In this document: positions 1-64,000 of the stretch, piece after piece | How positions within the stretch are numbered: position 1 is the first letter of the stretch | How the letters are laid out: each line of letters opens with the position of its first letter | Assembly: GCA_040881635.1 (NCBI GenBank) | Contig: JBBECV010000008.1 | Coordinates: forward strand, 596 to 64,595 | From: Thermoleophilaceae bacterium | Lineage (GTDB): Bacteria > Actinomycetota > Thermoleophilia > Solirubrobacterales > Thermoleophilaceae | DNA length: 64,000 nt | Direction: 5' to 3' | Notes under the pieces: generated by a model | Told to the model about the DNA's origin: nothing | Database searches by the model: none | The model's input: the letters and a program-made list of their open reading frames with translations, nothing else | Position numbers and translations under genes: made by a program

Positions 1-51
1 CGGAGGCTGTGCCTTGCGCCGAGAGCGGCGCCGTGATCTATTTCCCCGAGC

Positions 52-675
52 ATGCCATTCAGTCCGTACGACGCGGCCGCCGATGCACTGAAGCGTGCGG
101 ACGAGCTTCTCGACGCCTCCACGCGGAACGGCATACCGGAGCGGGTGGCCTCGGACATCCGCCGCTCGAGCCTCGTGCTTGCAGTCGCCGCGGTTGATAC
201 CTACATGCACCGCCTGATCGTGGATCGCGCTTCCATGTGGGACAAGCTGCCCAAGAAGCTCGCTGAGACCGGGGTGCGCTTCGATCAGCTGATCGCCGAG
301 GCGCAGGAGTCCTATGAGGCTGCCCGCCGCACGCCCTTCAACTCTCGGCCCGGTGTTCGCGTCAAGCAGATTCTACGTAACCAGCTCCTGCAGAGGACTT
401 TCCAGTCGTTGCGACAAATCGAGGAGGCGCTGACCATGGCTGGCGCCGCCGGGAATTGGAAGCCGATCAGCGAGCAGCTTGGCATGACAAGAGCGCAAGT
501 CGATGCACGTCTCGGACTCATCGTGATGCGACGCAACCAAATCGTCCATGAGGGTGACTACGCCAGGCTTGATCGTCCCAGAGACGCACGTCGGAACGAG
601 CTGTCCGAGTCGGACGCCCGAGCAAGCGTTCAGTTCCTCCGCGATCTTGCTGGCGCAATCCACGCAGTCGTGTGA
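52..675 (+). CDS. HEPN-superfamily protein (putative RNase), first gene of accessory operon
   Basis: 207-aa ORF with a C-terminal Rx4H motif, R161-NQIV-H166 (MRRNQIVHEGD, nt 532-549). This is the HEPN RNase signature seen in RiboL-PSP/Abi-like families. The next gene follows 55 nt downstream on the same strand. Confidence 0.6.
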   Translation: MPFSPYDAAADALKRADELLDASTRNGIPERVASDIRRSSLVLAVAAVDTYMHRLIVDRASMWDKLPKKLAETGVRFDQLIAEAQESYEAARRTPFNSRPGVRVKQILRNQLLQRTFQSLRQIEEALTMAGAAGNWKPISEQLGMTRAQVDARLGLIVMRRNQIVHEGDYARLDRPRDARRNELSESDARASVQFLRDLAGAIHAVV

Positions 676-729
676 CCGCGTCACCGTCCTACGCCTCACA
701 TTACCCCGGCGAGATAACGTCTCCCGCGC

Positions 730-2778
730 GTGCGATTCACAACACCTGCCCCTGACGGCAAACTCTTCCGACGCGTCCTAGCCCTCGCAAGAACCGCGCG
801 GGACACCGTCGGGTTCTTGCCCGACTCGGCCTTCAGAGATCGAGCCTTCGGAGGGACGCTTCTCGCCTGCGTGGCGGAAGACGATGGCCAAGAGCTTCTG
901 GGGTACGCGCTCTACGACCTTCCCCGGGACGAGATACGCCTCGGGCAGCTCGTAGTGGCTAGCCGCGCCCGGGACGGAGGGGTAGCACGCGCACTGGTAG
1001 ACGAGATCGAAGCGAGACACTCCCCTCGTCGAGGGATCTTCCTCTATTGCCGCAACGATTTCCCCGCTACCGAGATGTGGCCTCGAATTGGATTCGTAGC
1101 CCGTGACGAGCGTGCCGGCCGAAGCTTCGAGGGACACCCACTGACGCTCTGGTGGCGCGACTTCGGGCACGCAAACCTCTTCACATCTCAAGCCGAGGTG
1201 GATGCGCGTCCCGTGGCAGTGCTCGATGCGTGCGTCTTCTTCGATCTCGTCGGCAGCAACCCGAACCGGGCCTTGCAGGAGCTTAGGTCCGACTGGATTA
1301 CAGAGCATGCGCAGCTCGGAGTTACGGCCCATCTGTATGAGGAGATTCGCCGGGGCGCGGACTCGGTTCGGCGGAGACAGGAGCGAACAGCAGCTAGAGC
1401 CCTCGAGCTCCCGGGGATAGCAGGTTCCTCCTGGCGGGCCGTCCTCGCACAATTGAAGGCAATGCATCCAGGTGCTGCCGAGAAGGACAGGGACGACCTC
1501 ACGCATCTCGCATACGCGATCGCCCATCAGGCGACCTGGATGGTCACGTCGGATCGCTCATTCCGCGGTCGGTACGCCAACGCCGCCCTCGACATGGCAT
1601 CCGTCAAGCTCGTCTCCCCGGCAGAGGTGGTCCGAGAGATCGACGAGGTAGCACGTGGCGACGCATACAGCCCGAGAGACCTAGCCGGCACGGACATGAG
1701 CCGCCGAGAGGTGGATGCCGGCACTCTGGCTGGACTTGCCGAGCGATTCGTCAATCACCAGCGAGGCGAGAGGATTCGCGACCTGCGGTCGCGAATCGAT
1801 GCGGCCGCCGCGCAGGCCAGCCATGTCCGCCTCCAATTGGTGGAGGTTGACTCACAGCCGCGGGGCCTGCTCGGGTTCGAGCATAGCCGCGGGACCACAT
1901 TTGTGCGCTTCGTCCGGGTTTCTAGAGGCGTGGGAGACACCACAGTTGCTCGCCACTTGCTAGCGATGATCCGTAATGAGGCGGCGACGTCTGGTAGCTC
2001 ACGCATCGTGGTTCAAGACACGGCCGTTCCGACAGCCATCTCCCGAAGCTACGCCGACGAGGGATTCTTTGCCGAACGAGGACAGCCTGTTGAGGCATAC
2101 CCAATCACTGGCATCGGCACCCTCAACGATCTCGATCGCCGCCTCGCGACGATCGGCGCCCAAACAGCCACGGAGCGGCTGGGTGATCCCGCCACCGGAG
2201 CAAAGGTCGGTGCGGAGGCGGAGATCGCATATGCACCGTTTCGAATCCTTGGCATGGATTTTCCGACCTTTGTCGTACCGATCAAGCCCGCATGGGCGAC
2301 GGCACTCTTCGACTCACGACTCGCTGAGGAGCAGCTCTTCCATCGAGAGTGGACACTCGGTCTGAGGCGCGAGCTTGTGTACTACCGTAGCCCGCACGCC
2401 AGCGGAGGCATCCGGGCGCCCGCCCGGATTCTCTGGTACGTCTCTGGGGTCGACTCTCCCGGCGGCGCGGAGGTCCGAGCGGTATCCCAGCTTCGCGACG
2501 TCTTGGTTGCGCCGGCTGAGCACCTCTACAGGAGGTTCGAGCGTCTAGGTACCTATACCCTCGATCAAGTCGTCAGCCGGGCGGACTCGAAGGGGCGCGC
2601 AATGGCCCTACGCTTCTCCCATACCCATGAGTTTCGACGGCCTGTTCGGCTGGACGAGCTGCGAAGGATTCTTACCGGCGATCCGAAATCTCGAAGCGTG
2701 GTCCTCCAATCCCCTAGACTCATAGACGAACATACGTTCGCCACAATCATGGGTCTAGGGTTCCCAGATGACGTCTAG
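730..2778 (+). CDS. Multidomain GNAT - PIN - GNAT - ASCH/PUA-like fusion protein
   Basis: 682-aa ORF with a GTG start at 730 (start uncertain). Domains by eye: aa 15-145 GNAT (acetyl-CoA loop ASRARDGGVARALV). aa 160-285 PIN (VLDACVFFD ... DDLTHLAYAIAHQATWMVTSDRSF, VapC-like acidic residues). aa 365-455 second GNAT (VSRGVGDTTVARHLL). aa 510-680 beta-barrel-like module (FVVPIKPAWATALFD...) parallel to the downstream ASCH protein. Confidence 0.6.
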   Translation: MRFTTPAPDGKLFRRVLALARTARDTVGFLPDSAFRDRAFGGTLLACVAEDDGQELLGYALYDLPRDEIRLGQLVVASRARDGGVARALVDEIEARHSPRRGIFLYCRNDFPATEMWPRIGFVARDERAGRSFEGHPLTLWWRDFGHANLFTSQAEVDARPVAVLDACVFFDLVGSNPNRALQELRSDWITEHAQLGVTAHLYEEIRRGADSVRRRQERTAARALELPGIAGSSWRAVLAQLKAMHPGAAEKDRDDLTHLAYAIAHQATWMVTSDRSFRGRYANAALDMASVKLVSPAEVVREIDEVARGDAYSPRDLAGTDMSRREVDAGTLAGLAERFVNHQRGERIRDLRSRIDAAAAQASHVRLQLVEVDSQPRGLLGFEHSRGTTFVRFVRVSRGVGDTTVARHLLAMIRNEAATSGSSRIVVQDTAVPTAISRSYADEGFFAERGQPVEAYPITGIGTLNDLDRRLATIGAQTATERLGDPATGAKVGAEAEIAYAPFRILGMDFPTFVVPIKPAWATALFDSRLAEEQLFHREWTLGLRRELVYYRSPHASGGIRAPARILWYVSGVDSPGGAEVRAVSQLRDVLVAPAEHLYRRFERLGTYTLDQVVSRADSKGRAMALRFSHTHEFRRPVRLDELRRILTGDPKSRSVVLQSPRLIDEHTFATIMGLGFPDDV

Positions 2779-3229
2779 GGCAAGCGCGACGGTGCTACTG
2801 AGCGTGAAGCCACGCTTCGCGACGCTGCTTCTCGACGGCACGAAGACAGTGGAGATCCGGCGAGGTCGCGTCCGCCTTGAGGACGGCGCGACGTGCTTGC
2901 TGTACTCGAGTTCGCCCGAACGGGCGCTAGTCGGGACCGTCGAGGTCGGGACGACCGAGACCGGGCATCCTTCGGATATATGGGACCGCTGGGGAAGCCG
3001 TACAGGCCTGAGACGCGATGAGTTTGATGACTATCTACGCGACTGCGCCATGGCGACGGCCATCGTGATCCGTGAGGTCCAGCAACTCGAATCCCCGATT
3101 CCGCTCGACGTACTTCGAAACCGTCGAGAGGGGTTCGTGACCCCACAGAGCTATCGCTTCGTGGCAGACGAGGAGCGTCGTCTGCTGCTTGCCCAAGCCG
3201 GCGATAGCCACCCGTCGTATTCACTGTGA
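2768..3229 (+). CDS. ASCH domain protein
   Basis: 153 aa. The N-terminus VLLSVKPRFATLLLDGTKTVEIRRG matches the ASCH hallmark (IKP.yA..I..G.KtvE.RR). The ATG overlaps the end of the upstream gene by 11 nt, which suggests translational coupling. Confidence 0.7.
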   Translation: MTSRASATVLLSVKPRFATLLLDGTKTVEIRRGRVRLEDGATCLLYSSSPERALVGTVEVGTTETGHPSDIWDRWGSRTGLRRDEFDDYLRDCAMATAIVIREVQQLESPIPLDVLRNRREGFVTPQSYRFVADEERRLLLAQAGDSHPSYSL

Positions 3230-3273
3230 CCTAAGGCAGATTCAGCTCCACCCTTGTCGGCCTCGGAACCGCT

Positions 3274-3465
3274 CTAGCGCGGGTTCGCGGGCGGCGGGAT
3301 AGATAGCTGCCGGCAGACCTCGCGGCTGAGCCCTGGGCCGATTTCCTTGTGGCGCGGCACAGCCGACACCGCGCCGCTAGGGCCTCGCCATTTCGCGTGT
3401 TTCGATCCGCCTACCTCGCGGCAGCCATGAGTGCGCAGGTGGCGCTCGAGGTCGCGGCGCTTCAC
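3274..3465 (-). CDS. hicA: HicA-family mRNA interferase toxin
   Basis: 63 aa. MKRRDLERHLRTHGCREVGGSKHAKW...VPRHKEIGPGL fits the HicA/YcfA pattern. It has a 4-nt ATGA overlap with the upstream hicB. Confidence 0.85.
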   Translation of the reverse strand: MKRRDLERHLRTHGCREVGGSKHAKWRGPSGAVSAVPRHKEIGPGLSREVCRQLSIPPPANPR

Positions 3466-3692
3466 GCTGCGGCGGTGAAGCGCAGGTGCTCGCGGTCGGC
3501 CTTCGGCGCCTCGCCGGCGAGCTCCTCGTCCGGCGTCAGGACGGTGCTGAGAGCGTCCAGGACGTTCTCGCGCGCTTCTTCCCGAGTGCGGCCCTGGCTC
3601 ATCGCCCCCGGAACCTCAAGGACCCGAGCGACGATCCATCCCGCCTCGTCGGGCGGATCGAAGGCGATGGTGAAGTCGACTGAGGCAGCCAT
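3462..3692 (-). CDS. hicB: HicB-family antitoxin
   Basis: An internal ATG at 3692 within the 3462-4202 ORF gives a 76-aa product. FDPPDEAGWIVARVLEVPGAMSQGRTREEARENVLDAL is the HicB/UPF0150 signature. The upstream part of the long ORF is Arg-rich shadow. Confidence 0.8.
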   Translation of the reverse strand: MAASVDFTIAFDPPDEAGWIVARVLEVPGAMSQGRTREEARENVLDALSTVLTPDEELAGEAPKADREHLRFTAAA

Positions 3693-4040
3693 GAGGCGAA
3701 CGGTACCGGGTGCGAGCGGGGGCGTCCAGAAGGCAGCTGCAAGGCGGCTGGGGTCGTGCTCGCAACCTTGGTGCAAGTGTGTGGTCCGCTGGGCGGCAGC
3801 GAGGCGAGCAGCCATCGCGGGGCGAAGAGGGCGGGGCCCGGAGCGTCGCCGGGTCCAGGCGCGTTGACCGCACGAATCTGGGGGATCTGCGTCTACGGAG
3901 GAGATGGAGTCGTTCGAGCTGAGAGCAGGCAGTCGCAAGGTGATCGCAGGGGCGGGCGACTCGTCGGGCGCCGTCCCGAGTTTCCCTCCGCGTGGCGCGC
4001 GCCGGATCGGCGCCCGGCGAGCAAGCGTCGAGGTGCGGTC

Positions 4041-4268
4041 ATGACCGAGGACGACGATCCGGCCGACCCGGACGTCGAGCATCCGTTGTCGGAGCCGTTG
4101 CTTGATCCGGCGGGGGCTGCGGCGTTGTTGTCGGTGCGGCGGAGTTGGGTGTATGAGGCGGTGCGTGACGGCCGACTTCCGCATGTGAAGGTCGGCCGCC
4201 ACGTCCGGTTTCTGCGTGAGGATCTGGAGCGCTGGGTGTTCGCCCAGCGGAAGGGCCGGCTGTTCTAG
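4041..4268 (+). CDS. xis: Excisionase-family helix-turn-helix DNA-binding protein
   Basis: 75 aa from the ATG at 4041. LLSVRRSWVYEAVRDGRLPHVKVGRHVRFLREDLERWV is the excisionase/MerR-like HTH pattern, and the gene sits next to the integrase. Confidence 0.75.
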   Translation: MTEDDDPADPDVEHPLSEPLLDPAGAAALLSVRRSWVYEAVRDGRLPHVKVGRHVRFLREDLERWVFAQRKGRLF

Positions 4269-4597
4269 GCCATGGCCAGCTCGCTCGCCCTCGCCGCCGC
4301 GCGAGAGGCGAAGACGAAGCTGTCGATGCGGTGGACCAGGCCGGCGGCGGTGAGGCGGTTGAGGCCGTCGGTCGCGGCTATGGGGTCGCGCATCTCTCTG
4401 GCGATCTCCTCGACGGCCCAGATGCGATCCGCCAGCTGCGCACCAAACGCGGCATCAGCCAGGAGGACTTGGCCCCACGCTGCGGGAGTCACAACCGGCA
4501 CCCTGTCGGTGATCGAGCGTGGCAAGTCGAATCCGGCCTGGGGCACGGTCAAGGGGATCGCCAAGGCGCTCGACGTTCCCGTCGCCGACCTCGCCAA
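4265..4597 (-). CDS. Hypothetical small protein with winged-helix-like C-terminus (only the last ~60 codons look protein-like)
   Basis: The C-terminus ...IWAVEEIAREMRDPIAATDGLNRLTAAGLVHRIDSFVFASRAAA resembles a wHTH recognition region. The N-terminal half is antisense to the XRE remnant, so the real start is unclear. Confidence 0.25.
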   Translation of the reverse strand: MARSATGTSSALAIPLTVPQAGFDLPRSITDRVPVVTPAAWGQVLLADAAFGAQLADRIWAVEEIAREMRDPIAATDGLNRLTAAGLVHRIDSFVFASRAAARASELAMA

Positions 4598-4622
4598 GCT
4601 CGAGGCCAGCCTCGACCGCTGA
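4403..4622 (+). pseudogene. XRE-family HTH regulator, frameshifted
   Basis: The HTH signature is split across two frames. IRQLRTKRGISQEDLA lies in the frame of ORF 4331. AAGVTTGTLSVIERGKSNPAWGTVKGIAKALDVPVADL lies in the frame of ORF 4272. The frames rejoin if one C is removed from the CCCC run at about 4473-4476. Confidence 0.6.
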
Positions 4623-4642
4623 GCCAGCGACCCGACCGCGCG

Positions 4643-5773
4643 CTACGCCTCGAACGCTTGGGCGACCAGGGCGGCGTCGTCCTTGCGCGGCGCGTAGTGC
4701 AGGTAGCGCATCGTGGTCTTGATGTCGGCGTGGCCCATCCACTCCTGCACGCGGCGGATGTCGGCCACGCCGATCACACGCGTGCCGAAGGTGTGGCGCA
4801 GGTCGTGGAAGCGCAGACGCCGCAGACCGGCGCGATCGAGCGCGTCCTGGTAGCGGCGCCGCAGCGCCCTGCCGTCGAGGAAGCCGCCTGAGCGGCCGGG
4901 GAAAACGAGATCGTCGTCGCCCGTCCAACGTCCCCTGTCGCGCAGCCTCGTGAGCGCTGAGGCCACGTCAGGGGACAGCGGGACAGAACGGACCTTGCCC
5001 GACTTCGGCGTCGTCAGACCGCTCTCTGAGTACGAGGCCCGCACGCGGACCGTGTCGGCGTCGAAATCGACGTCGCGCCAGCGCAGCGCGATCAGCTCGC
5101 CGCGACGCAGACCGGTGTAGGCGGCGGTCAGGTAGATCGCGGCGTCCTGCTCGGAGGCCGCCGCGTCGACCAGCGCCGCGATCTCGTCCGGCGAGAACAC
5201 CTGGATGTCGCCGCTCGGCGTCGGCGCCGGCGGCTTCTCCACGTCGGCCACTGGATTGAACGGCAGGCCGTAGACCTTCCGCGCCCGCCTCATGATCCCG
5301 TTGAGCGCGACGAACGCCTTGGTCCGCGTGGCGGGCGCGCCGTCGAGGCCGGCGAGCCACGACTCGACCATCGGCGCCGTGATCGACTCGACGGCCATGT
5401 CGCCGAAGACCGTCAGCATCCGCGCCTTGATCAGCGCGCGGTAGACGGCGACCGTCGCGGGCTTGCGGCCGCGGTCGTGCTCCTGGTAGCGCAGCCACTC
5501 GTCGGCCGCCGCGGCGAACGTGATCCCGGTCCTCACGACACCCGGGTGCTGGCCGCGCTTGATCTCCTGCAGGAGCCCGTCGAGCGCGTCCTGCGCGGTC
5601 GTCTTCGTGAAGTAGCCCTCGGCGGGGCGGCCGCGTCGCGTCCACGCCGGCCCGAGCTTCTTCTGCACCTGGCGACCGTCCGGGAGCCGGTACTTCATGT
5701 ACCAGACCGGGCCGCGCTGGCGCTCGACTCTGAAGACGTGGCCGCTGACCGGCCGAGCGAGTTGGGTGCGCAC
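4643..5773 (-). CDS. int: Tyrosine-type site-specific integrase
   Basis: 376 aa. The catalytic region is HDLRHTFGT...WMGHADIKTTMRYLHY. GTG start preceded by a GGGAGG RBS. Adjacent to the tRNA 3-prime end. Confidence 0.95.
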   Translation of the reverse strand: MRTQLARPVSGHVFRVERQRGPVWYMKYRLPDGRQVQKKLGPAWTRRGRPAEGYFTKTTAQDALDGLLQEIKRGQHPGVVRTGITFAAAADEWLRYQEHDRGRKPATVAVYRALIKARMLTVFGDMAVESITAPMVESWLAGLDGAPATRTKAFVALNGIMRRARKVYGLPFNPVADVEKPPAPTPSGDIQVFSPDEIAALVDAAASEQDAAIYLTAAYTGLRRGELIALRWRDVDFDADTVRVRASYSESGLTTPKSGKVRSVPLSPDVASALTRLRDRGRWTGDDDLVFPGRSGGFLDGRALRRRYQDALDRAGLRRLRFHDLRHTFGTRVIGVADIRRVQEWMGHADIKTTMRYLHYAPRKDDAALVAQAFEA

Positions 5774-5903
5774 CGGAGCCTCCCGAGCTACTTGGCTTTC
5801 CAGAGCCGAAAGCTAGCAGCGCTTCGGGACATATTCGGGACACGCTTCTGCGGCCCGCTCCCCCGCCCTCCGCGAAAACCACCCATTTGCAGGCGATTTC
5901 TGA

Positions 5904-5976
<73 letters not shown>

Positions 5977-6039
5977 GCGTTGGGTGGAGCGTAGCGCGAG
6001 ATTGGCTGGGCCGGGAGGACAGCGGGGCGCCGGGTGCCG

Positions 6040-6519
6040 TCAGGTCGAAGGAGGCTGCTCGCCGTCGTAGTAGTCGACGGCGTCGTCGAGGCGGAACCAC
6101 TTGCGAACGCCGCCGCCCGTGGGCAGGCGCTCGGCGGCGCCGAGCTTGTTGGAGTCGGGGTAGACGACGAGGTCGGGGTCGCCGTTGGTGCTGATCGCCA
6201 GGAAGCGGACGGCCGTGTCGCCGCGATTGACGAGCTGGTGGGCGCCGTCCTCGCCGCGGCGGAACGAGACGACGTCGCCCTCGTCCAGATCGCGCCAGCC
6301 GTCGGGCGTGCGCAGCGCTGGGCTCCCCTTCAGCACCACCAGCAGCTCCTCCTCGCCGAGGTGGAAGTGGTACGGGTAGGCCGCTTGACCGGGTGGGAGC
6401 TCCCAGAGGCTGGCGCCGAGCCGCTCGGTCTTCAGCTGGTAGCCGATGCGCGCGCGTTGCGCCCGGAATCCGTCCTGCTCGCGCGCCTCGTCGAACTGGG
6501 GATCGTTGAGGTTCGGCAT
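6040..6519 (-). CDS. Cupin domain protein
   Basis: 159 aa. LPPGQAAYPYHFHLGEEELLVVLKG...GDVVSFRRGEDGAHQLVN is a typical two-motif cupin signature. Confidence 0.8.
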   Translation of the reverse strand: MPNLNDPQFDEAREQDGFRAQRARIGYQLKTERLGASLWELPPGQAAYPYHFHLGEEELLVVLKGSPALRTPDGWRDLDEGDVVSFRRGEDGAHQLVNRGDTAVRFLAISTNGDPDLVVYPDSNKLGAAERLPTGGGVRKWFRLDDAVDYYDGEQPPST

Positions 6520-6533
6520 AGCGCGTCCGAGCC

Positions 6534-7076
6534 CTATGGGGGAGGAGGGATTCGAACCCGCTCAGGCGTAGCCACCGAATTTACAGTCCGGCCCGGCTCT
6601 CCAACTCCGGCGCTCCCCCGTGGAGCGGATGCCGATTCTAGAGGCTCAGATGAGCGACGCGGAGTCTGCGGGATCGGCCGGCCGCGCTCGACCTCGAAGC
6701 TCGCGTACTTCGGCCCGCCGAGGCGGAGCCCGGTTGCGCCATCAACTCGGTCGGCCGGAATGCACCAGCGCCGCCCATCGCCGACGTGGACGAAGAGGTA
6801 GTCGCAGCGAGTCGGGGAGAACCGCTTCGAGATCCCGTTCCAGCTCTGGTTGCCCCCACGCGTACAGATGGAGACCGCCCACCGATGCTTCTCAACGCAC
6901 CTCGTCGTCTTGACCTGAACGCGGAAGATGCGGTCGCCGAGCTCTACGGCCAAGTCCCAGTCCGGGCTATGGCCCAAGGGAAGCGCCACCTTGCCCCCCA
7001 TCGAGGCGAACAACTCGAGAGCCGACAGCTCGCCGAAATCCCCTTGCTCTTGCCTCGTCATGGGACGAACATACAT
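6534..7076 (-). CDS. PD-(D/E)XK endonuclease-like protein; ORF runs through tRNA-Tyr
   Basis: QGDFGELSALELFASMGGKVALPLGHSPDWDLAVELGDRIFRVQVKTT...CDYLFVHVGDGRRWCIP fits the group-I-intron-associated PD-(D/E)XK family layout. The recognisable domain ends near aa 132. The last ~45 codons are simply the tRNA translated. Confidence 0.55.
   Translation of the reverse strand: MYVRPMTRQEQGDFGELSALELFASMGGKVALPLGHSPDWDLAVELGDRIFRVQVKTTRCVEKHRWAVSICTRGGNQSWNGISKRFSPTRCDYLFVHVGDGRRWCIPADRVDGATGLRLGGPKYASFEVERGRPIPQTPRRSSEPLESASAPRGSAGVGEPGRTVNSVATPERVRIPPPP
6537..6619 (-). tRNA. tRNA-Tyr (anticodon GTA), long variable arm
   Basis: Minus-strand read. Acceptor GGGGGAG/CTCCCCC, anticodon loop C-T-GTA-A-A, long variable arm, T-loop TTCGAAT. 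There is one C-U mismatch in the T-stem. Confidence 0.85.
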
Positions 7077-7159
7077 TCGCCATCGGACAGAACATATGCA
7101 GGCGGCGAGGGCAGGACGGGCGCGCGCGGGCGCCCGTCCCGATGGTCCCTACCGGAGCG

Positions 7160-8311
<1,152 letters not shown>

Positions 8312-8581
8312 CCCCTACTCCTCAAGAACGCAGTTGCAGTGCTTCCGACACCCGCCCCCATACGAGGCTGCCGGTCTTCGTCACGGCTGTATGTGCGTCT
8401 GGTACGGCGTGCGCGGCGCTCGCCGCGAGGGACTGAGCCATTTATGAGGAGCCTTCGAGGAGGTCCAGGCTTCGAGCCGCTCGCCACGATAGCAACATCG
8501 TGCGGAAGGGCACTTCGTTCGCCCCGCGATGCTCGGAGCGGCCGCGGAGTAGGCGGGCCCGAGCGGTATCGTGGACGGCCG

Positions 8582-9592
8582 ATGGCGGATCTGGCGGGCA
8601 CCACGGCAGCACCCCACGACGACGTCCAGGCGCGTCGCCCGACGACGCACGTCAGCCTGACGCGCGTCGGCGTGACCGGCGTCGAGAAGGTCATCCGGAT
8701 CGGCGTCGACGGCACCGAGCAGCTGTTCTTCTCCGAGCTCGAGTGCTTCGTCGACCTCGGCCCGCGCCAGAAGGGAGCGCACATGTCGCGCTTCGAGGAG
8801 GTCGTCAACGAGGCGATCGACGAGGTCGTGCTCGGCGAGGCGTTCAAGGCCGAGACGCTCGCGCAGCACATCGCCGAGCGCGTGCGCGACCGCCAGGACG
8901 CCCTGCGCGCCGAGGTGCGGATCGCCGCCCGCTACCCGGAGACGGTCGCGGCGCCGGCGTCGGGCTCGCCGACGCAGGAGATCTACACGCTGTTCGGCAG
9001 CGCCGTGGCGTCCGAGCGCGGCACGCGCCGGCTGATCGGCGTCGAAGCGCAGGGCATGACCGCCTGCCCGTGCGCGCAGGAGATGGTCACCGCGCGCTCG
9101 CGCGACCGGCTCGAGGCCGACGGCTTCACCGGCGAGGAGATCGAGCGCGTGCTGAGAGCGGTGCCGGTGGCGACGCACAACCAGCGCGGCATCGGCCGCC
9201 TGCACGTCGGCTGCGTCGAGGGCTCCACGAGCGAGATCGAGGCGCGCACGCTGCTGCGGATCGTCGAGCGCTCGATGAGCTCGGAGATCTACGAGCTGAT
9301 GAAGCGCAGCGACGAGGTCGAGGTCGTCGAGCGGGCGCACATGCACCCGCGCTTCGTCGAGGACTGCGTGCGCGAGATGGCGAGGATGGCCGTCGAGGAG
9401 CTCGACGGGTTCGAGGACGAGACGTTCCTGCTCGCCCGGCAGGAGAACCTCGAGACCATCCACCGCCACAACGTCGTCGCCGAGCGGCACGGGCTGCTCG
9501 AGGAGCTGCGGCGCGAGGTCGCCGACGAGGTCCACGTGCCCCACCACGTGACCATGCGCGAGTGGCTCGAGGACCGGCCGCTGCGCGGCTGA
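8582..9592 (+). CDS. folE2: GTP cyclohydrolase I type 2 (FolE2/MptA family)
   Basis: From the ATG at 8582. VSLTRVGVTGVEKVIRI...QKGAHMSRF...QGMTACPCAQEM...ATHNQRG are FolE2 hallmarks. The ORF portion upstream of 8582 is shadow. Confidence 0.85.
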   Translation: MADLAGTTAAPHDDVQARRPTTHVSLTRVGVTGVEKVIRIGVDGTEQLFFSELECFVDLGPRQKGAHMSRFEEVVNEAIDEVVLGEAFKAETLAQHIAERVRDRQDALRAEVRIAARYPETVAAPASGSPTQEIYTLFGSAVASERGTRRLIGVEAQGMTACPCAQEMVTARSRDRLEADGFTGEEIERVLRAVPVATHNQRGIGRLHVGCVEGSTSEIEARTLLRIVERSMSSEIYELMKRSDEVEVVERAHMHPRFVEDCVREMARMAVEELDGFEDETFLLARQENLETIHRHNVVAERHGLLEELRREVADEVHVPHHVTMREWLEDRPLRG

Positions 9593-9694
9593 CCGGCGCT
9601 CCCCTCAACCCCATCGAACATTCGTCCGCGGACGGGCCCGGCGGAATTCGCCGCTACTGCCCATGGGAACCGCTGCCGATGGGAATAGCAGCGC

Positions 9695-10138
9695 ATGAGC
9701 GCCACGATCCACACTCCGCTCTCCGAGGACGCCGCGCTCGTGGCGACGCTGGTGAGCACGGCGATCCCGTTCTCGCACTGCGCCGAGGACGAGGCCGAGC
9801 GCTGGCTGCGGGCGCTGCGACTGCACGGCCAGGTCGGCGCGGCGCTGCAGGGGCTCGGCGTCGGCGAGGCCCCGCTGGAGACCGAGGCGGACGCGCTCTG
9901 CGACGAGCCGAGCACCACGCCTCCGCTCGGCAAGGCCGCGATCGACCGCGCGCTCGGCGAGGCCGAGCGCCACGCCGCCGGGCGCGGCGCCACGACGATC
10001 GGCACCGCCGACCTGATGTGCGGGCTGCTCGACGTCTACGGCGAGCTGCTCGACCGTTCGCTCGAGGCGCGCGGCGCCACGCGGGCCGAGGTGCTGGAGC
10101 GGCTCGGCGAGCTCGAGGAGCATCCGGAGCGGACTTAG
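9695..10138 (+). CDS. Clp N-terminal (Clp_N repeat)-like small protein
   Basis: 147 aa. TADLMCGLLDVYGELLDRSLEARGATRAEVLERL resembles a Clp_N repeat. Confidence 0.45.
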   Translation: MSATIHTPLSEDAALVATLVSTAIPFSHCAEDEAERWLRALRLHGQVGAALQGLGVGEAPLETEADALCDEPSTTPPLGKAAIDRALGEAERHAAGRGATTIGTADLMCGLLDVYGELLDRSLEARGATRAEVLERLGELEEHPERT

Positions 10139-10210
10139 CGCTGCCGGGCAGTGAGACGCAGGTTGCGGCGGTATTTCCGCCGGAACGTGGGTCTCACTTT
10201 GCGGGCGGCG

Positions 10211-10783
10211 TCAGCGGTCGGGCACGGCGGGGCCACGCTGCTGGCGCGAGAGCTCCTCGAGCCGGCGACGGAAGTTGAGGAAGTAGTCGGCACCCGAGAC
10301 GATCGTGGTGAGGACCATCACGTAGACGAGCGCCTGGACCCAGACGGCGCCCGAGTCGGGGGCGGCGATCAGCGCCAGCACGGCCGCCGACTGGACGATC
10401 GTCTTGAGCTTGCCGAGGCCGCTCGCCGGGATCACGACGCCCTGCTGGCCGGCCGCGATCCGCAGGCCGCTGACGGCGAACTCGCGCGCGATGATGATCA
10501 TCGCGACCCAGGCGGCGACGCGATCGAGGCTGACGAGCGTGAGCAGGGCGGCGGCGATCAGGAGCTTGTCGGCGACCGGGTCCATCACCTTGCCGAAGGT
10601 GGTGATCGACTCGCGCGAGCGGGCGATGTAGCCGTCGAGCCCGTCGGTCAGCGCGGCCAGGATGAAGACCGCCGCCGCGATCGCCGAGCCGCCCTCCGCC
10701 TCGGTGCCGAGCGCGACGACGAGCACGGGCACCAGGAGGATGCGAAGGAGGGTCAGGACGTTGGGGACGTTGAGCGGGAACAT
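10211..10783 (-). CDS. pgsA: CDP-diacylglycerol--glycerol-3-phosphate 3-phosphatidyltransferase
   Basis: 190 aa. NVLTLLRILLVP...DGLDGYIARSR...GKVMDPVADKLL is the CDP-alcohol phosphatidyltransferase motif. Confidence 0.9.
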   Translation of the reverse strand: MFPLNVPNVLTLLRILLVPVLVVALGTEAEGGSAIAAAVFILAALTDGLDGYIARSRESITTFGKVMDPVADKLLIAAALLTLVSLDRVAAWVAMIIIAREFAVSGLRIAAGQQGVVIPASGLGKLKTIVQSAAVLALIAAPDSGAVWVQALVYVMVLTTIVSGADYFLNFRRRLEELSRQQRGPAVPDR

Positions 10784-10887
10784 TGGCGGTGGTGGGAGCG
10801 CCGAGGGATGATCCCCAACGGAGCTGACTTCGCAACGCTCCTCTGGGGATCATCCCGCGGCGCGACGACAGGTGCGGGCCGACCGGC

Positions 10888-11217
10888 TCAGCGCGGGCGC
10901 GGCGCGGCGGACGCGACGGGCGTCGGATGGCCGGGCGCGACCGGGGCTCGCCTGCGTCGGGCCATCCACTCGATCCCGAGCGTGCTGCCCACCGGCCCGG
11001 CGGGCGAGACCGTCGCGGCGAGGACCACCCAGGTGAAGGTGCCGCGCACCGCGCCGAATCCGACGAGGGCGCACAGCACGATCCAACCGACGCCGTGCGA
11101 CCAGCCGAGGATCAGCTTCGCCTCCTCGCTCCAACCGCCGATCGCAACCGTCATCAGCGCCGCGAACAGCGACAGCTCGACGAGCGAGTAGATGCGAATG
11201 GCGGTGAAGTAGCTCAC
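10888..11217 (-). CDS. Small integral membrane protein (DUF3817-like)
   Basis: 109 aa with three hydrophobic segments. The GWSHGVGWIVL motif resembles the DUF3817 G..HG core. Confidence 0.45.
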   Translation of the reverse strand: MSYFTAIRIYSLVELSLFAALMTVAIGGWSEEAKLILGWSHGVGWIVLCALVGFGAVRGTFTWVVLAATVSPAGPVGSTLGIEWMARRRRAPVAPGHPTPVASAAPRPR

Positions 11218-11266
11218 GGCATCGCAGAGGGTAGTCCGTGCCGAGGATCGCCCGACGGCGATCGGG

Positions 11267-12013
11267 CTAGGGAGCCAGATCCTTGCGGCGCATGGACCAC
11301 ATCTGCGCTGGGCGCTCGAGTTGGAGCGCGGCGGGCCAGGGGATGGCCGGGGGTCCGAGCTCGGTCCGGAGCGAGCGGGCGGTTGCGCGGGCGAGCTGGG
11401 GATCGGCGGCGGGGACCGCGGCGAGCTCGGCGGCGCGAGCGTCGACGTCGGCGTCGTCGAGCGCCTCCCAGGCGAGGCCGAGATCGGCGGCGCGGGCGCC
11501 GTCGATGCGCTCGCCGAAGAGGGTGAGCGCGGCCGCCGCCTCGCGGACGCCGGTGCGGCCGAGCAGGGCGGCGTGGCCGCCGCCAGGGTGCAGGCCGATC
11601 GGGAGGAAGCCGGAGATCAGCTTCGCGTCGCGCGCCACGACGCGGACGTCGGTCGCGAACGCGAGGTTCATGCCGGCGCCGACGGCGCCGCCGCGGATCG
11701 CCGCGACGGTCGGCGGCTCGAGCTCGCCGACGCGGGCGAACGAGCGGTAGACGTCGCCGAGCCCGGCGTAGGCCTCGGGGGCGGCGGGGTCGCGGCCGGC
11801 GTCGGCGAGCGTCTGGCGGTCGCCGCCGGCGCAGAAGAAGCCGCCCTCGCCGCGGACCACGACGGCGCCGACCTCGGGGTCGGCGTCGATCTCGTCGCAC
11901 GCCTCGACGAGCGCTCGCGCCATCGCGTGCGTGAGCGCGTTGCGACGGTCGGGCGCGTTGAGGACGATGGTCGCGACGCCGCCGTCGCGCTCGAGCAGGA
12001 TCTCGTCGGACAT
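11267..12013 (-). CDS. Enoyl-CoA hydratase/isomerase (crotonase) family protein
   Basis: 248 aa. VATIVLNAPDRRNALT...AVVVRGEGGFFCAGGD is the crotonase signature. Confidence 0.9.
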   Translation of the reverse strand: MSDEILLERDGGVATIVLNAPDRRNALTHAMARALVEACDEIDADPEVGAVVVRGEGGFFCAGGDRQTLADAGRDPAAPEAYAGLGDVYRSFARVGELEPPTVAAIRGGAVGAGMNLAFATDVRVVARDAKLISGFLPIGLHPGGGHAALLGRTGVREAAAALTLFGERIDGARAADLGLAWEALDDADVDARAAELAAVPAADPQLARATARSLRTELGPPAIPWPAALQLERPAQMWSMRRKDLAP

Positions 12014-12095
12014 CGCCGCCGGACGCTATCCGAATGCGGCGCGGCGGCGGGGGTGGGCACGTTGCGGCCGGAGTACGGCCGAGGCCGGCCCGGGC

Positions 12096-13109
12096 TCACT
12101 CGGCGCGGCGCTCGTACCTGCGCTTCTGGTCGTCGTCGAGCTTCTTGGTGTCGCGCGGCTCGACGAAGGGCTCCTCGCCCGGTCGGACGTGGCCGGCGTC
12201 GATCCGGCGGCCGCGCTCGAGCTCGGCGTTGAGCTCGGCGCCGAAGAGGATCGCGAGGTTCGTGATCCAGAGCCAGATGAGGAAGACGATCACGCCGGCG
12301 ACGGCTCCGTAGGTGGCGTTGTAGGAGCTGAAGCTCGCCACGTAGAAGGCGAACGCGAGGGACGCGACGATCCACAGCACGACCGCGACGAGGCCGCCCG
12401 GGCTGATCCAGCGGAAGCCCGGCTGCTTGACGTTCGGCGCCGCCCAGTAGAGGAAGGCGAACATGAAGCTGACCAGGATCACGAGCACCGGCCACTTGGC
12501 GATCTCCCAGATCGTGACCGCCGTGTCGCCGACGCCGATCGCGCTGCCGACCTCCTCGGCGAGCGGTCCGGTCACGGTGACGCCGATCGCGAGCAGCGCC
12601 AGCAGCGCCAGCATCGCGACCGTGATCCCGACGCGCAGGCCGAGCGTCTTGTAGAGCGGGCGGCCCTCGCCGATCTCGTAGATCGAGTTGGACGCGCGCA
12701 CGAAGGCGGCGACGTATCCGGAGGCCGCCCAGATGGCGCCCGCAAGGCTGGCGACGAAGACGAGCGTCGCCGCGCCGGAGCTGCCCTGGAGGTTCTCGAG
12801 CGCGCTCGAGAGCAGGTCGCGCGCGGGGCCGGGCGCGAGGTCCTCGACGTTCTGGAGCAGGTTGTCGAGCGTGTTGCCGCCGATCAGTCCCAGGATCGAT
12901 ACGGCCGCCAGCAGCGCCGGGAAGATCGACAGGATCCCGTAGTAGGTCAGCGCCGCCGCCCAGTCGGTCAGGTTGTCGGCCATGAACCCCTTGCCGGCGC
13001 GCTTGAGCACGCCGCCCTTCGAGCTCAGGCCGGCCGGGCTGTCGGGGCCGTCGCGGCGGTCGTGGCCCCGGTCCCCGGCGCGATCCTCGCGTGTCGACTC
13101 CCGCGCCAT
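12096..13109 (-). CDS. YihY/BrkB-family membrane protein
   Basis: 337 aa. LTDWAAALTYYGILSIFPALLA plus multiple TM segments is typical of YihY. Confidence 0.85.
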   Translation of the reverse strand: MARESTREDRAGDRGHDRRDGPDSPAGLSSKGGVLKRAGKGFMADNLTDWAAALTYYGILSIFPALLAAVSILGLIGGNTLDNLLQNVEDLAPGPARDLLSSALENLQGSSGAATLVFVASLAGAIWAASGYVAAFVRASNSIYEIGEGRPLYKTLGLRVGITVAMLALLALLAIGVTVTGPLAEEVGSAIGVGDTAVTIWEIAKWPVLVILVSFMFAFLYWAAPNVKQPGFRWISPGGLVAVVLWIVASLAFAFYVASFSSYNATYGAVAGVIVFLIWLWITNLAILFGAELNAELERGRRIDAGHVRPGEEPFVEPRDTKKLDDDQKRRYERRAE

Positions 13110-13120
13110 CGCCTACCTCC

Positions 13121-13384
13121 TCAGTCGCCCGGCCAGACGCCGGTCATTCGCTCGAAGCCGCGGGCTCCGCCGCGGGTCACGACGGCCTTGACGACCGCGA
13201 AGATCGCCCCCTGGAGGGCCGCGGCGGCGAGGATCTCGCGCCAGCCGTACTCGCCCTGCTGCGGGGTCGGCGGATCGTCCTCGTTGGAGACCCGCTTCCA
13301 GACCTGCTTGAAGATGGTGCTGGCGAGCAGGCCGCTCAGCATTCCCGAGAGGATCCCGAACGGCGCGTAGACGACCTTGACCAT
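13121..13384 (-). CDS. DUF4235 domain protein
   Basis: 87 aa. GMLSGLLASTIFKQVWK ... ERMTGVWPGD matches the DUF4235 layout. Confidence 0.65.
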   Translation of the reverse strand: MVKVVYAPFGILSGMLSGLLASTIFKQVWKRVSNEDDPPTPQQGEYGWREILAAAALQGAIFAVVKAVVTRGGARGFERMTGVWPGD

Positions 13385-13387
13385 CGC

Positions 13388-13723
13388 CTACCCCCTGCGC
13401 CGGCGCAGGATCGCGAGGGCGAGGATGGCGACCGCCATGGCCGCCGCGACCGACTGCGTCTGGCGGCGGCCCGCCTGGGCGGCGACCCGATGCTGCGCGC
13501 GGTCGGTGGCCTCCCTGAGCGCCCGCTTCTGCTCCTCGACGCGTCCGCGCACGTCGGTGATCGAGTCCGCCTTGTCGGCGAGCGCCTCGACGGTCTCGCC
13601 GAGGTCGCGGCGCGTCTCGACGATGCTGGCGCGAAGCAGGGAGACCTCCTCGTCCGCGCTCATGCCGTCGCGCCTGGCGGAGGCCTGGCGCGCCGCAACC
13701 GGTGGCTGCTCGCGCGAGCTCAT
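13388..13723 (-). CDS. DUF3618 domain protein (C-terminal membrane anchor)
   Basis: 111 aa. IVETRRDLGETVEALADK plus a C-terminal TM segment AAAMAVAILALAIL. It has a 4-nt overlap with the upstream gene. Confidence 0.6.
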   Translation of the reverse strand: MSSREQPPVAARQASARRDGMSADEEVSLLRASIVETRRDLGETVEALADKADSITDVRGRVEEQKRALREATDRAQHRVAAQAGRRQTQSVAAAMAVAILALAILRRRRG

Positions 13724-14001
13724 CGGCGTGCGCTCTCGCGCAGGTGCTCGACGTCGTGCCTGGTCGTCTGGATCGCCTGCTCCGGCTTGAGCGGCGACGC
13801 GTCACCGACCTCCTTGCGACCGACGAGGGCGGTGATGCCGGCCGCGCCGAAGATGCCGGCGCCGATGCCGGCGTGCCTGCCCTTCTCCTGGAGCTCGAGC
13901 TGGGCGAGCCGCAGCTCCTGGCGGACGAGCTGGCCCGTCTGCGCAGACAGCCGCTGGACGACCTCGCCGATCGACCGGTCGTCCGCCGTATGAACCGCCA
14001 T
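13720..14001 (-). CDS. Actinobacterial holin-X-like protein, apparently internally shortened
   Basis: 93 aa. SIGEVVQRLSAQTGQLVRQELRLAQLELQEKGRHAGIGAGIFGAAGITALVGRKEV matches the N-terminus and the post-TM GRK..PEQ tail of this family. Only about one hydrophobic segment is present instead of two. Confidence 0.5.
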   Translation of the reverse strand: MAVHTADDRSIGEVVQRLSAQTGQLVRQELRLAQLELQEKGRHAGIGAGIFGAAGITALVGRKEVGDASPLKPEQAIQTTRHDVEHLRESARR

Positions 14002-14119
14002 CGCTCACCTCCGCGCTGTCGCCTGTCGGTATCGGGCCGTGCTCCCAGCCCGATCAGGTCTTACCGGGCTGGGAGCGCTGCGAAACCTGCGCGGCGCGGC
14101 GGTCGGGCGCCGCCGGCGA

Positions 14120-14683
14120 TCACCCCACGGGGCGGCCGTTCGGCTTGACGACGAGCCAGAGGCCGCCGAACTCGTCGACGTCGTGGCAGAGGATCGTGCC
14201 GGGCGAGTCGTCCTTGTAGTAGTAGAGCGGGTGGCCGGCGTAGGTCACCTGGCGCCCGCCGCCACGGCGGCGAGTCGTTCCGAGCAGGCCCTGCTTGGCG
14301 CCCCTGCCGGCACGCGGGCGGCCCTTGGCGAGCACGGGCGGCCACGCCTTCGCGCAGGCGCCGTAGCACTCGCTCCGCTTCGTGTCCTCCCTGTCGAAGA
14401 GGTAGAGCGCCTCGCCCTTGCGGTCGGCGACGACCCGGCCGTACTGCGAGCGCACGACCTTGACGACTGCGCCCCGGCGCTTGGCCTTCATCGCATCGTC
14501 AGCCTTCATCGCGTCGTCGGCGGCCATCTTGTCCTCGTCCTTCATCGCCACGTCGGATGTCTTCTCCATCGCGGCGCCGGCGGCGGCGCGCGGCGCGCCG
14601 CCGTCGCCGTTCGCGTCGTCGTCGCCACAGCCGGCAGCCACCAGTGCCGCGAGCGCGAGCGCGAGAAGTGTCATTCGACTCAT
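14120..14683 (-). CDS. Secreted lipoprotein (COG4315-type repeat)
   Basis: 187 aa with a lipobox signal LALALAALVAAGC. Two repeats are present: GEALYLFDRED...CYGACAKAWPP and GHPLYYYKDD. Confidence 0.75.
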   Translation of the reverse strand: MSRMTLLALALAALVAAGCGDDDANGDGGAPRAAAGAAMEKTSDVAMKDEDKMAADDAMKADDAMKAKRRGAVVKVVRSQYGRVVADRKGEALYLFDREDTKRSECYGACAKAWPPVLAKGRPRAGRGAKQGLLGTTRRRGGGRQVTYAGHPLYYYKDDSPGTILCHDVDEFGGLWLVVKPNGRPVG

Positions 14684-14730
14684 CGGTGCCTCCGTCTTCG
14701 TAGGGTCTCGTGGCGAGTATCCACCGGGCT

Positions 14731-14776
14731 GCTTACGAGTCCATTACGGCGCGACGGCCGTAATGGACTCGTAAGC
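14731..14776. promoter_or_regulatory. Perfect 20-bp inverted repeat (6-nt spacer) in a divergent intergenic region; candidate operator
   Basis: GCTTACGAGTCCATTACGGC gcgacg GCCGTAATGGACTCGTAAGC. It lies 22 nt upstream of the dipZ ATG and 48 nt upstream of the divergent lipoprotein gene. It is noticeably AT-richer than its surroundings. Confidence 0.55.
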
Positions 14777-14798
14777 GGGGACTGAGAGAGTCGCTGCC

Positions 14799-16544
14799 AT
14801 GGTCGTCCTGATGGCATTCGCGTTCGTCGCCGGCGCGGCGACGGCGCTCTCGCCCTGCGTGCTGCCGGTGCTGCCGGTGGTGTTGTCGGCCGGGGTCACC
14901 GGCGGCAGGCGCAGGCCGCTCGGCGTGGTGACCGGCCTCGCGCTGTCGTTCGCGTTCGCGACGGTCGCGCTCGTCTACGTCATCGACGCGCTCGGACTGC
15001 CCGACGACCTGCTGCGCAACGTCGCGATCGCCGTGCTGCTCGGCTTCGGCGTCGCGCTGCTCGCACCGCCCGTCGCGGCGCGGCTCGAGGCGTGGATCGG
15101 CCGCATCGTGCCTGTCCCGCAGGGCCGTCCCGGACGCGACGGCGGCTTCGGCTCGGGGATGCTCGTCGGCGGCAGCCTGGGCTTCGTCTACGCGCCGTGC
15201 GCCGGGCCGATCCTCGCGGGCGTGATCACCGTGTCGGCCTCGCAGCCGCTCACGGCGGGACGCCTCGGCGTGGCGGCGTCCTACGCGATCGGCAGCGCGG
15301 TCGTCCTGTACCTCCTGATGCTCGGCGGGCGGCGGATCACGAGCCGCCTCGCCCCCCACGCCGGCCGGCTGCAGATGGGCATGGGCGCGCTGATGGTCGT
15401 CGTCGCGGCGCTGATGGTCGCCGACTACGACGTGCGCTTCCAGACGGCGATCGCCGACGACCTGCCGGCGTTCGTGGTCAACCCCACGAAGGCGCTCGAG
15501 GAGACCGACGGCGTTCGCCGCGAGCTCGATGGCCTGCGCGAGCTGCGTGAGGGCGTCGGGACCGCCGACGCGGCGGCGGCGAGCGCGGGCGGCGGCTCCG
15601 GGCTGCCGGTGCTCGGCGTGGCGCCCGACTTCGTCGGCACCCAGCAGTGGTTCAACACTCCGCGCGGCGCACCGCTCTCGCTCCGCGACCTGCGCGGGCG
15701 GGTCGTGCTCGTCGACTTCTGGACCTACACCTGCATCAACTGCATCCGCACGCTGCCCGAGCTGAGGTCCTGGGACGAGCGCTACCGCGGCAAGGGGCTG
15801 ACGATCGTCGGCGTGCACACGCCCGAGTTCCCGTTCGAGCGCGATCCCGGCAACGTGCGCGCCGCGATCGAGCAGAACGGGCTGCGCTACGCCGTCGCCC
15901 AGGACAACGACTACGCGACCTGGGACGCGTACGCGAACCGCTACTGGCCGGCGAAGTACCTGATCGACGCGCGCGGGCGGGTCCGGTACACGCACTTCGG
16001 CGAGGGCGACTACGAGGAGACCGAGCAGGCGATCCGCGATCTGCTCGCCGAGGCCGGCCGCCGCCCGGGCTCCCGCGCGCACGCCCGGGCCGAGCGGGCG
16101 TCGCCGTTCGTGACCACGCCCGAGAGCTACCTGGGCGCCGCACGCGCCGACCGCTTCGTCAACGGTCCGATCCCCTCCGGCACCCGGACCTTCCGGGTGC
16201 CGGCGTCCGGCCTGCCCCCCGACAGCCTCGCCTACGAGGGGACCTGGCGGATCGTCGCGGACTCCGCGACGGCCGTGAGCGGATCGCGCCTGCACCTGGC
16301 GTTCGGCGCGCGACGCGTCTTCCTCGTGCTCGGCTCGCGCGGCGGTCGGCCGCGGCCGGTCCGCGTGCTGCTCGACGGCCGGCCGCTGCCGGCGCGGCTG
16401 GCGGGCGAGGACGTCCGCGGCGGCGTGGCGACCGTGCGGCGCGAGGAGCTGTACAGGCTGATCGACCTGCCGCGACCCGAGCGCCACGTGCTCACCCTCC
16501 AGCTGCCGCCCGGGGTCTCCGGCTACGCGTTCACGTTCGGATGA
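14799..16544 (+). CDS. dipZ: Cytochrome c biogenesis/thiol-disulfide protein DipZ (CcdA membrane domain + thioredoxin-like + C-terminal domain)
   Basis: 581 aa. The N-terminus has CcdA-like TM helices (ALSPCVLPVLP). The redoxin domain reads VLVDFWTYTCINCIRTLP...YWPAKYLIDARG. Confidence 0.85.
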   Translation: MVVLMAFAFVAGAATALSPCVLPVLPVVLSAGVTGGRRRPLGVVTGLALSFAFATVALVYVIDALGLPDDLLRNVAIAVLLGFGVALLAPPVAARLEAWIGRIVPVPQGRPGRDGGFGSGMLVGGSLGFVYAPCAGPILAGVITVSASQPLTAGRLGVAASYAIGSAVVLYLLMLGGRRITSRLAPHAGRLQMGMGALMVVVAALMVADYDVRFQTAIADDLPAFVVNPTKALEETDGVRRELDGLRELREGVGTADAAAASAGGGSGLPVLGVAPDFVGTQQWFNTPRGAPLSLRDLRGRVVLVDFWTYTCINCIRTLPELRSWDERYRGKGLTIVGVHTPEFPFERDPGNVRAAIEQNGLRYAVAQDNDYATWDAYANRYWPAKYLIDARGRVRYTHFGEGDYEETEQAIRDLLAEAGRRPGSRAHARAERASPFVTTPESYLGAARADRFVNGPIPSGTRTFRVPASGLPPDSLAYEGTWRIVADSATAVSGSRLHLAFGARRVFLVLGSRGGRPRPVRVLLDGRPLPARLAGEDVRGGVATVRREELYRLIDLPRPERHVLTLQLPPGVSGYAFTFG

Positions 16545-17272
16545 GCCCGCACGCTGCCACAATCGATCCCATGGTCGACCCAGCGGCTCGACGCACGGTG
16601 CTGGTGGTCGATGACGAGCCGACGATCGCCGAGGTGGTCTCCCGCTACCTCGAGCGGGCCGGCTACGACGCCCCGACCGCCGGCGACGGGCTCGAGGCGC
16701 TGCGCCTCGCCGGCGAGCGCGAGCCGGACCTGGTCGTGCTCGACCTGATGCTGCCCGAGATCGGGGGGCTGGAGGTGCTGCGGCGGCTGCGCGAGCGCGC
16801 CGGGGCGCGGACGCCGGTGATCCTGCTGACCGCGAAGGGCGAGCAGAACGACCGCATCGCCGGGCTGCGCAGCGGCGCCGACGACTACGTCGTCAAGCCG
16901 TTCTCGCCGAACGAGCTCGTCGCGCGCGTGGACGCGGTGCTGCGCAGGGCCGATCCACCCACGCGGGACGCCGAGCCGCTGCGCTTCGGCGAGCTGGAGA
17001 TCGACGCGCGCGGCCGGCGCGCCGCGGTCGCCGGGCGGGACGTCGCGCTCAGCCAGCGCGAGTTCGACCTGCTCGACTTCCTCGCCCACCACCCCGGCCA
17101 GGCGTTCTCGCGCGACCAGCTGATGGACCGCGTGTGGGAGTCTGCCGCGCTGTCGGACACCAGCACCGTGACCGTCCACGTCCGCCGCCTGCGCGCGAAG
17201 ATCGAGCCCGACCCCGAGCGCCCCCGCTACGTCCAGACCGTGTGGGGCGTCGGCTACCGGTTCCAGCCATGA
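16541..17272 (+). CDS. OmpR-family response regulator
   Basis: 243 aa from the ATG at 16541, with an ATGA overlap with dipZ. Receiver domain VLVVDDEP...DLVVLDLMLP...LTAK. Winged-helix output domain ...VQTVWGVGYRF. Confidence 0.9.
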   Translation: MSPHAATIDPMVDPAARRTVLVVDDEPTIAEVVSRYLERAGYDAPTAGDGLEALRLAGEREPDLVVLDLMLPEIGGLEVLRRLRERAGARTPVILLTAKGEQNDRIAGLRSGADDYVVKPFSPNELVARVDAVLRRADPPTRDAEPLRFGELEIDARGRRAAVAGRDVALSQREFDLLDFLAHHPGQAFSRDQLMDRVWESAALSDTSTVTVHVRRLRAKIEPDPERPRYVQTVWGVGYRFQP

Positions 17273-18207
17273 GCCCGTCGCTGCTCGGCCCGCCCGCGAC
17301 GTCGTCCCGGTTCGGTTCGCTGCGCCGCCAGGCCGTGATCACCGCCGTCGTCGTCGGGCTCGTCCTGGTGGTCGTCGTCGCGGCCGCGCGGATGATGCTC
17401 TTCTCCGACCGCGACGCGCTGTTCGTGGCGGTGCTCGTGCTCGGCGCCGGGATGGTGACGCTGAGGACCGCGGCGCTCGCCGAGCGCGAGCGGGCGCGCG
17501 CCGCCGCCGAGGCCACGCGGCGGCGCCTGGTGGCCGCGGTGTCGCACGACCTGCGCACGCCGATCGCCTCGCTGCGGCTGCTGATCGAGGCGATCGACGA
17601 CGACATCGTCGACGGCGAGACGCGCCGGCGCTACCTCGCGACGATGCAGACCCACATCGCCTCGCTGAGCGCGATGATCGACGACCTCTTCGAGCTCTCG
17701 CGGATCGAGGCCGGGGACATCGACTGGTCGATGCGCCAGGTGGGGCTGGCGCCGCTGGTCGACGAGACCGTCGTGGCGATGCGGCCGGAGGCGCGGGCGC
17801 GGCGGGTCGAGCTGAGCGCCCAGCTCGGCGACGGGGAGCTGTCGGCGCACGTCGACCCCGAGAAGATCCAGCGCGTCCTGTTCAACCTGATCCGCAACGC
17901 GATCCGGCACACCCCGGCGGACGGGAGCGTCACGGTGCGGGCCGGCGCCGGCGCGGGCGGCGACGCGATCGAGATCGAGATCGCCGACACCGGCGACGGC
18001 ATCCCGGAGGACGAGCGCGAGCGGGTCTTCGACGCCTTCTTCCGCGGCGGCGCCGACGCCGCCCGCGAGTCGGACGGCGCCGGGCTCGGCCTGGCGATCG
18101 CACGCGCGATCGTCGAGACCCACGGCGGGCGGATCTGGCTCGCCCCCGCCGAGCGCGGGACCAGCGTGCGCTTGAGCCTCCCGCGGAGCGGCATGGCGCA
18201 TCCGTAG
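17269..18207 (+). CDS. Sensor histidine kinase (two TM segments, no evident extracytoplasmic domain)
   Basis: ATGA overlap with the regulator gene. H-box AAVSHDLRTPIASL. ATPase motifs NLIRNAIRHT, DTGDGIP and GAGLGLAIARAIVETHGG. Confidence 0.9.
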   Translation: MSPSLLGPPATSSRFGSLRRQAVITAVVVGLVLVVVVAAARMMLFSDRDALFVAVLVLGAGMVTLRTAALAERERARAAAEATRRRLVAAVSHDLRTPIASLRLLIEAIDDDIVDGETRRRYLATMQTHIASLSAMIDDLFELSRIEAGDIDWSMRQVGLAPLVDETVVAMRPEARARRVELSAQLGDGELSAHVDPEKIQRVLFNLIRNAIRHTPADGSVTVRAGAGAGGDAIEIEIADTGDGIPEDERERVFDAFFRGGADAARESDGAGLGLAIARAIVETHGGRIWLAPAERGTSVRLSLPRSGMAHP

Positions 18208-18307
18208 CCGTAGCCGAGCAGGATCATCCTCTTCCAACCCCCCGATCCGGCCACTCGCGATCATCGCGCACTCCGCCGGGCGCATCGGGCCGGCTGGGCG
18301 CCCAGGC

Positions 18308-20458
18308 TCAGGCCTCCTCGGCTGCCGGCTGCAACGCCGGCTCGACGACCGGCCGCGGTGGCTCGAGCGGCGACGCCTGCGTGCGCAGGAGCCGTGCCGG
18401 CAGCGCGGGCAGCCACCAGTTCCACCTGCCCATCAGCGACACGACGGCCGGCACGAGCAGGCCGCGGATCAGCGTCGCGTCGAGCAGGATGCCGGCCGCG
18501 AGGCTGGTCGCGAACATCTTCGTGACCGTGTCCGGCGCCGACGCAAGCGCCGCGAAGGCGAAGAACAGGATCAGCGCAGCGCTGGTGACGAGGCGGCCGG
18601 TGTGGCCGAGGCCGTCTATGACCGCCCGGTTCGTCGAGCCGGAGCGGTCGTACTCCTCGCGCATGCGCGTGAGGATGAACACCTCGTAGTCCATCGACAG
18701 GCCGAACAGGAAGGCGAAGACCATGATCGGGATCCAGCTCTCGACCGCTCCGGTGGCGGCGATGTCCCAGATCAGCTCGGAGCCGATGCCCTCCTGCCAG
18801 ACGAGCACCATGATCCCGACCGCGGCCGCGAGCGAGAACAGGTTGAGCAGGACCGCCTTGAGCGGCAGCAGGATCGAGCGTAGGGCGCGTGCGAGCAGCA
18901 GGAAGGTGAGCAGCAGGACGAGCCCGAGCATCAGGGGCGCTGCGTCGTAGACGGCGTCGACGAAGTCGGCGTTCTCGGCCGGACCGCCGATCGCGACGCT
19001 CGACGGCAGCTGCTCGCGCATGCGGTCGAGGATCTGCGCCCCCTCGCCCGAGTAGCTGTCGACCGCCGGGACGACGTTGAGGATGCGGGTGCCGCCGGCG
19101 GCCCAGCTCTCCGGGTCGACAACGGCGTTGACGCCCTCGACGTCGGCGACGTCGGCCGCGACCTCGTCGGCCTGCGCGGACGGGACCAGCAGCTCGAAGG
19201 GCGACATCGCGCCGCCGCCGAGGCCGGAGTCGTCGAGGTTGTCGAACGCCTCGCGCGCCGGTCCGGACGCCGCCAGCGACTCAGCGCTCGCGGTGCCGAG
19301 CTGCATCGAGAGCGACGGGATCGCGAGCGCCACCAGCGCACCGATCGACACGATCGCCGCGATCCAACGGTGGCGGACGATCCAGCCGGCCCACGAGAAC
19401 CAGCGCCCACGGGCCACGGCCGCCTTGCGCGCGTGCTTGGAACGGTCGAGCTTCGGTCCGATCGTCGACAGCAGCACGGGCAGCAGCGTGAGCGCGACCG
19501 CGACGCTGACGAGCGGGATCAGCAGGCCGCCGTAGCCGATCGAGCGCAGCGTGGGCACGGGCAGCACGACCATCACGAGCAGGCCGATCGCGACCGTGGT
19601 GCCGCTGAAGACGACGGCGCGACCGGCGGTGCGCATCGAGACGCGCACGGCGTCGACGTTCTCGCGGCCCCCGGCGCGCTCCTCGCGCCAGCGCATGACG
19701 ACGAGCAGCGCGTAGTCGATCGCCACGCCGAGGCCGATCAGCGCGAGCAGGAACTGGACGATGATCGAGACGTCGGTGATGCTGGCGATCGGCCAGAGCA
19801 GCAGGAACGTGACGGGGATCGAGAAGACGGCCATCAGCAGCGGCAGCAGCGCAAGGCGGATGCCGAAGAGGAGCGTGAGGATGACGAGCGCGCCGGTGCC
19901 ACCGATCAGGACCTCGAGCAGGAGCGCCGGTCCCTGATCGGCGTCCTCGTCCCCGAGCGAGAGCGCCCAGAAGCCGGTGATCTGGACAGGGGCGCCGGCG
20001 ACCGCCTTCCCGGCGAGCGCCTCCTTGACGGCGTCCTGCTCCGGCGGCGCCTGGAAGCCACCGCTGAACTCGGGGTAGACGAGCGCGTAGGTGGTGCGTC
20101 CGTCCTCGGATACGAATGCGCGGTCGCCGGTCGACGTGTACGAGGCGACGCGGGCGTTCGGGACGGCGCGCTCGATGCTGCCGAAGGCGGCGTCGAGCTC
20201 CCTGCGCACGTCCGGCGAGTCGACGGTCTTGCCCTCCGGCACCGTCACCACGGGCACGATCGGCGGCATCTGCCCGCCCGTCCCGTAGAGCTGCTGGATG
20301 CGCTGGTTGGTCTCGAACCCCGCGCCGGTGCCGCTGAAGCTCTCGGAGAGCGACTCCGTGGCGGGGCCCATGGCCCCGATCGCCGCGATCAGCAGCACCA
20401 CCCAGCCGATGACGACCTTGCGACGGTTTCGGAGGACGACCTCCGTCAAGCGCTCCAC
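18308..20458 (-). CDS. MMPL/RND-superfamily membrane transporter
   Basis: 716 aa from a GTG at 20458 (GGAGG RBS 8 nt upstream). Two 6-TM bundles with MMPL-type repeats (DYALLVVMRWREE / MDYEVFILTRMREE). Confidence 0.85.
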   Translation of the reverse strand: MERLTEVVLRNRRKVVIGWVVLLIAAIGAMGPATESLSESFSGTGAGFETNQRIQQLYGTGGQMPPIVPVVTVPEGKTVDSPDVRRELDAAFGSIERAVPNARVASYTSTGDRAFVSEDGRTTYALVYPEFSGGFQAPPEQDAVKEALAGKAVAGAPVQITGFWALSLGDEDADQGPALLLEVLIGGTGALVILTLLFGIRLALLPLLMAVFSIPVTFLLLWPIASITDVSIIVQFLLALIGLGVAIDYALLVVMRWREERAGGRENVDAVRVSMRTAGRAVVFSGTTVAIGLLVMVVLPVPTLRSIGYGGLLIPLVSVAVALTLLPVLLSTIGPKLDRSKHARKAAVARGRWFSWAGWIVRHRWIAAIVSIGALVALAIPSLSMQLGTASAESLAASGPAREAFDNLDDSGLGGGAMSPFELLVPSAQADEVAADVADVEGVNAVVDPESWAAGGTRILNVVPAVDSYSGEGAQILDRMREQLPSSVAIGGPAENADFVDAVYDAAPLMLGLVLLLTFLLLARALRSILLPLKAVLLNLFSLAAAVGIMVLVWQEGIGSELIWDIAATGAVESWIPIMVFAFLFGLSMDYEVFILTRMREEYDRSGSTNRAVIDGLGHTGRLVTSAALILFFAFAALASAPDTVTKMFATSLAAGILLDATLIRGLLVPAVVSLMGRWNWWLPALPARLLRTQASPLEPPRPVVEPALQPAAEEA

Positions 20459-20522
20459 GATTGCTACCTCCGGGCCAGGGACGTCTATTACACTCGGTAG
20501 AAGTTTCGCCTCTGTATAGCAA

Positions 20523-21185
20523 ATGGGTGCGCCGAAGGAGACCTCGCTCAGCGAGCCGGAGATCGGACCGGAGATCCCTCTCCGTGCACGCAAGAAGCTG
20601 CGCACTCGCAAGGCGATCTCCGACGCCGCGACGGACCTCTTCGCCGAGCGTGGCTTCGACGCCGTGACCGTCGAGGACGTGGCGGAGGCGGCGGAGGTCT
20701 CGAAGAAGACGGTCTTCAACTACTTCGGCTGCAAGGAGGATCTTCTCTTCGACGAGGCGGACGCCGCGAAGGAGCGGCTGGTGGCGGCCGTGCGGGAGCG
20801 CGACCCTGGCGAGTCGGTGCTCGCCGCGGTGCGCCGCAACGCGCTCGCCGGCACCGAGCGAATGTGCTCCGGTGAGGCGCCGTGGATCGAGAAGATGTCC
20901 CGCCTCGTGGCGGCCAGCCCGTCGCTCCAGACCCGCGAGCGTGAGATCTACGACGACATCGCACGCGCGCTGGCCGAGGTCATCCGCGAGGAGACCGGCG
21001 CGGACGAGGGCGACTGCCGGCCATACGTCGCCGCCCGGGCGATGGTCGGGGTGCAGCGATCGGTGATCGAGAGCGCGCGGCGGCGTGTGGTGGGCGGCGG
21101 ACAGACGGGGGCGGAGCTGGCGAAGGCGCTGCGGCGGGAGGTGGAGCGCGGGTTCGCGGTGCTGGAGGAAGGGCTCGCGCATTGA
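20523..21185 (+). CDS. TetR-family transcriptional regulator
   Basis: 220 aa. The HTH reads RKAISDAATDLFAERGFDAVTVEDVAEAAEVSKKTVFNYF. Divergent from the MMPL gene. Confidence 0.9.
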   Translation: MGAPKETSLSEPEIGPEIPLRARKKLRTRKAISDAATDLFAERGFDAVTVEDVAEAAEVSKKTVFNYFGCKEDLLFDEADAAKERLVAAVRERDPGESVLAAVRRNALAGTERMCSGEAPWIEKMSRLVAASPSLQTREREIYDDIARALAEVIREETGADEGDCRPYVAARAMVGVQRSVIESARRRVVGGGQTGAELAKALRREVERGFAVLEEGLAH

Positions 21186-21334
21186 GCGGTGGTTGCCTAA
21201 GTGTGCAGGACTCGTCACCTGCCGTGCCACCACGCTCCGGTGTTGCGTACACTCGCTTACACCTCTGAAATACTCTCCCGATCACCGCGCGGGAGACATC
21301 TCGGGGGCGTGTAGATCGGCGCCTGCTTCATGGC

Positions 21335-22741
21335 GTGCTTCTCTATGGAGGGCGTCTAGAGAGCGGCACTACCAGCCTCGGTGAGTTCTGGACGCATATA
21401 GGCGATCGCGGCAACGGCAAGGAGCGAATCGACGAACTGGCCGCATCGGGCTTCCTACGCAAGACACCCAGGCGTCCCCCGCGCTTCGGTGCGGGTCTCG
21501 GCCTCGTGCTCGGGGTCTCGCTCGGCAAGGACAGCTTGCGGGCGGGGCTCGTGGATGCGAACGGCATCGTTCACCATCTGCGAGAGGCGCCGGCCGTCCG
21601 AGACCGCTTCAAGGCGAACACGAAGAGGACCGTGCTTGCCGACATCGGGACGCTCGCCAGCAAGGTGCTCCAGGATGGGCTCAGGAATCCGGTCCTTGCC
21701 CAAGTCCATCGCATCGGGACGGCCGCTAAGCCAGCACTGCCGCTCCTCGGCGCCGCCGCTGCATGGCCGGCACCGGTCCACCGAGTAACAAAACGACCCG
21801 AGGGACGCGGGTTGCACAGCGATGACTGGTACAGCGAGTCGCTGGCCACGGCACTGGCACGAGTGCTCCACATCGACGACGACAGGGCGCATGCTCTGAA
21901 CGACGCGAATTCGATCGCGTTGGCCGCTGCCTTCGACGAGTCAAGGCGACTACCCCGAATACTGCACGAGGGCCAAGTCGCAATGGCGATCCGTGTCGGT
22001 GGCGGTATAGGCGCTGGGACGGCGATCCTCGACCGATTCTCCCCCACGCGATCGGCGTTCCTCGAGACGAAGCTGATCGAGGGCAGCCACGGATTCGCGG
22101 GCGAGCTTGGGCATCTTGTCATCAGTGCGCGGGACATCGATGACCTGAACGCCGATCTGCCAGACGGCCTCGCTCCCATCGATCAAGACTCGTCGTGCTC
22201 TTGTGGAACAGCCGATCGCGTCCATCTGGAGGCCGTCGCGAGCGCCGCTGCCCTGATCCGCCGCTGGAAAGCGAGCCGCGAGCTCAGCGGGAGCGAGGCC
22301 GAAGGGAGTGTGGGAATGAGCCACGAGGACGCTCGCGAGCTCGCGGGCACGCGACTGGGAAGCATGGCGCTGAGGGATGCCGGCAAGTTGATCGGACGCT
22401 GCCTCGCTGCGCCGATACTGATGCTGAACCCACTGACGATCACGCTCGCCGGCGCCGCAGCGGTCGATGCTCTCGCGAGCGGGATCGAGGATGAGAAGCC
22501 CAGATGGCGATCGGCGTTTGGCGGTCCAGACCCCGAGTTGCGGTGCCTCGACGCAGCTGAGAGCAAGCGGGCGGCGCTCCGCGGAGCCGCGCTAGTAGTC
22601 ATCAGGGGCGATGTGTTCCGGCGGTTCGATGCCTATCCCCGCAGCTTCACCGAGGATGATTCCCGACTCCTCCATGTCGAGCGAGACCACGTGGCGCTGA
22701 TAGCCGACGGCCCCCGCTCACCGACCGGTCACCGCACCTGA
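21335..22741 (+). CDS. Divergent ROK-family (sugar kinase/repressor fold) protein
   Basis: 468 aa. ASKHA/ROK motifs: LGVSLGKDSLRAGLVD, IRVGGGIGAGTAIL, GFAGELGH. The Zn motif is degenerate (CSCGTADRVHLE). Only a stub of an N-terminal wHTH remains (ELAASGFLRK). The region is lower in GC. Confidence 0.55.
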   Translation: MLLYGGRLESGTTSLGEFWTHIGDRGNGKERIDELAASGFLRKTPRRPPRFGAGLGLVLGVSLGKDSLRAGLVDANGIVHHLREAPAVRDRFKANTKRTVLADIGTLASKVLQDGLRNPVLAQVHRIGTAAKPALPLLGAAAAWPAPVHRVTKRPEGRGLHSDDWYSESLATALARVLHIDDDRAHALNDANSIALAAAFDESRRLPRILHEGQVAMAIRVGGGIGAGTAILDRFSPTRSAFLETKLIEGSHGFAGELGHLVISARDIDDLNADLPDGLAPIDQDSSCSCGTADRVHLEAVASAAALIRRWKASRELSGSEAEGSVGMSHEDARELAGTRLGSMALRDAGKLIGRCLAAPILMLNPLTITLAGAAAVDALASGIEDEKPRWRSAFGGPDPELRCLDAAESKRAALRGAALVVIRGDVFRRFDAYPRSFTEDDSRLLHVERDHVALIADGPRSPTGHRT

Positions 22742-22756
22742 CGAGGTGGTCGCTGT

Positions 22757-22783
22757 GTGGGGTAACGAGCGAGAACCCCACAT
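22757..22783 (+). terminator. Possible intrinsic terminator hairpin after the ROK-like gene
   Basis: TGTGGGGT (11-nt loop) ACCCCACA followed by TTCAACTT. It lies 16 nt after the stop codon. Confidence 0.35.
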
Positions 22784-22885
22784 TCAACTTGCGGGGAAAC
22801 GCCGTCCGGCACGACTTGATCGCCGCCATGCCGGCACTTACAGTTCGGCTACTCCTAAATCAACCGCTTGAAGGGGTGGTGAGGA

Positions 22886-23254
22886 ATGAAGCGCATTACC
22901 GCAATACTACTAGGCACGATCGCGATCACCGCGTCGTTCGCCATGCTTCCCGGCATGTCGGACAGAGCCGGCGGTATCGGCGCCCTGGTTAGCGCGGCCT
23001 CACCGGGCCAGGCAGAGGCCTACCAGGCCGGCTATTCGAATGCGCGAGGCTGGCATCTCTGGGCAAAGATATCCCGGCACGAGGTGGTCACCGGCGTAAC
23101 TTTCATCGTCTGCCTTCGCTACGCCAGGGGCCCACTGGTATGGCTCCGGAAGTACTGCACCACCATCTCGAACATCGCCAAGCGAATCGTCGGGGGGCGG
23201 CGCGGCTTCTGGATCGAGGTCTGGCCGTACAAGTATCGCTACGGCACCTGGTAG
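22886..23254 (+). CDS. Small secreted hypothetical protein
   Basis: 122 aa. Signal-peptide-like N-terminus MKRITAILLGTIAITASFAMLPG. GGTGAGGA RBS. Trp/Tyr-rich C-terminus. No family recognised. Confidence 0.55.
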   Translation: MKRITAILLGTIAITASFAMLPGMSDRAGGIGALVSAASPGQAEAYQAGYSNARGWHLWAKISRHEVVTGVTFIVCLRYARGPLVWLRKYCTTISNIAKRIVGGRRGFWIEVWPYKYRYGTW

Positions 23255-23283
23255 TAGGCGACCATAGCCCGCCCGCGACACGA

Positions 23284-23326
23284 GCGGGAGTTGCCGAGAT
23301 GTCGGCGACTCCCGCTCATTTCTTTC
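23284..23326 (+). terminator. Rho-independent terminator
   Basis: A 14-bp stem GCGGGAGTTGCCGA / TCGGCGACTCCCGC (one G-U pair), loop GATG, then the T-rich tract TCATTTCTTTC. Confidence 0.7.
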
Positions 23327-23343
23327 GCGTCAGGTGCGCCTCA

Positions 23344-23416
23344 AGCCGACGCCCGGACTCGAACCGGGGACCCCATCTTTACGAGAGATGTGCTCTACCA
23401 GCTGAGCTACGTCGGC
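23344..23416 (-). tRNA. tRNA-Thr (anticodon CGT)
   Basis: Minus-strand cloverleaf. Acceptor GCCGACG/CGTCGGC, D-arm GCTCAGCTGGTAGAGC, anticodon stem CATCT/AGATG with loop C-T-CGT-A-A, T-arm CCCGGTTCGAGTCCGGG. Confidence 0.9.
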
Positions 23417-23556
23417 GGGGAAAGGCAGAGCCTAGCGGGGTTTGCGGGGTTCTGGGGTGGCGTGGGCGGTCCGACGTGGGGCACCGAGATCGGGCCGGAT
23501 CGGCCTGCGTTCGAGATGCCGGGGGTGCGATCTGGCGGCTCGTGCCCTGGGGAGGC

Positions 23557-23937
23557 ATGGGATTGGATCGAGAGGACGTGCCGGCGCGGCTGCGGCGGCT
23601 GGACGTGGCGGCGGTTCATGGCATGCGGTTGCTCATCGCGAGGGGCTTCCGGGCACGGCTGCTGGGGCTGGCGTGGCTGGCGGCCGTGCCCGACGACTGC
23701 ATGCTGCTGATCCCGGGTTGCCGGTCGATCCACACGTTCGGGATGCGGTTCAGGATCGACGTGACGTTCCTGGATGCGGAGGGGCGGGAGCTGCGAACGG
23801 TGCACGACGTGGGACCGCGGCGGGTGGTCCGGTACGGGCCTGCCGCTGCGGTCGTCGAGCGACCCGCCGGGAGTGGGTTGATCGCGCGGCGCGAAGATCC
23901 CGCCGACGCTCTGCGGGAGGAGCGTCGAGCGGCCTGA
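23557..23937 (+). CDS. DUF192 domain protein
   Basis: ARGFRARLLGLAWL...MLLIPGCRSIHTFGMRFRIDVTFLDAEG fits DUF192. The start is uncertain (ATG at 23557 or 23623). Confidence 0.65.
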   Translation: MGLDREDVPARLRRLDVAAVHGMRLLIARGFRARLLGLAWLAAVPDDCMLLIPGCRSIHTFGMRFRIDVTFLDAEGRELRTVHDVGPRRVVRYGPAAAVVERPAGSGLIARREDPADALREERRAA

Positions 23938-23952
23938 TGCCGCGCGCCGCGC

Positions 23953-25083
23953 TCAGGCGGCGTGGGCGCCGACGAGGCGGTTGAGGCGAAAGCCGAGCGC
24001 CTCGAGGGCGAGATCCTCGGTGACGTTGAGCTGGAGCGAGAGGCGGGCATCCTCGCAGCGCTCGGCGGCGGCGCGGAGGCGGGTGGGATCGAGGCGGGCG
24101 TCGGCGGCGAGCGTGGAGGCGGCGGACGGGTCGAGCACGGCGGCCTCGGCGCCCTCGGCCACGCAGAGCAGGTCGCGGAAGCGCAGCGCGGCGAGCGTGA
24201 GGCCGAGGTCGAGCACCTCGGTGCGGGCGCGGCGGCCGTCGCGCTTGGCGGCATCCTCGAACTGCTTCTCGATCGCGCCGCGGTCGCGGCCCTTGGGCTC
24301 GTTGGCGAGGCGGGCGGTGGCCTCCTCGGCGATCCGCTCCTCGGCGGCGGCGCGGCGCTGGTCGGCGCGGTCGAGCAGGCCGCGCCAGGCCTCGGGCTCG
24401 CCGGCGGGACGACCGCCGCCGCGCAGGGCCGAGGCGACGAGGCGGTCGACGTCGGCGCGCAGTGCGACGCCCTCCTCGGACGCGAGGAAGCGGGCGCGCT
24501 CGCCGTTGCCGAGCGCGAGTCGGGCGCACGGCTCCGCGACGTTCGCCGGCACGCCCTCCCCCATCAGCTGCTCGGCGATCCGCGCCGCGGGCAGCGGGTC
24601 GAAGCGGACGAGCTGGCAGCGCGAGACCACCGTCGGGATCACCTGGCCGAGCGAGTCGGTCAGCAGGATCAGGTGGACGAACGGCGGCGGCTCCTCGAGC
24701 GTCTTGAGCAGCCGGTTGGCGACCTCGTCGTTCATGGTGTCGACGCGCTCGAGCACGAACACGCGCCTGGCGGACTCGAACGGCGTGCGCGAGGCGGCGT
24801 TGACGACGGGGTCGGCGACGTCGTCGGTTCGCATCACGTGCGCGCCGGTGGGCCGCACCCACGTGAGGTCGGGATGGGTGCCCGCCAGGGCGCGGTGGCG
24901 GGCGTTGTCGACGTCGGGCGAGCCGGCGGCGAGCAGCTCGGCCGCGAAGGCGCGGGCGACGGCGCGCTTGCCGACGCCGGCGGGGCCGTGGAAGAGGTAG
25001 GCGTGCGAGGGGTCGCCCGCGAGCGCGGCCGTCAGCGTCATCCGCGACTGTGGGTGGTCCTCGGTGCCGGGGAGGGCGCTCAT
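23953..25083 (-). CDS. holB: DNA polymerase III delta-prime subunit
   Basis: 376 aa from the ATG at 25083. HAYLFHGPAGVGKRAVARAFA...NRLLKTLEEPP...VSRCQ. The remaining N-terminal part of the 657-aa ORF is shadow. Confidence 0.9.
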   Translation of the reverse strand: MSALPGTEDHPQSRMTLTAALAGDPSHAYLFHGPAGVGKRAVARAFAAELLAAGSPDVDNARHRALAGTHPDLTWVRPTGAHVMRTDDVADPVVNAASRTPFESARRVFVLERVDTMNDEVANRLLKTLEEPPPFVHLILLTDSLGQVIPTVVSRCQLVRFDPLPAARIAEQLMGEGVPANVAEPCARLALGNGERARFLASEEGVALRADVDRLVASALRGGGRPAGEPEAWRGLLDRADQRRAAAEERIAEEATARLANEPKGRDRGAIEKQFEDAAKRDGRRARTEVLDLGLTLAALRFRDLLCVAEGAEAAVLDPSAASTLAADARLDPTRLRAAAERCEDARLSLQLNVTEDLALEALGFRLNRLVGAHAA

Positions 25084-25107
25084 CGCCGGGCGAGCGTAGC
25101 GGCCGGT

Positions 25108-25749
25108 ATGGTCGCCGCCGTGGCGCGCGGCCGGCTGATCACGATCGAGGGGCTCGACGGCGCCGGCAAGACGACGCTCGCCGCGCACCTCGCGGACGCG
25201 CTGCGGGCGCGTGGGGTCGGCGTCGAGCTGCTGCGCGAGCCGGGCGGCGTCGAGGCGTCCGAGCGGATCCGGACGCTCGTCAAGGACCCGGCGCTGACGA
25301 TCGGTGCGCGGGCCGAGGCGCTGCTGTACGCGGCGGCGCGGGCACAGCTCGTCGAGGAGGCGCTGGCGCCGCTGCTCGACGGCGGCGACTGGGTGCTGCT
25401 CGACCGCTTCGTCGACTCGTCGCTCGCCTACCAGGGCGGCGGTCGGGGGTTGGGCGTGGAGGTCGTCGCGGCGATCAACGAGTTCGCGACCGGCGGGCTG
25501 AGGCCGGACCGGACGCTGCTGCTGGAGGTCGACCCGGCGCTCGGACGCGCACGGCAGGGAACGCGCCTGGAGGGGTTCGACCGGCTCGAGCGCGAGGAGG
25601 AGGCGTTCTTCGCGCGCATCGCGGCCGGCTACGACGAGCTGGCGCGGCGTGAGCCCGAGCGCGTGCGCCGGGTCGACGCGAGCGGGGCGCCCGAGGACGT
25701 GCTCGCGGCGGCGTTGGCCGAGCTCGACGACGTGCTCGTCGGCGCCTGA
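25108..25749 (+). CDS. tmk: Thymidylate kinase
   Basis: 213 aa. P-loop ITIEGLDGAGKTT, then LLREPGG and DRFVDSSLAYQG. Confidence 0.9.
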   Translation: MVAAVARGRLITIEGLDGAGKTTLAAHLADALRARGVGVELLREPGGVEASERIRTLVKDPALTIGARAEALLYAAARAQLVEEALAPLLDGGDWVLLDRFVDSSLAYQGGGRGLGVEVVAAINEFATGGLRPDRTLLLEVDPALGRARQGTRLEGFDRLEREEEAFFARIAAGYDELARREPERVRRVDASGAPEDVLAAALAELDDVLVGA

Positions 25750-26039
25750 CCCCGCCGATCGCGGGCGCCGCAGCGGATCGATTCCACGTTTGTCCGGGAC
25801 AGGGCGGCCATGACCGTGAAAGGGGTTCGTGAGAAGGCGCCGGAAAATGCGGGCACGAAGCGCCGCCGGCCGCGGAGATCGCAAGTATTGCCCTCTAGAA
25901 TGAGGGTTGTGAGTCGTCGTTCCCAAGCCGCCCGCGCGTCCAGTTTCTTTCCATCCGACGGAAGCGGCACCATCGCTTCCCGGCTGCGGTGAGCCACTCC
26001 GAGCCGGGTACGCACCCGAGTAGACGACGAGGAGAGAGC

Positions 26040-30020
<3,981 letters not shown>

Positions 30021-30120
30021 ACCGCCGTAGCCATTCCACGCTCGGGTAGCGAGGCGCCGGGAAGGCGCCGACCGAGACCCATGCCCCGCGCGGCTACGGC
30101 GCTTCGGGCCCTCGAGGGCC

Positions 30121-30213
30121 GGTTGCGGCCGCACGTCGGCCGCAATCGGCCCGCGGCGGGCCGGGCCAGAGCGGTGGGCTGGTTGCGGCCGACATGCGGC
30201 CGGGATCGGCCCG
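30121..30213. repeat. Two copies of a ~33-bp GC-rich hairpin-forming repeat (60-bp period) between convergent genes
   Basis: GGTTGCGGCCGCACGTCGGCCGCAATCGGCCCG (30121-30153) versus GGTTGCGGCCGACATGCGGCCGGGATCGGCCCG (30181-30213). The first copy contains a perfect 9-bp stem TTGCGGCCG/CGGCCGCAA. Confidence 0.6.
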
Positions 30214-30234
30214 GTGCGCCCGAGGAGGGCCGGC

Positions 30235-30879
30235 TCAGGCGGCGATGCGGCGGATGAGCTCGACGACGTCGGCGCGGAGCTCGGCGGCGTCGGTCCCGGT
30301 GGCCACGTGGTCGAGGAGGAGGCCGTCGAGGCCGGCGCAGAGGAGGCGGGTGCGGCGGTCGGGGTCGGGGACGGCGAGCTGCTCGAGGGCGTGGCCGAGG
30401 AGATCGCGATAAGCGCGGTCCCAGCGCTCGGCGGCCGGGCGCAGGTCGGGGCGGCGGGCGCTCTCGAGGTAGAGCTCGTACTGGGCGAGGAGGACGACCA
30501 GGTCGCCGGCCCAGATGTCGATCAGCGTGTCCGCGAGGCGCTCGGGAAGCGTCTCCGCGGCGGTGTCGAGCGCGCCGGCGCGAACGCCAGCGTCGATGCG
30601 GTCGGCCTCCCGGTCGGCGACGTGCTCGAGCGCCTGGGCGACCATGTCGTCCTTGGAGGAGAAGTAGTAGGTCGTCGACCCGAGCGGCACGCCGGCCTCA
30701 GCCGCGACGGCACGGTGGTCGACGGCCGCGATCCCACCGCGGCCGATCACGCGGACGGCGGCATCGAGCAGTGCGAGCCGTCGGCCGGCGCCGCGCCCCG
30801 TGGGAGGCGCAGCGCCTGGCGTGTCGGCGACACCGCTCGGCCGGGGGCCCGCAGGGGCTGAGGAGGGGCGCGCAGACAC
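30235..30879 (-). CDS. TetR-family transcriptional regulator
   Basis: 214 aa. The HTH reads LLDAAVRVIGRGGIAAVDHRAVAAEAGVPLGSTTYYFSSKDDMV. It lies 2 nt downstream of the SMR gene on the same strand. Confidence 0.9.
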   Translation of the reverse strand: MSARPSSAPAGPRPSGVADTPGAAPPTGRGAGRRLALLDAAVRVIGRGGIAAVDHRAVAAEAGVPLGSTTYYFSSKDDMVAQALEHVADREADRIDAGVRAGALDTAAETLPERLADTLIDIWAGDLVVLLAQYELYLESARRPDLRPAAERWDRAYRDLLGHALEQLAVPDPDRRTRLLCAGLDGLLLDHVATGTDAAELRADVVELIRRIAA

Positions 30880-30881
30880 GG

Positions 30882-31205
30882 TCAGTGGGCGGAGGACAGG
30901 TTCAGGCCGACGACGCCGGCGATCACGGCGACGAGGCTGACCGCTTTCAGCCCGGTGATCGGCTCATCCCAGGCGGCTACGCCGATCGCCGCGATCAGGG
31001 CGGTGCCGGCGCCGGCCCAGACCGCATATGCGAAGCCGATGTCGAGCTGCTTGAGCACCTGGGCCAGCAACCCGATCGAGACGACGTAGCCCACGACCAT
31101 GGCAACCGTGGGCGGCAGCTTCGACATGCCGTCGGACAGGCGCAGCATCACCGTGCCGAAGACCTCGGTGACGATTGCGAGGGCGAGCAGGATTCCGGCG
31201 GACAT
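30882..31205 (-). CDS. SMR-family small multidrug/quaternary-cation efflux protein
   Basis: 107 aa from the ATG at 31205. Four TM segments. ILLALAIVTEVFGTVMLRLS carries the conserved membrane Glu, followed by FAYAVWAGAGTALIA. Confidence 0.85.
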   Translation of the reverse strand: MSAGILLALAIVTEVFGTVMLRLSDGMSKLPPTVAMVVGYVVSIGLLAQVLKQLDIGFAYAVWAGAGTALIAAIGVAAWDEPITGLKAVSLVAVIAGVVGLNLSSAH

Positions 31206-31219
31206 TAGGGGGCTCCACG

Positions 31220-31250
31220 GTTGTACTGCAGTACATGTACAACTGTACAC
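31220..31250. promoter_or_regulatory. Cluster of TGTACA-type palindromes; candidate TetR operator for the smr-tetR operon
   Basis: TGTACTGCAGTACA is a perfect 14-bp palindrome at 31222-31235. It is followed immediately by TGTACAACTGTACA at 31236-31249. The cluster lies 15-45 nt upstream of the SMR start in an AT-richer divergent region. Confidence 0.5.
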
Positions 31251-31315
31251 CACCGCCGAGGGAGCCGTTAGGGTGGTCGTTTCCGCGCAAGCCCCCGAAA
31301 CGACTTCAGGAGCAG

Positions 31316-31786
31316 ATGGCCGACACCACCAAGCTGACCGCCTCCGCCTACGAGAAGCTCCAGGCCGAGATCGAGCGCCTCGAAGGCGAGGGGCGGCGCG
31401 AGATCGCGGCGCGGATCAAGACCGCGCGCGAGTGGGGCGACCTCAAGGAGAACGCCGAGTACCACGCCGCCAAGGAGGAGGCGGCGATGCTCGAGGCGCG
31501 GATCGAGGGGTTGCGCTCGCAGGTCCGCTCCGCGGAGGTCGTCGAGGCGGCCGACGGGGACGTCGCCGGCATGGGCTCCACCGTCACCTACACCGACGAG
31601 AAGACGGGCCGCGAGATGAGCCACAAGCTCGTCCCGAAGGTGGAGGCGGATCCCGCCGGCGGACTCATCTCGATCGACTCGCCCGTAGGCGAGGCTCTCG
31701 CCGGCTCGAAGGTCGGCGACACGCCCACATTCGAGAGCCCAGCCGGCCCGCGCACGATGCGCGTGCTCGCCATCGACCACTCCTGA
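31316..31786 (+). CDS. greA: Transcription elongation factor GreA
   Basis: 156 aa. LTASAYEKLQAEIERLEG...AREWGDLKENAEYHAAKEE...ISIDSPVGEALAG. Confidence 0.95.
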   Translation: MADTTKLTASAYEKLQAEIERLEGEGRREIAARIKTAREWGDLKENAEYHAAKEEAAMLEARIEGLRSQVRSAEVVEAADGDVAGMGSTVTYTDEKTGREMSHKLVPKVEADPAGGLISIDSPVGEALAGSKVGDTPTFESPAGPRTMRVLAIDHS

Positions 31787-31891
31787 GCGCCGCACTCGCC
31801 TGCAGCACGGGTGCAACCACCGGTTGGTGGTCGATAACTGCATGAAGCACGCGTTGCTCATCGTTATCGTTTGATCGCTATTCTCATCGAG

Positions 31892-32518
31892 ATGGACCTC
31901 GCAAACCCGCACCGCCTGATAGCGCACCCGCTCGACGGGTCCGTACTAACCGTCCTCGCTGGCACCACCCGCCCACTCACGGGTAGAGAGGTCGCTCGCC
32001 TCGCGCCAGAGGGGTCGCAGCCGGGCGTCTGGAAAGCGCTCACGCGGCTCTCGGAGCAGGGGCTCGTCGATCGGCAGGAGGCCGGCAACGCGATCCTCTA
32101 CTCGCTGAACCGCCATCACCTGGCGGCGCCGGCGATCGACATCCTCACCGGCCTCCGACGGCGGCTGCTCGCCAACCTTCGCGATGCAATCGCCGGATGG
32201 GCGGTCGCGCCCCACCACGCTTCGATGTTCGGGTCGGCGGCGCGCGGGGAGGCGGACATCGCCAGCGACATCGATCTCGTCTTGGTGCGCCCTCGCGACG
32301 TGGCGGCCGACGACCGCCGCTGGCGCGACCAGGTTGACGAGCTGTCGGACGCCGTCCACCTGTGGACGGGCAATCGCGCCGGGATCTCCGAGATCGACGA
32401 GCAAAAGGTCGAGCGCCTGCGCAAGGAGAGCCCGCCCATCGTCACCGCACTGCGCTCAGACGCCGTCACGCTGTTCGGCCCTGACGCCACCGACGTCTTC
32501 AGGCCGGACGGCCGATGA
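31892..32518 (+). CDS. wHTH + minimal nucleotidyltransferase (MNT) protein, putative antitoxin
   Basis: wHTH segment GREVARLA...VWKALTRLSEQGLVDRQEAGNAILYSLN. NTase motif FGSAARGEADIASDIDLVLV. The start is ATG at 31892 (or TTG at 31871). Confidence 0.75.
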   Translation: MDLANPHRLIAHPLDGSVLTVLAGTTRPLTGREVARLAPEGSQPGVWKALTRLSEQGLVDRQEAGNAILYSLNRHHLAAPAIDILTGLRRRLLANLRDAIAGWAVAPHHASMFGSAARGEADIASDIDLVLVRPRDVAADDRRWRDQVDELSDAVHLWTGNRAGISEIDEQKVERLRKESPPIVTALRSDAVTLFGPDATDVFRPDGR

Positions 32519-32937
32519 GGGCGGGCGGCCGCACACAGAGATGCGACAGCGCGGACGCACGACGGAGGCTGCAGCATGCCAAGCAGTTCCTCGCCGTCGG
32601 CGAGCTGGCGGCCGATGATCAGAGAGAGGATGGAAGCCTCGAGTACGGCAATGCCGCGGCGACGCTCGCGGTCCTAGCCGGCATCGCCGCGGCCGATGCC
32701 GCCTGCTGCAAGGCACTTGGTCGGCGATCGCGGGCCGACGACCATCAGGAGGCCTCGGTGCTCGTGCGCCAGGTCGCCGACGTAGGGGACCAAGCCGCGA
32801 AGGAGTTGCGAGCGTTGATCGCCCTCAAGAACGACGCTCAGTACGGCTTCTACACCGTAGGAGGCACCGAGCTGACCGGTGCCCTGCGGCGGGCGCGGCG
32901 ACTGGTCGATCTCGCCGAGCTGGTGTTGACCCGGTAG
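32515..32937 (+). CDS. HEPN-like protein, putative toxin partner of MNT
   Basis: 140 aa with an ATGA overlap with the MNT gene. Helical protein with RSRADDH (Rx5H), plus LAGIAAADAACCKALG and KNDAQYG motifs typical of actinobacterial HEPN partners. Confidence 0.6.
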   Translation: MRAGGRTQRCDSADARRRLQHAKQFLAVGELAADDQREDGSLEYGNAAATLAVLAGIAAADAACCKALGRRSRADDHQEASVLVRQVADVGDQAAKELRALIALKNDAQYGFYTVGGTELTGALRRARRLVDLAELVLTR

Positions 32938-32943
32938 CCGGCC

Positions 32944-34026
32944 TCAGGCCGCCGGGCGCGGGGCGAGGGCGGGGTCGTCCTCGTGGCTGCGGAAGAACTC
33001 GACCATCGGCTCGACGTAGGAGCTGAAGTGGGGCGGCGTGAGGCCGTGGGGGGCGAGCAGATCGACCGCGCGGCGGGTGTCGAACGTAACCGGGTGGTTG
33101 AGGTAGGCGATCGACTCGGCCGGGGTGTCGGAGAAGCGCTTGCGGATCGGGCCGAAGCGCAGCGCGCCCTCGGCGACCGCCGGCGGCAGGCTGCCCTTCG
33201 GGGCGCGGCCCGAGTACTGCTGGGCGAGCAGCTCGACGAGCTCGCGGGCGCTGACCGGGTCGGGGTCGACGAGATGGAGCGTCTCCCCCTCGGTCGCCGG
33301 ATCCAAGCCGGCGGCGGCGATCGCGCGCACGACGTAGTCGACCGGGACGACGTTGAAGTGAGCGCCCGAGCGGCCGATCTGCATCGGCGGGCGGCCCTGG
33401 CGCTGGGCCTGGGAGATCGCGCGCAGGAGGTAGTAGGGGCCGTCGAACTTCTGGGTCTCCCCCGTCTGCGAGTCGCCGACGACGATCGCCGGGCGCAGGA
33501 TCGTGGTCGGGACCCGGTCGATCTCCTCGCGAACCCAGACCTCGGCCTGGAACTTCGTCGACTCGTAGTGGTTCTTGAACTCCTGGCCCATCACGAGCTC
33601 GTGCTCGTAGACGACGCCGCCGCGCTTGCCGGCGACGTAGGCGGTGCTGACGTAGACGAGCCGCTCGAGCTTCTTCGCGGCGAGGCAGAGCTCGAGCACG
33701 TTGCCGGTGCCATCGACGTTGACGCGCTGGGCGAGCTCCTTCGGCACGGCGAGGTCGTAGATCGCGGCGAGGTGGTAGACGCGGCGGACATCGGCGGCGA
33801 GCCGCTCCCAGTCCGAGTCGCCGAGCCCGAGGCGGCGCTCGGCGATGTCGCCCGCCAGGACCTCGATTCGGTCGGCGTCGATCTCGGCGGCGGCGTCGAC
33901 GGCGGCCTCGAGCATGCGCGGCTCCACGAGCGCGATCGCGCGGCCGCGGCGGTCGTCGTCGAGGACCTGGCGGACGAGGCGACGGCCGATGAAGCCGGGG
34001 AAGCCGGTGAGCAGAGAGGTGGGCAT
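32944..34026 (-). CDS. SDR-family NAD(P)-dependent reductase (NAD_binding_4 / acyl-reductase-like)
   Basis: 360 aa. LLTGFPGFIGRRLV, VYHLAAIYDL, YVSTAYVAG. Confidence 0.75.
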   Translation of the reverse strand: MPTSLLTGFPGFIGRRLVRQVLDDDRRGRAIALVEPRMLEAAVDAAAEIDADRIEVLAGDIAERRLGLGDSDWERLAADVRRVYHLAAIYDLAVPKELAQRVNVDGTGNVLELCLAAKKLERLVYVSTAYVAGKRGGVVYEHELVMGQEFKNHYESTKFQAEVWVREEIDRVPTTILRPAIVVGDSQTGETQKFDGPYYLLRAISQAQRQGRPPMQIGRSGAHFNVVPVDYVVRAIAAAGLDPATEGETLHLVDPDPVSARELVELLAQQYSGRAPKGSLPPAVAEGALRFGPIRKRFSDTPAESIAYLNHPVTFDTRRAVDLLAPHGLTPPHFSSYVEPMVEFFRSHEDDPALAPRPAA

Positions 34027-35041
34027 GGCGCAGAACCTATGTCACGACGACGCCAGCAGGCGCCGGTCACCGCTCCCGCGGACGGATAGGCTCGACAACG
34101 TGCAACGCGATGCCGAGCCGGCCACCGCCCCCTCCCCGCCCGAGATCCCCGGCGCCCGGCAGCGCACGGTCTCGATCGAGACGCACGACGCCGGGCCGCT
34201 CGACGTGCACCTCTACGAGGCCGGCGACGGGCCACCGGTGCTCCTGCTGCACGGCTGGCCCCAGAACGCCTGGTGCTGGCGGCACGTCATCCCCCTGCTC
34301 GCCGACCGCCACCGCCTGATCGCGCCGGACCTGCGCGGATTCGGCTGGTCGGGCGCTCCCGCCGGCGGCTACGACGGCGCGACGTTCGGCGCCGACGCCA
34401 TCGCCCTGCTCGACGCGCTCGAGATCGAGCGCGCTCACCTGATCGGCCACGACTGGGGCGGCTTCGCGACGTTCGCGGCCGGCCTCGCGGCACCCCGGCG
34501 GGTCGCGAGCATGGTCGTGCTCAACACCGTGCCGCCGTGGGTGGAGCCCTCCCCGCGGCTCGCGCTCGAGCTGTGGCGGACGTGGTACGCCCTCGTGCTC
34601 GCCGCCGCCGGGGAGCGGATCGCCCGCTCGCGCCCCGACCTGATCGCGCGCGTGCTGCGCGCCGACGCCGTCCAGCGCGACGCGATCTCCCGCGAGGACG
34701 CGCAGGCCTACGCGCGCGCCCTCCAGCGCCCGGAGAGCGCCCGCGCCACGCAGCTCCTCTACCGCAGCTACGTGCGCTCGTTCCGCGAGGTGATGATCCG
34801 CCGGCGCTACGAGGGCCTGCGGCTCGCCGTGCCGACCCGCTTCCTCTTCGGCACCAACGACGCGGCGATCTCCCGGCGCATGCTGCGCGGCGTCGAGCGC
34901 CACTGCGACGACATCGTCGTCGAGCCGGTCGAGGACTCGGGCCACTTCATCGCCGAGGAGAAGCCCGAGCTGGTCGCCGCGCGGGCGGCCGAGCTGTTCG
35001 CAGCGCACCCCGCCGACGCCGCGGACGCCGCCGAGCAATAG
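34025..35041 (+). CDS. Alpha/beta hydrolase (epoxide hydrolase-like)
   Basis: PPVLLLHGWPQNAWCWRHVIPLL...APDLRGFGWS...LIGHDWGG. The start is uncertain (ATG at 34025 or GTG at about 34100). Confidence 0.8.
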   Translation: MAQNLCHDDASRRRSPLPRTDRLDNVQRDAEPATAPSPPEIPGARQRTVSIETHDAGPLDVHLYEAGDGPPVLLLHGWPQNAWCWRHVIPLLADRHRLIAPDLRGFGWSGAPAGGYDGATFGADAIALLDALEIERAHLIGHDWGGFATFAAGLAAPRRVASMVVLNTVPPWVEPSPRLALELWRTWYALVLAAAGERIARSRPDLIARVLRADAVQRDAISREDAQAYARALQRPESARATQLLYRSYVRSFREVMIRRRYEGLRLAVPTRFLFGTNDAAISRRMLRGVERHCDDIVVEPVEDSGHFIAEEKPELVAARAAELFAAHPADAADAAEQ

Positions 35042-35051
35042 GCTCAGCGCG

Positions 35052-35519
35052 ATGGCGCCAGACGGACCGGTCCTGCTCGCCTACGACGGCTCAGATTCGG
35101 CCAAGGCCGCGATCTCGGAGGCCGGGCGGCTGCTCGCGCTCGACGGCGCGGAGGCGATCGTCGGATCGGTCTGGCAGTCGGCGGCCGCGGCAGCGCCCGC
35201 GACCGTGATCGCGATCCCGGCCGGGGTGGCGCGCCAAGCCTACGAGGAGCTCGACCGCGAGGCCGAGGAGCAGGCGAAGGCGCTCGCCGACGAGGGCGTG
35301 AAGCTCGCGCGCGATGCCGGCTTCGAGGCTACCTCGCGCCCGATCGTCTGCGACGTCAACACCTGGAGCACGATCGTCGAGCTCGCCGACGAGACGGGCG
35401 CGTCGGCGATCGTGGTCGGGACGCGCGGACACTCGGGCGTCAAGTCCGCCCTGCTGGGCAGCGTCTCGAGCGGCGTCGTCCACCACGCCCGCCAGCCGGT
35501 GCTCGTGGTGCGCGGCTGA
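35052..35519 (+). CDS. Universal stress protein (UspA family)
   Basis: 155 aa. VLLAYDGSDSA...IVVGTRGHSGVKSALLGSVSSGVVHHARQPVLVV. Confidence 0.9.
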   Translation: MAPDGPVLLAYDGSDSAKAAISEAGRLLALDGAEAIVGSVWQSAAAAAPATVIAIPAGVARQAYEELDREAEEQAKALADEGVKLARDAGFEATSRPIVCDVNTWSTIVELADETGASAIVVGTRGHSGVKSALLGSVSSGVVHHARQPVLVVRG

Positions 35520-35670
35520 CCCGCGCGACGCCGGCGCTTCGCCGGATCGACATGGAGCATTTCCTCGGCACGGCGTTCGCGTCAGCGCTGCTGATCGCGG
35601 CGTCGATGTACCACCGGCTCGTCTTCCAGCGCGGTGCGCCGTCCGGGCGCGATGCGACCGTGTAGCGTCA

Positions 35671-36438
35671 ATGTCCCTCGCAGCATCCGATCGAGCGCCC
35701 GGCCTGCTGCTCGGCGACGGCGCCAAGATCGGCGATGGCTGCGACATCGGCGGGCACGTCGTCATCCACGCCGGCGCGGTCGTCGGCGACCGGTGCGTCA
35801 TCGGATCGGGGGTCGTCATCCATCCCGGCGTGGAGCTCGGCGCGGGCTGCCGCGTCGACGACCTCGCGATCCTCGGGAAGCGCGCGCGGCTGGCGCCGCA
35901 CTCGAAGGCCACGGGAGGGCATGACGAGCGGCTGCCGATCGGCGAGGGGGCGACGATCGGGGCAGGCGCGATCGTCTTCGCCGGGGCGCGCATCGGCACC
36001 GGCGCGATCGTCGCCGATCAGGCGCACGTGCGCGAGGGCGCGGTCATCGGCGAGCGGACCGTGATCGGTCGCGGGACCGGCGTGGGCGTCGATACGCGCG
36101 TCGGAGACCGCGTGCGCGTGCAGTCGAACGTCCACCTGACCTCGGGGGTCGTCGTCGAAGACGACGTCTTCATCGGCCCGGGCACGATCACGACCAATGA
36201 CCAGACGATGGCTCGCTACGCGACCGGCGAGCGCTCGGGCGGCGCGGTGATCCGGCGCGCGAGCCGGGTCGGCGGCGCCAGCGTGCTCGTTCCCGACGCC
36301 GAGATCGGCGAGGAGGCGTTCGTCGCCGCCGGCGCCGTGGTCACGCGCGACGTGCCGTCGCGGGCGATCGCGATGGGCGTGCCGGCACGCGAGCGGGGCA
36401 CCGTTCCAGACGAGGATCTGCTCGAGCGCTGGCGCTGA
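35671..36438 (+). CDS. Left-handed beta-helix (hexapeptide-repeat) acyl/acetyltransferase
   Basis: 255 aa from the ATG at 35671. Runs of hexapeptide repeats (IGDGCDIGGHVVIHAGAVVGDRCVIGSGVVIHPG...). Paralogue of 62015-62728. Confidence 0.8.
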   Translation: MSLAASDRAPGLLLGDGAKIGDGCDIGGHVVIHAGAVVGDRCVIGSGVVIHPGVELGAGCRVDDLAILGKRARLAPHSKATGGHDERLPIGEGATIGAGAIVFAGARIGTGAIVADQAHVREGAVIGERTVIGRGTGVGVDTRVGDRVRVQSNVHLTSGVVVEDDVFIGPGTITTNDQTMARYATGERSGGAVIRRASRVGGASVLVPDAEIGEEAFVAAGAVVTRDVPSRAIAMGVPARERGTVPDEDLLERWR

Positions 36439-36474
36439 GCGCCCGCCGGTCCACGGTCGGCGCGGGCGGCGAGA

Positions 36475-37332
36475 TCAGCGCGCGACCGGCGTGGGCGCCG
36501 GCGAAAGCCCGAGCGCCGCGCGGACCTCGGCGGGCGTCGCCGGGCGGCGGCCCGCCGTCTCGGCGAGCTCGACCACGCGGCGGACCAGCGCCACGTTGGT
36601 CGCCGGCTCCTTGCCGGCGAGGTACGGGTTATCCTCCAGGCCCGTGCGGACGTGGCCACCCATGAACACGGCGAGCGCGTTCATCGGCAGCTGGTAGGCG
36701 CCGATGCCCGCCGCCGCCCAGACGGTGTCCGGCGGCAGCGTCTCGACGATGTGCGCGAGGTCGCCAGCGGTCGCCCGAGCCGTGTAGGGGGAGCCCAGCA
36801 GGACGTTCGCGTAGAGCGGCGGCTCGACGAGCCCGCGATCGAGGAACGTCCGTGCGACGGCCGCCATGCCGGAGTGGAAGACCTCCAGCTCCGGCTTGAC
36901 GCCGCGCTCGCGCATCCGCTCCGCGAGCGCCTCGACGGTCGCGGGCGCGTTCACGCTCGCGCCGGTGCGGAAGTCGAGCGACCCGAGCGTCAGGCTCGCC
37001 ATGTCGGGCTTGGCTGCGCCCTCGAGCTCGAGCACGTCTGCGCGGCGATCTATCTCCCCGAAGGTGCGACCACTCGTCGTCACGCAGACGACCACGCCCG
37101 GGCAGCGCTCGCGCACGCCGGCAACCATCTCGGCGTAGGCCGAGCGCTCCCACGCCGGCTGGCCGTCGGCGTCCCGAGCGTGTAGATGGAGGACCGACGC
37201 GCCGGCGTCGACGCAGCGCTCGGCATCCGCGACGATCGCCTCGGGCGTGATCGGCACGTGCGGAACGCGGTCCGGCATCGGCACCATCCCGGTGAGGGCG
37301 GCGTTGACGACGAGGGGCGGGTACGGGCTCAA
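36475..37332 (-). CDS. 3-keto-5-aminohexanoate cleavage enzyme family (BKACE/DUF849)
   Basis: 285 aa. LVVNAALTGMVP...PITPEAIVADAERCVDAGASVLHLHARD. Confidence 0.8.
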   Translation of the reverse strand: MSPYPPLVVNAALTGMVPMPDRVPHVPITPEAIVADAERCVDAGASVLHLHARDADGQPAWERSAYAEMVAGVRERCPGVVVCVTTSGRTFGEIDRRADVLELEGAAKPDMASLTLGSLDFRTGASVNAPATVEALAERMRERGVKPELEVFHSGMAAVARTFLDRGLVEPPLYANVLLGSPYTARATAGDLAHIVETLPPDTVWAAAGIGAYQLPMNALAVFMGGHVRTGLEDNPYLAGKEPATNVALVRRVVELAETAGRRPATPAEVRAALGLSPAPTPVAR

Positions 37333-37355
37333 CGGCGGCGGCGGGTGGGCTTGCG

Positions 37356-39539
37356 CTACGAGCGAGATGGCTCCTCCTTCGGGGTGACGGCGCCGCTATC
37401 CGTTCCGCTGGCGCCGGCGGACCGCTCGGCCGCGACCTTCAGAGCCGCCCTCAAACCGCCCTCGACCTGCTCGGCGGCGCGGTCCCAGCTCGCGCCGCGG
37501 ACGAACTCGAGCCCCGCCTGCGCGCGTGCGCGGCGACGGTCGCGGTCGTCGAGCAGGCGCTCTATCGCGTCGGCGAGCGCGATCGGATCGGCGTCGGCGA
37601 GCTCGACCACGCCATCGCGGCCGAAGACCGCCTCGGCGCTCCCGCCCTCGACGTCGACGCACGGCAGGCCGCAGGCCATCATCTCCTGCGGGATCAGCGA
37701 GTAGTGCGTCAGCGACAGGCAGAGGCCGACGGTCGCCTCGGAGTAGGTCCAGGCGAGGCGCTCGGGGGCGGTGATGCCGAGCTGCTCGTACTCGAAGGTG
37801 GTCGCGACGTCGTTGGTGTCGCCGAACATGACGACGCGGACGTCGGGCCGCCGCCGCTTGAGCTCCTCGAGCGCGAGCGCGCCCAGCGGCACGGCGCGGC
37901 GCGGCGTGACGCCGCGCGCGTAGAAGGCGACGGTGTCGTCGCGCCGGCGCACCGGTCGGGGCCGGTAGACGCGCTGGTCGACGCCGAACGAGTACCAGGT
38001 GCCCTCGCCGCCGTAGCGGTCGATGACGAGGTCGTGCAGCCACGAGCTGCCCGCGATCACGTGGAAGCCAAGGCCGTAGGTCTGCTCGGCCCAGAGGCGC
38101 TCGGCGGACGTCGCGAAGAACTCGGGCTCGTGGTCGCTCACAAGATAGGCGCGCGCACGGCAACGGTCGCGCCGCGCCAGCGGGAACGCCGTCTCCCAGC
38201 CGGTGGCGACCGCGACATCGGCGCCATGCCAATCGGCGAAGCCGGTGAAGAAGGGCGCGCGGATCGGCGTGAACCACTCGAGCGCCCGCCGGCGCCAGAC
38301 GGCGGGCGCCGCGCCGTGCTGCCTGCCCTCCGGGTGGTGGACCCAGATGGTGCAGGTGTGGCCGGCCTCCTCGAGCCGGCGGATCAGCTCGAAGATCAGG
38401 GCGTGGCCGCCGCTGCCGCGGCGGAACGGGGGGATCGCGAAGGCGAGGTGCAGGCGCTCGCGCTCCGCCTGCCCCGGCACCGGCTCGAGCAGCGGGACGG
38501 TGCCCTCGCGAGCGAGGTCGAGCAGGTCGCCGTGGTCGGGCGAGCTGCGCGCAGGCGGCACGGTCGCCCCCCGCGGCGGGCCGTCCTGGCGCGCCGGCGG
38601 CCCGCCGTGCGGCGCGCTACCGGCGCCCGCGCCGCGGCCCTCGAGCGACAGCCGACTCTGCATGCCGTCGGGCAGCCGGTGGGCACGTGAGCCGAGCACG
38701 GCGCCGACCCTGCGGCCGCCGTGGTGCAGGGCGGACCGCAGCGCCCAACGCGCCCGCTCGCCGCCACCGATCTCGCGCGCTCGCATCCAGCGCAAGTCGG
38801 CGCGGACGCGCGTGGCGACGTCACGGGCGGCCACCGTCGGACGCGCCGACTCGACATGGCCGATCGTCTCGCGCAGACCGCGGTACTCGTCGAAGTAGCG
38901 GCGCGTGAAGTCGACGACCCCGTAGTCGTGCGCGTGCAGGACGGCCGCGGCGGGGTGGTAGACCTTCGCCCAGCCCGCCGCGAGCATCGCGCGGCCGAAC
39001 GCCTGGTCCTCGGCGTAGGGCACGTCGTCGAAGCGGATCTGCTCCCAGCAGGCGCGCGCGTACGCGGCGTTCACGTTCGAGAGGAAAGCCAGGTCGCCGT
39101 CCCGGTGGACCGCGGGCGCGCCGTCGACGCTCATGGTGGCGAAGAACTCGTCGAGCTCGCGCGCGATCATCGGGCTCGTCTCGGGGTGCGGCAGGTGCGG
39201 CCCGTAGCTCGCCCCCACGTCGGCGGTCAGCTCCAGCGCCTCGCGGTGCGCCGCGAGCCAGCCGGGCACCGGGATCGCGTCCTGGGTCAGGAAGCAGATC
39301 GGATCGCCCGACGTCCGCTCGGCGCCGAGGTTGCGCGTGCGGCCGTGACCGAACTCGTCGGGCGCTATCTCGAGCAGCTCGACGCCAAAGCCGCGCGCGA
39401 TCTCGCGCGAGCGGTCGCGCGATCCCGAGTCGATCACCAGCACCTCGACGTCCTCGCCCTGCTCGGCGATCGCCGCCAGCACCCGCTCGAGCCAGCGCTC
39501 GCCGTCCTTGACCGGGATGACCGCAGACGCGTGCGCCAT
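37356..39539 (-). CDS. Two-domain glycosyltransferase (N-terminal GT2 + C-terminal GT4/GT-B-like)
   Basis: 727 aa from the ATG at 39539, 2 nt after the upstream stop. GT2 domain: AVIPVKDGERWLERVLAAI...VLVIDSGSRDRS...FLTQDAIP. C-terminal half: GT-B-like (GHTCTIWVH...EMMACGLPCVDVEGG). Confidence 0.8.
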   Translation of the reverse strand: MAHASAVIPVKDGERWLERVLAAIAEQGEDVEVLVIDSGSRDRSREIARGFGVELLEIAPDEFGHGRTRNLGAERTSGDPICFLTQDAIPVPGWLAAHREALELTADVGASYGPHLPHPETSPMIARELDEFFATMSVDGAPAVHRDGDLAFLSNVNAAYARACWEQIRFDDVPYAEDQAFGRAMLAAGWAKVYHPAAAVLHAHDYGVVDFTRRYFDEYRGLRETIGHVESARPTVAARDVATRVRADLRWMRAREIGGGERARWALRSALHHGGRRVGAVLGSRAHRLPDGMQSRLSLEGRGAGAGSAPHGGPPARQDGPPRGATVPPARSSPDHGDLLDLAREGTVPLLEPVPGQAERERLHLAFAIPPFRRGSGGHALIFELIRRLEEAGHTCTIWVHHPEGRQHGAAPAVWRRRALEWFTPIRAPFFTGFADWHGADVAVATGWETAFPLARRDRCRARAYLVSDHEPEFFATSAERLWAEQTYGLGFHVIAGSSWLHDLVIDRYGGEGTWYSFGVDQRVYRPRPVRRRDDTVAFYARGVTPRRAVPLGALALEELKRRRPDVRVVMFGDTNDVATTFEYEQLGITAPERLAWTYSEATVGLCLSLTHYSLIPQEMMACGLPCVDVEGGSAEAVFGRDGVVELADADPIALADAIERLLDDRDRRRARAQAGLEFVRGASWDRAAEQVEGGLRAALKVAAERSAGASGTDSGAVTPKEEPSRS

Positions 39540-39541
39540 CG

Positions 39542-40729
39542 CTAGCGGCGGACGAGCACGTAGACGTCGCGGTCGTTGTCCACCCGCCCGGGCGCGAGCT
39601 CGGCGAGAGACCACCGCGGCGTCGCCTCGGCGAGCAGCCGCTCCGGCGTCATGAACGCCACGTCGTCGGGGTGCTCGTCACCGAGCGACACCGGGCCGTG
39701 CCAGAAGCCGTCGCGGGTCAGCGCGGAGTCGACCTCGTCGAGCTCCATGGCGCCGTCGTGCCGGCCGTCGTAGGCGCGTGCGACGGCGTGCCGGCCGCGT
39801 GCGACGAGCACGAGCGCGCCGCCCGGCCTGATCGCGCGGTGCAGCTCGTCCAGCCAGGCGCGAGCCCGATCCGACGGGAGGCGGCCCCACGCCGACAGCG
39901 CGTAGGCGGCGTCGAGCTCGCCGTCGGCCAGGTCGAGCGGCGGAGCGTCCGCGCGGGTCGAGAACGACACCGCCGGCCGAGCGTCGGCCTCGCCCGCGGG
40001 CGGCGTGCGGTCGACCGCGCGCAGCTCGCACTCGGGGTAGGCGGCGGCGAGCGTCGTCGCGACCGTGCCGTCGCGACACTCGAAGTCGAGGATCCGCGCG
40101 CCGGCGGAGACGTCGATCCCGCCGCTGGCGAGCCCGTCGGCGACTACGTCCGCGCCGTAGAGCGCGCCGGCGGTCGCGTCGAGCCACGGCTCGGGTGTGC
40201 GCGCGCCGGAGCGAGGCGCGGTCGGCGGCAGCCCGGTGCGCGCGGACACCCGGGCGACGCCCCACTGCACGCCCAGGGCGACGAGCAGCCGCCTTCGCGC
40301 GGCCGGGTCCGCCTCGGTGAGCTGGGTGCTGTGCTTGCCGTCGGCCGCCTGCTCGACGGCGGCGATGTCGCCGTCCTCCAGCCGGGCGAACAGGACGTCC
40401 GTGGCGGGCGCGGCCCGGAGCCGCTGTACGGGCACGCCGCGCGGCGCGGGGCCGATCTCGGCGTCCCCCTCGTCGAGGCCGATCGCCCTCACCTCTCCGA
40501 GCTGCGCCCCGGCCGCCCGCCGCGCCTCGATCGCCGCCCGCCGCACCGATCGCAGCAGGCGGACGGCCTCGCGCGCCCGCCGGCCCGAGGGCCGGCGCAT
40601 CGCAGCGTTGAGGTCGATCCCCCAGCGATCGAGCCAGTAGCTGCGGTCCTGCGCGGCCGCGATCGCGTGGTGCGCCTGCGCGAGAGCGTCGACGTCCTCG
40701 CCGCCCGACGCGGGACCGGCGCCGTTCAT
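39542..40729 (-). CDS. Class I SAM-dependent methyltransferase with long N-terminal extension
   Basis: The C-terminal half reads ARILDFECRDGTVATTLAAAYPECELRAVD...IRPGGALVLV. The likely start is the internal ATG with an AAGGA RBS (about 40729). The ORF itself extends to 40795. Confidence 0.7.
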   Translation of the reverse strand: MNGAGPASGGEDVDALAQAHHAIAAAQDRSYWLDRWGIDLNAAMRRPSGRRAREAVRLLRSVRRAAIEARRAAGAQLGEVRAIGLDEGDAEIGPAPRGVPVQRLRAAPATDVLFARLEDGDIAAVEQAADGKHSTQLTEADPAARRRLLVALGVQWGVARVSARTGLPPTAPRSGARTPEPWLDATAGALYGADVVADGLASGGIDVSAGARILDFECRDGTVATTLAAAYPECELRAVDRTPPAGEADARPAVSFSTRADAPPLDLADGELDAAYALSAWGRLPSDRARAWLDELHRAIRPGGALVLVARGRHAVARAYDGRHDGAMELDEVDSALTRDGFWHGPVSLGDEHPDDVAFMTPERLLAEATPRWSLAELAPGRVDNDRDVYVLVRR

Positions 40730-40763
40730 GTCCTTTGCTGCGCGAGACAAGGCAACCCGATGA

Positions 40764-41609
40764 TCACAGGTTCTCGGCGATGCGCGGCGTCTCACGGCGA
40801 AAGAGCCAGAGGCCGAACGCGACCGCCAGAAGGGCGACCCCGAGTGGGATGACCAGCCGCCAGCCGGCCCCGATCGCCTCCGCCGCGCTCGGCGCCGCGG
40901 GATCGAGGACGGCGTGGCGCGCCTGGGTCATGATCGCCGCGAGCGGGTTGGCGAGCGCCTCGCGTGCGACCGAGTCGGGCAGCTTGCCGACGACGTACAG
41001 GATCGGCGACGCGTAGAACAGGATCTGCAGCAGCACGTCCCAGATCGGCTGGATGTCGCGAAAGCGCACGTACAGCACGGAGAGCGTCATCGCGAGCCCG
41101 GTGCCGAGCGCCGCCAGCGCAAGCACCAGCAGCGGCAGCTGCAGCCAAGACAGGCGCGGCTGAACTCCCGCGGCGAGCGCGAACGCGAAGACGACCACGA
41201 GGTTGAGGCAGAGGTTGAACATCGCGGCGAGCGACACCGACAGCGGGATCGCCAGCCGCGGGAAGCGCATCTTGCGCAGCAGGTTCTCGCGCTCGAGCAG
41301 GCAACCGAGGCCGCGCGCCGTCGTCTCCGAGAAGTAGGTGAAGAGGACGATCGACATCAGCAGGTACACGGCGTAGTACTGGACCCCCTCGCCGAGGCGG
41401 ATCACCTGCGTGAAGACGACGTAGAGGACGCCGAAGAGCATCAGCGGGCGCATCAGCGACCACAGGTAGCCGAGGGCGGAGCCGAAGAAGCGCAGCTTGA
41501 AGTCGGTGACGGCGAGCATGACCGTCAGGGCTGCGAACCGTTTGACGTCGTCGCCGAACGCCAACGGCGACTGGCGCCGGGTCGTCAGCGCCTCGGCGGT
41601 GGCGTTCAC
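40764..41609 (-). CDS. wzm: ABC-2 type polysaccharide export permease
   Basis: 281 aa from a GTG at 41609, with a GTGA overlap with wzt. FKLRFFGSALGYLWSLMRPLMLFGVLYVVF plus 6 TM segments. Confidence 0.85.
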   Translation of the reverse strand: MNATAEALTTRRQSPLAFGDDVKRFAALTVMLAVTDFKLRFFGSALGYLWSLMRPLMLFGVLYVVFTQVIRLGEGVQYYAVYLLMSIVLFTYFSETTARGLGCLLERENLLRKMRFPRLAIPLSVSLAAMFNLCLNLVVVFAFALAAGVQPRLSWLQLPLLVLALAALGTGLAMTLSVLYVRFRDIQPIWDVLLQILFYASPILYVVGKLPDSVAREALANPLAAIMTQARHAVLDPAAPSAAEAIGAGWRLVIPLGVALLAVAFGLWLFRRETPRIAENL

Positions 41610-42856
41610 AGGCGGTCCACCTCCACCGTCGCCGGGAGGTCCACGACGCCGCCGGAGTGCCGATCGGCGGTGACCGAGAGCATCGCCGCGTCGGGGTGCA
41701 CGGCGATCGGCTCGTCGCCGTCGAGGACGGTCGGCGACAGCGTGTAGACGCTCGGCCCGAGCCAGAGGTCGAACGCCACGCGCACGCGAACGCGCTCGCC
41801 GGCGCTCAGCGAGCCCATGTCCTGGCTCTGGCTGGTCGTCGACCGGGCGACGAAGACGGTGTGGCGGACCTCGTTGCGGAACGCGATCGCGAACCGAGGC
41901 GCCCGCACGGGCGCGTGCACGTCCAGGTCGACGCATGCGACGCACGGGCGGCCCTGGTGCAGCTCGTCGACGCGCTGACCGTTCCCGTCCTCACACCAGC
42001 AGTCGGCGACCGCGACGTCCGCGCCGGGCACGCCGGTGCCGAGCTGCCCGAAGTTGATCTCCTGGTAGCGCCGCGCGATGCGGTCCGGGGCGCCGATCTC
42101 CTGGACGCGACCGCGCTCGAGCAGCATCGCTCGGTCCGAGAAGCGCTCGACGGCATTCATGTCGTGGGTGACGAAGATGATCGTCCGCCCCTCCTCCTTG
42201 AGCTGCTCGAAGCGCTCGAAGCACTTGCGCTGGAAGGACGCGTCGCCGACCGCGAGGACCTCGTCCACGAGCAGCACGTCGGCGTCGACCTGCACCGCGA
42301 CCGCGAATCCGAGCCGCACCGCCATCCCCGACGAGTAGTTCTTGAGCTTCATGTCGACGAACTCCTCGAGCCCGGCGAAGGCGAGGATCTCGTCGAACCG
42401 GCGCTTTGCCTCGCGCCTGCTGAGCCCCAGCATCACGGCGTTGATCAGGACGTTGTCGCGCGCCGTCAGCTCCTGGTGGAAGCCGACGCCCAGCTCGATG
42501 AACGGCGACAGCCTGCCCTCGATCCGGATGCTGCCGCCGTCGGCCGCGTAGATGCCGGCGAGGCACTTCAGCAGCGTGCTCTTGCCGCTGCCGTTGCGTC
42601 CGACGATCCCGACGAACTCACCGCGCGCAACCTCGAGGCTGACGTCGTCGAGCGCGACGAGGTCCTCGGCGTCGCGGGCGGCGAACGGGTGCAGCGCCCG
42701 CTGCTTGATCGTCTTGAACTGGTGGTGCGACATCCGGAAGCGCTTCGAGACGCGCTCGATCGAGACCGCGGCGGATGCCGGGGCGGCGCTGGGCACGCGT
42801 TGGGGCCCGGCTTTCGAGGCGACGGCGGTCAAGGGAGGGAAGCTACCAACGCCCAC
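41606..42856 (-). CDS. wzt: Polysaccharide ABC exporter ATP-binding protein with C-terminal Wzt_C-like domain
   Basis: Walker A GRNGSGKSTLLK, signature YSSGMAVRL, Walker B LLVDEVL. A beta-rich extension of about 150 aa follows the NBD. The start is uncertain. Confidence 0.85.
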   Translation of the reverse strand: MGVGSFPPLTAVASKAGPQRVPSAAPASAAVSIERVSKRFRMSHHQFKTIKQRALHPFAARDAEDLVALDDVSLEVARGEFVGIVGRNGSGKSTLLKCLAGIYAADGGSIRIEGRLSPFIELGVGFHQELTARDNVLINAVMLGLSRREAKRRFDEILAFAGLEEFVDMKLKNYSSGMAVRLGFAVAVQVDADVLLVDEVLAVGDASFQRKCFERFEQLKEEGRTIIFVTHDMNAVERFSDRAMLLERGRVQEIGAPDRIARRYQEINFGQLGTGVPGADVAVADCWCEDGNGQRVDELHQGRPCVACVDLDVHAPVRAPRFAIAFRNEVRHTVFVARSTTSQSQDMGSLSAGERVRVRVAFDLWLGPSVYTLSPTVLDGDEPIAVHPDAAMLSVTADRHSGGVVDLPATVEVDRL

Positions 42857-42938
42857 CCCTCCAAGGCGGGGGTCGTGCAGTCGATTCGAGCTTTGGCCCT
42901 AACGCAGCGCCTGCGCGAATAGCGCAGAATGCCACCGG

Positions 42939-45724
<2,786 letters not shown>

Positions 45725-45732
45725 CGCCGGCG

Positions 45733-46866
45733 ATGACCGGCGCCTCCGACGACAGGCGGCTGCGCGTGCTGCTCGGGCCGACCGACCCCGCGGGCGTCGC
45801 GTGCAATCTCGGCCAGGGGCTGCAGGAGCTCGGCCACACCGTCGAAGTCGTCGTGTGGGAGCCGAGCCCGTTCGGCTACCGGCATGACGTGTCGTTGGGG
45901 TCGGCGTGGAAGCGGCTCCGCTACGCCCTCGGCGCCGGCCGAACCCACGACGTACTGCACATGTTCGGTGGACGAAGCGTGCTGCCGTACCTCGACCTGG
46001 TGACCGCCCGAGCTCGCCGGCGCCTTCCGATCGTCCAATACAACGGCACCGACGCGCGGTGCTCTGGCATCGCCGCGGAGCTGCATCCGGCGCGGGCGCG
46101 GATCGTCGAGCCGGGCCGTGATCGCAATATTCGCGTCCATCGCCGTGTCGCTGGCCGGATCGCGCACGCGGCCATCGTCCAGGACCTGGAGCTCGTGAGC
46201 TACCTCGTCGGCAGCTACCGGTCGATCTACGTGATGCCGTTCGCGATCGACCTGCCGGCGATCGACCGTGCCGCCGCAGCGCATCCGCCGGTTGGCAGCG
46301 GATCCGCGCTGCGCGTCCTGCACGCACCGTCGAACCGCCGTGTCAAGGGGTCGGACCGGATCGAGGCGAGCATCCGCGCCGCGGCCGTCGAGGTCGGGCT
46401 CGAGCTCGTCACGGTGAGCCGGGCCCAGCACTCCGAGGTGCTTGCCGAGGTAGGCCGCGCCGACCTCGTAGTGGATCAGCTCAACAGCGAGACGCCTGGG
46501 GTGCTCGCAGCGGAGGCGATGGCGCTCGGCAAGCCGGTGCTGGTGGAGTTCGACGAGCGCAAGCTCGCGACGTTTGCGCGCCCAACGCCTGCTGTTCCCA
46601 TCACCGCCGATAACCTGGCCGCCCGTCTCATCGCCCTTGCTCGCGACCCGGCGGAGCGAGCATCGCTAGGGGAATCCGGCAAGGCCTACGCGCGTGCGGT
46701 TCATGCCCCCGTCGGAGCGGCGAGAGCGGCCGAGGCGGTCTACCGCCATGTCGCCCGCCGCCAGCCGGGGATCTTCGAGGCCGGCCCTGACGGCGTCGTG
46801 CGCGAACTCGACGCGAGCGTCCTGAGGGCCGTGTTGCCGCAGGCGCACCGGCGCGACGCGAACTAG
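45733..46866 (+). CDS. Glycosyltransferase (GT-B fold, GT1/GT4-like)
   Basis: 377 aa. The C-terminal domain reads LRVLHAPSNRRVKGSDRI...PGVLAAEAMALGKPVLV. Confidence 0.55.
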   Translation: MTGASDDRRLRVLLGPTDPAGVACNLGQGLQELGHTVEVVVWEPSPFGYRHDVSLGSAWKRLRYALGAGRTHDVLHMFGGRSVLPYLDLVTARARRRLPIVQYNGTDARCSGIAAELHPARARIVEPGRDRNIRVHRRVAGRIAHAAIVQDLELVSYLVGSYRSIYVMPFAIDLPAIDRAAAAHPPVGSGSALRVLHAPSNRRVKGSDRIEASIRAAAVEVGLELVTVSRAQHSEVLAEVGRADLVVDQLNSETPGVLAAEAMALGKPVLVEFDERKLATFARPTPAVPITADNLAARLIALARDPAERASLGESGKAYARAVHAPVGAARAAEAVYRHVARRQPGIFEAGPDGVVRELDASVLRAVLPQAHRRDAN

Positions 46867-46869
46867 CCG

Positions 46870-47958
46870 TCAGCCGACGTTGCCGACGAGGTACTTGACG
46901 ACCTTGTCAGCCACCTGGCGGTGCTCATTTCCCTCATAGGGCGAGGTCCAGTCGGCTGGCGCGGCGAGCATCGCGCGTACGCAGGCGATCATCCTGTCGG
47001 GGCTGGATACGCCGCTGAGGACGTTCGATCCACACTCGACGGTCTCGGGCCGCTCGGTGGTGTCGCGGCAGGTGACCGTCGGGACGTGCAGCAGGCTGCA
47101 CTCCTCCTGGACCGTCCCGCTGTCGCTGATCACGATTCGCGCAGCCGCCTCGAGCCGAACGAAGTCCGCGAAACCGAACGGCTCGTGCAGCGCGATCCGC
47201 TCATCCAGATCGCGTCCGCGCACCTCGAGCCGGGCGCGCGTGCGCGGGTGGACGCTCCAGACGATCGGCATGTCGAGCTCTGCGGCGACGAGCTCGAGGC
47301 CCTCGCAGATGACCTCCAGACGCTCGGGCACGTCTACGGTCTCCTGCCGGTGGGCGGTAACCAGGACGTAGCCCTGCGGCTGAACGCCGACATCCTGGAG
47401 GATCTCAGACTGCTCCCACTGCGGCCGGAAGCGCTCCATGACGTCGGCGATCGGGTTGCCCGAGACGAGGATGCGCGTGGGATCGACGCCCTCGTTCAGT
47501 AGGTACTCCCGCGAGCGCGGGGTGTATGGCAGCAGCCAGTCGCTGATGTGATCGATCAGACGCCGGTTCTTCTCCTCGGGTACGCGCTCATCGAAGCAGC
47601 GGTTGCCCGCCTCCATGTGGAAGACCGGTATCCCGCGCCGCGCAGCGGCGATCGCCGCCAGGCCGCTGTTGGTGTCGCCGAGCACGAGTAGTGCGTCCGG
47701 CTCGAAGCGGATGAGCTCTCGCTCGGACCGCTCGATCACCTGAGCGATCTGCTCACCGATGCTCGCCGCCTTGATCCCCAGGTACGCATCCGGCTCGGGC
47801 AGACCCAACTCGGCGAAGAAGATGTCGGACAGCCGCGTGTCGTAGTTCTGACCGGTATGCACCATGTGATGCTCGACGCCAGCCGCCGCGAGCCGCTCGA
47901 ACACGAGACACAGGCGGATCAGCTCCGGCCGCGTCCCGAGGACCGTCATCACCTTCAT
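46870..47958 (-). CDS. UDP-N-acetylhexosamine 2-epimerase (WecB/FnlC/WbvD-like)
   Basis: 362 aa. MKVMTVLGTRPELIRL...LVLGDTNS...SDSGTVQEE. Confidence 0.85.
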   Translation of the reverse strand: MKVMTVLGTRPELIRLCLVFERLAAAGVEHHMVHTGQNYDTRLSDIFFAELGLPEPDAYLGIKAASIGEQIAQVIERSERELIRFEPDALLVLGDTNSGLAAIAAARRGIPVFHMEAGNRCFDERVPEEKNRRLIDHISDWLLPYTPRSREYLLNEGVDPTRILVSGNPIADVMERFRPQWEQSEILQDVGVQPQGYVLVTAHRQETVDVPERLEVICEGLELVAAELDMPIVWSVHPRTRARLEVRGRDLDERIALHEPFGFADFVRLEAAARIVISDSGTVQEECSLLHVPTVTCRDTTERPETVECGSNVLSGVSSPDRMIACVRAMLAAPADWTSPYEGNEHRQVADKVVKYLVGNVG

Positions 47959-49043
47959 GTGCGCGGGGGCTCCATGCTGCCGGTCGCCGCCATGGCTCCC
48001 ATCGCCGGATCCACGAAGCCCGACTGGGCGATCAGCGCCTCGAGCTCGGCCCCATGTACGACGGCGTCACGAGACGAGTACTCGCCCTCCAACGCCTGCA
48101 CCGCATCCTCCGACTGAAGCTCCGGAAGCGGGGCTTGGACGACGTAGTGATCCGCGCGCTCGACCGTCCGATAGGCCTCCTCCTCGGAGACGAGGATCTC
48201 GTGGAGCTTCTCGCCGGGGCGAATTCCAGTGACGACTGTCGCTATGTCACGGCCATCGATGAGCGCCGCGGCAATGTCCGGGATTCGCGCGGAGGGGACG
48301 CGTGGGACGAAGATCTCGCCGGGCTGCGCCTCCCGGTAGGCCGCAAAGATCGTGTCGACGGCGCTGTCGAGGCTCAACAGGAAGCGAGTCATCTCCGGAA
48401 GCGTGATCGTCACGGGACCGCCGTTGGCGATCTGCGACTTGAACAGGGGGATCACGGAGCCGCGCGAGGAGAGGACGTTCCCGTAGCGGACCGCGAGCAT
48501 GCGCGGCCCTCCGCCGGGCAGGTTCCCCTCGATGACGATGCGCTCCTGCAGGGCCTTGGTCATGCCCATCACGTTGATGGGCTTGCATGCCTTGTCGGTC
48601 GACACCCCCACGACGGTGTGGACGCTGTCCGACCGCCGCGCCGCGCGTACGACGTTCTCGGCGCCGCGCACGTTGGTCGCCACGGCCTGCGCGGGGAAGT
48701 ACTCGCAGGTCGGGACCTGCTTCATCGCTGCCGCGTGGAAGACCACATCGACCGAGCGCATCGCGTCCTCGATGCTGTTCGGATCGCGAACGTCGCCGAT
48801 CCAGAACTCGATCAGCTCGGTGAAGTTGTCGTAGTAGATCTCGTCGGTGGCCGTCCAGGCGTGCTTCCAGGTCGTCTTCATGGCGTACTGCTTCGCCTCG
48901 CAACGCGAGAAGACGATGATCTTGCGTGGCGCGCCGAGGTCGCCCCGGAGCAAGCGGCGGACGAGCGTCTGCCCGAGCGACCCGGTGCCGCCGGTTATCA
49001 GGACGGTGGCGTTGTCGAGGTTACGGCTCATCGGCTCCTCCAT
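47955..49043 (-). CDS. UDP-GlcNAc 4,6-dehydratase/5-epimerase (CapD/FnlA/WbvB-like)
   Basis: 362 aa. VLITGGTGSLGQTLVRRLL...IIVFSRCEAKQ...VVFHAAAMKQVP...VSTDKACKPINVMGMTKAL. Confidence 0.85.
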   Translation of the reverse strand: MEEPMSRNLDNATVLITGGTGSLGQTLVRRLLRGDLGAPRKIIVFSRCEAKQYAMKTTWKHAWTATDEIYYDNFTELIEFWIGDVRDPNSIEDAMRSVDVVFHAAAMKQVPTCEYFPAQAVATNVRGAENVVRAARRSDSVHTVVGVSTDKACKPINVMGMTKALQERIVIEGNLPGGGPRMLAVRYGNVLSSRGSVIPLFKSQIANGGPVTITLPEMTRFLLSLDSAVDTIFAAYREAQPGEIFVPRVPSARIPDIAAALIDGRDIATVVTGIRPGEKLHEILVSEEEAYRTVERADHYVVQAPLPELQSEDAVQALEGEYSSRDAVVHGAELEALIAQSGFVDPAMGAMAATGSMEPPRT

Positions 49044-49899
49044 TTGCGTACTCGCGGATCATCTCTGGCCAGGTCGGCAACTCGATCCCCGTCTCATCGC
49101 GAAAGCGCGACGAGTCCAGAGCCCGATTGAGTCGCGGCTCCTCGACGCGCTCGATCTCACAACCGAAGGCGAGGGCATCGTCGAGAGCGACGAGCAAGTC
49201 GTACTTGGAGATCGGCTCGGATGAGACATGGTAAAGACCTGTCAGCCGCGGATGCTCGCGCACCACCTCGCCGACGACGCGCGCGAGAGCGCGCGTCGTA
49301 AGCCCGGAGAACAGGGCGTTCGCGAAGCCCCGCACGCGCTTGCCGCGCTCGGACGCGAGCCACTCGAGCAGTCCTGATGCCCGCTCGAGCTCCCACCCGA
49401 TGATCGACGTCCTGAGCGTCAGTGCGCCGTCATGGACCTCCCCGAGCAGCTTCGAGCGACCGTAGAGATCGCGAGGGTCGGGCACGTCGTCCTCGGCATA
49501 GCGCCGCGGCGCCGGCAACTCCCCCGAGAACACGCAGTCGGTGCTCACGTGCACGAGCCTCGCCCCCGCGTTGCCGCATGCTTCGGCAAGCTGATGGGGG
49601 AGGAGCGCGTTCAGCGTGATCGAGGGAACCGGACGCGAGGCGTCGTCAAGCTGCTTGACCACGCCGATGCAGTTGAGGACAGCATCGGCGCCGGTCGCGG
49701 TCAAGATGTCGGGCAACCTCTCGGGCCTCCACGCATCGAACTCGTGCAGCTCGTGCGCAGGCAAGCCATGGCGCGCGGCGAGCCCTGCATCGCGCACGGT
49801 CGCATGGACCTCGAAGTCGGGCGCGAGCACCCGCACCGCTTCGTGCCCAAGCATGCCCGTGCCGCCCAGGATCAGAAGTCGCGTCCGGGCGGCCGTCAC
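49021..49899 (-). CDS. RmlD-like sugar-nucleotide 4-reductase (SDR)
   Basis: 292 aa. LLILGGTGMLGHE...VLNCIGVVK...LVHVSTDCVFSG shows the RmlD substrate-binding family layout. Confidence 0.75.
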   Translation of the reverse strand: MTAARTRLLILGGTGMLGHEAVRVLAPDFEVHATVRDAGLAARHGLPAHELHEFDAWRPERLPDILTATGADAVLNCIGVVKQLDDASRPVPSITLNALLPHQLAEACGNAGARLVHVSTDCVFSGELPAPRRYAEDDVPDPRDLYGRSKLLGEVHDGALTLRTSIIGWELERASGLLEWLASERGKRVRGFANALFSGLTTRALARVVGEVVREHPRLTGLYHVSSEPISKYDLLVALDDALAFGCEIERVEEPRLNRALDSSRFRDETGIELPTWPEMIREYANGGADEP

Positions 49900-51074
49900 T
49901 TCGGCGCAGTATGCCGGAGCAGCAGCGCGCGCAACTCGCCCCTGATCCGGCGCCCGTCGTGGACGGACGCAGCGAGCGCCATGGCGCGCGCCGCGCGCCG
50001 CTGCGCCAGGTCCGGATTGGCGACGATCCGCTCGACGCCCGCAGCGACCGCTTCGATGCTGGCCTCGTCGACGACCTCCGCGAAGTCCTCGCTACGCGCG
50101 TACTCGGCGACATGCGAGCCGGCAGGCGCGTGGACGAGCAGCGGCGTGCCCGACGCCATGTACTCGACGAGCCGCGCGGGGGTGGCCGTCCGGATCACCT
50201 GCGGATGCGGCGACCCGAAGCTGAGACCGAGCGCGAGCACGTCCGCGTCCGCGACGCGACGGCGAAAGTCGTCGCCTAACAAGCGAGCCTCGTAACGGTC
50301 GGCGACGATGCCTTGGGAACGAAGGCGCGACTCCTGGCCGATCACGGTCAGTCGCGCCCGCTCCACACGGGCGACAGCCGAGGACAGCCGCCGGATCGCA
50401 TCCTCCTGCGCCCAGTAGACAGCTCCCCCGGCGAACACCTCGGCTGGCTCATCCGCCCTCACGGACTGCGGGCCTCGGTGCCCGTCACGTGCCTCGGCCT
50501 CCGAAGGGAGGGGAATGCGCAGGACACTCGGTTCGATGCCGTGCTTGCCGCGGTAGTGGTCGGCGGCCTCCGCGCTGAACACGACGACCTCCGCGGCCGA
50601 CCGGAAGAGACGGCGCTCGAACAGCCGAGCGCCCAAGCGCTCCGACCGCCCGTAGGCATTCTCCTCCCAGAGGTCGAACACTAGGACGACCAGCGGGAGC
50701 CCGGCCAAACGAGCCGTGACCGCCGCCGCGACCTGAGAGAACCCTCCGTCGATTGCCGTGACGACGCACACGGCACCGGAGCGCCGTGCCCACGGCACCA
50801 GACGCAAGCCGGCGAGCAGCGCCAGCGGTCCGTTCGCCAGGTGCGCGATCGGCGCCAGCCACGGGATCGGCGGGATGCGGAGGAAGTAACGGTAGGCACT
50901 CTCCAGCGCCAGCGGATCGCCGCGCCGGACGGCGCGACGCAACCTCGAGTTGACCGCCGGGGCGATGGACCAGCCGGGCAAGTCCTCCAGCAGGCGCTTC
51001 AAGATGACGTTCGTTCCGCCGGGATATGGCGGCCCCGACGCTTGGACCAGCAGCAAGCGGCGGCGATCAGACAT
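49896..51074 (-). CDS. Glycosyltransferase family 4 (GT-B)
   Basis: 392 aa. The C-terminal motif LVEYMASGTPLLVHAPAG is an E..MA.G.P pattern. Confidence 0.7.
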   Translation of the reverse strand: MSDRRRLLLVQASGPPYPGGTNVILKRLLEDLPGWSIAPAVNSRLRRAVRRGDPLALESAYRYFLRIPPIPWLAPIAHLANGPLALLAGLRLVPWARRSGAVCVVTAIDGGFSQVAAAVTARLAGLPLVVLVFDLWEENAYGRSERLGARLFERRLFRSAAEVVVFSAEAADHYRGKHGIEPSVLRIPLPSEAEARDGHRGPQSVRADEPAEVFAGGAVYWAQEDAIRRLSSAVARVERARLTVIGQESRLRSQGIVADRYEARLLGDDFRRRVADADVLALGLSFGSPHPQVIRTATPARLVEYMASGTPLLVHAPAGSHVAEYARSEDFAEVVDEASIEAVAAGVERIVANPDLAQRRAARAMALAASVHDGRRIRGELRALLLRHTAPK

Positions 51075-52422
51075 GGCTTCCCCGAACGGCGCCGCGCGCG
51101 AAGGCCCAGACCCGCGCCACGTCTGTCCGGCGTGGCCGCAGCTCGGGAATGCTCACAGTCGAGTTCGCCAGGAGCACCGCAATCCCCAGCAGGAAGACCG
51201 TGAGGTAGAGCCCGGAGGAGACGACGGCGGCGCCGATCATGCCCTCCTCGCGCACGGCCAGGAAGTAGAGCGGCAGGCTGACGATCAGCACCGCCCCTTG
51301 GATGAGCGTCGTGGTCCCCGGCCGCTGCAGCGTCGTGATGATGTACAGCGACACCACCGACCAGCATGTGAGCGCCACGGTCCCCGGCAATAGCAGCGCC
51401 AGCGGCAGCGCCGCGTCCGCGAAGTCAGCGCCGAAGACGAGCGGAATCATGGGAAATGCCAGGGCGCCGATCACCACTGCGGCTGGCACCAGGACGGTCA
51501 ACAGCAGGCGCACCAAGTCGGCGGCGAGCCGGCCAGCCTCGTCCCGCGGCAGCGAGCCCAGCGGGGCTGCGCTTGCACCGTACACCGCCTGCCCCAGCAG
51601 GGAGATCCGCTCGGCGATCAACGACGACAGGGAGTAGATGCCGACGGTCGCGGGCCCCAGGCGGGAATTGAGGAAGAACACGTCGATGCGAAGGAATCCA
51701 TGGTGCGCCACGGTGCCGAGGTAGCCTCGCAGCCCGAACCCGAAGACCTGGTGCAGGTCCCCCCGGCTGGGCAGCCGCGGCGGCTCGAGCGTTCGCGCGA
51801 TGTACGTCAGGAGCATCGCGGCATACCCCACCGTCGCCGCGAGCCAACCGGCCAGCGTCCAGGCGGGATCGCCGGTGGCGATCGCCGCGACTCCGACCAA
51901 GAACGGCGTGGCGATCGCGTACGCGATCTTCATCCAGGACAGGGCGGGGATGAGCCCGGCGCCGATCAAGAGGGACGCCGACATCTGTCCGAACAGCTGG
52001 GGGCCGACCCCGGCGACGAGCATCAACAGCATCGTCCTGTCAAGCCCTCGCAGGATGTCGGCGGTCCAGAAGGCTTGGAACGGCAGCAGAGCGCAAGCCG
52101 CGACGCAGGTGGCACCGATCCCGAAGGCGAGCGCGATTCCCTGCAGCCGTCCGGCGCTCATCCGCCGGTTCGAGGCATAGGCGACGGTCGCCGCGCTCAT
52201 CCCCAGGTCCCCTGCGATGACGACGAGCGTCGCGACGAGGAACGCCAGGAAGAAGATTCCACGGTTCTCGGGACCCAGCCCCCGAGCGACGAGGATGCTG
52301 AGCACAACCGCCGATATCGCCGTGACGACGTCGGCGCGCGCGCCGAGAAACGTCGCACGGGCGAGGGTGCTGCCGCTCGCGGACGCCGCCTCGGCGGGAT
52401 CGGCCGGTGTCGGAGGTCCCAC
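51067..52422 (-). CDS. wzx: Wzx-like oligosaccharide flippase (MOP superfamily)
   Basis: 451 aa with about 12-14 TM segments. Typical polysaccharide-biosynthesis-protein N-terminus (ATFLGARADVVTAISAVVLSILVARGLGPENRGIF). Confidence 0.7.
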   Translation of the reverse strand: MGPPTPADPAEAASASGSTLARATFLGARADVVTAISAVVLSILVARGLGPENRGIFFLAFLVATLVVIAGDLGMSAATVAYASNRRMSAGRLQGIALAFGIGATCVAACALLPFQAFWTADILRGLDRTMLLMLVAGVGPQLFGQMSASLLIGAGLIPALSWMKIAYAIATPFLVGVAAIATGDPAWTLAGWLAATVGYAAMLLTYIARTLEPPRLPSRGDLHQVFGFGLRGYLGTVAHHGFLRIDVFFLNSRLGPATVGIYSLSSLIAERISLLGQAVYGASAAPLGSLPRDEAGRLAADLVRLLLTVLVPAAVVIGALAFPMIPLVFGADFADAALPLALLLPGTVALTCWSVVSLYIITTLQRPGTTTLIQGAVLIVSLPLYFLAVREEGMIGAAVVSSGLYLTVFLLGIAVLLANSTVSIPELRPRRTDVARVWAFARGAVRGSHV

Positions 52423-53327
52423 GATCGGCTCAGGCTACGGGTAGCGGCGCGTCGATCATGGCCGGAGGGGCGGCTGAGATGATCGCGCGCATCGAGCCGC
52501 GCAACCGAACCCCTCACGCGAACCGCCACCGCGACGTCACGGTCGTCATCACCTGCTTCGACTACGGGCGCTTCCTCGGCGAGTCGGTGGCGAGCGCGCT
52601 CGGGCAGGAGGGCGGATCGCCGCGGGTGGTGGTCGTCGACGACGGCTCGACCGACCCGGGCACGATCGCGGCGCTCGACGAGTTGCCAGCCGGGGTGGCG
52701 CTGATGCGGCGGGAGAACGGCGGTCCGGCGCGGGCGCGGAACACGGGGGCGGCGACGGCCACAACGCCGCTCCTGCTCATGCTCGACGCCGACGACAAGC
52801 TCGCCCCCGGGACGCTCGACGCTCTCAAGGCTCCGCTCGCCACAGATGCAGGGCTCGGCTTCGCCTACGGGCGAACGCAGCTCTTCGGGACGTTGTCGCG
52901 CGAGCTTGCGCTTCCTCCATATGACCCTTACCGGCTGCTCTATCGCTCGCTCGTAAGCGTCACGAGCCTGGTCCGCCGGGAGGCGTTCGAGGCGGTCGGC
53001 GGCTTCGACGCCGACATGCCGGGCTATGAGGACTGGGACCTCTACCTCTCGCTGCTCGAGGCGGGCTGGGAGGGGCGGCGCGTAGATGCCGTCACGCTCC
53101 TCTACCGCCGCCACGGCGCCTCGGTCTTCGAGGGAGACCGTGGGAGCTATCGCACTCGCTGGCGCGCGCTGCGGCGCAAGCATGCTGCGCTCTACGCCCG
53201 CCGCGACGAGATCGCACGACGAACGGACCTCGGTCCGCTGGGGCGCCTGGCCTACCGCGCCTACTGGGGTCCGCGACCGCTGCCGGCCCGCATCGAGCAG
53301 TGGCTCTACTCCTTGCTGCTGCGCTGA
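52407..53327 (+). CDS. Glycosyltransferase family 2
   Basis: VTVVITCFDYGRFLGESVASAL...VVVVDDGSTD...LMLDADD. The start probably lies downstream of 52407, at an ATG at 52458 or 52479. Confidence 0.85.
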   Translation: MSEVPRSAQATGSGASIMAGGAAEMIARIEPRNRTPHANRHRDVTVVITCFDYGRFLGESVASALGQEGGSPRVVVVDDGSTDPGTIAALDELPAGVALMRRENGGPARARNTGAATATTPLLLMLDADDKLAPGTLDALKAPLATDAGLGFAYGRTQLFGTLSRELALPPYDPYRLLYRSLVSVTSLVRREAFEAVGGFDADMPGYEDWDLYLSLLEAGWEGRRVDAVTLLYRRHGASVFEGDRGSYRTRWRALRRKHAALYARRDEIARRTDLGPLGRLAYRAYWGPRPLPARIEQWLYSLLLR

Positions 53328-54580
53328 CCGAACCGCTCGATCGCGACCTCGAACAGCTCGGCCAGGCGGGCGGCGATGGCGGGGTAGCCGTACTGCTCAG
53401 GCGCGGACGTGGGAGCCACCTCCCCGGCGACGATCCGCTCGAGCGCCCTCGCGATCGCGGCGGGATCGTCGACCGGCACCGCGATCCCCGCACCGGCCTC
53501 GCCGACGATGCGCGCCGCCTCGGTGCTTTCCCCCAGAACGAGCACGGGCCTTCCGGCGTGGAGGTACTCGTAGAGCTTGCCGGTCGCCACGCTGAGGCGC
53601 TTGCCGGAAGTCAGCAGCAGCAGGCTGTCGGCGGCCCGCTGCCGCGCAAGGACCTCGGGCCGCGGCAGGGTGCCGAGCAGCTCGACCCGGTCGGCGACGT
53701 CGGGAGCCGTCAGCAGCTCGCGCTCGCCCGCCGTCAACGGGCCGGCGAACGACAGGCGGACCGTCGCCGCAAGCCGCGGGGAGTCGCGATCGAGTAGCCG
53801 CAGCGCCTCGACCACGGGTCCTGGGTCGTGCTCACTCGACCCCATCCGACCGGAGTGGAGCACCCTGTGCACCCCTGGCTCGGGCCGGAAGCTGGGCGCG
53901 TCGGCGAGCGCCGGATCCTCGGGGTCGTAGCCGTTGGTGATCGTCCAGGCGTCCACGCCGAACCGCTCGCGCATGTCGGCGGCGATCGGCTCGGTCACCG
54001 CGCAGACGCCGTCGGCACGGTTGACGACCTGTCGCTCCAACCAGCGGTCCAGCGCCCACTGTGGAGACGTCGGCCAATCCCGCAGCGACTCGAATCCCCA
54101 GCCGTCGCGGAAGTCAGCCACCCAGGGGAGGCCGCGGCGGGCGAGCGCGAGACCGACCAGATGCAGCGACTCGGGGCCCGACGTCGTCAGCACCGCGTCG
54201 AACCGGCGCCCGCGGACGAGGCGAAGCGCCGCGCCGAGCACGAACGGCGCCCAGGTCAGCGCCGCGACGTCGGGCACGACGACTCGCGCCGGCCAGCTCA
54301 CGCCGGCGTCGTAGTCGGCGGCGATACTGCCGTCGGATCCGGTCCACGCCCGCAGCTGACCACGCCGCCAGTTCAGCGCCGAGTCCATCAGGTCCGCCGT
54401 GCGCAGCACCGTCGTCGCCGGCTCCCCCGCGACGTCAGAGCGGCCCCAGGCCCGCGAGGTCAGGATCGTGGCGCGATGCCCGAGGCGCTCCAGGTACTTG
54501 GCCAGCCCGGCCGGCCGCCGCGCCGCGACCATGTCGCTCGGCGGATAGAAGTGCGTGATGAGGAGAATGTCGCGGCCCAT
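53306..54580 (-). CDS. Glycosyltransferase family 4 (GT-B)
   Basis: 424 aa from the ATG at 54580. ILLITHFYPPSDMVAARRPAGLAKYLERLGH ... KLYEYLHAGRPVLVLG. Confidence 0.75.
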   Translation of the reverse strand: MGRDILLITHFYPPSDMVAARRPAGLAKYLERLGHRATILTSRAWGRSDVAGEPATTVLRTADLMDSALNWRRGQLRAWTGSDGSIAADYDAGVSWPARVVVPDVAALTWAPFVLGAALRLVRGRRFDAVLTTSGPESLHLVGLALARRGLPWVADFRDGWGFESLRDWPTSPQWALDRWLERQVVNRADGVCAVTEPIAADMRERFGVDAWTITNGYDPEDPALADAPSFRPEPGVHRVLHSGRMGSSEHDPGPVVEALRLLDRDSPRLAATVRLSFAGPLTAGERELLTAPDVADRVELLGTLPRPEVLARQRAADSLLLLTSGKRLSVATGKLYEYLHAGRPVLVLGESTEAARIVGEAGAGIAVPVDDPAAIARALERIVAGEVAPTSAPEQYGYPAIAARLAELFEVAIERFGQRSSKE

Positions 54581-55634
54581 GGAGTCGACGCGTAGCCCAT
54601 CACACCCGAGCGCCGATGCGCTCGCCGTCGTGATCGTCACCTGGCGCTGCGCCGACGCGATCGGGCGGACGGTCGCGGCCGTGAGCGACCAGCTCGGGGC
54701 CGACGACCGCCTGGTAGTGGTCGACAACGCCTCCGGCGATGGCACCGCGGAGGCGGCCCAGGCCGCGGCGCCCGCGGCGACGGTGCTGCGGATGGGCGAC
54801 AACCTCGGCTTCGCCGCCGCGTGCCGTGCGGGGGCCGAGGCGGCCGGCACGCCGCTGCTGCTCTTCCTCAATCCGGACGCGGTCCCCGAGCCGGGCGCCG
54901 TCGAGGCGCTGCGCCACACCGCCGCCGAGCGCCCGGACTGGGGTGCGTGGCAGGCAGCCGTCACGCTTCCCGACGGCACGCTCAACACCGGCGGCGGCGT
55001 CGTGCACTTCCTCGGCTTCGCTTGGGCGGGGCGGCTCGGAGAGCCGGTCGAGTCGCTCGGAGACGAGCCACACGAGGTCGGGTTCGCCTCCGGCGCGGCG
55101 CTCGTGGTCCGACGCGAGCTCTGGGACCGGCTCGACGGCTTCGACGACGCCTACTTCATGTACGCCGAGGACGTGGACCTCTCGCTGCGCCTGCGACTGG
55201 CCGGCGCGGGCGTCGGCGTCGTGCCCGCGGCGCGCGTCGTTCACGACTACGACTTCGACAAGGGGGAGCGCAAGTGGCTGCTGCTCGAGCGCAACCGCTG
55301 GTGGACCGTGCTCGCGACCTACCCCCTGCCCGTCCTGCTCGCGATCATGCCCGCCCTCGTCGCCGTGGAGATCCTGCTGCTGCCGGTCGCGGCGGCGGGC
55401 GGATGGCTCCCGAGCAAGCTGCGCGCCCAGCGCGCGGTCCTCGCGTCGCTGCCGCGCACGCTGCGCCGCCGGCGGGCCGTGCAGGCGTCCGCCACCGTCG
55501 CCGCACGAACGTTCGCCGACGCGCTCGTCCCCGAGCTCTCGAACGAGAACCTCGGCGCCGCGGGAAGGTCGCGCGTCGTCGCCCTCGCCCTGCGCGCCTA
55601 CTGGCGCGTCGCCCTCGCCCTGCTGCCGCGCTGA
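54555..55634 (+). CDS. Glycosyltransferase family 2 (rhamnosyltransferase-like)
   Basis: LAVVIVTWRCADAI...LVVVDNASGDGT...GDNLGFAAA...FLNPDAVP...YAEDVDLSLRL. Confidence 0.85.
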   Translation: MMRRMSRPMESTRSPSHPSADALAVVIVTWRCADAIGRTVAAVSDQLGADDRLVVVDNASGDGTAEAAQAAAPAATVLRMGDNLGFAAACRAGAEAAGTPLLLFLNPDAVPEPGAVEALRHTAAERPDWGAWQAAVTLPDGTLNTGGGVVHFLGFAWAGRLGEPVESLGDEPHEVGFASGAALVVRRELWDRLDGFDDAYFMYAEDVDLSLRLRLAGAGVGVVPAARVVHDYDFDKGERKWLLLERNRWWTVLATYPLPVLLAIMPALVAVEILLLPVAAAGGWLPSKLRAQRAVLASLPRTLRRRRAVQASATVAARTFADALVPELSNENLGAAGRSRVVALALRAYWRVALALLPR

Positions 55635-55710
55635 GGGCGGCTGGCGACCCCGCCGTCCGCGAAGCGGCCACAATATGCGACAACACGGTCCCCGCCGTGT
55701 TAGGGGTTCG

Positions 55711-56472
55711 ATGCCTGCCGCGACCTATTCCACCCTCGCAGTGGTGCCCGCCTACAACGAGGCGGCGACCGTGCGTGACGTGATCCGGGAGCTGAGCCGC
55801 GACGCGCCCGACGTCGACGTGCTCGTCGTCGACGACGGCTCGACCGACGCGACCGCCGAGGCGGCACGCGAGGCCGGGGCACGGGTGGTCACGCTGCCCT
55901 TCAACCTCGGGATCGGCGGCGCCGTGCAGACCGGCTTCGCGTTCGCGCTCGACAACGGCTACGAGCGCATGGTGCAGGTCGACGGCGACGGCCAGCACCT
56001 GGCGAGCGAGATCCGGAGGCTGCGGGACGCCATGGACGGCGAACCCGGCATCGACATGGTCTGCGGCTCGCGCTTCCTGCGCGACAACGGCTACCTCGCG
56101 CCGATCAGCCGCCGCACCGGCATCCACATCTTCGCCTTCCTGCTGTCGCGGATCGTCGGGCAGCGCGTGAGCGACCCGACGTCCGGGTTCCGGCTCTACA
56201 ACCGCCGCGCGATCGCGCTGTTCGCACGCGACTACCCGCACGACTATCCCGAGGTCGAGGCCGTGCTGATGGTCCATCACCACCAGCTGCGCATGAGCGA
56301 GGTGGCGGTGAAGATGCTCGAGCGCGGGGGCGGCGTCTCGTCGATCAGCTCCGGCAAGTCGGCGTACTACATGGTCAAGGTGCTGCTGGCGATCTTCGTC
56401 GGGCTGCTTCGCCGCCGGCCCGTGGTCGAGCCGGGCGACGCGTCCCCGACCGCCGCGGCGCACGGGATCTGA
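55711..56472 (+). CDS. Polyprenyl-phosphate glycosyltransferase (GT2, DPM1/GtrB-like)
   Basis: 253 aa from the ATG at 55711. LAVVPAYNEAATV...VLVVDDGSTDAT...VQVDGDGQH...GSRF. Confidence 0.85.
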   Translation: MPAATYSTLAVVPAYNEAATVRDVIRELSRDAPDVDVLVVDDGSTDATAEAAREAGARVVTLPFNLGIGGAVQTGFAFALDNGYERMVQVDGDGQHLASEIRRLRDAMDGEPGIDMVCGSRFLRDNGYLAPISRRTGIHIFAFLLSRIVGQRVSDPTSGFRLYNRRAIALFARDYPHDYPEVEAVLMVHHHQLRMSEVAVKMLERGGGVSSISSGKSAYYMVKVLLAIFVGLLRRRPVVEPGDASPTAAAHGI

Positions 56473-56879
56473 TGGAGCTGCGGATACAGCTCGTCGCGAT
56501 CATCGCGGCGGCCGGCCTGTTCGTCGTGGTGCTCGAGCTCGTCCGTCGCCGGCGGCTGCTCGAGCGCTACGCGCTGCTGTGGCTGTTCAGCGCGCTGGCG
56601 CTGCTCGGGCTCGCGGTCTGGAGCGGACTGCTCGAGCAGATCGCGCGGCTGATCGGGATCATCTATCCGCCGAACGCGCTGTTCCTGATCGCGTTCGGGT
56701 TCGTCCTGCTGCTGCTGCTGCACTTCTCGCTCGCGGTGTCCCGCCTCACCGACCAGACGAAGGTGCTCGCGCAGCGGCTGGCGCTGCTCGAGCAACGCCA
56801 GGGGCGGCCGGATGGCGAGCCTGCCCCGGACGGCGAGGCGCGCGCGAGCGTTGCGGGCCGCAGCGGCGGCGGCGAGTAG
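56472..56879 (+). CDS. DUF2304 small membrane protein
   Basis: 135 aa. LFVVVLELVRRRRLLERYALLWL... It directly follows the GtrB-like GT2 gene, which is the usual genomic partner. Confidence 0.7.
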   Translation: MELRIQLVAIIAAAGLFVVVLELVRRRRLLERYALLWLFSALALLGLAVWSGLLEQIARLIGIIYPPNALFLIAFGFVLLLLLHFSLAVSRLTDQTKVLAQRLALLEQRQGRPDGEPAPDGEARASVAGRSGGGE

Positions 56880-56883
56880 CGGG

Positions 56884-58401
56884 TCAGCCGCGCGTGGGCG
56901 CCCGGCCGGCGGGACGGCGCGCCAGGTCGCGGACGAGCCGGCGCTCGCCGGCGTCGAGCCAGAGCGCGTAGTAGGCCAGCCAGTAGCCCACCGGTGCGGC
57001 GACCGCGACCGCCAGCACGGCGAGCGCGGACTCGGGGTCGAGGGCGAGCCGAACGGCGACCAGCGCTCCGGCGAGCAGCGCGCCGAGCGACCAGGCCGGC
57101 GCGAAGGCGCGCCGCACCAGCTCGCCGACCGGTACGGGCACCGCTCGCAGCGTGGCGCGCATGAGGTACGGGAAGAGGAGCACGTACGGCACCGCGGTGG
57201 CGATCGCGACGCCCTCGATGCCGAGCGGCCCGGCCAGCGCCAGCGCAAGCGCCACCGCAGCGGCGGCGAGCAGCATCGCCCAGCGGGCGAGATAGCGGGC
57301 GGCGCCGGTCGCAACCAGCGTCGCGGCGGCGACTCCGACGACCGCGTTCAGCGTCCAGTGGCTCATCAGGATCGCCATCGCCGTCCCCGCCTCGGCGAAG
57401 CCCGCGCCGAGCCATGCGCCGAGGATCGGACCGGCGAGCACGATGCCGACGACGACCACGGGCATCAGTCCCGCGAGCGAATAGCGGCAGCCTCGCACCA
57501 GCAGCTCGCGCAGCCGCCGCTCGTCGCCGGCCGAGCGGTAGCGGGTCGCGGCCGGCAGGACGGTCACCATCACGGCGCCGTTGAGCGCGCGGATCACGTT
57601 GTGGGCGCGGATCGGGCCCTCGATCAGCCCGACGGCGGCGGGCGAGCGCGCGGCCCCGAGGATCGCGCGCGTGAGCACGTAGACCGCGGCGCTCGACGCC
57701 TCGGCGACCGAGATGTGACCGGCGAGGCCGAGGAAGTCCCTCGCCGCCGCCCGGCTCGCCAGCCGCGGCCGCAGCGTCCACGGCAGCCGCACGGCCCGCG
57801 CCGCCACCACGGATGCGATGCCGACGCCGACCGGAATCGTCGCGCTCGCGCCGACGATCGCCCACAGCGGCGCCCCGGCAAGCGCGAGCGCGAGCACCAG
57901 CGCCGCGTAGGCGGCGATGCCCGTCACCTCGGCGCCCGCCGCGAGCACGAAGCGCGTGCGGGCGCGCAGGGCGTCGCGGTAGACGGTCAGCGGCCAGCCG
58001 GCGAAGGTCGCGACGCCGGCCGCGACGGCGCCGAGTCGCGCCTGGCGCGCGAGGTCCGGGGACAGGTCGAGCGCCGCGGCGAGCGCGACCCCGACCGCCG
58101 CTATGAGGACCCCCGCCACCGCGCCGGCCGCGACGTACATCAGCGCCGACGTCGACAGCGCCGCCGAGCCGTCACGCTCGTCGCCCACGGCCGCCATCGC
58201 ACGCACCGCCGCCCCCGCCGCCCCGTTCTGCACGATCAGCAGATAGCCGGCCAGCGCGTTGATCAGGCCGTATACGCCCAGCTCCGCCAGCGACAGCTTC
58301 CGCGCCAGCACCGTGACGATCGCGAACATCGCGATCAGCCCGGTGACCTGCGCCGCCTGCTGCGCCAGTGAACCGGTCGTCAGCCGGCGCGCCTCGCTCA
58401 T
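56884..58401 (-). CDS. Second Wzx/MOP-type polysaccharide flippase
   Basis: 505 aa with about 14 TM segments. The N-terminus reads GSLAQQAAQVTGLIAMFAIVTVLARKLSLAELGVYGL. Confidence 0.7.
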   Translation of the reverse strand: MSEARRLTTGSLAQQAAQVTGLIAMFAIVTVLARKLSLAELGVYGLINALAGYLLIVQNGAAGAAVRAMAAVGDERDGSAALSTSALMYVAAGAVAGVLIAAVGVALAAALDLSPDLARQARLGAVAAGVATFAGWPLTVYRDALRARTRFVLAAGAEVTGIAAYAALVLALALAGAPLWAIVGASATIPVGVGIASVVAARAVRLPWTLRPRLASRAAARDFLGLAGHISVAEASSAAVYVLTRAILGAARSPAAVGLIEGPIRAHNVIRALNGAVMVTVLPAATRYRSAGDERRLRELLVRGCRYSLAGLMPVVVVGIVLAGPILGAWLGAGFAEAGTAMAILMSHWTLNAVVGVAAATLVATGAARYLARWAMLLAAAAVALALALAGPLGIEGVAIATAVPYVLLFPYLMRATLRAVPVPVGELVRRAFAPAWSLGALLAGALVAVRLALDPESALAVLAVAVAAPVGYWLAYYALWLDAGERRLVRDLARRPAGRAPTRG

Positions 58402-58423
58402 GTCTCCTCTCGACTCGGTCGGC

Positions 58424-58738
58424 TCAACCGAATGCGTACAGGGTCGCCACCGCTAGAGACGCTAGGAAGAGCGCCGGGTAGGCGACTCGGAACACCATCC
58501 AGGGCCGGGCCTTGAGCAAGTCCTTCCATCCCGGCTGCCTCAGCGACTTGTGGATGCCAAAGCGGTGCATCTCAACCTTGGCTCGCGCTCGCAGAACGGC
58601 TTCGGGATCGTCAGCGTCTATTCCCAAGCGATCCATCCAGTCGGCGCGTTCCCGCGAGCTGAAGCTCTGCGGAGCTGCTCTTGCCTCCAGCGCCACGAAT
58701 AGACCGTATCGGAGGGATACGACGCTCATGCCTGCCAC
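58424..58738 (-). CDS. Hypothetical protein with C-terminal membrane anchor
   Basis: 104 aa. The composition is not Arg/Ala-shadow-like. There is a C-terminal TM segment (VFRVAYPALFLASLAVATLYAF). No family recognised. Confidence 0.4.
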   Translation of the reverse strand: MAGMSVVSLRYGLFVALEARAAPQSFSSRERADWMDRLGIDADDPEAVLRARAKVEMHRFGIHKSLRQPGWKDLLKARPWMVFRVAYPALFLASLAVATLYAFG

Positions 58739-58791
58739 CGACGCCCTCGTCCGCCCCGGCGCGACTCGCTCATGGGCGTATCGTCTCGCGA

Positions 58792-59607
58792 GTGACCGCG
58801 ACGCCGTCAGCCGTCCGCAGGGGACCAGGCGCGATTGCCGGTGATGTCCGGCGAAGGGACATCCTCGGCGTGCCCGTCGCGATCGTCGACTACGAGCAGG
58901 CGCTCGCCGTCATCGACGCGATGGTCGAGCGGCGCGAGCGCGGATGGATCTGCGCCGCGCCGGCGATGTCGCTCGTGACGGCACAGGACGATCCGCTGCT
59001 GATGACTGCGCTGACCGACGCCACCCTCACCGTCCCGGACGGGATGCCAGTCGTGTGGGCGGCGAACCTGCTCGGCGAACGGCTCCACGGACGCGTCTAC
59101 GGGCCCGAGCTGATGCGCCGCCACTGCGCCCACGCCGCGGCCCGCGGTCAGCGCGTGTGGCTCTACGGCGGCCACGACGAGCGCGCGCTCGCCGACCTGG
59201 AGGACAACCTGCGTCGCCAGCATCCCGGCATCCCGATCGTCGGCACCTGGTCGCCGCCGCACCGCGACCCGACGCCCGACGAGGACCGCGCGACGGCCGA
59301 GCGGATCAATGCCGCCCGTCCGGACGTCGTGTGGGTCGGCATCGGCATGCCCAAGCAGGAGCGGTGGATGGCGCGCATGCGGCCGCTGCTCAGGGCGCCG
59401 GTGCTGTGCGGCGTCGGCGCGGCGTTCGACTTCCATGCCGATCGGGTATCTCAGGCGCCGCGATGGATGCAGGACAGCGGCCTCGAGTGGGTGCACCGGA
59501 TCGCGCAGGAGCCGCGTCGGCAGCTGCCGCGCTACCTGCGTGCCAACCCGCGCTTCGTGGCCGGCGTCGCCCGCCAGTGGTTGCGCGAGCGCGTTGACCG
59601 CGCATAG
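58792..59607 (+). CDS. WecG/TagA/CpsF-family glycosyltransferase (GT26)
   Basis: ILGVPVAIVDYEQAL...PDGMPVVWAA...VWVGIGMPKQERW...GVGAAFDFHA. The start is uncertain (GTG at 58792 chosen; the ORF opens at 58681). Confidence 0.85.
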   Translation: MTATPSAVRRGPGAIAGDVRRRDILGVPVAIVDYEQALAVIDAMVERRERGWICAAPAMSLVTAQDDPLLMTALTDATLTVPDGMPVVWAANLLGERLHGRVYGPELMRRHCAHAAARGQRVWLYGGHDERALADLEDNLRRQHPGIPIVGTWSPPHRDPTPDEDRATAERINAARPDVVWVGIGMPKQERWMARMRPLLRAPVLCGVGAAFDFHADRVSQAPRWMQDSGLEWVHRIAQEPRRQLPRYLRANPRFVAGVARQWLRERVDRA

Positions 59608-59608
59608 A

Positions 59609-59848
59609 TCGTTCGCCGACGGGCAGCAGAGCGAAGCCTCCCTGAGGGAAATCCTCAGCGTCGGCACCTCAGCCGGAGGCGCCCGCGCCAAGGCGATCGT
59701 CGCCTGGAGCCCGAGCACCCACGAAATCCGCTCCGGGCAGGTCGACGACCGCCCGGATGGCAGGAAGCTGCACATGCAGTCGCTCGGAGCGCTCGCCCAC
59801 ATCTGGGCTGAAAGCGACTCCCCCTTCACCCTCGAGGCATGCCCATAG
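59609..59848 (+). pseudogene. hipA: HipA-family kinase toxin remnant
   Basis: EILSVGTSAGGARAKAIVAWSPSTHEIRSGQ matches the HipA N-domain GS.GGARPKA...EIRSGQ block. It is joined directly to KLHMQSLGALAH, a block that lies far downstream in intact HipA. Only about 80 codons remain and there is no plausible start. Confidence 0.6.
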
Positions 59849-61509
59849 ACTGGTTCGGCGTGTCGCAGGATCCGGCAGCCGCAGCGTCGAGGCCTCGGCT
59901 TGCCGGGCACGGAGCGACGCTCGTCACCGGCGGCAAGGGGTTCGCCGGCGGCCATCTCGTCGAGCTGCTCTCCAGCCGCGAGGGCCGGGTGACGCTGGCG
60001 CCTCCGCGCGGAGAGCTGGACCTGCGCGACCGCGACGCGGTCCGCCGCGCCGTCGCCGACACACGGCCGGCGACGGTGTTCCACCTGGCAGCGTTCAGCT
60101 CTCCCAGCCGGTCGTGGGAGCAGCCGGACGGAGCGGTGCTGGCCAACGTCGAGATGACGCTCAACGTGCTCGAGGCCGTCCGCCATGAGGCGCCCGGCGC
60201 CGGGGTCGTGCTGGTCGGATCGGGACAGGCCTACGGCGAGCCGGACGAGCTGCCGGTCACCGAGGACGTCAGACTCGAGCCGCTCAACCCGTACGCGGTG
60301 TCAAAGGCCTCGTCCGACATGCTCGGCCGCCAGTACGCCGCGGCGTACGGGATGCGCGTCGTGCGCCTGCGCCCTTTCAACCACGCCGGGCCCGGCCAGT
60401 CGGAGGACTACGTGGTGAGCACTCTCGCGCGCCAGGTCGCGGCGGCCGAGGCCGCCGGCGCGGACGAGGCGCTGATCCGCACCGGCGACCCCGACTCCGC
60501 GCGCGACTTCACCGATGTCCGCGACGTCGTGCGCGCCTACGCGCTCGCGGCGGAGCTCGACGGCGGCGCCTACAACGTCTGCAGCGGCCACCCGACGACG
60601 GTGCGCGAGCTCGTCGAGGCCGTCTCCGCGCACGCCCGGATCCCCGTCCGCCACGAGGTCGATCCCGGTCGGCTGCGGGCCCACGACGCGCGCACGATGC
60701 ACGGCTCGCACGAGCGCCTCACCGAGGCCACCGGCTGGCAGCCGGAGATCCCGCTGGAGCAGACCGTGCGCGACACGCTCGACTGGTGGCGCGAGCCGGC
60801 GCAGCCGGTCGAGCGGCCTACCGAGGGCGCCGGCGAGCCGCCATCGCCGCGTCGCGCGCAGCTCGGCGAGCAGCTCGTCGGCCGTGCGCGCGCGCAGCGC
60901 CCACTCGTCGCGCTCGCGCTCCATCGCCTGCCCGCACTCGTGCGCGACGGTCGCCTCGGTCTGCATGCGCCACGCGTCCCCCTCGGCGCGCGCGAGCAGC
61001 CGGCCCATCCGCTCGGCCTCGCGGAGCGCGGACGTGGACGCGTCGGGACGCGCCCCTACGCGGCGCCACTCGGAAACGAGCGCCTCGGCGTGCCTGCCGG
61101 CGCTGTGCCCGGCGATCGCCAGGTCGCGGTTGGCGGGCCCCATCTCCGGGGCGTAGGCCGCGAGGTCGGCGGCCAGCCGCTGGGGCGTGGCCGCCGTGCA
61201 GTCGACGCGTCCGCCGAAGTTGTCCGCCTCGAGCGCGTCGTAGCGGTCGGGCGTGACCCAGCCGTCGGTCCCGAAGACGTCCATCACGTAGGCGGCGCGG
61301 CCACAGGCCATAGCCTCGACTATCGCGCGTGCCTTGCCGACGACGATGTCCGCCGTGTTGATCTCCGCGACGGGGTCGGCGGTGGCCGTCGCTGCGTGAG
61401 CACCGATCTGCACGCACTCGATGCCGAGGTCCGCGCAGACCCGCTCGACCATCTCACGGCGGTCCCCGCGCAGGTAGTTGCCGAGCAGCAGCAGCCTGCG
61501 CGGGGGTGA
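59839..61509 (+). CDS. rmd: GDP-4-keto-6-deoxy-D-mannose reductase-like SDR (Rmd-like); recognisable domain ends about 60800 but the ORF has no stop until 61509
   Basis: TLVTGGKGFAGGHLVE...FHLAAFSSP...PLNPYAVSKASSDML...FNHAGPGQ...LEQTVRDTLDWWRE. The tail beyond about 60800 is antisense to the convergent GT gene. Confidence 0.7.
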   Translation: MPIDWFGVSQDPAAAASRPRLAGHGATLVTGGKGFAGGHLVELLSSREGRVTLAPPRGELDLRDRDAVRRAVADTRPATVFHLAAFSSPSRSWEQPDGAVLANVEMTLNVLEAVRHEAPGAGVVLVGSGQAYGEPDELPVTEDVRLEPLNPYAVSKASSDMLGRQYAAAYGMRVVRLRPFNHAGPGQSEDYVVSTLARQVAAAEAAGADEALIRTGDPDSARDFTDVRDVVRAYALAAELDGGAYNVCSGHPTTVRELVEAVSAHARIPVRHEVDPGRLRAHDARTMHGSHERLTEATGWQPEIPLEQTVRDTLDWWREPAQPVERPTEGAGEPPSPRRAQLGEQLVGRARAQRPLVALALHRLPALVRDGRLGLHAPRVPLGAREQPAHPLGLAERGRGRVGTRPYAAPLGNERLGVPAGAVPGDRQVAVGGPHLRGVGREVGGQPLGRGRRAVDASAEVVRLERVVAVGRDPAVGPEDVHHVGGAATGHSLDYRACLADDDVRRVDLRDGVGGGRRCVSTDLHALDAEVRADPLDHLTAVPAQVVAEQQQPARG

Positions 61510-61962
61510 CCGCAGCGGCGCGCGCGGGCTGAAGTGGCGGATGTCGACCGGATGCTTGAGGCGGACGACGGGAACGTCCAGCGCCAGCGTGCCGACGCGT
61601 GCCTGGAGGCGGTCGTTGAGCGCCACGACCGCCGAGACGGCGTGCTCGACCGGCGGCGGGAGCTGGAAGTCGAAGTACTCGCTCGGCGCGACGAAGATGT
61701 GCGGCGCGCCGCGGTACCGCGCGGCGAGCTGCGCCGCCATCACGCCATCGCGCGTGAGCAACGCGTCGCACGCCGCGGGCGCATCAGCGACGAGCGCGAC
61801 GTCGACGCCGCGCTCGCGCGCGAGGTCCGCCATCTCGCCCAGCTCCTCCGCGACGATCGTCGCGCCGTGGCCGAGCCGCTGCAGCTGCTCGGCAACCGTC
61901 AGCAGATACGTCTGCGTCCCTCCGATCGACGAGAAATGCGAGCAGGAGAGGACCGCGTCCAT
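60301..61962 (-). CDS. GT-B-like glycosyltransferase with coiled-coil C-terminus; recognisable protein ends about 60800 but the ORF has no stop until 60301
   Basis: SSIGGTQTYLLTVAEQLQRLGH...VVGKARAIVEAMACGRAAYV...ELLAELRATRRWRLAGALGRPLDRLRRL. The tail beyond that is antisense to the rmd-like gene. Confidence 0.6.
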   Translation of the reverse strand: MDAVLSCSHFSSIGGTQTYLLTVAEQLQRLGHGATIVAEELGEMADLARERGVDVALVADAPAACDALLTRDGVMAAQLAARYRGAPHIFVAPSEYFDFQLPPPVEHAVSAVVALNDRLQARVGTLALDVPVVRLKHPVDIRHFSPRAPLRSPPRRLLLLGNYLRGDRREMVERVCADLGIECVQIGAHAATATADPVAEINTADIVVGKARAIVEAMACGRAAYVMDVFGTDGWVTPDRYDALEADNFGGRVDCTAATPQRLAADLAAYAPEMGPANRDLAIAGHSAGRHAEALVSEWRRVGARPDASTSALREAERMGRLLARAEGDAWRMQTEATVAHECGQAMERERDEWALRARTADELLAELRATRRWRLAGALGRPLDRLRRLAPPVERVAHGLLQRDLRLPAGGLGEALVRAVHRARVVGPQPTGIDLVADGDPGVRGDGLDELAHRRRVAAADVVGAAVELRRERVGAHDVADIGEVARGVGVAGADQRLVRAGGLGRRDLARESAHHVVLRLAGPGVVERAQAHDAHPVRRGVLAAEHVGRGL

Positions 61963-62014
61963 GGCGGCACGACTTTACTCGCGGGGAGGCCGCACGCCGG
62001 TGTACCGTGGGCCG

Positions 62015-62728
62015 ATGGTCGAGCGCTCCAGCCCTCAGCCGTCGGATCGCGCTCCGGGGCTGATGGTCGCCGCCGGGGTCGAGCTGCCCGACGACGTCGA
62101 CCTCGGCGTCCATGTCGTAATCCACGCCGGCGTCCGGATCGCCGCCGGCTGCGCGATCGAGGACGGCGCGGTCGTCGGCAAGCCGCCGCGCCTGTCGCCG
62201 CGGTCGCGCGCTCGCCGCGAGGCGCCGGGCCCCACGGTGCTCGAGCCGGGCGCGATCGTCTCGGTCGGCGCCGTCGTGCTCGCGGGCGCGCGCATCGGCG
62301 CCGGCACCGTCGTCGCCGCCCACGCGTTCGTTCGCGAGCGAAGCTCGATCGGCCCGGAGTCGCTCGTCGGAACGGGCGCAGTCGTCGGCTGCGACGTGCG
62401 GACGGGCGCTCGGATGAAGCTGCAGACGGCTTCGGTGCTGGTCAGCGGGTCGACCGTCGAGGACGACGTCTTCGTGGGACCGAGCACGACGAGCATGAAC
62501 GACGCCAGTGCGGGCCGGTCCAAGCCCGAGTTGCACGGGGTGCTCCTGCGCCGGGCCTGCCGTGTCGGCGGCGGCGCGACCCTGCTCCCGGGCATCGAGG
62601 TCGGCGAGGACGCCTTCGTCGGCAGCGGCGCGGTCGTCACGAGGAACGTGCCGGCGGGCGCGGTCGCGATGGGAGTGCCGGCGCGCGTGGTCGGCGAGGT
62701 GCCGGACGGCGACCGGCTGCCGGGTTAG
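62015..62728 (+). CDS. Left-handed beta-helix (hexapeptide-repeat) acyl/acetyltransferase, paralogue of 35671-36438
   Basis: 237 aa from the ATG at 62015. Blocks shared with the paralogue: DRAPGL, HVVIHAG, VEDDVF(I/V)GP, GE(E/D)AFV..GAVVTR(D/N)VP..A(I/V)AMGVPAR. Confidence 0.8.
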   Translation: MVERSSPQPSDRAPGLMVAAGVELPDDVDLGVHVVIHAGVRIAAGCAIEDGAVVGKPPRLSPRSRARREAPGPTVLEPGAIVSVGAVVLAGARIGAGTVVAAHAFVRERSSIGPESLVGTGAVVGCDVRTGARMKLQTASVLVSGSTVEDDVFVGPSTTSMNDASAGRSKPELHGVLLRRACRVGGGATLLPGIEVGEDAFVGSGAVVTRNVPAGAVAMGVPARVVGEVPDGDRLPG

Positions 62729-62791
62729 CGATAGCGGCGGGATGCCAGAGCGCCTCGCCGGGAGCGCGCCTTGCCGACGACCTCCCGCGTG

Positions 62792-63985
62792 TCAGCCGGC
62801 GACGCGCTCGTAGAGCGCCAGCAGGTCGCGCGTGTACCGCTCGCGCGAGTGGCGCTCTCGCGCACGGGCCAGCAGCGCCTCGCCCTCGGCGGCGCGGGCG
62901 TCGTCGTCGTCCCAGAGCGCCGCCACGCGATCGGCGAACGCGTCGGTCGCGCCCATCGGCGTGCAGCGGCCCTCGCCGAGCAGCTCGGGCAGGCCGCCCA
63001 TCGCGGTCGCGGCCACGGGCACGCCCTGGCCTACCGCCTCGAGGGCCGAGAACGGCGAGAACTCGTGGTAGCGCGAGGGCATCAGCACCATCGCGGCGCC
63101 GGCGAGCTCGCCGCGGACGTCGGCCGGGGACAGGCGGCCGAGGAAGGCGGCATCGGCGTCGCGCTCGCGCGCCAGCTGCTCGAGGCGCGCGCGATCGGGG
63201 CCCTCGCCCGCGATCCGCAGCGGCGCGCCAACGGCCGCGCAGGCTTCGATGGCGTCCTCGATCCCCTTCTCCGGCGACAGGCGAGAGGCGACGAGCGCAT
63301 ACCTGCCCTCGCCCGCCCGCGAGCGCTCGGCGAAGTCCTCGTCGGGCAGATAGTGGCCCAGAAGCCCGACACGGTCGGCGGGCAGGCCGCGCGCGGCGAG
63401 CAGGTCGCGGGCGACGGCGCTGGGCGCCACGAAGCGGTCGACCGCCTCGAGCAACCGCGGCTGGTGGCGCGCCAGGGCGGCCGCGTAGGTCACCGCCTCC
63501 GGCAGCGAGCGGCGGCAGTTGAGCACCAGGCCCGGGAGCGTGTTGCGCCCCCGGCAGCGCTGGCAGGGCACGCCGTCGCGCTCGCCGAACCCGGTCGCGC
63601 AGAAGATGCGCACGTTCTCCAGGTTCACCACCACCGCCGCGCCCGCCGCTTGAGCGGCGGCAAGGCCGGCGGGGCCGATCAACGGGACCGTGTTGTGGGC
63701 GTGGAGGACGACGCGCGCGCCGTCGCTCGCCGGTGCGCCCGCGCCCGGCCGGCCACGGCCCGACAGCTCGCGAACCGCATCGGCCAACTCGCCCGGCCGC
63801 GCTCCACCTCCCAGCAGCGCCCGCGCCGCCCCCAGGCGGCTCGCGTCTGCCGAGCTGCGCTCGAAGCTGGCATGCTCCAGGCCAGCCGCCGCCAGCGCCG
63901 CCAGCTGCAACGCCACCGAGCGCTCCTCCCCACCCTCGACCCGGTAGCGGTTGTGGACGACGAGGACGCGGGGGCCGGCTGACAC
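62792..63985 (-). CDS. Glycosyltransferase family 4 (GT-B)
   Basis: 397 aa. RVLVVHNRYRVEGGEE...SRLSPEKGIEDAI...EFSPFSALEAVGQGVPVAATAMGGLPE. Confidence 0.85.
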   Translation of the reverse strand: MSAGPRVLVVHNRYRVEGGEERSVALQLAALAAAGLEHASFERSSADASRLGAARALLGGGARPGELADAVRELSGRGRPGAGAPASDGARVVLHAHNTVPLIGPAGLAAAQAAGAAVVVNLENVRIFCATGFGERDGVPCQRCRGRNTLPGLVLNCRRSLPEAVTYAAALARHQPRLLEAVDRFVAPSAVARDLLAARGLPADRVGLLGHYLPDEDFAERSRAGEGRYALVASRLSPEKGIEDAIEACAAVGAPLRIAGEGPDRARLEQLARERDADAAFLGRLSPADVRGELAGAAMVLMPSRYHEFSPFSALEAVGQGVPVAATAMGGLPELLGEGRCTPMGATDAFADRVAALWDDDDARAAEGEALLARARERHSRERYTRDLLALYERVAG

Positions 63986-64000
63986 CGCGGCAACGCTACC

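Follow-up and report, generated by a model that had tools for sequence, protein, structure and literature searches.

A candidate two-gene conflict module of PDC-M11 type, carried beside an independent HEPN gene on a tRNA-Thr island

Two overlapping genes in the window (the whole stretch of 64,000 nt that was analysed) would constitute a two-gene conflict module of PDC-M11 type and represent a divergent branch of it, and the HEPN gene upstream of them would be independent neighbouring cargo. A probability of roughly 0.6 is given to this reading as a whole, including the mechanism proposed below, and the module could be of the anti-invader defence, abortive-infection or toxin-like kind. The large core subunit (gene 2, 730-2778, + strand, 682 aa) has a predicted GNAT-PIN-GNAT-PUA-like architecture and is divergently PDC-M11A-like, and the small core subunit (gene 3, 2768-3229, + strand, 153 aa) is a predicted stand-alone ASCH protein (PDC-M11B). 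Gene 1 (52-675, + strand, 207 aa) encodes a predicted stand-alone HEPN protein of the RiboL-PSP type. Conservation extends to genes 2 and 3 as a pair and does not take in the HEPN gene; the pair is widespread and a good candidate for experiments.

The pair is carried on an integrative island of about 6.1 kb at a tRNA-Thr gene, which is low in G+C (63% vs 70-75% in the flanks) and flanked by att sites. The tRNA-Thr(GGT) gene (5904-5976, - strand) was identified by ARAGORN and its 3' 42 nt (5904-5945) make up attR. The attL copy, which repeats these 42 nt in direct orientation, lies about 200 nt before the window begins, as seen on an identical public contig, L001, which opens with the same 42 nt as window positions 5904-5945. 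A tyrosine integrase gene (4643-5773, - strand; Pfam Phage_integrase, 8.9e-32) was present, together with an HTH_17 excisionase-like gene (4041-4268, + strand; Pfam HTH_17, 2.3e-13) and an HTH_3 (XRE-type) regulator gene (4272-4622, + strand; Pfam HTH_3, 1.2e-5), the last two as called on L001. The hicA toxin gene (3274-3465, - strand, 63 aa; Pfam HicA_toxin, 2.2e-9) belongs to a separate toxin-antitoxin (TA) module, with a hicB-like antitoxin gene (3462-3776, - strand, 104 aa as called on L001) directly upstream and overlapping, whose resemblance to UPF0150 and HicB_lk_antitox was only weak (E 0.03-0.09). hicAB is the third independent module of the island, and no RM gene was found on the island in this window. 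The island setting described in the initial annotation, with hicBA, an integrase, an excisionase and a tRNA attachment site, was confirmed, and its view of the locus as one of conflict type, defence or toxin, was supported.

The same annotation had taken the three genes for one operon and a single new RNA-targeting system. Three tightly packed ORFs on the same strand and the 11-nt overlap of gene 2 with gene 3 were found as it described, but the gap between gene 1 and gene 2 is 54 nt (676-729) instead of 55 nt. Such an operon would agree with the co-orientation of the genes, the short gap and the RNA-directed activities that are plausible from the sequences of all three proteins, and a search of the 54 nt between gene 1 and gene 2 revealed nothing resembling a promoter or a terminator, so co-transcription would be possible on this island. 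However, gene 1 homologues occurred in 0 of 65 other gene 2 loci, which were collected by a scan, seeded with two peptide motifs, of 185,579 species represented by a single genome each and whose counts are approximate owing to the motif seeding and crude ORF calling. There was none near the three closest gene 2 relatives either (67, 59 and 52% identity), and in a census of gene 2 upstream neighbours, which comprised 62 Pfam families, the 25 most frequent included no HEPN family. The closest relatives of gene 1 (67-72% identity) stand alone, with no gene 2 or gene 3 nearby, and the juxtaposition of HEPN and gene 2 was seen on this island only. By this lack of co-occurrence, the trio not being co-localised in other genomes, the three-gene system was largely refuted and is now very unlikely.

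Gene 1 is better regarded as a separate stand-alone gene of a predicted HEPN RNase, which probably came to lie upstream by chance and outside the conserved pair. Its product matched Pfam HEPN_RiboL-PSP (PF18735) with E 7.6e-8, above the gathering score, and phrog_13503 with 9e-34, and like that HEPN family it carried an R-x4-H motif (R160-R161-N162...H166-E-G-D-Y; RRNxxxHEGDY), invariant across 32 homologues. The fold search gave a weak match only (probability 0.6), to a chain of 7BXO (deposited as 'toxin-antitoxin with AMP-PNP'), reportedly a HEPN/MNT pair. Unlike in HEPN-MNT pairs, neither an MNT nucleotidyltransferase nor any other recurrent partner adjoined gene 1 or its close relatives.

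The organization of the pair itself was conserved. In 64 of the 65 related loci, which belonged to more than 10 phyla, gene 3 came immediately after gene 2, and in 55 of those 64 a start codon was within -12 to +5 nt of the gene 2 stop, with a 4-nt overlap in 34; this is consistent with translational coupling. One natural in-frame fusion of gene 2 with gene 3 was also found (P0351). The distribution of the pair was sporadic over many phyla. Large type IIG/ISP-like methylase-restriction genes were located within flanks of about 7 kb in at least 21 of the 65 loci, and in eight loci from several phyla methylase-restriction genes adjoined the pair directly and in the same direction; AAA_15+HNH pairs, Fic, HipA and RhuM were among the other neighbours. 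On a Calothrix plasmid the pair was situated between a Dcm/Eco29kI type II RM system and a McrBC-like pair.

Full-length homologues of gene 2 fell into 85 clusters, 875 representatives were counted at E<=1e-30, and its AF2 model (mean pLDDT 87) gave GNATs and ZmASCH as Foldseek matches. The domains assigned in the initial annotation, HEPN in gene 1, GNAT-PIN-GNAT-ASCH in gene 2 and ASCH in gene 3, were borne out by Pfam, PADLOC, AF2, Foldseek and hhalign, the second GNAT being weak by sequence. In the N-terminal GNAT (residues 1-150; 730-1179, + strand; Pfam Acetyltransf_1/7/10 at 34-127), G84 of motif A, C107, R108, D110 and W117 were invariant in 44 homologues and A86 and R87 nearly so; the invariant W117 appears to replace the usual tyrosine of motif B, so activity of this domain may not be taken as assured. 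The VapC-like PIN nuclease domain (residues ~160-295; 1207-1614, + strand; Pfam PIN_3 2.1e-9 at 163-276, PIN 1.9e-5) kept all four acidic residues, D166, E205, D256 and D275, invariant in the 44 homologues. The second, central GNAT (residues ~320-465; 1687-2124, + strand), the putative counterpart of the GNAT in PIN-GNAT-EVE, had weak sequence support (NCBIfam ArsN2 at 370-427, 1.5e-5), and its AF2 order of strands and helices was typical of GNATs; hhalign placed residues 387-450 on the GNAT of a genuine PDC-M11A protein (probability 87%, over GNAT and EVE together), with R396 and D430 invariant and G400, T405 and R408 near-invariant. The C-terminal PUA-like (EVE/ASCH-type) reader domain (residues ~495-682; 2212-2778, + strand) found no match in Pfam when searched alone, and was recognized by PADLOC (residues 496-654 on positions 314-468 of the PDC-M11A profile, 1.3e-10), by Foldseek (TM 0.75-0.81 to ZmASCH, normalised to target) and by hhalign, which aligned it to the EVE region of PDC-M11A.

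Gene 3 encodes an ASCH protein of canonical type, homologous in sequence to ZmASCH from Zymomonas mobilis (PDB 5GUQ/5GUS), matching 5GUQ over residues 9-142 with E 2e-15. Its match to Pfam ASCH was marginal (4e-4), that to phrog_3136 reached 5e-28, and PADLOC PDC-M11B was matched over the full length (2.2e-30). ZmASCH binds single-stranded DNA as well as RNA and shows Mg-dependent cleavage of ssRNA in vitro, with Y47, K53 and S128 in its cleft; it was examined on its own, without reference to a genomic partner or a role in the cell (Kim et al. 2017, PMC5615036). Equivalents of its Y47, Y90, Q127 and S128 are kept in gene 3, whereas K53 is Arg; the invariant residues of the gene 3 family were G24, K26, E29 and R31 (GxKxxExR), Y46, Y89 and Q127. 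In the model, the C-terminal domain of gene 2 would also adopt the ZmASCH fold.

N4-acetylcytidine (ac4C) is written by GNAT enzymes and hydrolysed by the ASCH protein YqfB, which would allow the pair to be a housekeeping RNA-modification unit, for example with GNAT as writer and ASCH as eraser, and no role in conflict. In gene 3, however, a Glu presumably stands where YqfB has its Thr nucleophile, and gene 2 contains an invariant PIN nuclease domain. PUA-like domains, as in both proteins, are often carried by RNA-modification enzymes (PMC7641849). Against such a role, the spread is sporadic (65 loci of many phyla in the pattern-seeded scan of 185,579 species), and the pair resides on a low-G+C integrative island here and elsewhere on plasmids and beside RM genes, so that housekeeping is extremely improbable.

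The pair would be a divergent branch of the predicted '(PIN)-GNAT-EVE + ASCH' operons, or PDC-M11 in PADLOC, judging from profile and fold comparisons. Such operons were reportedly predicted by Iyer et al. in NAR in 2013. They were also predicted computationally by Bell et al. (2020, BMC Biol; PMC7641849), and PADLOC-DB v2 lists PDC-M11 (A + B) as a phage defence candidate only; no experimental data on any member of the class were found in the literature. The system is thus not undescribed, contrary to what the initial annotation suggested. In PADLOC, gene 3 was hit as PDC-M11B, gene 2 as PDC-M11A in part, and gene 1 had no match. Both PDC-M11 and the present branch have a large protein with PIN, GNAT and a C-terminal PUA-like domain followed by a small ASCH protein, and both are associated with RM genes and defence islands. 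The PDC-M11A profile matched only ~155 C-terminal residues of gene 2 in the window, over about one third of its own length, but both its PIN and EVE ends were matched in the relatives L025 and L039, the PIN end at residues 163-320. BLASTP of gene 2 against a canonical PDC-M11A member was insignificant. Gene 2 has about 680 aa and canonical PDC-M11A, which starts at the PIN domain, about 490 aa, the difference being due to the additional N-terminal GNAT. Distant gene 3 relatives are paired with full-length PDC-M11A proteins of 490 aa and an AAA_17 ATPase, and this ATPase accompanies PIN-GNAT-EVE + ASCH in the same way in Bell et al. (PMC7641849), where the double-GNAT architecture is not mentioned. 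In contrast, an AAA_17 ATPase was beside the pair in 0 of the 65 loci, and the RM partners of the present branch were mostly type IIG/ISP-like, not type I. The novelty lies in the variant architecture, which has one more GNAT at the N-terminus and lacks an AAA_17 partner; the kind of system itself is not new.

For this PDC-M11-type module, predicted activity is consistent with the invariance of the catalytic-type PIN residues, of G84 in GNAT1 motif A and of the residues in the ASCH cleft. Through its two PUA-like modules, one at the C-terminal end of gene 2 and the other being gene 3, a complex of both proteins would dock on nucleic acid at a particular, probably modified base, most likely in RNA such as tRNA. 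The PIN domain could then cleave the docked nucleic acid, and the GNATs would move acetyl from acetyl-CoA to an amino group on the bound substrate, by which translation or invader replication would be halted. Gene 3 would act as a stoichiometric co-reader or modulator instead of a labile antitoxin, although it may also be a nuclease, a deacetylase or an antitoxin. It counts against this explanation that the N-terminal GNAT looks like acetyltransferases acting on proteins and small molecules, not like the tRNA-acetylating GNAT toxins; its family profile matched generic GNATs only among PDB sequences.

DNA might be the substrate instead, with the pair as a DNA-directed adjunct of RM: the PUA-like modules would read modified bases of the invader, the GNATs would acetylate a DNA base or a hypermodified phage base, and PIN would act on DNA or on transcripts there. 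Acetylation of DNA bases by such GNATs is said to have been proposed by Iyer et al. in 2013. The RM-type genes around the pair, co-directional and adjoining in the eight loci, and the double flanking on the Calothrix plasmid agree with this, as do the published ASCH-HsdS and HTH-ASCH fusions (PMC7641849) and the PUA-like readers used in type IV restriction (PMC7641849; PMC10853773). The close methylase-restriction adjacency and those fusions point to DNA rather than RNA as what is read. A shared substrate does not follow from defence-island adjacency alone, however, and the island in the window lacks an RM gene. The PIN domain belongs to the VapC-like PIN_3 group, in which the members that have been characterised are RNases, and ZmASCH, the one gene 3 homologue studied biochemically, cuts ssRNA, leaving the DNA-directed adjunct possible but doubtful.

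The pair may also be a classical type II TA addiction module which stabilises the island, with gene 2 as toxin through PIN and/or GNAT, gene 3 as protein antitoxin and no dedicated anti-phage role. Toxins often contain PIN or GNAT domains, gene 2 and gene 3 are closely coupled, the island is small and mobile with another TA pair, hicAB, adjoining, and operons of this kind were classed as putative TA systems by Bell et al. (PMC7641849). The presumed antitoxin, however, is conserved and resembles an enzyme, being an ASCH protein whose nucleic-acid cleft is invariant, without the typical build of a DNA-binding plus a disordered part, and its gene lies downstream of the presumed toxin gene. The in-frame fusion is easier to reconcile with a stable complex than with a labile antitoxin, and the frequent direct RM adjacency fits a role in defence, which makes an addiction module unlikely. 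As in VapBC, there is a PIN domain in gene 2, of the VapC-like PIN_3 type and complete in its four acidic residues, but no VapB-type antitoxin gene is upstream of it and its PIN is embedded between two GNATs in a protein of 682 aa.

The GNAT/RHH systems (TacAT, AtaRT, KacAT, ItaRT) resemble the pair in having an acetyl-CoA-dependent GNAT in a small mobile conflict module. The pair has no DUF1778/RHH antitoxin, unlike them, and a profile search of PDB sequences revealed no specific similarity of the gene 2 GNATs to their toxins; gene 2, unlike these toxins, has four domains, a nuclease and a reader among them. The idea that acetylation by gene 2 might block translation was taken from these GNAT/RHH systems.

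Three co-directional ORFs were confirmed at the locus by profiles, motifs and models, with the domains that the initial annotation had claimed for them: gene 1 (52-675, +, 207 aa) encodes a RiboL-PSP-type HEPN protein, gene 2 (730-2778, +, 682 aa) a GNAT-PIN-GNAT-PUA-like protein, and gene 3 (2768-3229, +, 153 aa) an ASCH protein. The first gap is 54 nt, and gene 2 and gene 3 overlap by 11 nt. A promoter and terminator scan of positions 1-3600 revealed nothing in the gene 1-gene 2 gap, and the one terminator-like site in that region (3323-3340) was within chance expectation.

Gene 2 and gene 3 together make up the conserved functional unit. Two peptide motifs seeded a scan of one genome per species, with ORF calls approximated by the longest ORF, and it gave 65 gene 2 loci from phyla including Actinomycetota, Chloroflexota, Latescibacterota, Planctomycetota and Verrucomicrobiota, and also from Acidobacteriota, Bacteroidota, Pseudomonadota, Desulfovibrionaceae and others. 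Gene 2 and gene 3 are obligately coupled: in iterated profile searches of six-frame ORFs, a gene 3 homologue was located directly downstream of gene 2 on the same strand at 64 of the 65 loci, and the sole locus without it carried only a gene 2 fragment. A start codon lay between -12 and +5 nt from the gene 2 stop in 55 of the 64, with a 4-nt overlap in 34 of those. One homologue, P0351 (860 aa), looks like a clean in-frame fusion in which a gene 3-like ASCH domain is joined to the end of an intact gene 2, and the occurrence of such a natural fusion speaks for gene 3 being a stable subunit and against its being a labile antitoxin. In another single gene 2-ASCH polypeptide, P0441 (832 aa), the normal C-terminus of gene 2 is lost ahead of the ASCH part, which may reflect a fusion or a frameshift.

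The family is large. A word-indexed search gave 85 clusters of full-length (~680 aa) gene 2 homologues, and phmmer against 1.84 billion representatives gave 1,848 matches, 875 of them with E<=1e-30; counted as clusters at 50% identity, the branch has at least 875. Among the best 150 of the 1,848 matches, most had the full length of ~680-710 aa. This branch is annotated only as "GNAT family N-acetyltransferase". In searches of limited sensitivity, viral contigs scanned with patterns of both families and phage genomes searched by tblastn with gene 2 yielded no phage-borne copy.

The initial annotation had taken all three genes for one system, and the co-occurrence expected from this was found for gene 2 and gene 3, often with restriction-modification (RM) genes nearby, and failed for gene 1. 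No gene 1 homologue was present at any of the 65 gene 2 loci by the same iterated profile searches, which covered gene 1-type HEPN proteins; other HEPN families were covered by a Pfam census of the upstream neighbours, and were absent from the 25 commonest of the 62 Pfam families in the largest upstream ORF of 56 loci. The three closest relatives of gene 2 (67, 59 and 52% identity) had gene 3 and no HEPN gene upstream, and the gene directly upstream of gene 2, HEPN in the window, varied elsewhere. The three closest relatives of gene 1 (72, 67 and 67% identity) lack any recurrent partner gene and stand alone. The three-gene system was rejected on this co-occurrence, and gene 1 is an independent cargo gene which lies upstream of the pair on this island by chance.

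Gene 1 itself matched Pfam HEPN_RiboL-PSP (PF18735) with E 7.6e-8 and 32.9 bits (cut-off 28.4), and phrog_13503 at 9e-34. The residues R160-R161-N162 and H166-E167-G168-D169-Y170, which include R161-x4-H166, were invariant in an alignment with 32 homologues, and the AF2 model was all-alpha (pLDDT 83) and placed the motif where helix 147-166 ends. Gene 1 therefore has the profile match and the R-x4-6-H motif in an all-alpha domain by which HEPN RiboL-PSP proteins are recognized. Foldseek of the model against the PDB gave no significant match, so the HEPN call rests on the Pfam profile and the motif. The sole family-relevant match was weak (7bxo_F, probability 0.6), a structure deposited as 'toxin-antitoxin with AMP-PNP', which we take to be a HEPN/MNT pair.

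The initial annotation was borne out in setting the locus apart from three named systems. A HEPN-MNT toxin-antitoxin needs an adjoining MNT antitoxin gene, whereas no MNT-type nucleotidyltransferase gene was found beside gene 1 in the window, on L001 (a public contig identical to the island) or near close relatives. GNAT/RHH systems (TacAT, AtaRT) are composed of a single-domain GNAT toxin with a DUF1778/RHH antitoxin, while gene 2 has four domains and an ASCH partner. In VapBC a single-domain PIN toxin follows the VapB gene, while the PIN domain here is internal to the 682-aa gene 2 protein.

Pfam assigned residues 34-127 of gene 2 to GNAT and 163-276 to PIN_3. A second GNAT domain (~320-465) gave a weak sequence signal at 370-427, and a PUA-like domain (~495-682) followed. 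The AF2 model built with 44 homologues had a mean pLDDT of 87, and Foldseek matched it to GNAT acetyltransferases and to ZmASCH, the Zymomonas mobilis ASCH protein, with TM 0.75-0.81 normalised to the target. The isolated C-terminal domain had no Pfam match, so it could not be assigned as EVE over ASCH by Pfam. When the family profile was searched against PDB sequences, generic GNAT matches to the N-terminal domain were obtained, with nothing for PIN, the second GNAT or the PUA-like domain, and no GNAT toxins; this N-terminal GNAT is more like RimI, Naa10 and AAC(3)-type enzymes than like GNAT toxins. By our own reading of the alignment, its motif-B position holds Trp where many GNATs have Tyr. 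Two longer homologues (~910-926 aa), P0313 and P0324, carry mutually similar N-terminal extensions of ~250 aa (residues 1-256 and 1-248), which may represent an additional domain or result from gene calling that joined an upstream gene to gene 2; checked as possible HEPN fusions, they gave no Pfam match.

Gene 3 was a marginal match to Pfam ASCH (4e-4, 21.4 bits, cut-off 21.2), and by sequence it matched ZmASCH (PDB 5GUQ) with E 2e-15. The ASCH signature GxKxxExR was invariant in 33 sequences (G24, K26, E29 and R31). Y46, Y89 and Q127 were invariant and S128 nearly so in 33 homologues, these being the counterparts of ZmASCH cleft residues. With this signature, the conserved cleft Tyr and homology to the solved ZmASCH structure, gene 3 belongs to the ASCH superfamily. 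In gene 2, the PIN acidic residues D166, E205, D256 and D275 were invariant among 44 homologues, as were the motif-A residue G84 of the first GNAT and R396 and D430 of the second. Judged from these alignments, the PIN catalytic-type residues, the acetyl-CoA loop of the first GNAT and the ASCH cleft are under strict conservation.

An operon of (PIN)-GNAT-EVE and ASCH genes, frequently but not obligatorily with an AAA_17 ATPase, was described by Bell et al. 2020, who trace its first description to Iyer et al. 2013, count it among putative toxin-antitoxin or defence systems and place it often beside type I RM, with none of its modules experimentally characterised (PMC7641849). This class is equated here with the PADLOC phage defence candidate PDC-M11 (components A and B). 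Gene 3 matched the PDC-M11B profile (PDLC04424) at 2.2e-30, with residues 4-138 on profile positions 5-135 of 142. Distant gene 3 relatives (P0162 and P0182) are partnered by ~490-aa proteins with full-length PDC-M11A matches (E 1e-126 to 1e-132) and with Pfam GNAT and weak EVE, and in loci L073-L075 an AAA_17 ATPase comes after these.

The relation of gene 2 to PDC-M11A needed profile methods, because BLASTP against a canonical protein gave only E 0.037, at the C-terminus. Residues 496-654 of gene 2 matched the C-terminus of PDC-M11A at 1.3e-10, covering only profile positions 314-468 of 486. Two other members of the gene 2 family, at L025 and L039, matched at both ends, with residues 163-320 on PDC-M11A positions 3-158 (PIN) and residues ~488-637 on positions 311-464 (EVE), and hhalign of the family profile against true PDC-M11A gave 87% probability over the GNAT and EVE region only. 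Taken together, these matches indicate that residues ~160-682 of gene 2 are collinear with the whole PIN-GNAT-EVE protein, and residues 1-150 would be an added GNAT domain.

The pair shares with PDC-M11 a small ASCH B protein, the predicted domain order PIN, GNAT and C-terminal PUA-like (EVE), adjoining A and B genes on the same strand, and the association with RM and defence genes. It differs in the extra N-terminal GNAT of the gene 2 branch and in the AAA_17 ATPase, which occurs with the canonical operon but not with the gene 2 branch: a search seeded with the L073 AAA_17 protein found none with the pair in the 65 loci, and none was on the window island. The AAA_17 component of PDC-M11 loci is without a PADLOC model. 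That the pair belongs to this already predicted, PADLOC-listed candidate class is partly supported by sequence comparison, and within the class it would be an abundant double-GNAT variant, a form with no mention in Bell et al. 2020 (PMC7641849). No experimental test of PDC-M11 or of GNAT-EVE systems came up in literature searches; the sole further mention was a list of 'phage defence candidate' matches in an E. coli strain.

The neighbours of the pair follow a defence-island pattern, and the mobile island of the window, with its low G+C, agrees with it. A large Eco57I/MmeI-type or Type-ISP-type methylase-restriction gene lay within ~7 kb flanks at no fewer than 21 of the 65 loci. At eight loci from several phyla (L012, L014, L020, L023, L025, L028, L037 and L045), this gene adjoined the pair directly and in the same direction, with anything from 55 nt of overlap to a 98-nt gap, and extended about 3.5-7 kb beside it; it was downstream at L020 and upstream at the other seven. 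The encoded proteins were ~1,060-2,250 aa with Eco57I/TaqI_C or N6_Mtase/Type_ISP_C domains, and the adjacency looks to go beyond loose defence-island clustering.

In Prevotella/Bacteroidales (L036, L038, L039, L043 and L046), a gene for a ~627-aa AAA_15/SMC_N-type ATPase lies ahead of one for a ~300-aa HNH_5 nuclease, and the latter runs ~20 nt into gene 2, which suggests a four-gene arrangement in this clade. An N6 methylase was nearby in Streptomyces gene 2 loci, and Fic, HipA, RhuM and UvrD-type genes were also near the pair among the 65 loci. On a plasmid of Calothrix PCC 6303, the pair lies between a Dcm methylase with an Eco29kI endonuclease on one side and an AAA ATPase with a McrC-like protein on the other. 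The canonical locus L073 (2459-2983 and onward), with a 490-aa A protein, a 155-aa B protein and AAA_17, continues with a 178-aa unknown gene, HNH_5, a PRTase that has a wHTH domain together with a reverse transcriptase, and UvrD-like and OLD-like genes, which makes it a dense defence island.

VapC-like PIN domains are RNases that depend on metal ions, and GNAT domains use acyl-CoA to acylate amines; some GNAT toxins acetylate aminoacyl-tRNA. PUA-like domains (PUA, ASCH, EVE, YTH and SRA) serve in RNA binding or in the flipping-out of modified bases. Based on these activities, the two PUA-like modules could place the complex of gene 2 and gene 3 on a nucleic acid with a particular base, the PIN domain would cleave the bound nucleic acid, the GNATs would acetylate an amino group on it, and the outcome would be translational arrest or restriction of an invader. 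RNA is favoured as the putative target, since both the PIN type and the only characterised homologue point to RNA. A version of the pair that reads DNA would fit the strong RM adjacency, and is considered rather unlikely beside the RNA-targeting version.

The characterised homologue, ZmASCH, binds single strands of both DNA and RNA, and in vitro it cleaves ssRNA (PMC5615036). Its deposited name in 5GUQ is 'Helix-turn-helix domain-containing protein'. HTH-ASCH fusions pair with (PIN)-GNAT-EVE mostly in alphaproteobacteria (Bell et al., PMC7641849), and since ZmASCH bears this HTH name and Zymomonas is alphaproteobacterial, it may be the B component of a (PIN)-GNAT-EVE-type system.

A further proposal, to which a probability of about 0.15 is given, is that the pair would serve in immunity or as a toxin by acetylating a nucleic-acid base or aminoacyl-tRNA. 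Two GNAT writers, PUA-like readers at the modified base, a PIN nuclease and possibly an ASCH eraser working as a hydrolase or nuclease would then act in one complex, with the double-GNAT branch being pseudo-dimeric. If so, this would be a writer-reader-eraser immune module without an experimentally known counterpart. The computational prediction of the (PIN)-GNAT-EVE/ASCH class dates from 2013, and PADLOC still treats it as a candidate; the present comparison shows a large and phylogenetically wide double-GNAT branch with an obligatory ASCH partner, often directly attached to type IIG/ISP RM genes, whose gene 3 is homologous to the one ASCH protein with reported RNase activity. Should the pair be a defence system, acetyltransferase chemistry and PUA-like base readers would join the known effector and sensor types, and the orphan ZmASCH biochemistry would gain a cellular context.

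The pair is carried together with HEPN and a putative hicAB on an island at tRNA-Thr(GGT) (5904-5976, -). After gene 3 come hicA (3274-3465, -; PF07927, 2.2e-9), a hicB-like gene (3462-3776, -; 104 aa, weak UPF0150/HicB-like similarity, E 0.03-0.09), an HTH_17 excisionase-like gene (4041-4268), an HTH_3 gene (4272-4622) and a tyrosine integrase (4643-5773, -). The G+C content is ~63% over window 1-3500 and 70-75% beyond the tRNA. The identical public contig L001 (6,133 bp) reaches 200 nt left of the window start, and window 5904-5945, the tRNA-Thr 3' end, recurs exactly as its first 42 nt. This repeat at both ends makes the element an integrative island of ~6.1 kb with att direct repeats, attL being ~200 nt left of window position 1. 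The reading of a conflict locus on a mobile island is kept from the initial annotation, while the trio as a unit gives way to a pair in a putatively known candidate class. As cargo the island holds three independent and putatively RNA-directed modules, the HEPN gene, the gene 2-gene 3 pair and the putative hicAB, and in its compactness is a tidy and easy test object.

L001 was reported for 3 samples, and it starts and ends in the 42-nt repeat; its ends could be an assembly break at the repeat or an excised circular form. Just outside the island, a 180-aa ORF (6534-7076, -) encodes a PD-(D/E)XK domain (PDDEXK_5, E 3.8e-7). Its last ~28 codons run through tRNA-Tyr (6537-6619, -) on the same strand, so either the true stop or extent of the ORF differs or the overlap with the tRNA is real.

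Follow-up and report, generated by a model that had tools for sequence, protein, structure and literature searches.

The 682-residue product of gene A, in which two GNAT domains flank a PIN nuclease domain and precede an ASCH-like domain, is encoded directly upstream of a small ASCH protein (gene B), and we hold with moderate confidence that both genes form a conflict module, acting either in anti-phage defence or as a toxin-antitoxin-like addiction system, which resides here on a small element inserted at tRNA-Thr and is distantly related to the PADLOC candidate system PDC-M11. The family of A is large and occurs in more than ten bacterial phyla, with its nuclease and acetyltransferase sites intact. 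Given recent evidence that tRNA N4-acetylcytidine (ac4C) can be erased by ASCH proteins and modified nucleotides sensed by PUA-like domains during infection, the pair provides a concrete test case, combining a candidate writer (GNAT-1), a putative ASCH-like reader devoid of the catalytic dyad, a candidate eraser (B) and a predicted effector (PIN). Solving its function would tell whether bacteria acetylate nucleic acids or amino acids bound to tRNA for their defence, and would assign a biological role to proteins of the ZmASCH type.

The following features were located in the window, i.e. the whole stretch of 64,000 nucleotides that was analysed:

52..675, forward strand: HEPN (RiboL-PSP type) predicted RNase (Pfam HEPN_RiboL-PSP, E 7.6e-8); a neighbour outside the conserved module
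730..2778, forward strand: gene A, GNAT-PIN-GNAT-ASCH-like protein of 682 aa, GTG start
730..1179, forward strand: GNAT-1, aa 1-150 of A (Pfam Acetyltransf_1/7/10)
1207..1629, forward strand: PIN nuclease domain, aa 160-300 of A, with the acidic tetrad D166, E205, D256, D275
1681..2139, forward strand: GNAT-2, aa 318-470 of A, GNAT fold with degenerate acetyl-CoA loop
2236..2775, forward strand: C-terminal ASCH-like (PUA-like) domain, aa 503-682 of A, without the ASCH Lys/Glu dyad
2768..3229, forward strand: gene B, ASCH protein of 153 aa, PDC-M11B type and homologue of ZmASCH
4643..5976, reverse strand: tyrosine integrase (4643-5773; Pfam Phage_integrase, E 9e-32) and tRNA-Thr (5904-5976; ARAGORN)

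Gene A encodes a conserved four-domain protein

The product of gene A is identical in sequence to an NCBI entry from a Thermoleophilaceae MAG labelled 'GNAT family N-acetyltransferase', and its AlphaFold model reached a pLDDT of 89.7 and a pTM of 0.73. Clustering at 90% yielded 85 homologues (the identical protein and 84 others), nearly all of about 680 aa and with identical domain order, while a search of 1.84 billion representatives with the family profile returned 1446 matches at E<=1e-30, each representing a cluster at 50% identity. The best 150 of these 1446 matches (E<=1e-150) are nearly all full length, with a few shorter members of 430-615 aa, and the family is distributed patchily over more than ten bacterial phyla. 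As full-length homologues with the same domain order recur in hundreds of independent assemblies, a fusion caused by sequencing or assembly error, which the first-pass annotation had considered, is ruled out, and the four-module reading frame is genuine. All four domain assignments made in that annotation were upheld by the combination of Pfam, NCBIfam, AlphaFold, Foldseek and hhalign. PDB sequence searches with the whole protein or its C-terminal domain gave no useful match, Pfam returned no matches for the isolated middle and C-terminal regions, and a BFVD search produced single-domain matches only. Residue conservation in A was counted over 148 representatives, one per 50%-identity cluster.

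GNAT-1 is detected by Pfam Acetyltransf_1 (aa 34-122, E 3e-8, exceeding the gathering score), and its motif ASRARDGGVARALV represents the canonical R/Q-x-x-G-x-G/A acetyl-CoA loop (R81, G84, A86), retained by over 92% of the 148 representatives. Residues Y59, C107, R108, D110 and W117 are family-specific invariants within this domain, and the best Foldseek matches are Ard1, NatA and RimI-type N-acetyltransferases. GNAT-2 has no Pfam match and a weak NCBIfam match to ArsN2 (aa 370-427, E 1.5e-5); in the AlphaFold model, aa 323-464 follow the GNAT element order b1-a1-a2-b2-b3-b4-a3-b5-a4-b6-b7, and a sub-model of aa 300-682, from which GNAT-1 is excluded, still matches GNAT structures (E 3.5e-5 and weaker, with TMt, the TM-score normalised to the target, of 0.5-0.65). 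Its loop carries L402, T405 and A407 at the positions where the canonical motif has R/Q, G and G/A, and R396 is kept in 147 of the 148 representatives. Because GNAT-2 lacks the canonical acetyl-CoA loop, the number of active writers in A may be just one, GNAT-1. The idea that GNAT-2 is a recent duplicate of GNAT-1 is unsupported (hhalign E 0.053, probability 1%); according to the alignment and the common domain order, it occupies the position of the GNAT in (PIN)-GNAT-EVE proteins.

The PIN domain is matched by Pfam PIN_3 over aa 163-276 (E 2e-9, exceeding the gathering score), with Pfam PIN as a second match in the same region (E 1.9e-5). Each position of the acidic tetrad is conserved in more than 96% of the representatives (n=148: D166 in 146, E/D205 in 143, D256 in 143 and D275 in 147). 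Among the catalytic residues proposed earlier, D166, D256 and D275 are thus conserved, but D255 is variable and replaced by Ser in 93 of 148 sequences; E205, the conserved fourth acidic residue, had been absent from that proposal.

For the C-terminal domain, hhalign revealed a relationship to the B family (probability 92.5%, E 5e-7, 134 columns), aligning exactly the three motif blocks from which a likeness to the downstream ASCH protein had first been noticed. The top eight Foldseek matches of the aa 300-682 sub-model are all ZmASCH (E 2e-7, TMt 0.77-0.82), and a structural match to the McrB N-terminal reader domain 6n0s was obtained at E 4e-5, while Pfam EVE gave no match in this domain even at E<=10; NCBI labels for A-type proteins vary between EVE and ASCH. 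W569, P503 and S586 are present in 148 of 148 representatives, and further conserved residues in or near the domain include E498 (147), Y551 (145), Y570 (144) and R566 (144); W569, Y570 and Y551 form, together with F629 and F670, its set of conserved aromatics. The positions of the ASCH dyad are occupied by A532 (Ala/Ser) and G544 (Gly/Ala), and Lys or Glu occurs there in 0 of 148 sequences. ASCH proteins strictly require this Lys/Glu pair to deacetylate ac4C in tRNA (bioRxiv 10.64898/2026.02.27.708502), and since both residues are missing here, a role in binding or reading is more probable for this domain of A than one as an eraser.

Gene B and its linkage to A

As read from the sequence, gene B starts 11 nt before the end of gene A. 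Its product matches Pfam ASCH (E 4e-4) and, over its full length, ZmASCH of Zymomonas mobilis (PDB 5GUQ, 5GUS), with phmmer E 2e-15 against 5GUS and E 1e-28 for the B-family profile. Both proteins share the octapeptide G-x-K-x-x-E-x-R, the residues of which (G24, K26, E29 and R31 in B) are kept in 65-69 of 69 loci, K26 and E29 being present in 68. Y46, W72, Y89 and a P-Q-S motif are also conserved over these 69 loci, and residues Y47, K53 and S128 of ZmASCH, which are implicated in RNA binding and cleavage, correspond to Y46, R52 and S128 of B. YqfB, TthASCH and EOLA1, which belong to the ASCH enzymes that hydrolyse ac4C or erase it from tRNA, share the ASCH fold with marginal sequence similarity (E 0.006-2); the essential Lys/Glu pair of TthASCH is kept in B but missing from the ASCH-like domain of A. 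ASCH amidohydrolases are characterised by the octapeptide G-x-K-x-x-[E/T]-x-R, in which Lys and Glu/Thr are catalytic. As B retains the full G-x-K-x-x-E-x-R signature, it is the candidate hydrolase of the pair. ZmASCH was reported to cleave ssRNA in vitro in a Mg-dependent manner (PMC5615036). It showed no activity on free ac4C and failed to reduce the ac4C level of tRNA in vivo (bioRxiv 10.64898/2026.02.27.708502), and this behaviour of the nearest tested relative renders a deacetylase role of B uncertain.

In 68 of 70 loci, A is immediately followed by B, which begins no more than about 30 nt from the end of A in 67 of them and no more than 83 nt from it in the remaining one. These pairs are found in Actinomycetota, Chloroflexota, Bacteroidota, Planctomycetota, Verrucomicrobiota, Latescibacterota, Acidobacteriota, Proteobacteria and others. 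A almost never occurs without B, while B-like genes do occur alone. One of the latter is ZmASCH, a solo gene without an A-type neighbour; its assignment to a similar pair in Zymomonas as the B partner was rejected, since the gene upstream of it codes for an unrelated protein of 375 aa whose N-terminus resembles a signal peptide.

This one-sided dependence and the 11-nt overlap would also suit a classical toxin-antitoxin pair, in which A serves as a double toxin, with GNAT activity on aminoacyl-tRNA as in TacT and AtaT and PIN activity on tRNA or rRNA as in VapC, B is the antitoxin that attaches to A and blocks it, and both stabilise the mobile element instead of defending against phages. GNAT and PIN are common toxin domains (PMC7641849); the GNAT toxins TacT, AtaT, ItaT and KacT as well as VapC have the same catalytic folds as A, including the acidic tetrad in the case of VapC, and are likewise encoded by mobile, paired genes. 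A-B copies are known from plasmids and integrated elements, and an HTH is annotated in B homologues from rhizobial plasmids, although the Pfam scan found no HTH domain in B of the window. However, the antitoxins of type II GNAT and VapC toxins are RHH/DUF1778 or VapB proteins encoded upstream, whereas the partner of A is an ASCH protein encoded downstream, and Pfam detected neither DUF1778 nor RHH in either neighbour of A, nor a VapB antitoxin. In VapBC loci, VapB immediately precedes a stand-alone PIN protein; here, a HEPN gene lies upstream and the PIN domain is internal to A. GNAT and VapC toxins are furthermore single-domain proteins of ~130-180 aa, while A, with 682 aa and four domains, is 4-5 times larger and includes a reader-like domain that they lack. 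Multidomain proteins of this length are atypical for classical type II toxins, which counts against a toxin-like reading, and the recurrent linkage to restriction-modification (RM) and McrBC genes described below fits defence better. Overall, we regard a classical toxin-antitoxin pair as an unlikely explanation.

Relation to predicted (PIN)-GNAT-EVE + ASCH operons

Operons of the (PIN)-GNAT-EVE + ASCH type have been described computationally by Bell et al. 2020 (PMC7641849) as RM-associated, predicted toxin-antitoxin or defence systems and, as quoted in that article, were also predicted by Iyer et al. 2013. They correspond to PDC-M11, which is itself just a candidate system. Judged by sequence and domain order, A-B is an enlarged, N-terminally extended and distant relative of these predicted systems. 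Both are two-gene units, in which the gene for a small ASCH protein follows that for a large protein combining PIN and GNAT with a PUA-like domain at its C-terminus, and the PIN, GNAT-2 and PUA-like folds of A stand in the (PIN)-GNAT-EVE order. The similarity is strongest for the second gene, as the PDC-M11B model matches B of the window at E 2.2e-30 and canonical B proteins at 1e-49. For the first gene, the PDC-M11A model PDLC04421 (PIN-GNAT-EVE type) matches the PIN and C-terminal regions of the A family in common order at E 1e-10 to 1e-14; these matches are partial rather than full length, comprising only the C-terminal domain in A of the window (E 1.3e-10) and extending to the PIN domain in its relatives. 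By comparison, canonical PDC-M11A proteins, found in GNAT-EVE + ASCH pairs that were retrieved with the B homologue ZmASCH as query, are matched along their whole length at 1e-128 to 1e-132. Direct comparison of the A family with canonical GNAT-EVE by hhalign was weak (E 0.014, probability 3%), with the domain order being common over 283 columns.

Unlike (PIN)-GNAT-EVE proteins, A contains an additional N-terminal GNAT with a canonical acetyl-CoA loop, and its C-terminal domain is nearer to ASCH, as represented by ZmASCH, than to EVE. An association with RM and defence genes is common to both, as seen in a neighbour census without a background statistic; the two differ in that the RM neighbours of A-B are mostly of type IIG/ISP rather than type I. 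The AAA_17-type ATPase of the predicted operons is absent from the window, and jackhmmer searches with the Calothrix and Nostoc ATPases recovered a conserved downstream ATPase, as present on the cyanobacterial plasmids and in the operons of Bell et al., in 0 of 70 loci. In the literature, no experimental report on A-B or on members of PDC-M11 / (PIN)-GNAT-EVE was found. The initial impression of an unprecedented architecture was therefore overstated in view of the computed relatives and the very large family, yet it stands insofar as no protein built in this way has been characterised.

Genomic context

The integrase and tRNA-Thr genes mark an integrated element carrying A and B. The GC content amounts to 62-64% over positions 1-3250 and to about 70% beyond in the window, and the set of HEPN, A, B and integrase genes recurs on a separate 6.1-kb contig; the 3' end of tRNA-Thr does not recur as another att copy within the window. 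The HEPN gene ends 54 nt upstream of A on the same strand, but was dismissed as a third component, as none of the other 69 loci has a homologue beside A. Further A-B copies are plasmid-borne, and no copy of A was found among 50,697 phage records.

In 169 flanking ORFs, the Pfam families that recur most are N6_Mtase (10), AAA_15/21 (10), Eco57I (8), Helicase_C (6) and HNH_5 (5), accompanied by Type_ISP_C, MmeI_Mtase, ResIII, IS elements, HipA, Schlafen-AlbA and GASH. In five loci, a type ISP/IIG enzyme is encoded directly upstream of A on the same strand, and further loci contain TIR, DO-GTPase/GASH, Zeta toxin, AbiEii-type ATPase, integrase or relaxase genes. Enrichment in defence islands was judged by inspection with no calculated background, and the flanking ORFs were called crudely.

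Some pairs reside amid housekeeping genes, for instance one beside gatCAB, and translation-related RNA metabolism frequently involves ASCH, PUA and GNAT domains (PMC7641849), which would be compatible with a housekeeping pair for RNA modification or turnover, e.g. in the upkeep of tRNA or rRNA acetylation, without any role in conflict. The patchy occurrence in variable neighbourhoods, the lower local GC content next to an integrase and a tRNA, the plasmid-borne copies and the abundance of RM, defence and IS genes in the flanks all argue against such a function, which we consider highly improbable.

The frequent proximity of N6-adenine methyltransferase-type RM genes, along with the conserved aromatic set in the C-terminal domain of A, would fit an alarm-nucleotide sensor, in which this domain or B binds a modified mononucleotide released from the methylated host chromosome upon degradation by a phage, and PIN and GNAT then execute abortive infection. 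A precedent exists in PUA-like sensors, reported in 2025-2026, that activate the effectors fused to them upon binding m6-dAMP derived from the methylome (10.64898/2026.01.15.699771; 10.1101/2025.11.05.686725). However, a sequence relation of A or B to the m6-dAMP-binding PUA family was not seen, the element in the window contains no methyltransferase, and the strictly conserved second ASCH protein and the acetyltransferase modules would be left unexplained, making this a very unlikely reading.

Proposed mode of action

For the two-gene conflict module that we favour, the C-terminal ASCH-like domain of A would act as a non-catalytic reader of a nucleic acid or nucleotide with a particular base or modification, a step for which the ASCH/PUA fold, the conserved aromatic and polar residues and the absent hydrolase dyad are the observed basis. 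The PIN domain, with its intact and strongly conserved acidic tetrad, would be the nuclease effector and most likely cut RNA. GNAT-1, in view of its conserved cofactor loop, may use acetyl-CoA to acetylate an amine of the target, be it a nucleobase, an aminoacyl-tRNA or a protein. GNAT-2, presumably the ancestral GNAT of the lineage, has a divergent cofactor loop and perhaps serves mainly as a scaffold or substrate-binding module. The strict A-B linkage and the overlapping reading frames suggest that B shares its ligand with A, which B would either hydrolyse, as a deacetylase or RNase, or compete for, thereby restraining or complementing A.

A more specific proposal is immunity based on base acetylation, in which GNAT-1 would mark an exocyclic base amine, such as N4 of cytidine in RNA or that of an amine-bearing hypermodified base in phage DNA, the ASCH-like domain of A would read the mark and license the PIN nuclease, and B would clear it from self. 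This proposal draws on the canonical GNAT-1 and the dyad-less ASCH-like domain in A, on the dyad that is intact in B and used by ASCH proteins to hydrolyse ac4C in nucleosides and tRNA (bioRxiv 10.64898/2026.02.27.708502; PMC6972931), and on the association of A-B with RM and McrBC, systems that handle modified DNA. Base acetylation was, as relayed in PMC7641849, also proposed for GNAT-EVE systems by Iyer et al. On the other hand, no GNAT of this lineage is known to acetylate a base, the nearest structures of GNAT-1 are protein N-terminal acetyltransferases, and free ac4C is left unhydrolysed by ZmASCH. The known ac4C writers TmcA and NAT10 combine the GNAT with a needed helicase/ATPase and a tRNA-binding module, whereas neither Pfam and NCBIfam scans nor the AlphaFold model revealed a helicase/ATPase domain in A. 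We consider base-acetylation immunity unlikely, and quite unlikely the full claim that GNAT-1 as base-acetyl writer on RNA or invading DNA, the ASCH-like domain as reader triggering PIN cleavage and B as eraser on self constitute an immune circuit that would be the first of its kind in prokaryotic immunity.

The conflict module has counterparts in the Staphylothermus marinus McrB N-terminal domain (PDB 6N0S) and in PUA-Cal-HAD, where a PUA-like reader is fused to effectors, as proposed for A; the likeness seen is one of fold, and the predicted effectors of A are PIN and GNAT instead of the GTPase/nuclease or phosphoesterase of McrB and PUA-Cal-HAD. On a Calothrix plasmid, McrBC genes are found directly downstream of the pair, in the order M+Eco29kI / A / B / McrB / McrC.

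Domain organisation and spread of the protein

The gene encoding the large protein, here called A, and the gene of its small ASCH partner, B, are arranged with overlapping frames:

730..2778, + strand: gene A, open reading frame without interruption, 682 codons, GTG start
2768..3229, + strand: gene B, ATG start inside the last 11 nt of gene A

The first-pass annotation had read A as two GNAT modules flanking a PIN nuclease, followed by a C-terminal ASCH-like module, and all four domain calls were borne out. In Pfam scans, the N-terminal aa 34-127 matched GNAT families (Acetyltransf_1, E 3e-8; also Acetyltransf_7/10) and aa 163-279 matched the PIN family PIN_3 (E 2e-9), in both cases above the gathering score. 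No Pfam family matched aa 300-682 at E<=10 when pieces of this region were scanned separately, and aa 370-427 gave a weak match to ArsN2 acetyltransferase in NCBIfam. The confident AlphaFold model of A, computed with 79 homologues as input (mean pLDDT 89.7, pTM 0.73), displayed strands and helices in the classic GNAT order at aa 323-464, followed by a C-terminal domain rich in beta-barrel structure. For a second model, restricted to aa 300-682 and hence leaving out GNAT-1 (pLDDT 84), the first eight PDB hits were ZmASCH (E 2e-7, with TM-scores normalised to the target, TMt, of 0.77-0.82). GNAT acetyltransferases came next (E 3.5e-5 and weaker, TMt 0.5-0.65), then an archaeal McrB through its PUA-like reader domain (6N0S, E 4e-5). 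As these GNAT matches come from a model without GNAT-1, they confirm GNAT-2. Profile-profile comparison of the C-terminal 190 residues of A with the B family (probability 92.5%, E 5e-7, 134 columns) aligned the three motif blocks on which the proposed resemblance to the downstream ASCH protein had been based. Taken together, Pfam, the models and the profile-profile alignment led us to conclude that the four domain calls and the internal resemblance between A and B are real.

A protein identical to A is deposited at NCBI as a 'GNAT family N-acetyltransferase' of a Thermoleophilaceae MAG, and 84 further homologues with 29-67% identity, nearly all 660-710 aa long, keep the domain order unchanged. 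When 1.84 billion cluster representatives were searched by profile, 4151 proteins reached E<=1e-3, of which 1446 also reached E<=1e-30; the top 150 matches all had E<=1e-150 and were nearly all full length, with a few of 430-615 aa. A is thus neither an assembly artefact nor rare, and a fusion of genes through sequencing error, considered in the first-pass annotation, is contradicted by homologues that are almost all full length with the same domain order. Shorter forms without GNAT-1, or without GNAT-1 and most of the PIN domain, also exist, some of them being contig-end truncations. Scanning one genome per GTDB species yielded 65 loci, which were found in Actinomycetota (Solirubrobacterales, Acidimicrobiia, Streptomyces and others), Chloroflexota, Latescibacterota, Planctomycetota, Verrucomicrobiota, Bacteroidota (Prevotella), Acidobacteriota, Gemmatimonadota, Alpha-, Gamma- and Desulfo-proteobacteria, and Spirochaetia. 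None of 50,697 phage records contained A, and a viral structure library gave single-domain matches only.

Conserved sites in A and B

Residue conservation in A was assessed on 148 representatives, one per 50%-identity cluster, aligned to the family profile. The acidic tetrad of the PIN domain is retained nearly throughout, with D166 in 146/148, E/D205 in 143/148, D256 in 143/148 (the remainder being gaps) and D275 in 147/148; D166, D256 and D275 had been proposed from the sequence, whereas D255, named alongside them, is usually Ser. Although both GNAT folds are present as predicted, a canonical cofactor site occurs in GNAT-1 only. Its pyrophosphate-binding loop is conserved at R/Q81 (141/148), G84 (136/148) and A/G86 (138/148) and is accompanied by the family-specific, near-invariant residues Y59, C107, R108, D110 and W117. 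GNAT-2 lacks this loop, the equivalent positions being mostly L402, T405 and A407, while R396, D430 and F446 are strongly conserved. Because GNAT-2 and the GNAT of canonical GNAT-EVE proteins have a T-x-[LI]-G-x-R-like loop variant in common, GNAT-2, of uncertain catalytic competence, is probably the ancestral GNAT of the lineage.

The C-terminal domain of A carries the invariant or nearly invariant residues E498, P503, Y551, R566, W569, Y570, S586, T632 and F670. The positions that hhalign equates with the ASCH dyad, i.e. the Lys and Glu of the G-x-K-x-x-E-x-R octapeptide, are A/S532 and G/A544, and none of the 148 representatives has K or E there. In B the octapeptide is intact (K26 in 68/69, E29 in 68/69 and R31 in 69/69 loci), Y46, W72 and Y89 are invariant and a P-Q-S motif is nearly so. 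The dyad is thus lost in A and retained in B, which makes B a candidate hydrolase. The first-pass interpretation is partly supported, with the refinement that the ASCH-like module of A probably serves as reader and not as eraser.

B matches the PADLOC model PDC-M11B strongly (E 2e-30) and Pfam ASCH marginally, and its family aligns from end to end with ZmASCH, a protein of known crystal structure (E 1e-28 for the profile, E 2e-15 for window B). The three ZmASCH residues that have been linked to binding and cleaving RNA, Y47, K53 and S128, are kept in B as Y46, R52 and S128. Among 70 examined loci on 69 distinct contigs, a B homologue starts no more than about 30 nt from the end of A in 67 and no more than 83 nt from it in a further one; of the other two loci, one has a truncated A separated from B by 1.8 kb and one is a fragment. 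B-like genes also occur without A, as exemplified by the ZmASCH gene of Zymomonas mobilis (6001-6447 of locus L071; PDC-M11B, E 3e-29), upstream of which lies the gene of an unrelated protein whose N-terminus resembles a signal peptide. As ZmASCH stands alone, the RNase activity published for it in vitro is that of an 'orphan' partner. ZmASCH is the sole structurally and biochemically studied relative of B.

Proposed mode of action

We consider the odds slightly in favour of A-B being a generic conflict module, in which A would be the effector. Through its ASCH-like domain A would bind a specific base, modification or nucleotide; the PIN domain would cut RNA and GNAT-1 would acetylate an amine on the target, while B might act on the ligand of A as hydrolase or competitor and thereby restrain A or complete the reaction. 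Each step has a precedent in the literature: in TthASCH and EOLA1 the Lys/Glu pair serves to deacetylate ac4C in tRNA (bioRxiv 10.64898/2026.02.27.708502), ZmASCH cleaves ssRNA in vitro (PMC5615036), and PUA-like domains in newly described defence systems sense methylome-derived m6-dAMP (10.64898/2026.01.15.699771). The deacetylation work would suit a more specific scheme of base acetylation with writer, reader and eraser, to which we assign a lower probability; in the same study ZmASCH showed no activity on free ac4C or in vivo, although all proteins tested there were stated to be active on tRNA in vitro (bioRxiv 10.64898/2026.02.27.708502). The m6-dAMP precedent would likewise fit an alarm-nucleotide sensor, and restraint of A by B a classical toxin-antitoxin module, both of which rank below the generic conflict module. 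The A family is large, with conserved catalytic sites, and in the light of current work on ASCH and PUA domains its logic can be put directly to the test.

Genomic context

In the window, A and B lie in a stretch of 62-64% GC (over 1-3250), compared with about 70% beyond, together with the following features:

52..675, + strand: predicted RNase of the HEPN RiboL-PSP type, 207 aa (Pfam HEPN_RiboL-PSP, E 7.6e-8), 54 nt upstream of A
3274..3465, - strand: HicA toxin gene (Pfam E 2e-9)
3465-3776, - strand: 104-aa open reading frame, putative HicB antitoxin, after HicA on the same strand
4041-4268: HTH_17 excisionase-like gene
4272-4622: HTH_3 regulator
4643..5773, - strand: tyrosine integrase
5904-5976, - strand: tRNA-Thr

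Positions 1-5976 look like a small element integrated at tRNA-Thr. As no second copy of the tRNA-Thr 3' end was found within the window, the far boundary should lie at or before position 1. Exactly the same gene set, from HEPN through integrase, makes up a separate 6.1-kb contig from another sample (L079). No HEPN homologue adjoins A at the other loci (70 examined); since it does not accompany A across genomes, the HEPN gene is probably cargo of this island in its own right, for defence or abortive infection. The 104-aa frame, for which Pfam gave no match, could be the HicB antitoxin of HicA. Past the island, a tRNA-Tyr (6537-6619, - strand) is overlapped by a listed 180-aa open reading frame (6534-7076, - strand), and the translation of 7160-8311 (- strand), judged by eye, resembles a primary sigma-70 (RpoD-like) factor, which would mark the start of the core chromosome.

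Elsewhere, A-B neighbours include a relaxase, an AbiEii-type ATPase, a Zeta toxin, resolvases, DO-GTPase/GASH conflict genes, a TIR protein and integrases. A flank census with crude ORF calling (at most two ORFs per side, each of 200 aa or more; about 62 loci, 169 ORFs, no background model) gave, as the Pfam families seen most often, N6_Mtase (10), Eco57I (8), AAA_15 (7), Helicase_C (6), HNH_5 (5), SMC_N/AAA_23 (5) and AAA_21 (3), along with ResIII, Type_ISP_C, MmeI_Mtase, IS transposition genes, HipA, Schlafen-AlbA, Nmad2 and GASH. The pattern, taken from a census without formal background model, is one of defence islands and mobile elements. At five loci (L016, L018, L019, L020 and L073) a type ISP/IIG enzyme lies directly upstream of A on the same strand, its gene ending at or overlapping the start of A, and the three genes may form an operon in these lineages. 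Plasmid pCAL6303.01 of Calothrix sp. PCC 6303 (L074, 4790-12494) carries, on one strand, a cytosine methyltransferase, Eco29kI, A, B, McrB (AAA_5) and McrC. This order of type II RM, A-B and McrBC hints at a possible cooperation of A-B with modification-dependent restriction. A scheme in which modified nucleic acid of invaders is read in concert with RM or McrBC again ranks below the generic conflict module.

Relation to known systems

GNAT-EVE and PIN-GNAT-EVE fusion proteins were described by Bell et al. 2020 (PMC7641849), after Iyer et al. 2013; an ASCH protein is encoded in nearly all of their operons and an ATPase in many, PIN-GNAT-EVE being linked to RM and other defence systems and GNAT-EVE to prophages, and none of the modules has been characterised (PMC7641849). 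The PADLOC candidate system PDC-M11 is PADLOC's form of this (PIN)-GNAT-EVE + ASCH system: GNAT-EVE + ASCH pairs taken from a prophage region of Rahnella and from a Rhizobium plasmid match the large-protein model PDC-M11A at 1e-128 to 1e-132 and PDC-M11B at 1e-49. Window A matches PDC-M11A by its C-terminal domain only (E 1.3e-10), while relatives of A also match by PIN at corresponding N-terminal positions of the 486-aa model, indicating the same domain order. Against canonical GNAT-EVE, profile-profile comparison of A was not significant (E 0.014), with the order GNAT-2, PUA-like domain and last residues kept. Since the ASCH partner and PIN-GNAT-PUA core are alike and the similarity of A is weak, we treat A-B as a distant, enlarged relative of PDC-M11, from which A differs by an additional canonical GNAT at the N-terminus. 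The published descriptions consulted (Bell et al. 2020, PMC7641849) make no mention of this additional domain. The architecture, of which the first-pass annotation knew no characterised example, is not without precedent but a new variation on a theme that is computationally known but experimentally untouched. Database labels are inconsistent: the B-type ASCH protein of a Nostoc plasmid (L075, 2598-3074) is annotated as 'EVE domain-containing', and GNAT-EVE proteins, e.g. on the Rhizobium plasmid (L077, 2965-4020), appear as 'EVE domain-containing', 'N-acetyltransferase' or 'GNAT family'.

Follow-up and report, generated by a model that had tools for sequence, protein, structure and literature searches.

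A stand-alone ASCH gene overlapping a GNAT-PIN-GNAT-PUA fusion gene on a tRNA-Thr island, a candidate two-gene conflict cassette

Genes at the locus and their genomic setting

We identified two overlapping genes close to the start of the window, a 64,000-nucleotide stretch of a Thermoleophilaceae bacterium genome (GCA_040881635.1, JBBECV010000008.1:596-64595) whose positions are counted from its first letter (Table 1). The upstream gene encodes a large fusion protein and the downstream gene a small stand-alone ASCH protein, and the genome holds one copy of the pair. The ASCH reading frame overlaps the end of the fusion gene by exactly the 11 nt given in the initial annotation (ATGACGTCTAG). 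Across 79 related loci the overlap measures 4 nt in 38, 11 nt in 15, 8 nt in 8 and 1 nt in 4, and we infer that the two genes are translationally coupled.

Table 1. Features of the locus, in window coordinates
Feature	Position	Strand	Basis
HEPN (RiboL-PSP) gene, neighbouring island cargo	52..675	+	Pfam, E=7.6e-8
Fusion gene, 682 aa: GNAT-1 / PIN / GNAT-2 / PUA-like (ASCH/EVE-like) module	730..2778	+	Pfam, NCBIfam, homologues
GNAT-1, extra N-terminal acetyltransferase domain, residues 34-127	829..1110	+	Pfam Acetyltransf_1, E=3e-8
PIN RNase domain, residues 163-279, acidic set complete (D166, E205, D256, D275)	1216..1566	+	Pfam PIN_3, E=2e-9 (163-276)
GNAT-2, divergent acetyltransferase-like domain, residues about 361-455	1810..2094	+	NCBIfam ArsN2 match at 370-427
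C-terminal PUA-like module, residues 495-682	2212..2775	+	hhalign, PADLOC, AF2, Foldseek
Start/stop overlap of fusion and ASCH genes, 11 nt	2768..2778	+	sequence
Stand-alone ASCH gene, 153 aa, PDC-M11B / GevA-type, ZmASCH-like fold	2768..3229	+	ORF, ATG start
ASCH octapeptide G24-T-K26-T-V-E29-I-R31 (GxKxxExR, 'GKER' subgroup)	2837..2860	+	family alignment
ASCH Tyr46 (= ZmASCH Tyr47)	2903..2905	+	alignment to 5GUS; invariant 40/40
ASCH motif P126-Q127-S128-Y129-R130 (ZmASCH Gln127/Ser128 cleft residues)	3143..3157	+	invariant or nearly so; pLDDT about 95
ASCH tail, disordered and unconserved, residues 142-153	3191..3226	+	pLDDT 67 falling to 50; alignment variable
hicA-like toxin gene, convergent with ASCH gene	3274..3465	-	Pfam HicA_toxin, E=2e-9
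Tyrosine integrase of the island	4643..5773	-	Pfam Phage_integrase, E=9e-32
tRNA-Thr(GGT)	5904..5976	-	ARAGORN

The 3' 42 nt of the tRNA-Thr gene (5904-5945) recur as an exact direct repeat 158-199 nt to the left of the window start (contig positions 396-437), and the two repeats delimit a complete 6103-bp island that carries the pair. The cassette is mobile, residing on this 6.1-kb tRNA-Thr island here and beside restriction-modification genes elsewhere. The upstream HEPN gene was considered as a third member of the operon and rejected, as no HEPN homologue occurs in any of 80 related loci. A promoter and terminator scan of positions 1-3600 returned no more than expected by chance.

The fusion protein has at least 85 full-length homologues, and its four-domain GNAT-PIN-GNAT-PUA variant occurs at no fewer than 141 genome loci. 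In GNAT-1, G84 of the motif R81-x-x-G84-x-A86 is invariant and A86 and R87 are nearly so. Across 30 sequences the PIN domain keeps D166, D256 and D275 without exception and E205 nearly so; in GNAT-2, R396 is invariant and G400 nearly invariant. The C-terminal 200 aa have no Pfam match even at E=10, and the PUA-like module contained in them is modelled by AF2 with a pLDDT of 93.2. Within the distance reached by a region search with residues 495-682, no effector swapping was seen on the module, nearly all matches sharing the GNAT/PIN architecture.

An ASCH gene lies directly downstream of the fusion gene in all 80 homologous loci and is orthologous to the gene studied here in 79. The remaining locus (L024) was considered as one without an ASCH gene, a possibility rejected because reading of its ORFs revealed a different, non-orthologous ASCH gene that overlaps the end of the fusion gene and keeps the GxKxxExR motif. 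All five of the more distant ASCH homologues examined likewise adjoin a large GNAT-containing protein. Given the retention of an ASCH gene in all 80 loci, the small gene is predicted not to be dispensable; it appears to be an obligate partner of the fusion gene, in agreement with the close coupling proposed in the initial annotation.

The distribution of the pair is patchy and spans more than 10 phyla; plasmids carry related forms, as do lambdoid and P2-like prophages and prophages of lactic acid bacteria. Alpha-proteobacterial forms carry an HTH-ASCH fusion (see also Bell et al. 2020), and on a Rhizobium plasmid this version is encoded upstream of the GNAT gene. In a random subset of 108 neighbours, the commonest families were restriction-modification or other defence genes. 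Besides integrases and restriction-modification genes we found no conserved flanking families in related loci, and no other candidate neutraliser conserved in the neighbourhood. An AAA_17 gene is present at some loci (L081-L083 and L088).

The free ASCH protein and the fused PUA-like module

The 107 homologues of the ASCH reading frame (best E=6e-54) support its annotation as a real gene. Residues 9-142 of the product match the crystal structure of ZmASCH (ZMO0922) from Zymomonas mobilis (5GUS/5GUQ; E=2e-15 by phmmer against the PDB, 5GUS), and its AF2 model (pLDDT about 93; 93.1) has the ZmASCH fold over its whole length, with 29% identity, a Foldseek TM-score of 0.84-0.92 and an rmsd of 1.3 A. 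The Pfam ASCH model (PF04266) covers residues 11-60 alone and is marginal (21.4 bits, with a gathering threshold of 21.2), and the PADLOC model PDC-M11B matches residues 4-138 on profile positions 5-135 of 142 (E=2.2e-30).

The invariant enzyme-type site of the free protein comprises G24, K26, E29, R31, Y46, W72, Y89, P126 and Q127, and the four named residues of the octapeptide are unchanged in 40 of 40 family members. Tyr47, Gln127 and Ser128 of ZmASCH correspond to Y46, Q127 and S128, and its Lys53 is replaced by Arg52. The PQSYR sequence is the most conserved motif of the family. The Lys/Glu pair (K26 and E29) is invariant in every ASCH partner examined, including the non-orthologous protein of L024 and the HTH-fused one. 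By fold and motif, the 153-aa protein is a ZmASCH-type ASCH (family 2, 'GKER' subgroup) with its enzyme-type site intact.

The C-terminal 30 aa had been described as acidic and unstructured-looking, a description that does not fit the protein. Residues 124-153 hold four acidic and three basic residues, a net charge of about -1, and residues 124-141 are confidently folded and include PQSYR. A strand (129-132) and a helix (134-141) have pLDDT of about 95, and the alignment to ZmASCH extends to residue 142. Disorder is confined to residues 142-153, which include one acidic and no basic residue. The family as a whole is basic, with a median pI of 9.6.

The initial annotation also proposed that the free ASCH protein is a paralogue of the C-terminal module of the fusion protein. 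A direct BLASTP comparison of the two proteins found nothing significant (E=0.84), and the relationship is detectable by profiles and structure only. Comparison of the two family alignments by hhalign returns probabilities of 96.8% in global mode (E=3e-10) and 95.8% in local mode (E=7e-9); about 140-150 columns are aligned, with 19% identity. The module profile matches ZmASCH in the PDB (E=1e-4), and Foldseek places ZmASCH first for the module model (E=6e-8, TMt 0.76-0.82), followed by EVE proteins. Thus, the two modules are remote homologues within the PUA-like/ASCH superfamily and not as recent paralogues; the proposed similarity stands at the level of profile and fold.

The two copies differ in their site residues. 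In the fused module, W569, Y570, Q660, S661 and P662 are conserved and the positions aligned to K26 and E29 are variable. The free protein has both the cleft residues (Tyr, Gln-Ser) and the Lys/Glu pair; in the fused copy the former are kept and the latter is lost.

The mean distance among ASCH proteins is 1.34, compared with 1.22-2.42 for the domains of the fusion protein, suggesting that the ASCH protein evolves as slowly as the best-conserved of these domains. In a mirror-tree comparison, ASCH distances correlate with those of GNAT-2 (r=0.73), the PUA-like module (0.71), GNAT-1 (0.64) and PIN (0.53), values that are confounded by common ancestry and distance saturation and are thus suggestive only and no evidence of contact.

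Relation to catalogued systems

The pair corresponds to a system already catalogued in PADLOC as PDC-M11A/B, '(PIN)-GNAT-EVE + ASCH', a candidate phage-defence or toxin-antidote module. The PDCs are predictions made by 'guilt by embedding' (Payne et al. 2024, bioRxiv 10.1101/2024.01.29.577857), and a literature search found no anti-phage test of PDC-M11. What is new here is the extra N-terminal GNAT domain and the carriage of the pair on a complete 6.1-kb tRNA-Thr island.

The ASCH protein matches M11B, and the fusion protein is larger than the canonical M11A of about 490 aa. The PDC-M11A model matches the fusion protein at residues 496-654 alone (E=1.3e-10, profile positions 314-468 of 486), indicating a divergent, larger A protein as judged by these models. 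Canonical PDC-M11A is collinear with fusion residues 163-653, although the hhalign match is weak (E=3e-4, probability 38%). GNAT-2 is the counterpart of the canonical GNAT, being collinear by hhalign with that of the M11A protein at L084, where Pfam detects a GNAT domain. GNAT-1 has no counterpart in the canonical protein, which starts with the PIN domain.

Operons of the form (PIN)-GNAT-EVE + ASCH (+AAA_17) are credited to Iyer et al. 2013 (NAR 41:7635) by Bell, Wolf & Koonin 2020 (BMC Biol, PMC7641849). The latter authors report their association with restriction-modification genes and mobile elements, predict a toxin-antitoxin or defence function, and call the role of ASCH 'unclear', suggesting transcriptional regulation. 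The likeness lies in a PIN-GNAT-PUA-like fusion followed by a separate ASCH gene; the fusion studied here has the same order of PIN, GNAT and C-terminal PUA-like domain, with an additional GNAT in front. We did not find the order GNAT-PIN-GNAT-PUA in the text of Bell et al. The AAA_17 gene, frequent but not obligatory in those operons, is absent next to the pair here, the next gene being the convergent hicA. Among solved structures, the C-terminal module also resembles ZmASCH more closely than it does EVE proteins.

A homologous pair in Escherichia phage PhiR47_2 is annotated as GevT toxin and GevA antitoxin (GenBank PV340567.1). The ASCH protein is 31% identical to GevA (E=1e-23), and the C-terminal half of GevT matches the PUA-like module of the fusion protein (90.8%); the two phage genes overlap and are arranged in the order seen here. 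Unlike the fusion protein, GevT is a 357-aa protein with GNAT-EVE only, lacking PIN and a second GNAT, and it is encoded downstream of cI in a lambdoid phage. Literature searches found no publication behind the GevT/GevA annotation, and no functional study of PDC-M11, GNAT-EVE or GevT/GevA.

The closest characterised relative, ZmASCH, was studied as an isolated protein and is reported to be a Mg-dependent ssRNA RNase in vitro, for which Y47 and S128 are required (Y47F phenotype; Kim et al. 2017, PMC5615036). In other ASCH proteins (TthASCH, EOLA1 and TRIP4), the Lys/Glu pair is needed for deacetylation of N4-acetylcytidine (ac4C) in tRNA; ZmASCH neither hydrolysed free ac4C nor lowered ac4C in vivo (2026 preprint, bioRxiv 10.64898/2026.02.27.708502).

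Possible roles of the ASCH protein

We propose that the fusion and ASCH genes together form a conflict cassette of the PDC-M11, (PIN)-GNAT-EVE + ASCH or 'GevTA' type, with the ASCH gene coding for its B subunit. In this cassette ASCH would be an enzyme-type antidote, a reading to which we give a probability of roughly 45%. The large protein would be the toxic effector, its PUA-like module directing it to RNA or another nucleic acid, where the GNAT domain or domains may acetylate the target and the PIN domain may cleave it. The free ASCH protein would counteract the effector, most likely as a catalyst or through occupation of the same nucleic-acid ligand. An acyl mark might be removed, in the manner of ASCH amidohydrolases acting on N4-acetylcytidine, or blocked; alternatively, the ASCH protein might pair with the GNAT-2/PUA core. 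Phage infection or loss of the element might then tip the balance towards the effector.

The asymmetric loss of the Lys/Glu pair and the non-orthologous ASCH gene at one locus favour an antidote that acts catalytically or at the level of the ligand over a disordered plug. The conserved PIN acidic residues and GNAT motifs of the fusion protein also support the antidote reading, which agrees with the 'antitoxin' label of GevA, a database annotation, and with the HTH-ASCH forms. Toxicity of the fusion protein is assumed here from the reputation of its domains. The 'eraser' step is weak for the ZmASCH subfamily, given that ZmASCH is reported as an ssRNA ribonuclease and lacks the ac4C activity in the preprint. 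The position of the ASCH gene 3' of the putative toxin gene also speaks against an antidote, as toxin-antitoxin pairs less commonly have the antidote gene downstream of the toxin.

The reading of modified bases is well established for PUA-like domains (EVE, YTH, SRA, ASCH), which makes it possible, though rather unlikely, that the free ASCH protein is instead a targeting subunit or co-sensor. It would act as a second reader that joins the fused PUA-like module, perhaps in a pseudo-dimer, in sensing modified or foreign RNA or DNA, and this sensing would switch on the GNAT and PIN domains when infection occurs. Such a role is consistent with the ZmASCH cleft residues (Tyr, Gln-Ser) shared by both modules, the basic pI typical of nucleic-acid binders, the co-variation of ASCH with the PUA/GNAT-2 core and the abundance of restriction-modification genes nearby. 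A Methanohalophilus ASCH fused to an HsdS specificity subunit (Bell et al. 2020) likewise points to a specificity or reader role, and thereby against an antidote. However, the invariance of the Lys/Glu pair in all partners examined suggests chemistry beyond binding, and the phage homologue is labelled an antitoxin.

We consider it improbable that the ASCH protein is a classical labile type II antitoxin, a free domain copy that would plug the effector-linked copy or compete with it and whose acidic, disordered C-terminus is sensitive to proteases, as the initial annotation had argued. The gene overlap and co-occurrence, the homology of the free and fused modules and the GevA label would all fit such a protein. 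However, the supposed 30-aa tail is a nearly neutral, folded strand-helix carrying PQSYR, with just 12 unconserved residues disordered, and slow evolution and an invariant enzyme-type site complete the case against the argument. Searches for HTH, RHH and AbrB DNA-binding domains in the 153-aa protein found none, and a non-orthologous substitution would not be expected if the protein plugged the effector through a co-evolved interface. The protein is probably no labile, disordered plug.

We are yet more doubtful about a transcriptional role, suggested by Bell et al. 2020, in which the ASCH protein would regulate the fusion gene by binding DNA. The JGI and COG label for the ASCH family is 'predicted transcriptional regulator', HTH-ASCH fusions exist, and the ASCH domain of TRIP4 binds dsDNA in PDB entries. 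This copy lacks an HTH, however, and the addition of an HTH where regulation is needed suggests a different function for the ASCH domain itself. The gene is also the last of the operon and, if coupled as inferred, its product would not be made without the fusion transcript. A housekeeping pair, in which an acetyl writer and a reader or eraser act on the cell's own tRNA or rRNA, would fit the ac4C-tRNA deacetylation by ASCH proteins and the writing of ac4C by GNAT enzymes, but is highly implausible for a patchily distributed, single-copy pair that is carried on an integrase island, adjoins restriction-modification and defence genes, occurs on plasmids and in prophages and includes a PIN nuclease domain.

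The reading of ASCH as an enzyme-type antidote can be taken further, to an acetylation-based toxin-antidote with a writer, a reader and an eraser, a version we hold to be unlikely. The GNAT domain or domains would place an acetyl group on a base of RNA or DNA. This base would be read by the PUA-like module, itself without catalytic activity, which would position the PIN domain, and ASCH would erase the mark as an amidohydrolase. DarT/DarG combines an ADP-ribosylating writer toxin with a macrodomain eraser antitoxin, and if the version proposed here is true, the cassette would be its acetyl counterpart. The likeness would be a functional analogy only, between a transferase toxin acting on nucleic acid and a hydrolase that removes the mark; there is no homology, with ADP-ribosylation and a macrodomain there and acetylation and ASCH here.

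For annotation, the current PDC-M11A models reach the GNAT-PIN-GNAT-PUA family only via its last domain. The ASCH/PIN-GNAT-PUA pair is among the most widespread of the conflict modules known only from prediction, and the Lys/Glu asymmetry between the free and fused copies sharpens the experimental question, which is testable with three point mutants. If true, the version with writer, reader and eraser would provide the first physiological role for the widespread ZmASCH-type proteins.

The free ASCH gene and its fusion partner

The 153-codon ASCH gene opens with an ATG inside the 3' end of the 682-codon fusion ORF, and the ORF coordinates and the sequence bear out the 11-base overlap (ATGACGTCTAG) noted in the initial annotation. 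The gene encodes a real product, with 107 database relatives (best E=6e-54), and its Pfam ASCH score of 21.4 bits barely exceeds the threshold of 21.2. Residues 9-142 align to ZmASCH, the ASCH protein of Zymomonas mobilis, in its crystal structure (PDB 5GUS/5GUQ, E=2e-15), and an AlphaFold2 model derived from 40 relatives (mean pLDDT 93.1) superimposes on it with a TM of 0.84-0.92 and an rmsd of 1.3 Å across 136 residues.

The C-terminal 30 amino acids had been described as acidic and unstructured, which proved incorrect. Residues 124-153 comprise four acidic and three basic residues and form a strand (129-132) and a helix (134-141) modeled with pLDDT ~95; the ZmASCH alignment covers both. The family's most conserved motif lies here (P126 and Q127 invariant; S128, Y129 and R130 nearly so), and disorder is limited to the unconserved residues 142-153. 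The family's median pI of 9.6 suits a nucleic-acid binder, and the window copy is near neutral (pI 6.1).

Pfam places a GNAT acetyltransferase domain at residues 34-127 of the fusion protein and a PIN domain at 163-279, and NCBIfam recognizes a second, divergent GNAT-like stretch (370-427). The final 200 residues gave no Pfam match, even with the threshold relaxed to E=10. When 30 full-length relatives were aligned, the acidic set of the PIN domain proved to be retained (D166, D256 and D275 invariant, E205 nearly so), as did the acetyl-CoA motif of the first GNAT domain, R81-x-x-G84-x-A86, and the C-terminal block was well conserved.

Coordinates of features in the window and in related loci
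Feature	Sequence	Position	Strand
HEPN (RiboL-PSP) gene, 55 nt upstream of the fusion gene	window	52-675	+
Fusion gene	window	730..2778	+
Free ASCH gene	window	2768..3229	+
hicA and hicB-like ORF	window	3274-3692	-
3' 42 nt of tRNA-Thr(GGT)	window	5904-5945	
Exact repeat of these 42 nt	contig	396-437	
Non-orthologous ASCH gene	L024, Anaeromyxobacter MAG	7973-8410	
Decayed cassette	L075, Solirubrobacteraceae MAG	5935-8421	
GNAT protein and ASCH genes	L092	1272-4579	
HTH-ASCH, GNAT protein and AAA ATPase genes	L088, Rhizobium etli plasmid	2536-5520	
GNAT-EVE and ASCH genes	L087, phage PhiR47_2	5404-6832	

Relation between the free and fused modules

The free ASCH protein had also been considered a paralog of the fusion's C-terminal module. 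BLASTP between the two proteins returned nothing significant (best E=0.84). Profile comparison by hhalign of the 40-sequence ASCH family with the C-terminal part of the fusion-family alignment gave a probability of 96.8% in global mode (E=3e-10) and of 95.8% in local mode (E=7e-9), over approximately 140-150 columns at 19% identity. Searched against the PDB, a profile of 59 C-terminal modules had ZmASCH as its sole significant match (E=1e-4). ZmASCH was likewise the best Foldseek match of the fused module's AlphaFold2 model (pLDDT 93.2; E=6e-8, TMt 0.76-0.82), followed by EVE-type proteins (McrB-N 6N0S, 2P5D, 2GBS, 1ZCE, THYN1) and then by other ASCH and YTH domains. The ASCH HMM matches the fusion protein itself in several related loci (E down to 1e-7), and the PADLOC models for PDC-M11A match both proteins. 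Given these profile and structural matches, the paralogy therefore stands as remote homology within the PUA-like superfamily, but not as a recent duplication.

Ten residues are invariant in all 40 free ASCH sequences: G24, K26, E29, R31, Y46, G56, W72, Y89, P126 and Q127. The first four form the ASCH octapeptide, G-x-K-x-x-E-x-R, whose Lys and Glu are essential for ac4C-tRNA deacetylation by TthASCH, EOLA1 and TRIP4 (bioRxiv 10.64898/2026.02.27.708502). The equivalents of Y46 and S128 in ZmASCH are Tyr47 and Ser128, mutation of either of which lowers nucleic-acid binding, with Y47F also lowering RNA cleavage (PMC5615036). Counterparts of the cleft residues are retained in the fused module (W569 in 57, Y570 in 54, Q660 in 37, S661 in 40 and P662 in 48 of 59 sequences); the positions aligned with K26 and E29 vary, and the octapeptide is not restored in any alignment register. 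These residue patterns suggest that both modules may bind a similar nucleic-acid ligand, and that only the free ASCH protein would perform chemistry on it.

Conservation of the pair and related systems

Scanning a single genome per species identified 141 loci encoding a fusion relative, of which 80 were fetched. Fusion loci occur in the Actinomycetota, Chloroflexota, Cyanobacteria, Bacteroidota, Planctomycetota and Verrucomicrobiota, as well as in the Acidobacteriota, Latescibacterota, Poribacteria, Myxococcota and Alphaproteobacteria. Of the 80 loci, 79 (including the decayed L075) have a small ASCH ortholog as the next gene downstream on the same strand. Based on HMM-placed starts, 38 loci share a 4-nt stop/start overlap, and overlaps of 11, 8 and 1 nt occur in 15, 8 and 4 loci, respectively. 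In the remaining locus (L024), a different ASCH gene (Pfam ASCH, E=1.3e-4) overlaps the 3' end of the fusion gene and has an intact octapeptide, G-A-K-V-W-E-V-R. The pairing thus appears obligate, with an ASCH partner in 80/80 loci and a single non-orthologous replacement. All five more distant ASCH relatives examined on their contigs also adjoin a large protein with a GNAT domain (one lies upstream of it, and four overlap its end), and we therefore conclude that the small gene is not dispensable in homologous loci.

Three loci have individual features. In L075 a break in the fusion frame leaves a 504-aa ORF and puts the C-terminal module into a separate one, and the ASCH gene is matched weakly (E=4e-12). 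L092 and L088 represent additional architectures of the module. In the 2.9-Mb genome of L092, the gene for a 910-aa GNAT protein overlaps that for a 192-aa ASCH protein. On the conjugative plasmid L088, an HTH-ASCH gene precedes genes for a 512-aa GNAT protein and an AAA ATPase, adjoining a NACHT gene.

PADLOC assigns the free ASCH protein to PDC-M11B (E=2.2e-30) and fusion residues 496-654 to PDC-M11A (E=1.3e-10), a match that leaves the GNAT-PIN-GNAT-PUA order uncovered. PDC systems are 'guilt by embedding' predictions (Payne et al. 2024, bioRxiv 10.1101/2024.01.29.577857). Our literature search found no work on PDC-M11 function, its mentions among the papers listed coming from phage-host studies unrelated to it. 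Two canonical M11A proteins (L081 and L084) have ~490 aa and a Pfam-detectable GNAT domain, followed in L081 alone by a weak EVE-like match; this type is collinear with fusion residues 163-653 (PIN, second GNAT, PUA-like) in a weak alignment (E=3e-4).

Operons of the window's type, PIN-GNAT-EVE with ASCH, were described by Bell, Wolf and Koonin (2020, PMC7641849), who credited them to Iyer et al. (2013) and termed them putative toxin-antitoxin systems, with no module characterized. The AAA_17 gene frequent in those operons is absent at the window locus, and the window's fusion protein carries an additional GNAT domain ahead of PIN, an order that the text of that paper does not mention. The novelty is this architecture, found in a large and widespread family of ~680-aa proteins; the underlying putative module is already catalogued.

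In Escherichia phage PhiR47_2 (PV340567.1), a GNAT-EVE gene and the ASCH gene that overlaps it, immediately downstream of cI, bear the database labels 'GevT toxin' and 'GevA antitoxin'. GevA is 31% identical to the free ASCH protein (E=1e-23), and the C-terminal half of GevT matches the fusion's C-terminal module (90.8%). The octapeptide is intact in GevA and in the HTH-ASCH fusion of the Rhizobium plasmid. No publication behind the annotation was found in a literature search. The pair's position in this lambdoid phage appears to match the rexAB slot of phage lambda, a known hotspot for prophage-borne defence genes.

Proposed role and mobile context

We propose that the large fusion protein would be the effector, targeted by its PUA-like module, with the GNAT domains acetylating and the PIN domain cleaving, and that the free ASCH protein would counteract it. 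An antidote role, raised in the initial annotation, is plausible. That it acts via the conserved site is our leading but tentative reading (probability roughly 0.45), favored because every partner examined, the L024 replacement among them, has this site unchanged, because the protein is folded and slow-evolving, because the neighborhood contains no other conserved neutralizer, and because the coupling of the gene and its downstream position suit an antidote that acts catalytically, not stoichiometrically. Against an antidote count reports of ZmASCH as an RNase (PMC5615036) and as a poor ac4C hydrolase (bioRxiv 10.64898/2026.02.27.708502), and the fusion of ASCH to HsdS, which points to a reader role (Bell 2020, PMC7641849). 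Alternatively, the protein may be a co-sensor, a distinctly less probable role. A classical labile antitoxin is improbable, as the labile-tail argument is wrong, and the regulator suggested alongside the antidote is slightly more doubtful still.

The window begins at contig base 596, and the tRNA-Thr(GGT) 3' end is repeated 158-199 nt to its left; this exact direct repeat therefore delimits a complete, integrase-bearing element of 6103 bp, which carries the HEPN gene, the fusion/ASCH pair and hicAB as cargo. The HEPN gene has no counterpart in the 80 related loci, which makes it separate cargo and led us to reject the three-gene HEPN-fusion-ASCH operon initially suggested; it has no visible partner gene at the window locus. 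The hicB-like ORF (~76 aa, with a weak match to UPF0150) lies ahead of hicA and overlaps it by 4 nt, an antitoxin-first order that reverses the usual hicAB layout; a 246-aa ORF predicted there by the ORF finder has probably been extended too far.

In a random subset of 108 of the nearest large neighbors of related loci, the commonest families are restriction-modification and other defence genes, including N6_Mtase, Eco57I, MmeI, Mrr, Type ISP, type IIG enzymes, DrmMI and PglX. Integrases recur nearby, and plasmids and prophages also carry ASCH relatives. A housekeeping function is thus very improbable; these neighbors, the integrases, the carriage on plasmids and prophages and the 6103-bp element fit a mobile conflict module.
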